Assembly (NCBI GenBank): GCA_030167145.1
Contig: CP126532.1
Span: 930,001 to 962,000, forward strand
Source: Ktedonobacterales bacterium
Lineage (GTDB): Bacteria; Chloroflexota; Ktedonobacteria; Ktedonobacterales; JADMIN01
DNA length: 32,000 bases
Direction of reading: 5' to 3'
Below, in pieces: positions 1-32,000 of this stretch. The position numbers were made by a program, and so were the translations under genes. The notes beneath the pieces were generated by a model. That model did no database searches and was not told the origin of the DNA. It saw only the letters and a program-made list of their open reading frames with translations. The stretch's first letter is position 1; every line of letters begins with the position of its first letter.

Positions 1-1
1 T

Positions 2-1072
2 GATACCGAGGTGGTCTGCGAGGTGGCGCATGGTGGGAGACTGGCCGAGCACCAGGGCATCAACCTGCCAGGGGTGGCGGTGAGTGCGCCCGCGCTCACC
101 GAGAAGGACCGCGCGGACCTGGCATTCGGCGTGGCTCAGCGGGTAGACTATATCGCACTGAGCTTTGTGCGCCATCCCGACGACCTGCGCGAGGCGAAAC
201 GCCTGATCGCCGGCGCGCTGGCGTCCGCGCCGGAGCCACCAGAGCCGCGACCAGAGGGACTGCATCCATCCGCGTATGCCGCCGAGAACACGATTCCGGT
301 GATCGCCAAGCTGGAAAAGCCGGAGGCTATCGCGCACCTGGAAGAGATCCTGGACATAGCGGATGGGGTGATGGTGGCGCGCGGCGATCTGGGCGTGGAG
401 ATGCCGCTGGAACAGGTGCCGCTGGTGCAGAAGCGGGTGATTGCGCGGGCCAACGCGCATGGGTTGCCAGTGATTACGGCGACACAGATGCTCGAATCTA
501 TGATTTCGCACCCCCGTCCGACCCGCGCAGAGGCCAGTGATGTTGCCAACGCGATTCTCGATGGCACCGATGCGGTGATGCTGAGCGGCGAAACGGCGGT
601 GGGTGACTATCCCGTGGAGGCGGTGAAGGTCATGGCGCGCATCGCCCTGGAAACCGAGCGCGAGTGTGCGCCGCTGCATCCCGCTGAAAATCAGCATTAT
701 GATAGCCTTTCGCAGGCAGTGAGCGCCGCCGCTGCCACACTGGCGGACCGCGCGCACGCGAGATGGATCACCGTCTTCACACGCACCGGCGCTTCCGCGC
801 GGCTGATCTCCAAGGAGCGCCCACGCGCGCCAATCCTCGCCTATACGCCATTCGAGACGGTCTACCGGCGGCTGACACTGTGGTGGGGTGTCATGCCACG
901 CCGCAGCGCGCTCGCGGGGAGCACTGAAGAACTGATCGCCTGGGTAGATGGGCAACTTCAGCGTGACGGTCTGGCGCGGAGCGGCGAGCATATTGTGGTG
1001 ATGGGCGGCATGCCCATTGCTGGCCAGGCCCGCACCAACTACCTGAAACTCCACACCATCGGCGAGCAGTAG
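2..1072 (+). CDS. pyk: pyruvate kinase, C-terminal ~355 aa (5' end lies outside the window)
   Basis: The reading frame is open to the window edge (DTEVVCEV precedes the listed start). Motifs GINLPG, LTEKD, AKLEKPEAI, MVARGDLGVE, TATQMLESM and MLSGETA are typical of pyruvate kinase, followed by a C-terminal regulatory domain. Confidence 0.93.
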   Translation, partial: DTEVVCEVAHGGRLAEHQGINLPGVAVSAPALTEKDRADLAFGVAQRVDYIALSFVRHPDDLREAKRLIAGALASAPEPPEPRPEGLHPSAYAAENTIPVIAKLEKPEAIAHLEEILDIADGVMVARGDLGVEMPLEQVPLVQKRVIARANAHGLPVITATQMLESMISHPRPTRAEASDVANAILDGTDAVMLSGETAVGDYPVEAVKVMARIALETERECAPLHPAENQHYDSLSQAVSAAAATLADRAHARWITVFTRTGASARLISKERPRAPILAYTPFETVYRRLTLWWGVMPRRSALAGSTEELIAWVDGQLQRDGLARSGEHIVVMGGMPIAGQARTNYLKLHTIGEQ

Positions 1073-1241
1073 CGCACGCGGGGATGGGATCGGACATCAC
1101 ACCTGCGAGATGGACGCCTGAGCAGAGTTGCCCACGATACCCGCCCTGCTCAGCACACGGCGAGCACACAGCAGTCCCGCCATCTAGCCGCGCCGCGTGG
1201 CGTCGCGTATAATACCCCAAATACTGTAAGCGGTCCGGCCA

Positions 1242-3131
1242 ATGGGAGGTAGGGCAAACGTGGTAGCAAGTAGTAGTGCGGGACGTACACCTGAGCGGAT
1301 GAATGGCGCCCAGCCGGCTGGCGATGAGATGGCCGAGAGCATGGAGGGCCGCCACGAGGCTGGCAAGCGCGAAGTTGATATGTATATCCGCACCTACCAG
1401 ACGCTGCTGCGCAGTTCTGGTGAGGTGGGCCTCAAAGCGCTGGTCCAGGCGCACTACAATATTGATTCTGTGCTCCATCCCGAAGCGCGCTCCAGCGAGC
1501 CGGATATGTCCGCGTTTATCTATACCGTCCTGCGCCTCCCCACCGCGATTCTCAACTGCTCGCGTGTCCTGCTCGGTCAATCCGAAGACGTGTTTGCCCA
1601 GCACGGCTTCCAGGTCGAACAGTGGCAAGCCGTCACCGCCTCCGCCCGCAGGCGCAAATGGTTCTATGATGGCAAGAGCACCCTGGCCGCATTCATCGCC
1701 AGCGTCAGCGACACCGACGACATCGTGCCCACCCTCGTCGCCCTCCAAATCGAATGGAACAAGTTCCACTGGCTGCTCAACGCCGACGCTACGACGATGC
1801 AGTTGCTTGAGAGCCGCGTAGACCGTTCCTCTCCCGTGTACGCTGAAATTACCAAGGTCGTTCGCGAACGCCTGCACATCACCGCTGAAGACTGGCGCCG
1901 CCTCGAAGTCATCTGGGGCGATCACGTCTGGACGAATCTGCTGGCCATTGGTCGCGAGCGCAAAAACTTCGCTCTGCGGATGCTGGGTGGCTCACATGTA
2001 GGTTTCGTGCGCGCCACGCGCAAATGGTGGTCGCCGGTTAGCAAGTTGATCGAAGACCTGCGCCTCAGCCGCCGCCCCGTCTACTTCGTCTCTAGCAACA
2101 CCCATAGCCTCGCCAATCTCTTCTCTGGCACGGCGCTGCGGCGCGAAGACGAACTGGTGCGCTTCGCCACCACTGGCGCTGATGCGCTGCTCGCCGAGGA
2201 GTATCGCAAGCTGAAAGAGGGCAAAGCGCCGGGCAACTGGCAAAACTTCCTCTATTACGCCGCCCGCGAATACCAGCGTACCGCCGCTGGTCAGGGATTC
2301 TCGCGCAGCCGCCCCGTCGAAGAGCAGGAGCGCGGCATCTGGTACATTGGCTCGCGCTTTGGCCTGGAACTTGATGTGCAGGTGATTGACCTCGCCAAGC
2401 TCCACGCGCAGGATCTCGATCCGCGCATCCGTGTTCCCGGCATCGAACGCATCGCCGAGAGCCGTGGCGTCATCGTCAACATAGATTACCCGCTCGGCAT
2501 GGCGGCGTACCGGATTCTGCGCGAAGTGCTGGAAAACAACGTGCAGGTCAAGGGCATCTACATCCTTGGCAAAGCCGCCACACTCAACGGCAGCATCGGC
2601 GATGTAATGATCGCCAACGTCGTGCTCGACGAGCATAGCCAGAACACCTACTGGCTAGACAACTGCTTCAGCGCTGCGGATATCAGCAAGAATCTGGTCT
2701 TCGGCGCGGTGCTCGATAACCAGAAGGCCGTCTCCACCAAGGGCACATTCCTGCAGAATCGCGCCTATCTCGACTTCTACTACCGCGCCAACTACAGCGT
2801 CGTCGAGATGGAAGCCGGTCCGTATCTGGATGCTGTCTACGAGAGCCTGTACATGACACGCTACCCGACCAGCGAGAACATCAACTTCGCCAAGCTGCCG
2901 TTCGACCTGGGCGTCATCCATTACGCCTCCGACACACCCTATACGCGCGGCAAGAACCTTGGCGCGGGCAGCCTCTCGTACTATGGGATGGACGCGACCT
3001 ACGCCACCACCATCGCCATCGCGCGGCGCATCCTCGACTACGAAGTCGGCGGGGCGCGCAGCGACGCCGTGGCACGCGCCGAGGCTCTGAAAGTGCGGCG
3101 CGGCGGGCAGACCGCCACCGCCCGCTCCTAG
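1242..3131 (+). CDS. hypothetical protein with C-terminal nucleoside phosphorylase / AMP-nucleosidase-like (PNP_UDP_1 fold) domain
   Basis: 629-aa ORF. The C-terminal ~230 aa (VIVNIDYPLGMAAY...IYILGKAATLNGSIGDVMI...VVEMEAGPY) resembles the phosphorylase superfamily. I do not recognise the N-terminal ~400 aa. The start is uncertain: in-frame ATGs at 1242, 1299, 1329, 1341 and 1380, none with a clear SD. Confidence 0.6.
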   Translation: MGGRANVVASSSAGRTPERMNGAQPAGDEMAESMEGRHEAGKREVDMYIRTYQTLLRSSGEVGLKALVQAHYNIDSVLHPEARSSEPDMSAFIYTVLRLPTAILNCSRVLLGQSEDVFAQHGFQVEQWQAVTASARRRKWFYDGKSTLAAFIASVSDTDDIVPTLVALQIEWNKFHWLLNADATTMQLLESRVDRSSPVYAEITKVVRERLHITAEDWRRLEVIWGDHVWTNLLAIGRERKNFALRMLGGSHVGFVRATRKWWSPVSKLIEDLRLSRRPVYFVSSNTHSLANLFSGTALRREDELVRFATTGADALLAEEYRKLKEGKAPGNWQNFLYYAAREYQRTAAGQGFSRSRPVEEQERGIWYIGSRFGLELDVQVIDLAKLHAQDLDPRIRVPGIERIAESRGVIVNIDYPLGMAAYRILREVLENNVQVKGIYILGKAATLNGSIGDVMIANVVLDEHSQNTYWLDNCFSAADISKNLVFGAVLDNQKAVSTKGTFLQNRAYLDFYYRANYSVVEMEAGPYLDAVYESLYMTRYPTSENINFAKLPFDLGVIHYASDTPYTRGKNLGAGSLSYYGMDATYATTIAIARRILDYEVGGARSDAVARAEALKVRRGGQTATARS

Positions 3132-3142
3132 CGCAGCAGGCG

Positions 3143-3475
3143 TCAGACTGGCTCAATGGTGCTGGTCAGGCCGTAGCGTTCCAGGCCTTCGCGATAATAT
3201 TCGGCTTGCTCCTTCAAGCAGATCAGCACCTCAGCCACACCGTGGGTATGCGCTTCCAGCATCACCCGCATCGCTCCATCCATGCCCAGCGCTGGCACGG
3301 TGCGCAGCAGCGCCAGCACCACGTGATCCATCGAATTCACATCGTCATTGTGCAGCAAGACACGGTAGCGCGGCAGCAGGCGTAGTATCTGGCGCACCTG
3401 CTCATCGGTGCGCGGAGTAGTGGTTTGTGAGCGTGGGCTGTGTTTCTCGGCCCGGCCACGAAAGAATGCCGCCAT
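3143..3475 (-). CDS. clpS: ATP-dependent Clp protease adaptor ClpS
   Basis: 110 aa. The core YRVLLHNDDVNSMDHVV...MLEAHTHGVAEV...EQAEYY is the classic ClpS signature. Confidence 0.9.
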   Translation of the reverse strand: MAAFFRGRAEKHSPRSQTTTPRTDEQVRQILRLLPRYRVLLHNDDVNSMDHVVLALLRTVPALGMDGAMRVMLEAHTHGVAEVLICLKEQAEYYREGLERYGLTSTIEPV

Positions 3476-3773
3476 ATACGCCTGCCGTCCCCTGACGCCG
3501 CCCCATGAGCGCCCGTCATCGCCGTAACATCTCGCTACTGCATAGACGAAACGGCGTCACGTCACGCCACACCTACCCCGCACACCCTATGCCGCCGGAT
3601 GCGCCGCTCTCCGCCCGTGCGCCTGCGAATCCTACCCAAAGGACTAGGAATCGAGCCATCCGAACGAGGGATGAGGTTGCGCCGCCAGCGACGTATCATC
3701 ACCGCAGTGGCGCGATGATCGCATGTACCGGCATCGCGAATGAACGGTAGTGAAGGGCTAAGGAGCACTCCCA

Positions 3774-4724
3774 ATGGCAGAGACGAACGACCAGCAACAG
3801 ATACCGACCACCTCCACGCTCGCCGCGTGGTCAGACCAGCTCGCGGACGCCGTGCAGAAGGCAGCGCGCTCCATCGTGACGGTGGCGGCGCGTCCCCGGC
3901 AGTCGGCCAGCGGCATACTATGGAATACAGGGCAGGAGACCATCGTCCTGACCGCCGACCATGTGGTCGAGCGCGAGGATGACATCACCGTCATACTCCC
4001 CGATGGCAAGCAGATCAAAGCGCAACTCATCGGGCGTGACCCCGGCACCGACATCGCGGCGCTGCGCGTCCCTGGTATCGAGATCAACGACAAGAACGCG
4101 CCCGCCGAAGTCAGCGATAATCTGCGCGTAGGCCATCTGGTGCTGGCGATTGGCCGCCCCGGCGCCGACGGCCCGCGTGTCTCGTTCGGCGCGGTCAGCG
4201 CGATTGATGGCCCCCGGCGCTCGTGGCATGGCAGCGAAATTGATGGCATCATTTATCCTGATGTCACCCTTTACCCTGGCTTCTCCGGTGGGCCGCTGGT
4301 GGATCTGGCGGGGCACGTGGTCGGCATGAATAGCTCGCATCTGACCCGCCAGAACAGCAGCGCACTCTCGGTGGCCACGCTCCGTCGAGTCGCCACGACG
4401 CTACACACGCATGGACATATTCGGCGCGCCTACCTTGGCATCGGCACGCAGCAGGTGGCCTTGCCCGCCGCGATGGCTCAGAAAGTGGGCGTCACGCAAG
4501 AGACGGCGCTCTTGATCGTCACCGTCGAACCCGGCAGCCCGGCGGAACAGGGTGGCCTGCTGCTCGGCGACCTGCTCGTCTCGGTCGCTGGACAACCGAC
4601 GCCTGATGTGGAGGCATTGCGCGCGCAGCTTGGCAGCGACAAGCTCGGTCAGCCGCTCGCGTTGAAGCTGCTGCGTGGTGGCGAGCCGCGTGATGTTGCC
4701 ATTACGCTTGGCGAGCGGGCGTAA
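3774..4724 (+). CDS. trypsin-like serine protease with C-terminal PDZ domain (HtrA/DegP-like, S1C)
   Basis: AAGGAG SD lies upstream of the ATG. Catalytic triad contexts are LTADHVV (His), GTDIAALRV (Asp) and GFSGGPLV (Ser). A PDZ-like C-terminus is present (LIVTVEPGSPAEQGGLLLGDLLVSVAG). Confidence 0.85.
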   Translation: MAETNDQQQIPTTSTLAAWSDQLADAVQKAARSIVTVAARPRQSASGILWNTGQETIVLTADHVVEREDDITVILPDGKQIKAQLIGRDPGTDIAALRVPGIEINDKNAPAEVSDNLRVGHLVLAIGRPGADGPRVSFGAVSAIDGPRRSWHGSEIDGIIYPDVTLYPGFSGGPLVDLAGHVVGMNSSHLTRQNSSALSVATLRRVATTLHTHGHIRRAYLGIGTQQVALPAAMAQKVGVTQETALLIVTVEPGSPAEQGGLLLGDLLVSVAGQPTPDVEALRAQLGSDKLGQPLALKLLRGGEPRDVAITLGERA

Positions 4725-4771
4725 CACCTACCATAACGCATCCATAGTGCGTCGCATAGTTCTGGAGACAC

Positions 4772-5809
4772 TTGATGACTACGACTTCTCCGATACAGCT
4801 CTCGGACGGCCTGGCCGCGCTGGCCGAGCGTGTCCGTCCCTCGGTGGTGCAGGTGCGCGCTGGCTCGCGCGGCATCGGCTCCGGCATCGTCTGGCAGGCG
4901 TCCGCGTCGAACGACGGCGCGCCGGAAGCGACGATTCTCACCAACGCGCATGTCGTCCGCGCGACAGGGAACGAGCCATTGACGATCCGCTTCGCCGACA
5001 AGCGCGAGCTGAATGCAACGATCCTGGGCATAGATATGGAGCATGACCTGGCGGCGCTGCGTATCCAGGGCGACGGGTTTGCTCCCGCTGAAATACGCGA
5101 CTCCAGCACGCTGCGTGTCGGCGAACTGGTGCTGGCGGTTGGCAATCCGTTCGGACGCGAGGGCGCGGTGACGGTTGGCGTTGTCGCGGCGCGCGCCCCG
5201 GCTGATCCCGATGCCGAACTGGAACCAGCAGAGCCAGGCAACGGCGAACCAGCGCCCTCACAAGGCACTGAAGCCGAGAACGGACGGCGCAATGCGCACA
5301 TCGAGCGCCGCCGCTGGTCGCCGCAATCGTTTGAACTGATACAGGCGGACATCCGGCTCTACCCTGGCAACTCTGGTGGACCGCTGCTGGACGCCAGCGG
5401 GCGTGTCGTCGGCGTGAACGCGATGATCTCCGGCGGTCTCGCGTTTGCCATTCCCAGCCGCATCGCGCAAGATTTCCTTGGGCAACTCGATAGCGCCACG
5501 CAGCGTCCACGTTTGGGTGTGGAGGTGCTGACGGTGCCGGTTCCAACGTCGCAACGCCAGGACGCCAACCAGGAATCCGCTGTGGTGGTGACGGGCGTCG
5601 CTCCAGATAGCGCCGCCGAGCGTTCCGGCGTGCTGGTGGGCGATGTGATTCTGGCGGTGAACGGTCACGGCGTCGCCACCGCCGAGGGCCTGGTGCGCGC
5701 ACTGCGCTCCACAGCAGGCAGCGCACAGGGCGCTATCACGCTGACGCTGCTGCGGGGTGGCGTCCGCACTGAGCTGGCCCTCGTGCCCGAATTGCGGGCA
5801 GTCGCGTAG
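4772..5809 (+). CDS. trypsin-like serine protease with PDZ domain (HtrA-like), with an acidic Pro/Glu-rich insertion
   Basis: Triad contexts are LTNAHVV, EHDLAALRI and GNSGGPLL. PDZ-like region: VVVTGVAPDSAAERSGVLVGDVILAVNG. A ~45-aa insert (ADPDAELEPAEPGNGEPAPSQG...) lies between the Asp and Ser regions. Confidence 0.85.
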   Translation: MMTTTSPIQLSDGLAALAERVRPSVVQVRAGSRGIGSGIVWQASASNDGAPEATILTNAHVVRATGNEPLTIRFADKRELNATILGIDMEHDLAALRIQGDGFAPAEIRDSSTLRVGELVLAVGNPFGREGAVTVGVVAARAPADPDAELEPAEPGNGEPAPSQGTEAENGRRNAHIERRRWSPQSFELIQADIRLYPGNSGGPLLDASGRVVGVNAMISGGLAFAIPSRIAQDFLGQLDSATQRPRLGVEVLTVPVPTSQRQDANQESAVVVTGVAPDSAAERSGVLVGDVILAVNGHGVATAEGLVRALRSTAGSAQGAITLTLLRGGVRTELALVPELRAVA

Positions 5810-5893
5810 TGTGAGCCTGAAGCGGTTGGTGGTGATGTGACACCAGCCGCTTCGCGCATTGTTCCTTTTCGTCATGAGAGGTGGAATCTACCC

Positions 5894-6604
5894 ATGCGGG
5901 TCTCTGTCGTCTCCGCATATCCGGCGATTCGTTCTGGTTTGGCGGCGCTGCTCGATGCCCAACCTGGCTGGGTCGTGGCGGGCGAGGCGTCGCCGGAGAG
6001 CCTGCGCGACCGCCCGCAGGCGAACGTCGCCGAGGTGGCTGGCGAGCGTCCCGATGTGGCGCTGCTGGATGTAGACCCGACGCACACGGTGGATGACATT
6101 CTCGACTGGTTGGGCGCGCTTCAGCCGGATCGCGGGGTGGTGCTGCTCGGCGCGCCTGAGGCGAGTGGGCGGCGCGATGCGTGGCAGGGCGCTGCCCAGA
6201 TCGTGCGGCAGGTCGCGCGCACGCTGGATGAGCAGGGACTTGCGCTGGGCATCGTCGGACGCGATGCGGCCGTTGAGGAAATCGTCACGGCGATTACCAC
6301 AGTTGCCGGTGGGCTGGTCGCGGTGGACCGGCGACTCGCTACCCAGTTGTTCGCCGCGCCCGAACCGGCCGTCACAGCCGCAACGGAGCGATTGACTGCC
6401 GGGCAGGATACGCTTACCGCGCGTGAACTGGAAGTGCTGCAATTGCTGGCGCAAGGATTGCCCAATAAGATCATCGCGCAACGCCTGCATGTGAGCGAGC
6501 ACACCGTCAAGTTTCACGTCTCTTCGATCATGCTCAAGCTGGCCGCGGCCAGCCGCACAGAGGCCGTCACCCTCGCCGCGCGCAAGGGGCTGTTGATTCT
6601 CTGA
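5894..6604 (+). CDS. LuxR/FixJ-type transcription regulator with a degenerate receiver-like N-terminal domain
   Basis: C-terminal HTH: LTARELEVLQLLAQGLPNKIIAQRLHVSEHTVKFHVSSIMLKL. ATG 5894 is preferred over the ORF-track start 5837 because the receiver-like beta1 (MRVSVVS) begins there. The acidic DD pair of canonical receivers is replaced by SA. Confidence 0.8.
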   Translation: MRVSVVSAYPAIRSGLAALLDAQPGWVVAGEASPESLRDRPQANVAEVAGERPDVALLDVDPTHTVDDILDWLGALQPDRGVVLLGAPEASGRRDAWQGAAQIVRQVARTLDEQGLALGIVGRDAAVEEIVTAITTVAGGLVAVDRRLATQLFAAPEPAVTAATERLTAGQDTLTARELEVLQLLAQGLPNKIIAQRLHVSEHTVKFHVSSIMLKLAAASRTEAVTLAARKGLLIL

Positions 6605-6619
6605 GCGATAGACTATACT

Positions 6620-6649
6620 ACAAGCCAAAGCGGTCAATCGCTGGCTTGT
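6620..6649 (+). terminator. stem-loop just downstream of the LuxR-type gene (possible terminator)
   Basis: ACAAGCCA...TGGCTTGT forms an 8-bp stem with an inner GCG/CGC pairing, 16 nt after the stop. There is no clear U-tract. Confidence 0.35.
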
Positions 6650-6682
6650 GGCGTCTACGGTTCTGAGAACAGGTGGCCCTGA

Positions 6683-7882
6683 GTGGACGAGTCGCGCATC
6701 TACCTCACGCATCTTGAGTGTTCGGTTTGTGGCAAGCAGCACGCGGCGAACGTCGAGCAGCATCTCTGCTCCTGTGGCGGCATCCTGCTGGCACGCTACG
6801 ATCTCGCCGCGGTCGCCAGCGATGTGCCACGCGACCGCATCGCCGCGCGTCCATGGTATGCGGGCCTCTGGCGCTACAGCGAACTCCTTCCGGTCGCCCC
6901 GGCCGACCGTGTGACGCTGGGCGAGGGCGCGACGCCGCTGCTTCCTCTCGATTGGCTCGGCCAGGAATTGGGGATGGATGCATGGCTCAAAGACGAGGGG
7001 CTGAATCCAACCGGCGCGTTCAAGGCGCGGGGCGCGGCGGTGGGCGTGTCGCGGGCGAAAGCGCTTGGCGCGCGAACCATCGCCCTGCCGACGGCAGGCA
7101 ACGCGGGCGCGGCCTGGGCGGCATACGGCGCGCGAGCAGGTGTGCCCGTCATCGTGGCGATGCCCAAGGATGCGCCGCCGTTGACCCAGCAGGAGGTCGC
7201 GCTCTACGGTGCGCGGCTGCATCTGGTGGACGGGCTGATAAGCGACGCGGGCAGGTGGGTGGCGGAAGGGGTGGCGCGCGAGGGCTGGTACGACGCCAGC
7301 ACGTTCAAGGAGCCGTATCGCCTGGAAGGCAAGAAGACCCTGGGCCTGGAAATCGCTGAGCAACTTGGCTGGCAAACACCTGATGTCATCCTCTATCCCA
7401 CCGGCGGCGGTGTCGGCCTGCTCGGCCTCTGGAAAGCCTTCGCGGAGTTGCGCGAACTTGGATGGATTGCGAGCGATAGACCCGCGCCGCGTCTGGTCGC
7501 GGTGCAGGCGGCGGGCTGCGCTCCGGTGGTGCGCGCGTGGGAATCTGGCGCGGATACGACGGCCTTTTGGGAGGGCGCGCAAACCATCGCGGCGGGCCTG
7601 CGCGTGCCTGGCCCGCTGGCGGGCGCGCTGATGCTGCGCGTGCTCCGCGAGACGCGGGGAACGGCCATCGCCATCGAAGATGAGGCTATCGCGCAGGCAA
7701 TGAGCGAACTGGCTGGGCACGGCTTCTGGGTCTGCCCCGAAGGCGCGGCGCTGCTGCCTGCGGTGCGCCGTCTGCGCGCGAGCAACTGGATTCGCGCTGG
7801 CGAGTCGGTCGTGTTGCTAAATACCGGCTCTGGGCTGGTCTACCCTGATGTGACGCCGCCGAACGGTGCAGTGGTGATATAG
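6683..7882 (+). CDS. thrC: threonine synthase (PLP-dependent)
   Basis: GTG start with an AGGTGG SD. N-terminal zinc-ribbon-like CSVCG...CSCGG is followed by the PLP-lysine context NPTGAFKARGA and a GNAG loop, typical of short-form threonine synthase. Confidence 0.88.
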   Translation: MDESRIYLTHLECSVCGKQHAANVEQHLCSCGGILLARYDLAAVASDVPRDRIAARPWYAGLWRYSELLPVAPADRVTLGEGATPLLPLDWLGQELGMDAWLKDEGLNPTGAFKARGAAVGVSRAKALGARTIALPTAGNAGAAWAAYGARAGVPVIVAMPKDAPPLTQQEVALYGARLHLVDGLISDAGRWVAEGVAREGWYDASTFKEPYRLEGKKTLGLEIAEQLGWQTPDVILYPTGGGVGLLGLWKAFAELRELGWIASDRPAPRLVAVQAAGCAPVVRAWESGADTTAFWEGAQTIAAGLRVPGPLAGALMLRVLRETRGTAIAIEDEAIAQAMSELAGHGFWVCPEGAALLPAVRRLRASNWIRAGESVVLLNTGSGLVYPDVTPPNGAVVI

Positions 7883-7952
7883 GCGAGAAGATAAGCACGA
7901 GAGGAGTGCGTGATGGAAGCTCTCATGCGCAGCGACTATTGCCAACAGCCGA

Positions 7953-8222
7953 TCACAGGCGCCCCACTAGTTTGTCATACGCGTCATGACCGCCAATCCA
8001 AAACCAGACAATTTCATCGCCATCGCGGATTCCTACCGCTCGATAGTCATCATTGACTCGCACCGAATGGATGGGTTTAGAGGGATGAACCTGCTTGAAG
8101 CGCAGACCAGGGTGATAGGGATTCTGCTTGAAACGCTGGTAGGCTTCTCGCGCTTGCTCTTGAATCTGTGGTGGCAGTGAGTCAAAGGCTTTGCGGAAGC
8201 GCGCGGTCCGGGAAGATTTCAC
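7953..8222 (-). CDS. type II toxin, RelE/ParE superfamily
   Basis: 89 aa. The layout F(R)KAFDSLPPQIQEQA...YRAVG...IVWFWIGGHDAYDKL is typical of RelE/ParE-like toxins. Its GTG start overlaps the upstream antitoxin stop (GTGA). Confidence 0.8.
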   Translation of the reverse strand: MKSSRTARFRKAFDSLPPQIQEQAREAYQRFKQNPYHPGLRFKQVHPSKPIHSVRVNDDYRAVGIRDGDEIVWFWIGGHDAYDKLVGRL

Positions 8223-8437
8223 AGGTCTTCTGGCTCAAATGGCTCGGTCAGTCCGGCGCGATGTTCCGCGAGCGCTTCATCGGCGAGTTGGGCTAACGCA
8301 TCAGCCGAATCCGCGAATGCTTCGGCCCACCGGCGCTCTGAGGCCAACTCGTCGAGAATCCATCGTGCCAGCGCTTCTTGTTCAGGCTGGGGGAGCTTGG
8401 CGGCTTCCGCAAAGGCTTGTTCGAGTGTTGGTGTCAT
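8219..8437 (-). CDS. cognate antitoxin (small acidic helical protein)
   Basis: 72 aa from ATG 8437, preceded by GGAGGG. It overlaps the toxin by 4 bp. MTPTLEQAFAEAAKLPQPEQEALARWILDEL is typical of addiction-module antitoxin components. Confidence 0.7.
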   Translation of the reverse strand: MTPTLEQAFAEAAKLPQPEQEALARWILDELASERRWAEAFADSADALAQLADEALAEHRAGLTEPFEPEDL

Positions 8438-8509
8438 GCCATAACCCTCCTGCGCTGCCCGATTTGCTGAACTACATGGTAGCACATGTCTGCGAACATT
8501 GGCTGTCTC

Positions 8510-9070
8510 TCACTCGGCCGCGCTGGCCCACACACCCAGGTAGGTGATAGCCCGGCTGAGGATCACGGGATCTTCGCGGGCGCAGCCGATCAGCGCGTTG
8601 CACAGATGGCAGAGCAGCGCCCGCACCTGCCCCGTGCCGTGGTGATGGTCCACGACGAGCTTCACGCCGTCCGTGCCACAGATAGCGCACGCGCCCCCCT
8701 GCTGCTCGCGCATGGCGTGATACTGCTCGATGGTGATGCCGTAGTGATATTTCAGATCCGCATTTCGGGCACGATCAGGAAATTGCGCGACATACTCGCG
8801 CCGTCGCTTGAGCTTGCACGCCTTACAAGTCGGCTCGACACCATAGGTGCATTGTCGTGCCGTTGGGAATTGCGAGATTGGCTTATACTCCCCACATCGC
8901 TTACAGGTTCTACCTTCGGGTTTCTCATCTGTTGCATGGTTCGGGCGCAAAGCATGATAACAATCATAGCAGATATTGCGCCTATATGCTTTCGCTCTGT
9001 TCCCATACCATTTGAGGAGAAATTCGGTCTCGTCTTTCTCGCCACCACACCTGACACACACCTTCTTCAT
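8510..9070 (-). CDS. recombination endonuclease VII family nuclease with N-terminal CxxC zinc-ribbon repeats
   Basis: The C-terminal motif CAICG...LVVDHHHGTGQVRALLCHLCNALIG matches the Endonuclease_7 (phage T4 endo VII-like) signature. Two upstream CxxC...CxxC modules are present. Start chosen at ATG 9070 (MKKVCVRCGG) rather than the GTG at 9154. This stretch looks lower in GC than its surroundings by eye. Confidence 0.78.
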   Translation of the reverse strand: MKKVCVRCGGEKDETEFLLKWYGNRAKAYRRNICYDCYHALRPNHATDEKPEGRTCKRCGEYKPISQFPTARQCTYGVEPTCKACKLKRRREYVAQFPDRARNADLKYHYGITIEQYHAMREQQGGACAICGTDGVKLVVDHHHGTGQVRALLCHLCNALIGCAREDPVILSRAITYLGVWASAAE

Positions 9071-9182
9071 CCCGAAGCACCCTTTCACGTACCGGCACTT
9101 CGGCAAGAAAAAGACAATGCGACCACGAGCCAAAATGCCCGGTGTCGCATTCACCGTAATGGTATTTACTTGTCCAACTGGG

Positions 9183-9255
9183 TGGAGGTGAGGGGGATCG
9201 AACCCCTGACCTCAGCATTGCGAACGCTGCGCTCTCCCATCTGAGCTACACCCCC
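9183..9255 (-). tRNA. tRNA-Ala (anticodon CGC)
   Basis: The reverse complement folds by hand as GGGGGTG-TA-GCTC-AGATGGGA-GAGC-G-CAGCG-TTCGCAA-TGCTG-AGGTC-AGGGG-TTCGATC-CCCCT-CACCTCC-A. It has the G3:U70 alanine identity pair and anticodon CGC. The 3' CCA is not exactly encoded (genomic ACCCA). Confidence 0.93.
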
Positions 9256-9329
9256 AGGTGCCTCAGTAGTATAGCACGGCGTGCGGTGCGTTGCAAGTGG
9301 GATGTGTGGAGAGTGAGTTGGTAGCGAGC

Positions 9330-9355
9330 GGGCGTCCTCCGGACGCCCCTACGGG
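9330..9355. repeat. dispersed hairpin repeat GGGCGTCC-TCC-GGACGCCC-CTACGGG (copy 1)
   Basis: Perfect 8-bp stem immediately 3' of the stop of the 635-aa ORF (stop at 9349-9351). Near-identical copy at 23964-23989 in opposite orientation; a compensatory variant lies at 16868-16891. Confidence 0.8.
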
Positions 9356-11256
9356 TGGGGCGTCGCGGTGGGCGTGGCATGCGCGGGGACGAGCGGCAGG
9401 TGCGACGCGAGCGGCGTGAGCAGCAGCAGGCAGTACGCGGCGGCGGCGATGCCCAGCACGAGATAGATGCGGCGCGACCACGTGAAGTAGCGGTGGAAGC
9501 GTGCGGCTTCGGGGATGGGCTGCGCGCGCATGGCGGCGCGCTCCTCGGCGGTCAGCTCGTGGAGGGTGGCGAGGCGCTGGGTTAGCTCGTGCTCCTGCGC
9601 GTCGAACTGCTCGTGGCGCGAGCGCAGCACAAACAACTGGATGAAGACCAGGAAGTAGAGCGCATAGAGCGCGAAGGCCAGCCGCTGCACGGCGAGGCTT
9701 TGCGCGGGCTGGAGCAGCGCCGCCACCATCACGCCCAGCGCCAGTAGGATGCCGCGATACACGTTATCCACCAGATCCGAAGTGAGATCGGCGATGGCTT
9801 TGCCCACGCTGGCGACATAGGACGCGACGGCATCCAGCGCCTGCTGGCGCGCGGTGAAATACTGGTCGGTCTGATGCTTCAGATAGAGGCGGAAGGTGGC
9901 GTGGGCGGCGGGCAGCGCGCGGCGGGCGGCGCGCTCCACCTCGGCGAAGGCGATGCGCGTGCCAGCCGGAAACTCGCGTGCCAAACAGTCGCGGGCGATG
10001 TAGAGGCGGTCGGGCGCGGCGCTGGCGTAGGCCCAGGCGGCGAGGGCGGAGAGGACCTCACCCTCGGCCCCTTCCCCATGGTGAGAGGGGGGGACAGAGA
10101 AGCGGCCAGCAGTGGCCGATGTGGCCGATGTGGCCGATGTGGCCGCGGGGGCAGTTGCCGATTCTGCCGATTTTGGCGGTTGCGTGGGGGTGAATGACGG
10201 GATGTGGCCGGAGCTGGGGGGAGAATTTTCGCCGTTTTCGCCGCTGATCGTGGCATCATGTGGGAGGGTGAGCGTGCGGATAGGTGTGCCCGCGAAGCGT
10301 AGCAGCAGCGTGTCATCGCTGGCGCGCTGGACCGAGGTGGCGAGGTACATCGCCGCGAGCGATTCGCGCATCGCTGCCAGCGGGCGCGCGGTGGCATCTA
10401 GGCCAGGCGCGCGGGAGGTGAGCGCGAGATGCTCTGGCGTGAGGCTACACGCGGGGATGGTCCAGATGGATTCGGCGTCGCGCAGGTGGCGAATCTCGTC
10501 CGCGCGCTCCTGAAACTGCCGCCAGCCGTCGTGCGAAATCTCCAGCCAGTCGGGGGCGTCGGTCTGCGCGCCTATGACTTCGAGGGCAGGGCTGGCGAGG
10601 TAGCCGCTGGCGTCGCAGAGGACTATCACCGCGCGGCCACCTGGACGGGCGAGGCCCTGCTGCTCCCAGAAATCGAGTGCGGTGATGGTGAGGATGGGAT
10701 AGAGGGCGGACGACTGAAAGTAGACGGCGACAGTGGTGGCTGCCAGGGCATCGGGCGTGCCGAGGTGGCCGGGGCGGGTGGCGAGCAGTGCGCGGGCGGC
10801 GGCGATGGCGCGCGTCTTGGCGAGCGCTACACGGATGTTCACGCGCAGATCGCTGCCCTGGTTCGCCGCTGTGGCCTGGGCGTCGGCGACGAAGCGCGCG
10901 AAGGTGGCGGATGGCGCGGCATCGGCGCGTAGCGGCACAATCTCTTGTTCATCTTCCAGGCCCAGGCCAGTAAGCTGAAGGTCTAACTCCAGGTCCGCGC
11001 CGCAGAGCGCGAACCAGCGTTCAACTGTGTCGGGCGGCAGCGCGGCAAGCTGATCCAGTGGGATGCTGGCCTGCGCTTCGAGGCGGTCTATCGCCTCCAA
11101 ACTTGCCATGCGTTCGGCGTCAAGCCCACAGGCTGCGCCGATCTCGGTGACGGTCGCGCTATAGGCGCGCAGTGTTGCCAGCGGCTGCGCGTCCGCGTCG
11201 TCGTGCCGTGTGGCGGTCGCTGGAGTTGTCGTGCGCCGCGATTTCTGGCCGCTCAT
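9349..11256 (-). CDS. hypothetical 635-aa protein: large soluble N-terminal region plus C-terminal triple-TM anchor
   Basis: ATG 11256 is preceded by GGAGGTGA and overlaps the upstream stop (ATGA). Three hydrophobic segments near the C-terminus: ILLALGVMVAALL, LAFALYALYFLVFIQLFVL, IYLVLGIAAAAYCLLLL. A low-complexity insert (…ATSATSATSAT…) is encoded by a 9-bp tandem repeat. I recognise no catalytic motif. Confidence 0.75.
   Translation of the reverse strand: MSGQKSRRTTTPATATRHDDADAQPLATLRAYSATVTEIGAACGLDAERMASLEAIDRLEAQASIPLDQLAALPPDTVERWFALCGADLELDLQLTGLGLEDEQEIVPLRADAAPSATFARFVADAQATAANQGSDLRVNIRVALAKTRAIAAARALLATRPGHLGTPDALAATTVAVYFQSSALYPILTITALDFWEQQGLARPGGRAVIVLCDASGYLASPALEVIGAQTDAPDWLEISHDGWRQFQERADEIRHLRDAESIWTIPACSLTPEHLALTSRAPGLDATARPLAAMRESLAAMYLATSVQRASDDTLLLRFAGTPIRTLTLPHDATISGENGENSPPSSGHIPSFTPTQPPKSAESATAPAATSATSATSATAGRFSVPPSHHGEGAEGEVLSALAAWAYASAAPDRLYIARDCLAREFPAGTRIAFAEVERAARRALPAAHATFRLYLKHQTDQYFTARQQALDAVASYVASVGKAIADLTSDLVDNVYRGILLALGVMVAALLQPAQSLAVQRLAFALYALYFLVFIQLFVLRSRHEQFDAQEHELTQRLATLHELTAEERAAMRAQPIPEAARFHRYFTWSRRIYLVLGIAAAAYCLLLLTPLASHLPLVPAHATPTATPHP
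10112..10147. repeat. 9-bp tandem repeat GTGGCCGAT x3 plus one degenerate unit, inside the 635-aa ORF
   Basis: Read directly at 10112-10120, 10121-10129 and 10130-10138 (identical), then 10139-10147 GTGGCCGCG. It is in-frame and encodes an Ala/Thr/Ser repeat on the minus strand. Confidence 0.9.
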
Positions 11257-12398
11257 GCGCCGCTCACCTCCTTCAGCGTCAGCGACGACAGCACCAGTTC
11301 ATAGGTGTTGCCGGTCTTGCGGATATTTTTGGGGTCGAGTAGGGTGGTGAGCCGGTCGGCGCGGACCCGCAGCCGCGCGCCGCCGTCCAGTTCAAGCGTC
11401 ACGTAGTTCAGCAGCGGCGCGGCAATCGCGGCATCCACATCGAAGCGATCTACGCGGCCATCCAGCCCTTCGCTCAACGACCCGGCCAACTGTTCGACGA
11501 GGCTGGCGCGGAGCGCAGGCTGCGTGGGCAGTGCCAGCGCGGCGAACGGCGCGAGCACCACCTGCGGCGCGCTGAGCACGGCGCGGCGGGCGGCGTAGAA
11601 CTTGAATAGCTCTTCGGGGTTGAGCCGGTCGCGGTGGGCGTCGAGCCAGAGGTCGGTGAGATCGAGGAAGCCGCGTGTCAGGCGGCGCGGCGAGGGCGCA
11701 AGCGCGACGCCGAGGAAGCCTTTATAGAAGAACGCGGCAACCCCCTCAGCACGCGGGCCAGCCTGGTTATCCAGCAGCGTCACGTCGAATCCGCCGCTGG
11801 TGGCACTGGCGGTGATCAGAGCGCACTTTTGCAGTTGGCGGTCCTCCGGCAGCAGATTATCCGCGCGCTCGTAGACCACGCGCATCCGCCCGTCCACCGG
11901 AGCGAAGCGGCGGGCCAGCCGTGTCTGTGGGTCGAGCTTGAGCAGCGCCACATGCCGCTGTGCGTCGCCATCTTCGCGGTAGACCAGTGCGGCGAAGTCG
12001 CCAGCGGCGATGTTCTTGGGCTTCATGCGCGCGAAGAGGCGCTGGGCCAGGCCTTGCGAGGCGGTGACAAAGGAGGTGTCATCGTCCAGCAGGGCGCGGC
12101 ATGCCTGGGCTACCTCGCCATCGGTCTCGGCGAACGTGCCACACCAGTCGGCGCGGCTGGCGGTGGCGGCGATATAGGAGACGAAGAGCGGATGCGCCTC
12201 GGCGGAGAGCGTGGCAATCTCTTGCGATACCACGAGTTGCGGCGTCTGGTTATCGAGTTGGTGCTGGATGATGCGCTCGATCTGCACTGCGCCTGTCGCG
12301 CCGGGAATCGTCGCCGCTGGCGCGCTCTGCCCCACAGAGGCGGCTATCGCGCCACCGCCGCGCCCACCTCGTCCCTTCGCCAGTTGTGGGTTCGCCAT
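11253..12398 (-). CDS. NA37 (NdpA/YejK)-like nucleoid-associated-type DNA-binding protein, divergent
   Basis: 381 aa from ATG 12398, which has a very strong SD (GGCGAGGAGGGTGGAGGG). The ORF-track start at 12509 lacks one. Family-like landmarks: IERIIQHQL near the N-terminus, HVALLKLD, LQKCALI, AAFFYKGFLG. It has an RGG-rich N-terminal tail. The assignment is by eye only. Confidence 0.6.
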   Translation of the reverse strand: MANPQLAKGRGGRGGGAIAASVGQSAPAATIPGATGAVQIERIIQHQLDNQTPQLVVSQEIATLSAEAHPLFVSYIAATASRADWCGTFAETDGEVAQACRALLDDDTSFVTASQGLAQRLFARMKPKNIAAGDFAALVYREDGDAQRHVALLKLDPQTRLARRFAPVDGRMRVVYERADNLLPEDRQLQKCALITASATSGGFDVTLLDNQAGPRAEGVAAFFYKGFLGVALAPSPRRLTRGFLDLTDLWLDAHRDRLNPEELFKFYAARRAVLSAPQVVLAPFAALALPTQPALRASLVEQLAGSLSEGLDGRVDRFDVDAAIAAPLLNYVTLELDGGARLRVRADRLTTLLDPKNIRKTGNTYELVLSSLTLKEVSGA

Positions 12399-12593
12399 CC
12401 CTCCACCCTCCTCGCCACACCACGCCGCGCCTGCCTGATAGTGTATCATTCCGCACGCGATTGCGCTGGACGGCAATCCGGCGATGGGAGCAATGGGCAG
12501 GATTGGCATATGTTTTGCGACGCGGCGAGATGGACAAAAGTCACTAGCCAGTCTGTCTACACACTGGCACCTTCCCGTTACCTGTGGCGTAAC

Positions 12594-12664
12594 TCTCTAT
12601 AGCGAACCCGCACAGGCGGGTTTCGCGGCCGTAGGCCATCCAGGCGCGGTTTCAACCGCCCGCT
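12594..12664. repeat. structured intergenic repeat, copy A (inverted relative to copy at 16844-16936)
   Basis: The 21-bp core GCGCGGTTTCAACCGCCCGCT (12644-12664) is the exact reverse complement of 16844-16864. The adjacent hairpin module GAACCCGCACAGGCGGGTTTCGCGGCCGTAGG matches the reverse complement of 16885-16926 with a few mismatches and indels. Confidence 0.75.
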
Positions 12665-12965
12665 ATTCAGTGGGCTAGCACAAGAGCGCATTTCGTTACC
12701 TGCTCCGCGATGTCTCGTTTTTCGCTGTGAGGGACGCAAGAGAAGGCGTGTTTCACGGCGGGCGACGCGGTGTGAGAGGTGTGAGATTCCGGTGGAGTTT
12801 GGTGTCTGCGAGTATACGCTGGTCTTCCGGCGGGCAATCGAATATCGGGGCGCACGCGCCGCGAAACGAACATGGGAGGTCGCGCGGCCACATCTGGGCC
12901 AGCAGCGGCCCCACAGTACCGCGCGCAAGACGAAGCGGACGCCGGTGGCGCGCGAGGTGGCGCAG

Positions 12966-13178
12966 ATGCTAGTAGTGCCGGTCTATTCGACACTGGCGCT
13001 GGATCCACTTTCGTATGAGCATTTCCTGAAGGAGAGCGGCGTGCTGAGCGAGGCGCTGGCGCTGCTGGCGCGGCTGACGCTCAAGGATGCGGCGGCGGTG
13101 GAGACGACGCGGCGCCAGATTCACTCGCTGGTGATGGCCGCCGAGGTGCAGCACATCGTAGATCGCATGTCGGCGTAG
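12966..13178 (+). CDS. hypothetical small protein (70 aa)
   Basis: ATG 12966 lies within a longer ORF. G/C is strongly enriched at third codon positions, consistent with coding in this genome. No recognisable motif; convergent with hicB. Confidence 0.35.
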   Translation: MLVVPVYSTLALDPLSYEHFLKESGVLSEALALLARLTLKDAAAVETTRRQIHSLVMAAEVQHIVDRMSA

Positions 13179-13188
13179 GATAGTAAAG

Positions 13189-13410
13189 TTAGGCGCTGGC
13201 GGGCACATCGTGGTGTTGCGGCTCAGGCACGGGGCGGCCATCTTCGCGCGCAATCTCAATCCATTCTCCGATGATGACCTGGGCGTTGGCAATAGCTTCC
13301 GCAGGCGTCGCGCCATCGGCCATGCACCCTGGCAGCTCTGGCACTTCAGCGAGCCAGGCGTTATCTGGCTCGCTCCATGTCAGGATGATGCGGTACTTGT
13401 ACTCAGGCAT
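13189..13410 (-). CDS. hicB: HicB-family antitoxin (type II TA)
   Basis: 73 aa. YRIILTWSEPDNAWLAEVPELPGCMADGATPAEAIANAQVIIGEWIE is the HicB N-terminal (RNase H-like fold) signature. AGGGGG SD is present. The gene starts 20 nt after the hicA stop. Confidence 0.85.
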   Translation of the reverse strand: MPEYKYRIILTWSEPDNAWLAEVPELPGCMADGATPAEAIANAQVIIGEWIEIAREDGRPVPEPQHHDVPASA

Positions 13411-13430
13411 CGTGTACCCCCTAATTCTCT

Positions 13431-13727
13431 CTAGCTGATCTTCGTCTGGCCGTACTTCTGGAGCAGCTTGCGGATCTGCCGCACCTCAAAGGGTTTCGCT
13501 TTGCCATCGCGCAACGGTTGAATGTTGACGATTTCAGGTTGTCCCCGCTTGCGAAAGATGTGGTGATCGCCTCTGATGCTCTGGATGTAGCCCAATCGCG
13601 CAAGCAATCCGCACAGGCCATCAAACGGGATATTCGCATCGGCCTTGCCGCTCAGCACCTGACGTAGCAGCTTCTCCCATTGTGCCACCTGCGCCTCACT
13701 TTCCGCATGCCCCACCGAACATCGCAT
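13431..13727 (-). CDS. hicA: HicA-family mRNA interferase toxin (type II TA)
   Basis: W-KLLRQVLSGKADANIPFDGLCGLLARLGYIQSIRGDHHIF...KAKPFEVRQIRKLL matches the HicA/YcfA pattern, including the conserved G-(S/D)-H-H. The start is uncertain (ATG 13727 or the upstream 13796). Confidence 0.8.
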   Translation of the reverse strand: MRCSVGHAESEAQVAQWEKLLRQVLSGKADANIPFDGLCGLLARLGYIQSIRGDHHIFRKRGQPEIVNIQPLRDGKAKPFEVRQIRKLLQKYGQTKIS

Positions 13728-13823
13728 TGGGTTCAGCCTACACGTTGATTGGAGTGCTCTGACCCCTAGGAATAGATAGCCTATTATCCCCGGCAACGGC
13801 CCACCATCGCCCGCCTACCGCCG

Positions 13824-16481
13824 CTACTCCACATCGCACCCCAGCCGCCGCGCCGTCTCCCGCGCCTGCGCCTCATCCGGCACGCCCATCGCGTGGTAGA
13901 TCGCGATAGCCTGTTGCAACAGCGCGCACCCCTCGTCACGATTGCCCCGATGAAGAATGAGCAGCTCCCCGCAGGACATTGCTACTCCTGCGTAGTTCGC
14001 TGCATCCTGTACCTCATTCAAGACGATTAGCCCTTGCCGGTAATAAGCTTCTGCTTCCTCCCATTGCTCCCGCGCTTTCGCAATGACTCCAAGCTGTGCA
14101 AGAACCATACCCTCACCTTGCCGACTCTGCACTTCACGGGCTATCACCAGGCTTTCTTGAAAGTAGCGTTCGGCGTCGTTGAACTGGCCCCGCCTTAGCG
14201 CAATCTGGCCCAGGCCAGACAGCATGACGCCTTCACCGTGCTGGTCCTGTGCCTCGCGGCGAATCGTCAGGCTTTGCTGAAAGTAGATTTCCGCCGCATC
14301 TAATCGCCCCTGGTGTTGGACGAGAGAACCCAACTTGCCCAGCGCCACGCCTTCCTCGCGGGTAGCTCCTATATCCTGCATGATACGGAGATACCGCTCA
14401 AAATTGGCTTGCGCGCCTGCCAGATCGCCGCGCAGCCTCAGGATGTCGCCCAGGATGCCCAGTGCCACCCCTTCACTACGCAGGTCATGTTCCTCACGCC
14501 AGGTGGTCAAGCTTTGATTGATGTACTCCTCGGCAAGGGGCACTTTCCCTGCGACCAGTAATGCGGTCGCATAGGCAAGCTGGAGACGCGCAGTGAACAG
14601 GTCATTATCCCGCTGACCAGTAGCAATGGCGATCCGCTCGGCGGCGTCGATACCCCAGGGCAGGCAGCGCAGACTGTTATAGGTGCGCCAGCGGTCGCGC
14701 CAGTAGTTCCGCATGCCCATACAGAGGCGCGCGACCAGCCTATCGCGGGCATCGTCCGGCGCGGAGGCGTGTGCCCAGTCGAGCATGCCCGCGATGTTCT
14801 CGGCATCGGGCGCTTTCGCTGCGTCGGGGGTGGCGATGGCATAGTCGGCGTAGAAGGCGGCGAGGGCAAGGGCGGCGGCAGCGGCGGTAGCGTCGTCAGT
14901 CATATTGGCGGCCAGGGCGCGCAGCAGCGGATGCAGGCGCAGACGTTCGCGGTCGCTGCCCTCTGGCGTCGTGGTGTCGAGCGATGTGTCGAGCAGGGCG
15001 CGGCGCACCAGCAGGTCTACGGCGTCCTCCGGCGGCGCAATGCCTAGGCCAGCGGCGATGGCGATGGCGGCGTTACGGCCGAATTCGGGCGTCGGAACGA
15101 CGGCGAGCGCGGCGAAGAGTCGGCGGGCGTCGGTGGGTAGTGTGCGGATACTACGCAAGAGCGATTCCTCCACAGCGCGCTGGCCATCTGATCCGGTGAT
15201 GCGTAGCGGTTGTGTCTCTAGCTCGGCGGCGAACTTCGCAAGGTCGCGCTTCAGGTCGGCGGCCTCGGCAGCGGCCAGGCGCACCGCCAGCGTGTGGCGG
15301 TCCAGCGCGGTGATGATGCGCTCGACGGCGGCGCGGTCGGTGGGGGAGAAGGCGTTGGCGGAGGCGAGGCCATAGGCGCTGGCGAAGAGGTCGCGGGCGT
15401 CGCTTTCGGGCAGCAACGCCAGCTCGCGGCGGGCGTCTGGCGCGACGGGTAGCCCATGGCGCGCGGTCAGCAGCACCGGCACGCCGGTCTCGCGCAGCGG
15501 GGCGAGCAGCGCGTTGGCGTCGAGTTCCGGCTCGACGTTGTCGAAGACGAGCAGCGCATCTTTGCCGCGCAGCAGCCGTAGCGCGGCGGTGGCAAGCTGC
15601 GGCGCGGTGGCGGAATCGGGCAGGATATCGGCGCTGGCCCCTGGCGGCACGAAACGCAGCAGCGCGTCGCGCAGCACGGCCAGCGCATCGGACTTGCCCA
15701 GGCAGTCGGCGACGACGACGCCATCATGGAAACGGCCTTCGTCATAGAGGCGGCGCACGGCGACGCCCGCCAGCGCGCTCTTGCCGATGCCGCCCAGCCC
15801 CGACACCGCCGTGATGGCGGTGACGGAGCCGCCACCGGCGCGGAGCCGCGCCATCGCCCAGGCCAGGTCGTCCACGCGCCCCACGAAGCGTTCGGGGTTG
15901 GGCAGCGCGGCGAAGTCCAGTGGCGGGCCGAGCGCGATGGTGGCGGGGCGCTCGTCGGTCTTGCCCCGGCGGATGGCAGCGAGCAGGTCGGTGTAGGCGC
16001 GGCGGTCGGTGCGCGCGTCGTTGCCAGGGAGATAGGTGATGTACTGGATCAGGCCAAGCAGTTTGGACACATCGCAGGTCTGGCGCAGCACAGGGATGAT
16101 CACCATCGGTTCGGCGCGAGTACGGTCATTCTTCTCCTGAATGGCGAGGCGTATCTCCTCCTGCACCCACGGCGAGGCGACGGCATCTGGCGTCAGCAGC
16201 ACCACGACGACGTTGCGCGCGGCGATCTCGCGCACGATCTGATCCATCCAGTAGTCGCCCGCCACCAACCCGCCGGTCCACGTCTGCTCCCCCGGCTGCG
16301 GCGGACGGCCCAGCACGTCGTACCAGACCGCGCCGGGGCGGCCCACTTCGGCAGCGAGGCAGTGGGCCAGGGCGATGCCGAAGTCGTTGTCGCGCTCGCT
16401 GTGACTGATGAAGACGCGGGGAATGAAGCGCGCGGGCCGTGTCTGGATGGCGGTGGTCGTAGAGGTGGCAGGGGTGGTCAT
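13824..16481 (-). CDS. TIR - NB-ARC (STAND NTPase) - TPR protein, 885 aa
   Basis: N-terminal TIR: VFISHSERDNDFG...VVVLLTPDAVASPWVQEEIRLAI. NB-ARC: P-loop GLGGIGKSALAG, Walker B ALLVFDNVE, RNBS-B-like VLLTARH. The C-terminus carries about five ~40-aa TPR-like repeats (GVALGxLGxxxxxxGxxxxAxxYFQQSLxIxRE). Confidence 0.88.
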   Translation of the reverse strand: MTTPATSTTTAIQTRPARFIPRVFISHSERDNDFGIALAHCLAAEVGRPGAVWYDVLGRPPQPGEQTWTGGLVAGDYWMDQIVREIAARNVVVVLLTPDAVASPWVQEEIRLAIQEKNDRTRAEPMVIIPVLRQTCDVSKLLGLIQYITYLPGNDARTDRRAYTDLLAAIRRGKTDERPATIALGPPLDFAALPNPERFVGRVDDLAWAMARLRAGGGSVTAITAVSGLGGIGKSALAGVAVRRLYDEGRFHDGVVVADCLGKSDALAVLRDALLRFVPPGASADILPDSATAPQLATAALRLLRGKDALLVFDNVEPELDANALLAPLRETGVPVLLTARHGLPVAPDARRELALLPESDARDLFASAYGLASANAFSPTDRAAVERIITALDRHTLAVRLAAAEAADLKRDLAKFAAELETQPLRITGSDGQRAVEESLLRSIRTLPTDARRLFAALAVVPTPEFGRNAAIAIAAGLGIAPPEDAVDLLVRRALLDTSLDTTTPEGSDRERLRLHPLLRALAANMTDDATAAAAALALAAFYADYAIATPDAAKAPDAENIAGMLDWAHASAPDDARDRLVARLCMGMRNYWRDRWRTYNSLRCLPWGIDAAERIAIATGQRDNDLFTARLQLAYATALLVAGKVPLAEEYINQSLTTWREEHDLRSEGVALGILGDILRLRGDLAGAQANFERYLRIMQDIGATREEGVALGKLGSLVQHQGRLDAAEIYFQQSLTIRREAQDQHGEGVMLSGLGQIALRRGQFNDAERYFQESLVIAREVQSRQGEGMVLAQLGVIAKAREQWEEAEAYYRQGLIVLNEVQDAANYAGVAMSCGELLILHRGNRDEGCALLQQAIAIYHAMGVPDEAQARETARRLGCDVE

Positions 16482-16843
16482 CGGCGGCCCTCGCTCTCGT
16501 CAATTGTGGGATGGACCTAACCCCCGGCCTCTTCCCTACGAGGGAAGTGGAGGCAGAGGCCAGCGGGACGCTGGCGGTACAACCAGCAACGTCTATCGCA
16601 CGGTCGCCCGATCCAGTGAGCGCCAGTATAGCAGCAATCGAGTCCGACAGCAAGGAGCATGTGGAATGCGCGCGGCGGGCGGGATGGGTGGCGTGGGCCG
16701 CTTCTCAGCATGAATGCTCACACACAATACAGTGGAGATGTTCCTGTTCCGAATCCGCGACGGCGGGTTTGGTGGCCGCTGGCCCTCAGGCACGGTTTAT
16801 GTACCTTTACAATTTAGGAGGGACGGCGCTCATGGCCGAGCGA

Positions 16844-16936
16844 AGCGGGCGGTTGAAACCGCGCGACGGGCGCACGCCGTGCGCCCCTACGATGGCGTGC
16901 CGCCACGAAAACCGCCGTCGCGGGTTAAGCAGAGAG
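16844..16936. repeat. structured intergenic repeat, copy B (inverted relative to 12594-12664), with embedded GGGCGCAC-GCC-GTGCGCCC-CTACG hairpin
   Basis: See copy A. The hairpin module at 16868-16891 has the same architecture as 9330-9355 and 23964-23989 but with compensatory stem changes. Confidence 0.75.
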
Positions 16937-16953
16937 CCATATTTGAAATCGGC

Positions 16954-16979
16954 CCTACCTCAAGAAGCAGGATAGCGCC
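16954..16979. repeat. 26-bp dispersed repeat CCTACCTCAAGAAGCAGGATAGCGCC (second copy 18518-18543, 2 mismatches)
   Basis: Direct comparison of the two stretches. Both are in the same orientation and both lie upstream of plus-strand genes. Confidence 0.8.
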
Positions 16980-17079
16980 ATCACGTGCCTCCGGTCACAC
17001 ATCGCCGTTGCGTTTCGTCATAGCGTTGGATGTCATTCAACACAGTGAGAGACAACACAGCGAGAGAAGGGAAACTACC

Positions 17080-17469
17080 ATGCCTCTGAAGGTGACCGCG
17101 TTCATGATCGGCGTCGAAGACTTGGCGCGCTCCAAGAAGTTCTACGGGGAAGGCCTGGGCTGCACCATAGACCAGGACTATCCCAATTTCGTCAAGTTCG
17201 ACCTGGGTGACGGATCGTCGTCGCTGGCCCTCTACCAGCGCGAGGCAGCGGCCCAGGATGCCGGTGTCTCCTCAGAGGGATCCGGCTTCCGTGGCGTCTC
17301 GTTCCACTACATCGTCCCGTCGAGCGAAGCTGTAGACGAGGTCATCAGCGCCGCCGTGGCCGCTGGTGGTAGTGTCGTCAAGGCAGCGGCGGCCTCGCAG
17401 TGGGGTGGATACTTCGGCTACTTTGCTGACCCCGATGGTTACCTCTGGAAGGTCGCGTCCGCCGACTAA
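17080..17469 (+). CDS. VOC / glyoxalase-bleomycin resistance family protein
   Basis: 129 aa from ATG 17080 (GAGAAGGGA upstream). FMIGVEDLARSKKFYGEGLG...GYFADPDGYLWKV is the typical VOC-fold signature. Confidence 0.8.
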   Translation: MPLKVTAFMIGVEDLARSKKFYGEGLGCTIDQDYPNFVKFDLGDGSSSLALYQREAAAQDAGVSSEGSGFRGVSFHYIVPSSEAVDEVISAAVAAGGSVVKAAAASQWGGYFGYFADPDGYLWKVASAD

Positions 17470-17836
17470 CTCACACCACTCCCGCATCAGCCACGCCTCT
17501 TGGTACGTACAGCACGCCATCAATCGTGCCTCGCGCCAGGAGGCTTCGGCACCTGATGCGCCGCTCGTCCATCCCGCCGACCACTGCTCCTTGCATTGTC
17601 ACGTCCCCATCTGAACACAATTGACCGCCCCCGCCTCAGCCGCACATCCCCCTTGCATGCTACACTACTCCAAGCGATCCCGATTCCACCGCAAGGAGTA
17701 ACCCGCATGCGGCAAAGAATCGGCTGGCTCTCGCGCAATCGGAGAATATGGAAGAAATCTGTAGACACCGCCGCATGGCTTTGGGATATGCTTGAACGCA
17801 TCACGAGACGACGATGAGAAGGGGTACCATCGAGCC

Positions 17837-18373
17837 ATGGGCAGGAGAAATTATCTGATCGAAGGCGTTTCCGGCGCTGGCAAAACGGCGGTCTGCACTG
17901 AATTGCAGCGGCGCGGCTACCAGGCCATTCATGGGGATCGGGAATTGGCGTATCAAGGCGATCCGGAAACTGGTAACCCAACTGATGGTCTCACGCGCGA
18001 ACACCCGGAAGTCTTCAGGTCCGAGCACCACATTTGGGATGTAGAGAAAGTACAAGCCTTCGTCGCCAACCAGGATGAGGCGGTCACCTTTTTCTGCGGT
18101 GGCTCGAGGAACTTCGCGAAATTTCTCGCGTTATTTGACGGCGTGTTTGTCCTTGAGGTTGACCTGGACACCTGTCTGCGGCGAATTGATGAGCGAGTGG
18201 CACTGGACCCAACGGACTGGGGCGCAACACCAGCGGAACGGGAACTCACTGTGCGCTTGCATCACACGAAAGAAAACATTCCGAAAAACGGTATCATCAT
18301 CGTCGCCACCGCACCGCTCGCGCGCGTCGTTGACGAGATTGTCCGACTAAGCGACGCACATACCACCCTGTAG
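17837..18373 (+). CDS. P-loop NTPase, small kinase-like (AAA_33 / nucleotide kinase-like)
   Basis: 178 aa from ATG 17837. Walker A is GVSGAGKT(A). Size and layout resemble small nucleoside/nucleotide kinases. GC looks lower than neighbours by eye. Confidence 0.55.
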   Translation: MGRRNYLIEGVSGAGKTAVCTELQRRGYQAIHGDRELAYQGDPETGNPTDGLTREHPEVFRSEHHIWDVEKVQAFVANQDEAVTFFCGGSRNFAKFLALFDGVFVLEVDLDTCLRRIDERVALDPTDWGATPAERELTVRLHHTKENIPKNGIIIVATAPLARVVDEIVRLSDAHTTL

Positions 18374-18467
18374 AGTGTGATGCACGAGGCAAGTGGCAGG
18401 TAGCGCCCAGCGTGCCCGCGTCGTATCGCGTTCGTGAGGCGTCGCCTGTGGACACGACGACCGGCTC

Positions 18468-18492
18468 GTGCTCCGGCCGTTGATGGCCGAGA
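18468..18492. repeat. 25-bp dispersed hairpin repeat GTGCTCCGGCCGTTGATGGCCGAGA (second copy 25698-25722, 1 mismatch)
   Basis: Direct comparison. It contains the CGGCC-N6-GGCCG palindrome, and both copies are intergenic. Confidence 0.8.
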
Positions 18493-18770
18493 GTTAGTCA
18501 CATCTACTGAGAGCGGTCCTACCCCCAGAAGCAGGATAGCGCCCGCACCGCCCCCGTGTTATAATCGAAGATGGAGTGCCTGAAACCAGCATAGACAATA
18601 CCCACGAGCTTGGCATACACCGTGCGACGCCCTCCACCGCCCACAGCACGGGCGGCATATCTCCGGTAGGCGCTATAGCATCAGGTCGGGCGGCACGCGG
18701 TGGACGAGGCGGTGGAATCAGTGAACGATTCAGGCCTGACCAGGCTTGCGAGAAGGGACATATCGCCATC

Positions 18771-19334
18771 ATGAGCACGACTCCTCCCCGGCGCGGCAAA
18801 GACATCCCCATGCTGCCGCCGCGCACACCCGCCGAATATATCGCCGGCCAGCAAGAGGCGAACGTCGTCATGACCAGCTTCGCCGACATGCTCAAATGGG
18901 CGCAGAACTACGCGCGCAGCCGCTCCATCTGGCCCCTGGGCTATGGCCTCGCCTGCTGCGCCATCGAGATGATGGCCACCGCCCAATCGCACTACGACCT
19001 CGCCCGCTTCGGCTCCGAAGTCTTCCGCTCCAGCCCGCGTCAGGCCGATCTGATGATCGTCGCGGGCACGGTCTGCACCAAGATGGGGCCGCGCCTGGTG
19101 CGCTTGTGGGAGCAGATGCCCGAACCCAAGTGGGTGCTCTCGCTCGGCCAGTGCGCCACCTCCGGCGGCGAGTTCTACGACTCCTATTACACCGTCCAGG
19201 GCGTAGACACCCTCGTCCCCGTAGACATCTACGTGCCCGGCTGTCCACCCCGCCCCGAAGCGCTGATCGAGGGCATCCTCAAGCTGCGCGAAAAGATCGA
19301 AAAACAGGGCCTCAAAATCAAGGGCGAGGAGTAG
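18771..19334 (+). CDS. nuoB: NuoB-like [4Fe-4S] subunit (complex I subunit B / hydrogenase small-subunit family)
   Basis: [37 protein letters not shown] and [10 protein letters not shown] are present, so all four N2-type cluster cysteines are retained. Start taken at ATG 18771; the ORF-track start 18576 lies in a repeat-containing spacer. Confidence 0.85.
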
Positions 19335-19337
19335 CTC

Positions 19338-20024
19338 ATGCGCGGGATTTTTCAGGGACTTGGCCTGACCCTCAGCCACCTGACGCACCCCAAAGTCACA
19401 CGGCTCTACCCGTATGAGAAGCGTGTTTTGCCGGAGCGCAGCCGTGGCCTGATCCAGCTTATCCAGGAAGACGGCCAGGATACCCCCTTCAACCTCAAGT
19501 GCGAGGCATGCCTGCTCTGCGAGAAAATCTGCCCGCCGCGCGCCATCACCATCGAGGCGCGGCCCACGCTGCGCTTCCGCCAGCGTCCGTGGTTCTCCGA
19601 GAAGGCTGTCGCGGGCTTCTACACCCCACGCCTCTCGCCCTACGCCGTCAAATATCCCGACAAGAAAGAATCGCCGCCCACCGAGACGCCGGTCGCCATT
19701 GACCTGGAAGCGCCGGTAGACCTCGCCACCGTCGAGCAGATTCTGGATCACGCCTCGCTGGAAGGCTGGGATCTCACCGCGATGGTCAACGAGATCATGC
19801 AGGCGTATCACGGCTTGCCGCTGCAAGTCGCGTGGCGCGTCGTCGAGCGGCGCGGAGTGGACCTCAGCGACCTCTTCGGCATCGCCACCGCCAGCCCGTA
19901 TTTTGCCCCCGCCAAACCCAAGGTCGCGGGCGTGCTACGCGACGATCAGGTGGAACGCGGCCCGTCACCGGCCAATCGCGGCAAGTATGGCAGCATCAAT
20001 CACAGGAGGGGCCAGAGTGCCTGA
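19338..20024 (+). CDS. chimeric protein: NuoI-like N-terminal half (single CxxCxxCxxxCP motif) fused to a NuoE-like N-terminal helical domain lacking the [2Fe-2S] cysteines
   Basis: N-terminus: GLGLTLSHL..VTRLYPYEK..LPERSRG...KCEACLLCEKICPPRAITI, as in NuoI but without the second ferredoxin motif. C-terminus: VEQILDHA...EIMQAYHGLPLQVAWRVVERRGVDLSDLFGIATASPYF, resembling the start of NuoE/HoxE with no downstream Cys ligands. GAGGAG SD; starts 3 nt after the nuoB stop. Confidence 0.6.
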   Translation: MRGIFQGLGLTLSHLTHPKVTRLYPYEKRVLPERSRGLIQLIQEDGQDTPFNLKCEACLLCEKICPPRAITIEARPTLRFRQRPWFSEKAVAGFYTPRLSPYAVKYPDKKESPPTETPVAIDLEAPVDLATVEQILDHASLEGWDLTAMVNEIMQAYHGLPLQVAWRVVERRGVDLSDLFGIATASPYFAPAKPKVAGVLRDDQVERGPSPANRGKYGSINHRRGQSA

Positions 20025-21327
20025 TACAGCAGCATACCGTCTCCTCAGCAAACCCGGCGAACCCGCCCCCGTCTCGGTCGACGCCTACCAGCGCCAGGGC
20101 GGCTACGTGGCGCTGCGCCAGGCCGTCACGCTGACGCCCGGCAAGGTGCTCGACGAGATTCGCACCGCCAATCTGCGTGGTCGCGGTGGCGCGGGCGTGC
20201 TCACCGCCGAGAAGATGGACCTCGTCGCTCGCTCTGCCGAGGCCGAAAAATACCTGATCTGCAACGCCTACGACGCCGACGCGCGCTCGCTCATCAGCCG
20301 CACCATCCTGGCCCAGCGGCCCCACGCCGTCATCGAGGGCATGGCGCTCGCCGCCTACGCCATCGGCGCGTCCGAGGCGTTCCTCTATCTGCGCGGCGAC
20401 AAGGCGCTGGCCGAGATCGTCACCACCGCGCTGCAAGAGGCGCGCGACGCGGGCATCCTGGGACGCGGCATCTTCGGCTCCAGCTTCGTCTTTTCGATTA
20501 CGCTGGCTGGCGCGGAGATGGGCTTCATGGGCGGCGAAGAATCCACGCTGATCCAGATCCTCAAGGGCCGCCCCGCCAAGGCGCAGCAGCGCCCGCCCTA
20601 TCCCACCGAATACGGCTTCGCCGATAAGCCGACCATCGTGCAGAATGTCGAAACGCTGGTCAACCTGCCGCTGATCGTCGCGCGCGGCGGCGACGCCTTC
20701 CGCAAACAGGGCACAGCGCTCACCGCTGGCACGAAGCTCTTCACCGTGCTGGATGGCAATGGCGGCGCGACGCTGGTCGAAGTGCCGTGCGGCGCGACCA
20801 TCGCCGAGGCGCTGCGTGCGGCGGGCCTGCAAGTCAACGAATCCAACGCGCGCGGCGTCGCCGTCGGCGGCATGGAGGGCGGCGTGTTGCCGCTCGCGCA
20901 ACTCAGCACGCCGCTGGACTTCGAGCCAGTCGAAGACGCGGGCGCGATCATCGGCTCCGGCATCCTGGAGGTGCTGCCGCGCAACACTTGCCTGGTCCAC
21001 TGGACGATGGAGCGCATGCGATTCCTTGCCCGCGAATCCTGCGGCAAGTGCGTGCCCTGCCGTGTCGGCGTCAAGCGCATGGCCGGAACACTCGAAGGCA
21101 TCGAAAGCGGCGTCGGGGCGCAGGGCGATCTGGTGCTGCTCGAAGAGTTCTCGCACTATGTGCCCGATGGCTCGCTCTGCGGCTTCGGCGTGAACGCGGT
21201 GCGCCCCGTTGTGACGGCGATGAAGTATTTCGCGGACGATTTCAATGCGCATCTGAATGGCGCTTGCCCCACCGGCACATGCCTTCCCGTGCGCGCCCAT
21301 CGCTACGCGACCAAACATGTGCTGTAG
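20017..21327 (+). CDS. NuoF-like flavoprotein subunit (NADH-binding / FMN / [4Fe-4S] N3-type), divergent
   Basis: GTG 20017 is preceded by AGGAGGG and overlaps the upstream stop by 8 bp. Landmarks: LRGRGGAG, KYLICNAYDAD, GGEESTLIQILKG, ESCGKCVPCRVG, SLCGFG. The FMN/NADH glycine loops deviate from canonical NuoF. Confidence 0.8.
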   Translation: MPDTAAYRLLSKPGEPAPVSVDAYQRQGGYVALRQAVTLTPGKVLDEIRTANLRGRGGAGVLTAEKMDLVARSAEAEKYLICNAYDADARSLISRTILAQRPHAVIEGMALAAYAIGASEAFLYLRGDKALAEIVTTALQEARDAGILGRGIFGSSFVFSITLAGAEMGFMGGEESTLIQILKGRPAKAQQRPPYPTEYGFADKPTIVQNVETLVNLPLIVARGGDAFRKQGTALTAGTKLFTVLDGNGGATLVEVPCGATIAEALRAAGLQVNESNARGVAVGGMEGGVLPLAQLSTPLDFEPVEDAGAIIGSGILEVLPRNTCLVHWTMERMRFLARESCGKCVPCRVGVKRMAGTLEGIESGVGAQGDLVLLEEFSHYVPDGSLCGFGVNAVRPVVTAMKYFADDFNAHLNGACPTGTCLPVRAHRYATKHVL

Positions 21328-21351
21328 CATGTCACTGGAGATGAGGAACCC

Positions 21352-23757
21352 ATGGCGATAACCACACGCAACGACATGGCTACGGCCCCCAATGGCCAGC
21401 CGTATGAGCGCAACGAAGTCGGCCAGCCGTCATTCGAGGTCGAGATAGACGGCCACAAGATGCGGGCCTACGAAGGGCAGACCGTGCTCAGCGTCGCCGT
21501 TGACAACGGCATCCTGGACATTCCCAACCTCTGCAACGACGAGAAACTGGAGCCGACCTCCGCCTGCCGAATGTGTCTGGTGGAGATCGAAGGCGCTGAA
21601 CGCCCGCTGCCCTCGTGCAACACCCCCGCCGTCCCTGGCATGGTGGTGCGCACCAAGTCCGACCGGCTCAAGGGCATCCGCCGCACCAATCTGGAAATGA
21701 TCCTCTCGGACCACAACGCCTACTGTCAGCCGCCGTGTCAGGTTGGCTGCCCGACACATATTGACATCCCCGGCTATCTCGAACTGATCGCCAAAGGCCA
21801 GAACCGCGAGGCGGCGCGTCTCGTCAAAGAGGTGCTGCCCTTCCCCTATATCCTCGGCCTGACCTGCCCAGCCCCCTGCCAGGAGGTCTGCCGCCGTGGC
21901 CTCGTCGAGGAAGAGATCGCCATCTGTCGCATGCACGGCTTCGCCGCCGAGCAGTGCATGGATGATCCGCCGGTCCCCTACGTGCAAGAGGCCCCCACCG
22001 GCAAGCGGGTCGCCATCGTCGGCGCTGGCCCCACCGGCCTCACCTGCGCCTACTATCTGGCGCTGCAAGGCCACTACTGCAAAGTCTTCGAGATGCAACC
22101 CCAGGCGGGCGGCATGCTGCGCTACGGCATCCCCGAATACCGCTTGCAGAAAGACATGATTGATAAGGAGTTCAATGGCGTCTGGAAGCTCGGCGTAGAC
22201 GCGCAGTACAACGTCAAGCTCGGCGAAGACTTCACGATTGACGACCTCTTCAAGGAGGGCTTCGACGCCGTCTTCCTCGCCATCGGCGCGTGGACCTCCA
22301 ACGAGCTTGGCCTCGACGGCCAGGATAACCCTGGTGTCGTCAATGCCATCAGCTTCCTCATCGAAAAGACCGAAGGCCGCGAGCAGCCGGTAGACGACAC
22401 CAAAGAGGTCGTCGTGCTGGGCGGCGGCTTCACCACCTTCGACTGCACCCGCACCTCGCTGCGCCTCGGCGCGAAGGTCCACACCGTCTACCGGCGCGGA
22501 CGCAAAGAGATGTCCGCCACCTTCGAGGAGGTGGAGGACGGCGAGAACGAGGGCACCGACCTGCAACTCTTCGCCTCGGCCTCGCGCATCATCTTCGAAG
22601 GCGACAAGATCACCGGCCTGGAGTTCCAGCGGATGCAGCTTGGCGAGCCGGATTCCTCTGGCCGCCGCCGCCCGGTGCCCGTCCCTGGCAGCGAGTACGT
22701 CGTGCCCTGCGACACGATCATTCCCGCCTACGGCCAGAAGCCCGATAAAGCGGTGCTGCCGCCGGAATCGGGCGTCAATTGGACCAAGCGCCAGACGATT
22801 GAGACCGACCCATTCAACTTCATGACCGCACGCGATGGTGTCTTCGCCGGTGGCGACTGCCAGATCGGCGCGGCCACCATCATCGAAGGGGTCGCCCAGG
22901 GCAAGCTCGCCTCGCGCGCGATTGACGCCTATCTGCGCGGCGACGACATGAAGGCCGTCTCGCGCCGCATCGAATCCCAGGAGCGCAAGCCTGACCTCTT
23001 CGACATCGTGCCTTATAAGCCCGTCGAACCCAAGGTCAAGATGCCGATGCTGCCCTATGAGGATCGCAAGCGCAACTTCCGCCTGATCGAGATGGGCTAC
23101 ACCCAGGAGCAGGCCGAACGCGAAGCGGCCCGCTGCTTGCAGTGCGCCTGCCCCGCCGTCGGCCAGTGCGATCTGCAGAAGTACAGCATCGAGTACAACC
23201 TCGAAGACAACCGCTTCCACGATGGCGAGCCGGAAGATTACCACGACTACGAGTACGACCTCTCGCACAGCTTCATCCTGCGCGACCCCAACAAGTGCAT
23301 CAACTGCACGCAATGCGTCCGAGTCTGCCACGATGTGATCGGCCCCAACTGCTATGGCATGTTCGGCCACGGCTTCGATACCATCGTCTCCACGCCGTTC
23401 AACGCCTCGCTCTTCTCCACTGACTGCGTCTCGTGTGGCGCCTGCGTGCAGGTCTGCCCCACTGGCTCGCTGATGATGGCTGAGCGCGAGTTGGTGCGCT
23501 ACGACTTCGCCCTCGACCGCTGCATCTTCTGCGGCGATTGTGTGGAAGTCTGCCCGCACGGCGCGCTAGGCGAGACGCCGAACTTCGAGCTATCCTTCTA
23601 CAACCGCTTTGGCCGCGACATCAACATCCCGATGGACGACCTGGCCCGCGCGCCGTCGTTCCTCGTGCGCCAGCGCGTGCCCCGCAAGAAGGAAGACGAG
23701 CCGCTCGGCTCCAATCCGCTGGTGCGCCCGCTGCCCGCGCGCCGCATCCGCGAATAA
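21352..23757 (+). CDS. multi-domain Fe-S flavoprotein: NuoG/HydA-type N-terminal [2Fe-2S] + GltD-like NAD(P)H oxidoreductase + C-terminal 4Fe-4S ferredoxin modules
   Basis: N-terminus: FEVEIDGHKMRAYEGQTVL...CRMCLVEIEG...SCNTP. GltD-like: KRVAIVGAGPTGLTCAYYLALQGH...FEMQPQAGGMLRYGIPEYRL...VVVLGGGFTTFDC. C-terminus: ILRDPNKCINCTQCVRVC, CVSCGACVQVCPTG, CIFCGDCVEVCP. Confidence 0.85.
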   Translation: MAITTRNDMATAPNGQPYERNEVGQPSFEVEIDGHKMRAYEGQTVLSVAVDNGILDIPNLCNDEKLEPTSACRMCLVEIEGAERPLPSCNTPAVPGMVVRTKSDRLKGIRRTNLEMILSDHNAYCQPPCQVGCPTHIDIPGYLELIAKGQNREAARLVKEVLPFPYILGLTCPAPCQEVCRRGLVEEEIAICRMHGFAAEQCMDDPPVPYVQEAPTGKRVAIVGAGPTGLTCAYYLALQGHYCKVFEMQPQAGGMLRYGIPEYRLQKDMIDKEFNGVWKLGVDAQYNVKLGEDFTIDDLFKEGFDAVFLAIGAWTSNELGLDGQDNPGVVNAISFLIEKTEGREQPVDDTKEVVVLGGGFTTFDCTRTSLRLGAKVHTVYRRGRKEMSATFEEVEDGENEGTDLQLFASASRIIFEGDKITGLEFQRMQLGEPDSSGRRRPVPVPGSEYVVPCDTIIPAYGQKPDKAVLPPESGVNWTKRQTIETDPFNFMTARDGVFAGGDCQIGAATIIEGVAQGKLASRAIDAYLRGDDMKAVSRRIESQERKPDLFDIVPYKPVEPKVKMPMLPYEDRKRNFRLIEMGYTQEQAEREAARCLQCACPAVGQCDLQKYSIEYNLEDNRFHDGEPEDYHDYEYDLSHSFILRDPNKCINCTQCVRVCHDVIGPNCYGMFGHGFDTIVSTPFNASLFSTDCVSCGACVQVCPTGSLMMAERELVRYDFALDRCIFCGDCVEVCPHGALGETPNFELSFYNRFGRDINIPMDDLARAPSFLVRQRVPRKKEDEPLGSNPLVRPLPARRIRE

Positions 23758-23780
23758 ACTAGCGGCCAACACTAGGAGTA

Positions 23781-23867
23781 GGGCGGACATTCCTGTCTGC
23801 CTACTCACTGACAGACAAGAATGTCTGTCCCACCTCTGCACTGGTGGGGCGGACATTCCTGTCTGCC
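23781..23867. repeat. two exact 21-bp direct repeats GGGCGGACATTCCTGTCTGCC (23781-23801, 23847-23867) with a degenerate inverted copy between them (23810-23831)
   Basis: Read directly. Copy 1 plus the inverted copy can form a ~20-bp imperfect hairpin starting 24 nt after the stop of the 801-aa gene, so it is a possible terminator or REP-like element. Confidence 0.85.
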
Positions 23868-23963
23868 CGCATAAATCCCTGTAAACTCAGCCAGGCCTCG
23901 CGCGTCCTAGTCTGCGGGACTCTGTGGGCAATGCGCTGCCCCTGCAAGTGTGCCGCATACAGG

Positions 23964-23989
23964 CCCGTAGGGGCGTCCGGCGGACGCCC
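23964..23989. repeat. dispersed hairpin repeat, reverse-orientation copy of 9330-9355 (1 mismatch, in the loop)
   Basis: The reverse complement GGGCGTCC-GCC-GGACGCCC-CTACGGG compares with GGGCGTCC-TCC-GGACGCCC-CTACGGG. It is followed by further GGC(G/A)GACGCCCG half-sites at ~23997 and ~24014. Confidence 0.8.
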
Positions 23990-24134
23990 GTGGTGCGGCA
24001 GACGCCCGTTCGATGCACCAGCACGGCGGACGCCCGGCATACCCGTCCGGCCCGTTCGGCGCACAGGTATCCGCCACCCACCGGCATGCGATACAATGGC
24101 AGCAGCATAGTTGAGCGATGGGGGAGAATGAGGA

Positions 24135-24899
24135 ATGCATAGCGTGCCTCTGGTCAATAGCGGCGGTGGACAGCCCGGCCCCGGTAATGCCGGGTGGAAT
24201 GGGGCACGTCCCGCCGCCAATCCGGTGTTGCTGGTGCGGGAACTGGTCAAAGAATACAAGGTTGGCGACGGCACCGTCACCGCGTTGCGCCGTGTCAATC
24301 TGGCCGTCTTTGCGGGACAGGTCATCGCCGTGCGGGGCCGCTCTGGCGCGGGCAAGACGACGCTGCTCAATCTCATCGCCGGACTCGACGACCCCACCCA
24401 TGGGCTGGTTGTCCTCTTCGGGCACGACCTCGCCAAGCTGAGCGAGCGCCAGCGCACCGAGATGCGCCGCACCGAGCTAGGCTTCGTCTTCCAGGCCGCA
24501 CACCTCGTCCCCGCGCTGACCGCCCGCGAGAATGTCGAGGTGCCGATGCGTCTAGCGAAGGTCGCCCGCACCGAACGCGAGCGGCGCTCGCACGAGGCGC
24601 TCTCCCTCGTTGGGCTGGCGGAGCGCGAGCAGCACCGCGCGCCAGAGCTTTCCGGCGGCGAGCAGCAGCGCGTCGCCATCGCCCGCGCCCTCGTCCATGC
24701 GCCGCGCCTGGTTCTCGCCGATGAGCCGACCGGCAACCTCGACTCGCACACCGGCCACGCCATCCTCGATCTGATGCGTAATGTCGCCCATCAGGCGGGC
24801 ATCGCCTTCATCATCACCACGCACGATCCAGCGGCCTCGGCGATGGCCGATGCGGTGTATGATATCAACGACGGCGTGCTGACACCCGGCCAGCGCTAA
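24135..24899 (+). CDS. ABC transporter ATP-binding protein (MacB/LolD/FtsE-like class), no adjacent permease
   Basis: Walker [11 protein letters not shown]-loop FVFQ, signature [15 protein letters not shown], Walker [14 protein letters not shown]-loop TTHD. Confidence 0.88.
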
Positions 24900-24936
24900 C
24901 CAGCCGGCCAGCGCGCAGGCGACGCGGAGCGACGAC

Positions 24937-25644
24937 ATGGACACAGCGGGCGTGACCCAGACGGTCGCGGAATACCTCGAAACCATCTACAACATGACGA
25001 TGGAAGGCGATGTCGTCATCGGCGCGCGCCTTGCCGAGAAGTTCCGTGTCGCGCCGCCCACCGTCACCGAAACGCTGAAGCGCATGACCCGCGACGGTCT
25101 GGTCGAGATGGATGCCCGCCGCCAGATCACGCTGACGCCGCACGGCGTGGACCTTGCCGAAGCGGTGCTGCGCCGCCACCGGCTGACCGAACGCTTTCTG
25201 GTGGATATGCTGGGCATGCAGTGGCATCAGGTGCATGAGGAAGCCTGCCGCCTGGAACACCACATCTCTGGCGCGGTCGAAGATCGCGTGGTGAAGGCGC
25301 TGGGCAACCCCACCACCTGCCCCCACGGCAACCCCATCCCCGGCTACGTCCCCGACGCCCGCGACTACCTTGCCGATCATGGCGCGTTCCGGCTGCTCCA
25401 GGCGGAGCCAGGCCGCGAAGTCGAGATTCTCTGCGTCTCCGAAGTCGTCGAAGACGAGGAAGAACTGATCTCCTACCTGCATGACCGCGGCCTCACCCCT
25501 GGCACGCGCGTCTCCGTCATCACGCCGCTCGCCCAGCGCGCCGACGACGTAGAGCTAGCCGCCGCCGACCAGCGCGTTCGCCTCTCGCCCCACGCCGCCC
25601 ACGCTCTCTGGGTCGTCGCCGCTCCTGCTACCGGAGCAGACTGA
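24937..25644 (+). CDS. DtxR/MntR-family metal-dependent transcriptional repressor with C-terminal FeoA/SH3-like domain
   Basis: EYLETIYNM...ARLAEKFRVAPPTVTETLKRMTRDGLV...RRHRLTERFLVDMLG..W..VHEEACRLEHHIS...CPHGNPIP is the typical DtxR family pattern. Confidence 0.88.
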   Translation: MDTAGVTQTVAEYLETIYNMTMEGDVVIGARLAEKFRVAPPTVTETLKRMTRDGLVEMDARRQITLTPHGVDLAEAVLRRHRLTERFLVDMLGMQWHQVHEEACRLEHHISGAVEDRVVKALGNPTTCPHGNPIPGYVPDARDYLADHGAFRLLQAEPGREVEILCVSEVVEDEEELISYLHDRGLTPGTRVSVITPLAQRADDVELAAADQRVRLSPHAAHALWVVAAPATGAD

Positions 25645-26155
25645 CCGCCGGGCTGATGTCCACCTATTTCCCCGGCGGCATGCATATCTTCGTGCCTGTG
25701 CTCCGGCCATTGATGGCCGAGAATGCTCCGCGTAATACTCATTTCGTTTAGGCTTCTGGCGTTTCTTAGTATGATGGGGCTACCAATGGAACAGGGCCGC
25801 AGAGCGAGAGCGGAATGGGTCGCTACCGACGTATTTGGAGCGCGACGCAACGCCTCATAAGACGACATGGACCGAAAGGAATAGGCCATTACCTCTACCC
25901 AATTGTTATTGCCATCATCACCTATTCTCTACTGGCACCGTCTATGCTGTATGGTGCAGCAGACACAGCAGACACAGCGGGGATACGGCGTTCGAGACGA
26001 ATTGTCCTGCTCGTGGCTCGTGGTGGTCCCCGCAGCGAGCGAGTGTCGCGCCATGCCCGCTATGCTCGCTGGTCGCACGTGTTGCTCGGCAGTGTGAGGG
26101 CGTGTTCCGTGTGCCACGAGTGCCACGGACCAGGACAAGAGATGGAGGAGTTCAG

Positions 26156-26659
26156 ATGCGTCTGCGTCGGCTTTCACGCCCCCTTGCGGCGGTGCTGCTT
26201 GCGCTAGCACTTGCCCTCGTCGTCGCCACGCCCACCTTGGCGTACGGCAAAGACAACTGGCAGCTCGGCTTCTCTGGCACCGGCGTGATCCCCAGCACAG
26301 GCCAAGGCTTTGGCTTCTGGGGCTGGTGCGCCTTTGGGGGTGGTATCACATCTGGCAATGATGGCGATTGCCAGGTCTCGCAGTATGTGCACGCCCCAGC
26401 GGGTGGCGGCTTTACCTGTGAGGAGAGTGTTGACGTCACCGCCTGGGATGCCAGCGGTGGCACGTTCGTGATCGAGGCCGCGACTGTGACCGTACATCCA
26501 AGCAGCCTCACCGAGGCCTGCCTGGCGTTCTTCCCAGGTCCGGCGGGATTTCCTGTCGATACGGGCTTCCCAGCTGCGGCGGGCCACTATAACCTCGGGG
26601 GCATCGGCGGAGTACGGGGCGAGTTCCAAGTCCAAGTGACCCAGATCCCTTCCAAGTGA
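26156..26659 (+). CDS. small secreted protein (167 aa), four Cys, unknown function
   Basis: ATG 26156 lies 6 nt after GGAGGAG. Signal peptide: MRLRRLSRPLAAVLLALALALVVATPTLA/YG. The mature part is Gly/Trp-rich with 4 cysteines. The ORF-track start 25835 is upstream non-coding read-through. Confidence 0.65.
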   Translation: MRLRRLSRPLAAVLLALALALVVATPTLAYGKDNWQLGFSGTGVIPSTGQGFGFWGWCAFGGGITSGNDGDCQVSQYVHAPAGGGFTCEESVDVTAWDASGGTFVIEAATVTVHPSSLTEACLAFFPGPAGFPVDTGFPAAAGHYNLGGIGGVRGEFQVQVTQIPSK

Positions 26660-26688
26660 CCCAGATCCCTTCCAAGTGACCCAGATGC
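26632..26688. repeat. 20-bp tandem repeat CCAAGTGACCCAGATCCCTT x2 plus a 15-17-bp partial unit, spanning the stop codon of the secreted-protein gene
   Basis: Units at 26632-26651 and 26652-26671 are identical; a partial unit follows at 26672-26688. The stop TGA (26657-26659) lies inside unit 2. Confidence 0.9.
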
Positions 26689-26875
26689 CATAGACCCGCA
26701 GGCCCAGATGACCCGTGCAGGGCTCCGTTCGTCCCAGCCGGAGAGGAAGCCATCCTCGCTGGCGCCGGTCTCTTGTCGTCGCGTTGCTTAGCGCCTGCCT
26801 GCTACGCTATTTCATAGAAGGCAGGCTCGCCGCTGTCCTCGTCCTCGTGCCCGCTCGCGTTGGCGGAGCAGGCGA

Positions 26876-26940
26876 GCTGCTCACTCACCCCTCGGCCGCT
26901 CCAGGACACTCCTGAGCTGGTCGAGGGGTGAGTGAGCAGC
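26876..26940. terminator. 19-bp perfect inverted repeat (GCTGCTCACTCACCCCTCG ... CGAGGGGTGAGTGAGCAGC) with 27-nt loop, between convergent genes
   Basis: Arms at 26876-26894 and 26922-26940 are exact reverse complements. The location fits a bidirectional terminator, but the stem is unusually long and there is no U-tract. Confidence 0.45.
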
Positions 26941-27048
26941 GTTTAAGCAGTAGGCAAGGGGCAGGGGCTAGTTCCCCGTGTGTCCGTCACCGCCATACTC
27001 GCCACATACAATTCACGCGCGATTACAATAACCTCATCGCAATTGGTA

Positions 27049-30000
27049 TCAGAAGCCGAACGTTACCACCGTATTCTGGTCCAGCGGGAGGTTGTCATAG
27101 CCCTTCAACGGCTTCTTCCCTTGCAGCAGCGCCGCCCACTGGTCTTCGCTGGTGATCGTCACGTTGTCCAGGTTGGGGTTCTTGGCGTGCAGTTGCGACG
27201 TATCCACGTAGACCGTGAGATAGTTGCCGAGCTTCAGCAGAAAGTCGCCGCTTCCAGCCTGCTTCTCCACCAATTCGGTATACGTCCCGTGCCCGTTCGC
27301 GTCCATCGTGAAGGCATGTGGTGTGTACCACGTGATGTAGATGTTCTGCGTATGCGGGCTGGCATTGAATGGGCATCCCTGATCATAGTCGCCGCCTGGT
27401 CCGGTACCCTGCCAGGTGCTGAAAAAGTGGCGTGTTTCGACTTGAAGGGACGGATCAGTCTCTGTTCTGCAGGAGACCACCAACCCTCCAAAAACCATCG
27501 AACGCCCAGGGACATCACTGATCGTCGTCGGTTGCTGAAATTCGTGAACTGGCGGACTATCAGTGCAATCTACAACGATTGCAGCCTGATAATTTGAGCA
27601 CCCATCTGGTGTCCAGAAGTTCGCAGGTATAAATCCAGAGTACCCCAATATTGTCGCGTCCCCAGGTAGATAGGTTCGCTGCATGTCAACGTAATCTTCC
27701 TGGGGAACTTCCTTATTAAATACGTCACCTTGCTTATAGTAGGTAACCGATATCTGCAAGCGATGGAGCGCGCCACCGTTGGGCAGCAGTGTGATATAGT
27801 CGGTCTGCTTCTCTGTCACGAACTGGTTGGCCTTGTTGCCGCCATCGTTGGTATCCACCACGAAGAAGCCGTCGCCATTGCCGCGTGAGATCTCCGATGA
27901 CAGGCCAAGCTGCCGCAGGATTAGCTCGGCGTGTGGATCGCTGAAGTAGAGTTGCAGATCTTTGCTCTTCAGCGCCTGTTCACCCACCTTCAACACTGCC
28001 TTGAGCTGGCTGCCATGCATCTTTTTGACCCGCGCCAGCAGCGCCTGTGCGAGATCATGCGTGAATTGCTTACGTGGTGCAGAATGCGACGTTCTATCAA
28101 GTTGGTACTTATGGATCAGCGCCTGCATGTTCTGTGCGGTCACCTGCTGGTTGTTGTAGTTCGGCAGTATGATTGGCCCTGTAGCCAATAGCAGATCTTC
28201 GATCAGTACCGGCGTGAAAGCGATGACACCCTGCAACTGGCCACCGCCGGGAATCGAGTTCGGCGTATCTTCTACGATGCGCATCGCCGTCTGCGCATTG
28301 ATGGGGAAGTCCGGCGAGAGTCCAGAGTCACGTAAGCCCCATTCAAACTGGCAGCTAAAATTTCGGTACGGCCACCACCAGTAGTAATTCGGCGGCTGTG
28401 GCCCGCCCGCATAACAGTCGGTGCCAGGTGGGGCCTTGCCGAAAACAGCTTGATAATAGGCGCTATCCAAATTGTAGGTATCGTCCAGGGCGAGCGGGTG
28501 CTTCGCATCCTGGCGCCCGCCAGTCAGCGTGAGGATGCCATAGTTACCCATGAAGCCGCCCGCCGGGCGTAGCTCGGTGCGGTCCATGGCGATTACCAGA
28601 TAGTTCGCTGGCTGGCCGATGCCGAGCAGCGCGGGCACGCTATCCAGCAGCGTCGTCATCTCCGCCAGGATCGGCGGGGCCTGCGGCAGCAGCGAGAGGT
28701 ATTTGCTGAACTTCTTCAGCGAGCCGTTCAGCGCGTCCGGGCTGAGTTGGTGATAGGCTTCCAGCGCATCCTGCACGCGCACCGAGGCGTCGGCCAGCAC
28801 CGCCCGCGCCTGGGTGATGTCGTTCATCGTCAGCCCTGGCGAACTGGAGTCCGCCGCCAGCGCGCCGCCTTGGAGGGGCGTCAGCACCGTCTGCGCCACT
28901 TGCAGCGCCTCGTCGGCGGTGGCGGTCAGGTCGAAACCGATGCGCGTCAGCAGCCGGTAGTTGCGCACCGTCGGGTTGACGGCGGCCAGTGGCGCGCCCA
29001 CCACGTTCATCGCGCTGTTGATCTCATAGAGGTCGCGCGTCAGTCCGTCCACCTCGCTCTGCGCCGCCTTCAACTTCTCCGCGTTGAAGAGCGCCGACTG
29101 ATCTGCGAGCATCGTCTGCACGTTGTTGATGCGCCGCAGCGCGTCGGTGGCGTCGTAGCCCAGCCGCAGAATCGGCACAATCGGCGCGCAGCACGCCAGG
29201 ATGAAGCCGAAGAGGAAGAACGCCAGCATCGCCGCCGCCGCCGGGCGCTTGCGCAGCAGCAGCCGCGTGCGCGCCAGCCGCCCCATGCGCGGATGAACCG
29301 CGCCAAGCTGCGCCAGTGTGCCGAGCGAGTCTTCCAGCGCGCCATCGCCGCGTCTGCCCCGCCTGCCGCCGCCCCACTCCTCTTCGTCGTCGTAGCCGCC
29401 CAGCGATGGCTCATAGCCCGTGGCCCAGCCGCTATCCCATGTCCCCGTCTCGGAGCTGGCGTCGTAGCTGCCGGTGGCCCAACCGGTGTCCCATGTGCCG
29501 GTGCCGAAGTCCGCATTCCACTCGTCGTCATCCCAGGTATCGGGCGCGCGGCGTCGCGGCGGCTGACCGCGCCCACCTCCGCCACCACCGCCCGCGCCGC
29601 TGCCACGTGGAGCGCGGCTGCTTCCGCCACGCGCCGCCCCGTCACGCGGGCGCGGCTCGCTCCGGCGCGGGCGTTCGTCGCCGAACTCCGGTTCGTCGGG
29701 GACATCGAATGGCGCTTCGTCGTTTTCGTCCCAGGCTTTCAGTTCGTGCCGGTCGAAGTCCGAGGCGCGCCACTCGCCCGCACGCGGCGCGCGGATATTT
29801 TCGGCGGCCTTGCGCAGATTGTCGCCGAGGCGGCGCACCTGTCCGGTGAAGGCATGCAACGTATTGCGGCGGACCGGGCCGCCCTGCCGTGCGCGCGAGA
29901 GCAATCCATTGCCGCCATTGCCGCTATTGCCGCTATTGCCGCTATTGCCTCGTGCGGAGCCATCAGCGCCACCGCCAGAGGATGTAGGCGGTCGCGTCGC

Positions 30001-30246
30001 GCCGGGGTCGTTCTGCTTATTCTCAGGCGACGAGCCGCCCTCGCCGCCAGCATAGCGGCTCAGCAAACCACCACCCTGGCGCGCGCTGTTCGGATCAGAC
30101 GGCTGCGGACGCCGGGGCGCGGGATTCTGGCGTGGTCCGCTGGCCGCGCGTGGCGGAGCGCCGCGCCTGTCCTGTGCCCGGTCGTTCTGGTTGCCGTCAT
30201 CCATGCTCATGGCGTCGCTCGTTTCTTCGCCTGAAATCCCTTGCAT
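27049..30246 (-). CDS. DUF4012-domain membrane protein (1065 aa) with ~330-aa disordered Arg/Gly/Pro-rich cytoplasmic N-terminus
   Basis: Single TM segment: AAAMLAFFLFGFILACCAPIVPIL. The extracytoplasmic region contains LLGIGQPANYLVIAMDRTELRPAGGFMGNYGILTL, which matches the DUF4012 hallmark (NxAE(L)RxxGG(F/L)xGxYG). The N-terminus has GNSGNS repeats and W/acidic motifs. Confidence 0.8.
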   Translation of the reverse strand: MQGISGEETSDAMSMDDGNQNDRAQDRRGAPPRAASGPRQNPAPRRPQPSDPNSARQGGGLLSRYAGGEGGSSPENKQNDPGATRPPTSSGGGADGSARGNSGNSGNSGNGGNGLLSRARQGGPVRRNTLHAFTGQVRRLGDNLRKAAENIRAPRAGEWRASDFDRHELKAWDENDEAPFDVPDEPEFGDERPRRSEPRPRDGAARGGSSRAPRGSGAGGGGGGGRGQPPRRRAPDTWDDDEWNADFGTGTWDTGWATGSYDASSETGTWDSGWATGYEPSLGGYDDEEEWGGGRRGRRGDGALEDSLGTLAQLGAVHPRMGRLARTRLLLRKRPAAAAMLAFFLFGFILACCAPIVPILRLGYDATDALRRINNVQTMLADQSALFNAEKLKAAQSEVDGLTRDLYEINSAMNVVGAPLAAVNPTVRNYRLLTRIGFDLTATADEALQVAQTVLTPLQGGALAADSSSPGLTMNDITQARAVLADASVRVQDALEAYHQLSPDALNGSLKKFSKYLSLLPQAPPILAEMTTLLDSVPALLGIGQPANYLVIAMDRTELRPAGGFMGNYGILTLTGGRQDAKHPLALDDTYNLDSAYYQAVFGKAPPGTDCYAGGPQPPNYYWWWPYRNFSCQFEWGLRDSGLSPDFPINAQTAMRIVEDTPNSIPGGGQLQGVIAFTPVLIEDLLLATGPIILPNYNNQQVTAQNMQALIHKYQLDRTSHSAPRKQFTHDLAQALLARVKKMHGSQLKAVLKVGEQALKSKDLQLYFSDPHAELILRQLGLSSEISRGNGDGFFVVDTNDGGNKANQFVTEKQTDYITLLPNGGALHRLQISVTYYKQGDVFNKEVPQEDYVDMQRTYLPGDATILGYSGFIPANFWTPDGCSNYQAAIVVDCTDSPPVHEFQQPTTISDVPGRSMVFGGLVVSCRTETDPSLQVETRHFFSTWQGTGPGGDYDQGCPFNASPHTQNIYITWYTPHAFTMDANGHGTYTELVEKQAGSGDFLLKLGNYLTVYVDTSQLHAKNPNLDNVTITSEDQWAALLQGKKPLKGYDNLPLDQNTVVTFGF
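29907..29951. repeat. 9-bp tandem repeat (CCATTGCCG/CTATTGCCG) x5 inside the DUF4012 gene
   Basis: Read directly. It encodes GNSGNSGNSGNGGNG on the minus strand. Confidence 0.9.
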
Positions 30247-30562
30247 CCCACCGCCGGAACGGACGGACGTTCACCGCTCATCATGCGCCAGGGGCCACAT
30301 AGGCGGGTCATATGGGCGCTGTCTGAGAGTGTATGCGAGATCGAGTCCATATACCCACTACTATGATGACGCAGCGAGAGCGCGAAATGTGCCACCCGTG
30401 GTCCTTTCCACCCGCCCTCTCAGCGAATTCTTAGCCGCGCCACGGCGCAACCCAACCCTGAGCAGGCTACCATCCGGGCCAAAAGGCCGTCAAGCGCGAT
30501 AGGACTTCCACGCTAGATTGCTGAGGACAAACAGCACGCTCATCCGCCAGTCATACGAGCAA

Positions 30563-30590
30563 GAAAAAAGCCGCTCGTGAAAGCGGCTTC
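30563..30590 (-). terminator. Rho-independent terminator (minus strand) downstream of the tRNA fragment
   Basis: The minus strand reads GAAGCCGCTTTCACGAGCGGCTTTTTTCTTGC: an 8-bp GC-rich stem (AAGCCGCT/AGCGGCTT), a short loop and a T-run. Confidence 0.8.
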
Positions 30591-31122
30591 TCTCATCTAT
30601 AGGTGTGTACTGGTGCCGGTGGGGGGACTCGAACCCCCAAGCTCGTACGGGCAGCAGTTGCAGTCACGACATAGAGGAGAAGGAGAAGCAGAGACAGATA
30701 TCTTCTCTCGAACCATTGTCACGAAAGATGATGAGAGTGATCTAGGCGGCGGAGGCGGAGAAAACGCGCATGCGAGCGTACAGGCGTACAAGGGGAACCG
30801 TGGTAGCCCTGCCGTCGCTTCGCTCCTAGCCTCAGCGCCCGCCGCCGCCGCCAGTGCTTCACTCCCATCAAAAGAAGAGAAGCCGACGCAGACGCAACTC
30901 GCAGAGCGTGCAGACCTGCGAGACCTCGCCGGATTGCTCGCCGGATCGGTGGCGCGCGCCGCGAAGTTGACGGCATACGATGCTGCGGCGCTGGAAACGC
31001 TGGTCAGCCGCTATGAGGGGCATGGGCGGACATGGCTGCTGGATGAGGCGAGCGCCGCCGCTGATTGGATTGCGAGCGGGTGGAATAAGAAGCTGAAGGA
31101 CAAGCAGCGACGGATGGGGTGA
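30577..31122 (+). CDS. questionable ORF; only the C-terminal ~60-90 aa looks coding (possible gene remnant or small protein)
   Basis: The 5' third overlaps the terminator and tRNA fragment, so it cannot be genuine coding sequence. The 3' part (…LAGSVARAAKLTAYDAAALETLVSRYEGHGRTWLLDEASAAADWIASGWNKK…) has G/C-rich third positions. The only in-frame starts there are TTG or GTG. Confidence 0.2.
   Translation: MKAASLIYRCVLVPVGGLEPPSSYGQQLQSRHRGEGEAETDIFSRTIVTKDDESDLGGGGGENAHASVQAYKGNRGSPAVASLLASAPAAAASASLPSKEEKPTQTQLAERADLRDLAGLLAGSVARAAKLTAYDAAALETLVSRYEGHGRTWLLDEASAAADWIASGWNKKLKDKQRRMG
30611..30660 (-). pseudogene. 3' fragment of a tRNA (T-arm + acceptor 3' strand + encoded CCA); 5' half absent
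   Basis: The minus strand reads ...CTTGGGGG-TTCGAGT-CCCCC-CACCGGC-A-CCA, a perfect T-arm and acceptor end. The complementary 5' acceptor strand GCCGGTG, D-arm and anticodon arm are not found within about 500 nt. The fragment length is approximate. Confidence 0.7.
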
Positions 31123-31372
31123 TTTACTTGACGGTGGCAGGGGTGTGTTGGGCGCTGGGGATGCCTGGCTCAGGCGCAACTGCGCGCCCCCCTTGGAACC
31201 TCTCCTCGGAACGGCTCGGAGAGGCTGTTGATCCACTACTTTCCCCCACTTTGGGCTCTACAGGTCTCAGCATCCGCTCAATCCTACCACAGGTGCTGCT
31301 GTAGGATGAGGGCGTGCTCCAGCTCGGGGCGGCAGGAGATGACGGAGTGGAGTTGCGGCGGTGAGGAGCGGA

Positions 31373-32000
31373 TCAGGAGATGAGGGGGATCGCGAGGAGC
31401 ACGAGGAGGATGCCGATGGCTTGCAGGCGGGCGACGCGCTCGCCCAGCAGGAACGCGGCGAGCAGGACGGTGGCGGCGGGGTACAAGGAGGAGAGGATGG
31501 CGGCGACATCCAGCCGTCCGCTGTGGGCGGCGAGCAGAAAGAAGGCATTGCCGAACGCATCGAGGGTTCCGGCGAGTACCACGAGGAGCGCGACGTTCCT
31601 GCCGGGCAGCACGGGCTGACGTCGCAGGAGCGTGAGGAGGAGGATGCAGATGACGGAGGTAAAGCGTGCGGCGGCCAACGGCCAGAAGACGGCGGCGGGA
31701 CTCACCCGGCTGATGAGGATGAAGAAGCAGCCAAAGCCACATCCGGCGACGACGGCCAACCCGAGGCCTTTTGGGGGTCCGTGGGCGCGCTGCGGGCGCG
31801 AGATCAGGGCAATCGCGAGGAGCGCGAAGCAGAACCCGATCAGTTGCCGGGGCGTCGGAAGGCCCGCCGTGAGCACGCTGAACAGGACGGGCAGCGATGC
31901 GGTCAGCACCGCCGCGACGGGGGCCGTGATGCCCATCTGACCCCGTGCGAGGGCGGAGTAGAGGGCGAGCAAACCGAGCACACCCGCCACCCCGCCCAGC
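31373..32000 (-). CDS. EamA/DMT-family transporter, C-terminal ~209 aa (N-terminus beyond window end)
   Basis: The ORF is open to the window edge. It encodes successive hydrophobic helices with EamA-like patterns (LALYSALARG, LLAAFLLGERV..LQ.IG..LVL). Confidence 0.75.
   Translation of the reverse strand, partial: LGGVAGVLGLLALYSALARGQMGITAPVAAVLTASLPVLFSVLTAGLPTPRQLIGFCFALLAIALISRPQRAHGPPKGLGLAVVAGCGFGCFFILISRVSPAAVFWPLAAARFTSVICILLLTLLRRQPVLPGRNVALLVVLAGTLDAFGNAFFLLAAHSGRLDVAAILSSLYPAATVLLAAFLLGERVARLQAIGILLVLLAIPLIS

Follow-up and report, generated by a model that had tools for sequence, protein, structure and literature searches.

Two minus-strand genes in the 32,000-nucleotide stretch of Ktedonobacterales DNA under study (the window), hereafter A (11253–12398) and B (9349–11256), encode a YejK/NA37-like nucleoid-associated protein and a membrane-anchored partner from an unannotated family, and the evidence supports their being a conserved, translationally coupled functional pair. 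A role in defence is plausible, and the more specific reading of the two products as a nucleoid-associated sensor and a membrane effector, resembling the type II PANGU systems with a new partner family, appears to us about evenly balanced between right and wrong. The initial annotation had proposed an undescribed two-gene defence module: the conserved pair and the plausibility of defence stand, whereas neither "undescribed" nor "two-gene" can be retained.

Gene A, read from the ATG at 12398, encodes 381 amino acids and is a full-length YejK/NA37-like protein by both Pfam and fold. Indeed, the Pfam NA37 profile matches it with E 3.8e-20, profile positions 1–213 (of 325) aligning with residues 44–256 (the NA37 core, 11631–12269, minus strand), PHROG 1974 matches with E 2.8e-21, and the AlphaFold2 model (pLDDT 84.7, pTM 0.83) retrieves E. 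coli YejK (PDB 9be2) in Foldseek with E 8.3e-10 over 367 columns. The first reading of this product as NA37-like is thus borne out by profile search and by structure, and the RGG-rich N-terminal tail ascribed to it is present (residues 1–25, disordered). The likeness to the E. coli protein is one of family and full-length fold, the best local alignment being only 23% identical (26/114 residues). On the NCBIfam YejK equivalog model NF001557 gene A scores 12.6 bits (E 0.056), far under the cut-off of 341 bits; a family member by Pfam and by fold, it is no YejK orthologue. The two also differ in their surroundings: yejK of E. coli is not coupled to a gene for a membrane partner, and yejL and lapC beside it are unrelated and divergently transcribed. 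The close relatives of A fall into at least 155 clusters, and all those that carry a name are Ktedonobacterales.

The product of gene B (635 amino acids) belongs to an unannotated family for which a profile search retrieves at least 501 cluster representatives at E ≤ 1e-3, 99 of them at E ≤ 1e-30. In agreement with the earlier statement that ~490 of its residues show no recognisable motif, the Pfam, NCBIfam, PADLOC and PHROG HMM libraries contain no match to it, its model (pLDDT 82.3, pTM 0.71) finds no fold match in the PDB or BFVD, and HMM libraries and alignment assign it to no recognisable family of toxins or pores and show no enzymatic motif. The architecture is well defined: an ordered cytoplasmic α/β domain (residues 22–334, 10255–11193, minus strand, pLDDT mostly >90) which carries motifs conserved in the alignments is followed by a disordered low-complexity insert (residues 335–396, 10069–10254, minus strand, pLDDT <50), rich in P, S, T and A and with a short SAT repeat, and by a helical region (residues 397–495, 9772–10068, minus strand) with the motifs WAY..(A/S)PD(K/R)L.IAR and YF..RQ.A.D.V..Y, the most conserved part across the wider family. 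The insert varies in length, with 8–14 residues in most homologues, 88 in P0018 and 45 in P0023. At the C-terminus, Kyte-Doolittle hydropathy and continuous helices in the model define a membrane module (9397–9762, minus strand), composed of TM1 (residues 499–518, 9703–9762), TM2 (residues 525–546, 9619–9684), a charged cytoplasmic helix (residues 547–594, 9475–9618) and TM3 (residues 595–620, 9397–9474), so that the insert and the three hydrophobic helices with a charged linker between the last two, both proposed from the sequence, are recovered. The Arg/Lys clusters after TM2 and before TM3 fit a predicted N-in, C-out topology. The α/β domain is mildly acidic in the window (net charge −16, pI 4.7), its net charge spanning 0 to −22 across 20 homologues.

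The coupling of the two genes is evident from the ATGA shared by the stop codon of A and the start codon of B (11253–11256, minus strand), and each gene has its own Shine-Dalgarno sequence, GAGGAGGGTGGAGGG directly 5' of the ATG at 12398 for A and GGAGGTGA 7 nt before the ATG at 11256 for B, as had been noted at the outset. The 4-nt overlap recurs in L002, L005, L006, L009 and L036, and at the remaining loci the genes are separated by gaps of 1–3 nt or overlap by 8–22 nt, being usually overlapping or no more than 3 nt apart. An NA37 gene lies directly upstream of the B homologue in all 31 distinct loci, and the pairing holds down to ~20% identity in B.

In the Ktedonobacterales lineage the conserved unit comprises three genes, the third having been missed by the initial annotation. 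Gene C (12792–13178, plus strand), which encodes a basic protein of 128 amino acids (pI 9.9), is found directly upstream of A and on the opposite strand in all 19 Ktedonobacterales-type loci with enough flanking sequence. It has a conserved GGAGAGG Shine-Dalgarno before its start codon, and its product combines a conserved N-terminal EYTLVFRR motif with a conserved C-terminal domain of ~70 amino acids, the alignment having 24 invariant columns. Pfam, PADLOC, PHROG and the PDB yield no significant match to it, the one Pfam match, to PPDK_N, being sub-threshold (E 0.0048; 16.7 bits, with the cut-off at 27). Upstream of C, a non-coding element (12670–12725, plus strand) reads GGGCTAG..N~20..CGTTACC..N~12..CTCGT; GTTAC and CGT are invariant in an alignment of 15 loci, k-mer enrichment yields the same sequence and no Rfam family matches it. 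The element is a candidate promoter or operator of the divergent C/A region, and gene C is probably a regulator of the A-B module in Ktedonobacterales.

The initial statement that no described system has this pair is outdated. NAP-based defence systems were first described in 2026, mostly from Bacillota and Pseudomonadota, and PANGU type II, composed of the YejK-like Pag2A and of Pag2B, protects E. coli by abortive infection (bioRxiv 10.64898/2026.04.06.716658). In Pag2B a NAP-binding domain at the N-terminus precedes a transmembrane domain at the C-terminus; during T4 infection Pag2A dissociates from the nucleoid, its affinity for the Pag2B N-domain corresponds to a KD of 19 nM, and this 'DMK' domain is an acidic DNA mimic which binds the nucleoid protein (bioRxiv 10.64898/2026.04.06.716658). 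A transcription unit with a YejK domain has also been validated through DefensePredictor (Science 2026, PMC13092281); the only YejK unit of the supplement is DS-17 / D390 from E. coli, which comprises the YejK-like WP_000355468.1 and the 404-amino-acid WP_000150292.1 (PMC13092281). The pair described here shares with PANGU type II the order of a leading YejK/NA37-like gene and a tightly coupled downstream partner and, as far as B can be compared with Pag2B by description, a partner that is soluble in its N-terminal part and membrane-spanning in its C-terminal part. PANGU-like operons are defined by a NAP gene and a partner of another family <40 bp apart and lying ≤10 kb from known defence genes (bioRxiv 10.64898/2026.04.06.716658). 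In A-B we find an NA37 protein (E 3.8e-20), a spacing below 40 bp (the 4-nt overlap) and C-terminal transmembrane helices in the partner, and some members of the family adjoin restriction-modification, toxin-antitoxin or integrase genes. The differences are also clear: B is longer, at 635 amino acids, with a disordered insert followed by a helical middle domain, Chloroflexota are not among the host phyla named in the preprint, and in Ktedonobacterales a third conserved gene, C, joins the pair and the whole is passed on as one syntenic block of the chromosome. Since the acidity of the N-domain of B is not conserved among homologues, DNA mimicry by this domain is weakly supported.

The similarity to DS-17 is one of organisation. 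The gene order is identical, the nucleoid protein being followed 3 nt later by the partner, and hydropathy and sequence reading assign to the latter a B-like succession of soluble N-domain (net charge −9), TM1, short loop, TM2, charged linker of ~50 amino acids and TM3, this third helix falling below the hydropathy cut-off. In place of the RGG tail of A, however, the nucleoid protein of DS-17 carries a zinc ribbon at its N-terminus, and there is no C-like gene in DS-17. No similarity between the two partners is detected by a B-family HMM built from 109 sequences, which scores the DS-17 partner (a probable proxy of Pag2B) at −2 bits, and hhalign gives a probability of 0.8% in a comparison so insensitive that two true NA37 proteins reach only 2.8%.

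Under the defence reading, A would normally sit on chromosomal DNA and would be released upon degradation or severe damage of the chromosome, as phage nucleases might cause. Free A would then dock on B, at its N-terminal and helical domains in the cytoplasm, and this binding would switch the three-helix membrane module so as to compromise the membrane, leading to growth arrest or cell death and thereby aborting the infection. The observations themselves establish what A is, how B is built, the strict pairing and coupling of the two genes, the conservation of C and the synteny; the physical interaction, the trigger, the membrane toxicity and any anti-phage effect are inferred. The defence reading is favoured by the YejK-like nature of A, the invariable pairing, the PANGU and DS-17 precedents, the DS-17-like layout of B, the island-like contexts of distant homologues and the presence in the window of HicAB, a TIR-NB-ARC-TPR gene and a ParE-like pair. 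It is weakened by the missing detectable homology between B and the DS-17 partner, a weak test in itself, by the core-like inheritance and the housekeeping neighbours in Ktedonobacterales, by the weak support for DNA mimicry, by the lack of a toxin signature in B and of any PADLOC 2.0 match, and by the fact that IMG/VR viral contigs contain no relatives of the distant B subgroup queried (alignment A5).

A distinct picture emerges from the genomic neighbourhood. The neighbours on which a defence island had been postulated are all present in the window: HicB/HicA and the TIR-NB-ARC-TPR gene abut C, tRNA-Ala(CGC) (9179–9256, minus strand, by ARAGORN) lies directly downstream of B, the ParE-like toxin-antitoxin pair is found past this tRNA, and endonuclease VII is encoded nearby. 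However, the toxin-antitoxin and TIR neighbours are mostly specific to the window, related loci being placed elsewhere, and the defence-island argument is consequently weak. Known defence genes lie within 10 kb in the window and at several of the distant homologues; of the eight distinct Ktedonobacterales loci for which gene families were tabulated, only L004 (a methyltransferase with ResIII helicase, as well as HNH and Uma2) and, weakly, L001 (PemK) have them, and in most related genomes the block adjoins a Dna2-like helicase, rnpA-yidC or LeuRS-RelA. Neither the tRNA-Ala nor endonuclease VII, which is present in four loci, marks an incoming island; both are conserved companions of the block. 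A tRNA directly follows B in most of the 19 loci, being again tRNA-Ala(CGC) in L001, L003, L006, L011 and L015, tRNA-Ala(GGC) in L009 and tRNA-Arg(TCT) in L005, L017 and L022. Indeed, C-A-B-tRNA is syntenic in ~20 Ktedonobacterales contigs at 38–66% identity, and the identities computed between pairs of loci for A, B, C and the adjacent Dna2-like gene are correlated (r = 0.80–0.92). In Ktedonobacterales the C-A-B locus is thus a fixed, vertically inherited and core-like part of the chromosome. The distant B homologues, in contrast, lie in variable, island-like contexts, which differ even between relatives 60–79% identical and include an Eco57I-like restriction-modification gene with excisionase and integrase (L031), HicAB (L029) and SSB with DUF3150, an AAA ATPase and a QueE-like gene (L039).

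This inheritance gives weight to a rather unlikely, yet serious, alternative in which the pair has no role in immunity: A would bind the chromosome and B would anchor the A-bound DNA at the cytoplasmic membrane, or else sequester A there and so tune its DNA binding, in the service of chromosome organisation, segregation or DNA repair in filamentous Chloroflexota, with C as a local regulator. The conserved succession Dna2-like gene, C (19/19), A, B and tRNA, the correlated divergence of its four protein-coding genes and a locus which is not a foreign insertion, its defence neighbours being window-specific, all agree with it. The same is true of the core genes found alongside related loci (rpmH-rnpA-yidD-yidC-jag, LeuRS-RelA, nuo), of a distant B homologue translationally overlapping lnt, which is followed by prfB and metK, of neighbours in DNA metabolism (the Dna2-like helicase, endonuclease VII and a Helicase_C_3 protein) and of the lack of enzymatic or toxin motifs in B. 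Against it, no housekeeping NA37 protein is known to require a membrane partner, E. coli yejK standing alone, the same cassette moves between unrelated contexts in the distant subgroup, and the sole YejK-like and transmembrane pairs tested experimentally are anti-phage. Moreover, the named hits of the close family come from uncultured MAG lineages only, and the family is therefore not demonstrably universal in the order. Slightly more doubtful still is the proposal that C-A-B is a lineage-wide housekeeping device which ties the nucleoid to the membrane through physical coupling of the YejK-like protein to its dedicated membrane protein, an ancestral non-defensive form which mobile PANGU-like cassettes would later have exploited.

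The Dna2-like helicase-nuclease (PD-(D/E)XK plus SF1B), found upstream of C-A-B in 15 of the 19 loci, could also indicate a larger DNA-damage or DNA-processing system that includes the downstream endonuclease VII, with A marking damaged or foreign DNA and B holding the machinery at the membrane. For the helicase half of the Dna2-like protein, PADLOC gives matches to the MkoA, MkoC and DpdJ helicases (E 1e-73 to 4e-27), although these cover the generic SF1B helicase core only; endonuclease VII is present downstream in four loci, the window included, and L002, L004 and L009 have a Helicase_C_3 gene with an HTH-protein pair at a greater distance upstream. We regard this proposal as improbable: the Dna2-like gene is missing from the window, L001, L008 and L014 while C-A-B persists there, it is transcribed separately, and it is missing from all distant A-B loci. 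Least credible by far is a Kiwa-like system, with a KwaA-like membrane sensor and a KwaB-like DNA-binding effector, an analogy which the initial annotation had drawn and which fails as membership. KwaA is a four-helix membrane protein. The likeness consists solely in the general logic of one membrane protein and one DNA-binding protein: at E ≤ 1 no PADLOC 2.0 model, not even those of KwaA and KwaB, matches A or B, A is NA37 and not DUF4868 as KwaB, the gene order is reversed, and B joins a large cytoplasmic domain to three C-terminal helices. Kiwa membership of A-B is effectively refuted by these results.

B represents a large family with no Pfam domain and no structural match to which a YejK-like gene is always coupled, and it would carry the theme of NAP-based defence to Chloroflexota and other soil bacteria. 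For PANGU type II, the step by which the nucleoid protein turns on its transmembrane effector was left open (bioRxiv 10.64898/2026.04.06.716658), and A-B, with high-confidence models for both proteins, is a candidate for studying it. The cassette, core-like in one order and mobile-island-like elsewhere, also provides a test case for telling defence from housekeeping. If the housekeeping reading were true, B would be the first physiological partner, a membrane protein, for the poorly understood YejK family, and would thereby give this family a role.

The two minus-strand ORFs of the module, gene A (11253-12398, 381 aa) and gene B (9349-11256, 635 aa), overlap by ATGA and are each preceded by a strong Shine-Dalgarno sequence, as the initial annotation had described and the window sequence bears out. 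Their products are exact matches to OJF49_000840 and OJF49_000841, on the 5.07-Mb contig of a Ktedonobacterales MAG. The assignment of an NA37-like protein to the first gene was also substantiated: A matches Pfam NA37, the family of YejK, at E 3.8e-20, and its AlphaFold2 model (pLDDT 84.7, pTM 0.83) has E. coli YejK (PDB 9be2) as sole significant PDB match, with E 8.3e-10 over 367 columns. This single structural match indicates that A, as modelled, belongs to the YejK family along its full length and is highly divergent; a YejK orthologue is ruled out, as A scores 12.6 bits against the NCBIfam YejK equivalog (cut-off 341) and its best BLASTP segment with YejK is 23% identical. At the sequence level, solved structures gave no match for A, B or C, the latter being a small divergent gene upstream of A.

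No match was found for B in Pfam, NCBIfam, PADLOC or PHROGs, and its model, graded good (pLDDT 82.3, pTM 0.71), matches no fold in PDB or BFVD. According to the model, an ordered α/β domain (residues 22-334) is followed by a disordered insert (residues 335-396), which comprises only 8-14 residues in most homologues, and by a helical region (residues 397-495); hydropathy and the model then delineate a membrane part made up of three hydrophobic helices, the second and third of them joined by a charged helix of around 48 residues. Motifs conserved in B include WAY..DKL.IAR and VDNVY(R/K)T. A word-indexed search returned 26 close B clusters, all named ones being Ktedonobacterales, and a wider one with a diverse B alignment yielded only 7 matches. 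An exhaustive profile search extended the family to 501 cluster representatives (E <= 1e-3), 99 of them at E <= 1e-30; a sharp drop in the scores around 1e-55 splits proteins of the Ktedonobacterales type from a distant group, 510-700 aa in length, that has the same layout. None of nine distant homologues scanned has a significant Pfam match. Four distant homologues (P0198, P0203, P0204 and P0217) continue beyond the third transmembrane helix with an additional conserved domain of around 130 aa, which presumably lies outside the cytoplasm; its motifs include GY.D.R, PD.TA and a conserved Cys, and it has no Pfam match. One MAG, SMAG_U1423, holds two different B homologues on two contigs (L021 and L024), 38% and 45% identical to B of the window, which could mean that the gene is present twice or that the bin is mixed.

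Conservation of the A-B pairing across genomes, which the initial annotation had proposed to examine, held in every locus inspected: an NA37 gene lies directly upstream of B, on the same strand, in all 20 distinct Ktedonobacterales-type loci and all 11 distinct distant ones. Among the loci with gene calls, six have a 4-nt overlap at the junction, and most others show 1-3 nt gaps or 8-22 nt overlaps; the gaps of 114 and 239 nt in L004 and L008 may reflect mis-called start codons. Among plasmids, the NA37 genes that tblastn retrieved with A all stand alone; they are carried by Clostridium plasmids, and one (hit H1) sits among phage-type replication genes; two distant B homologues used likewise found no plasmid match, and E. 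coli YejK as query found only yejK-like plasmid genes. No viral contig was found to carry a relative of the distant B subgroup.

Of the two-gene module initially proposed, the A-B pair stands and the limitation to two genes does not, since each of the 19 Ktedonobacterales-type loci whose flank is long enough has C (12792-13178, plus strand; 128 aa, pI 9.9) directly upstream of A, in divergent orientation. When aligned, C shows 24 invariant columns, and its GGAGAGG ribosome-binding site is conserved; C has no significant match in any library searched and was not detected in distant A-B loci. A non-coding element, GGGCTAG...CGTTACC...CTCGT (around 12670-12725), is conserved in 15 aligned loci at 65-120 nt upstream of C, and a second motif, GGTACC/AGTACCA, is repeated nearer to A in related loci. 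Together, the two may constitute an operator or promoter of the divergent C/A region. No LexA/SOS box was found in the C-A intergenic region and a simple scan of the stretch from B to the tRNA found no terminator, while Rfam returned only the tRNA (as a weak tmRNA-clan match) and a chance CRISPR-repeat match (E 0.27).

In 15 of 19 related loci, including L002-L006, L009 and L011, C is preceded by a gene for a PD-(D/E)XK + SF1B (Dna2-like) nuclease-helicase of around 1000 aa, whose helicase half resembles the helicase cores of PADLOC MkoA and DpdJ. The corresponding position in the window (13189-16481) is occupied by HicB, HicA and a TIR-NB-ARC-TPR gene, an arrangement that points to a replacement or an insertion there. 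The HicA-like ORF (13431-13796) is 121 aa as listed, with the HicA domain confined to residues 61-110, and its real start codon probably lies further into the ORF. Compared pairwise between loci, the identities of A, B, C and the Dna2-like gene correlate with r = 0.80-0.92, and the whole block is co-inherited. In most loci, the gene directly after B encodes a tRNA (window, 9179-9256; L001, L003, L005, L006, L009, L011, L015, L017, L022), tRNA-Ala(CGC) being common to the window and five others; by sub-clade, it is tRNA-Ala(CGC), tRNA-Ala(GGC) or tRNA-Arg(TCT). Variable genes, such as endonuclease VII and toxin-antitoxin pairs, sit beyond the tRNA, the arrangement that an integration hotspot at a tRNA beside a stable block would produce, and endonuclease VII follows in four loci, window included. 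As the tRNA and endonuclease VII recur across loci, they are inherited neighbours and not signs of an island importing A-B. All neighbours named in the initial annotation are confirmed in the window, and the defence-island context that they were taken to indicate is not general: among eight distinct Ktedonobacterales loci with gene-family tables, window excluded, defence-like genes lie within 10 kb only in L004 and, weakly, in L001. Other neighbours of the module have housekeeping functions, namely rpmH-rnpA-yidD-yidC-jag and nuo in L006 and, in L009, LeuRS and RelA/SpoT. The window further encodes a 629-aa DUF6909 protein (1242-3131; near end-to-end, E 4.5e-237) and a 1065-aa DUF4012 protein (27049-30246); L008 also has a DUF4012 gene, located around 4.7 kb downstream of B.

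Distant loci behave differently: there the two genes travel together as a cassette, often in the company of mobile or defence genes. Relatives with 60-79% identity within the P0243 subgroup occur in unrelated contexts, namely an Eco57I-like restriction-modification gene with an excisionase and an integrase; lnt-prfB-metK; SSB, DUF3150, an AAA ATPase and a QueE-like gene; and a 1438-aa protein of unknown function. On one soil contig (L036, 10001-13154) the B homologue overlaps the lnt start by 8 nt, with prfB and metK next, and the host is probably double-membraned, because lipoprotein-maturation genes are present; this lnt context is absent from the 62-79% identical relatives L043-L046. P0214, a separate and more distant B homologue (L029/L030), has HicAB immediately upstream. 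A HicA/HicB pair lies just upstream of the module both in the window (13189-13796), where it adjoins C, and in L029 (7426-8053), where a 198-aa gene intervenes before the NA37 gene; this recurrence may be a coincidence.

Membership of Kiwa, whose logic the initial annotation had compared with that of A-B, or of any other PADLOC 2.0 system is rejected, as A, B, C and two distant B homologues have no match there. A closer precedent is PANGU, two-gene operons of a YejK-like nucleoid-associated protein and an effector, with ten listed operon clusters mostly from Bacillota and Pseudomonadota (bioRxiv 10.64898/2026.04.06.716658, preprint of April 2026). In type II (Pag2A and Pag2B), abortive infection against T4 requires both genes, and the nucleoid protein departs from the nucleoid upon phage degradation of host DNA; it binds the N-terminal acidic DNA-mimic domain of Pag2B with a KD of 19 nM, Pag2B having a C-terminal transmembrane domain and an activation left unresolved in that work (bioRxiv 10.64898/2026.04.06.716658). 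Independently, DefensePredictor lists the YejK domain among validated systems (Science 2026, PMC13092281), the sole such unit in its supplement being E. coli DS-17, a YejK-like protein with a 404-aa protein (PMC13092281). This partner shares the layout of B: a soluble N-domain (net charge -9), TM1, a short loop, TM2, a charged linker of around 55 residues and a third hydrophobic helix, the latter read from the sequence and falling below the hydropathy cut-off used. Homology of B to it was not detected (-2 bits against an HMM of 109 B-family sequences; hhalign 0.8%), which is weak evidence, because the parallel comparison of the two bona fide NA37 proteins also failed (2.8%).

Considering the strict coupling, the architecture and these experimental precedents, the best-supported reading, to which we give about an even chance, is that A and B would act as sensor and membrane effector in a PANGU type II-like manner; we infer accordingly an A-B interaction, a trigger and membrane toxicity. 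A housekeeping role, with the pair linking nucleoid and membrane or B sequestering A at the membrane, is possible and distinctly less probable: it is sustained by the core-like, vertical inheritance in Ktedonobacterales, by neighbouring DNA-metabolism and housekeeping genes and by the lack of conserved acidity in the B N-domain among homologues. Membership of the module in a larger system, together with the Dna2-like helicase and endonuclease VII, is improbable and not required, because C-A-B persists without them. Systems in which a YejK-like protein is combined with a transmembrane partner are already known; new here are the family to which the partner belongs, the presence of a third gene, the phylum and inheritance as a fixed part of the chromosome.
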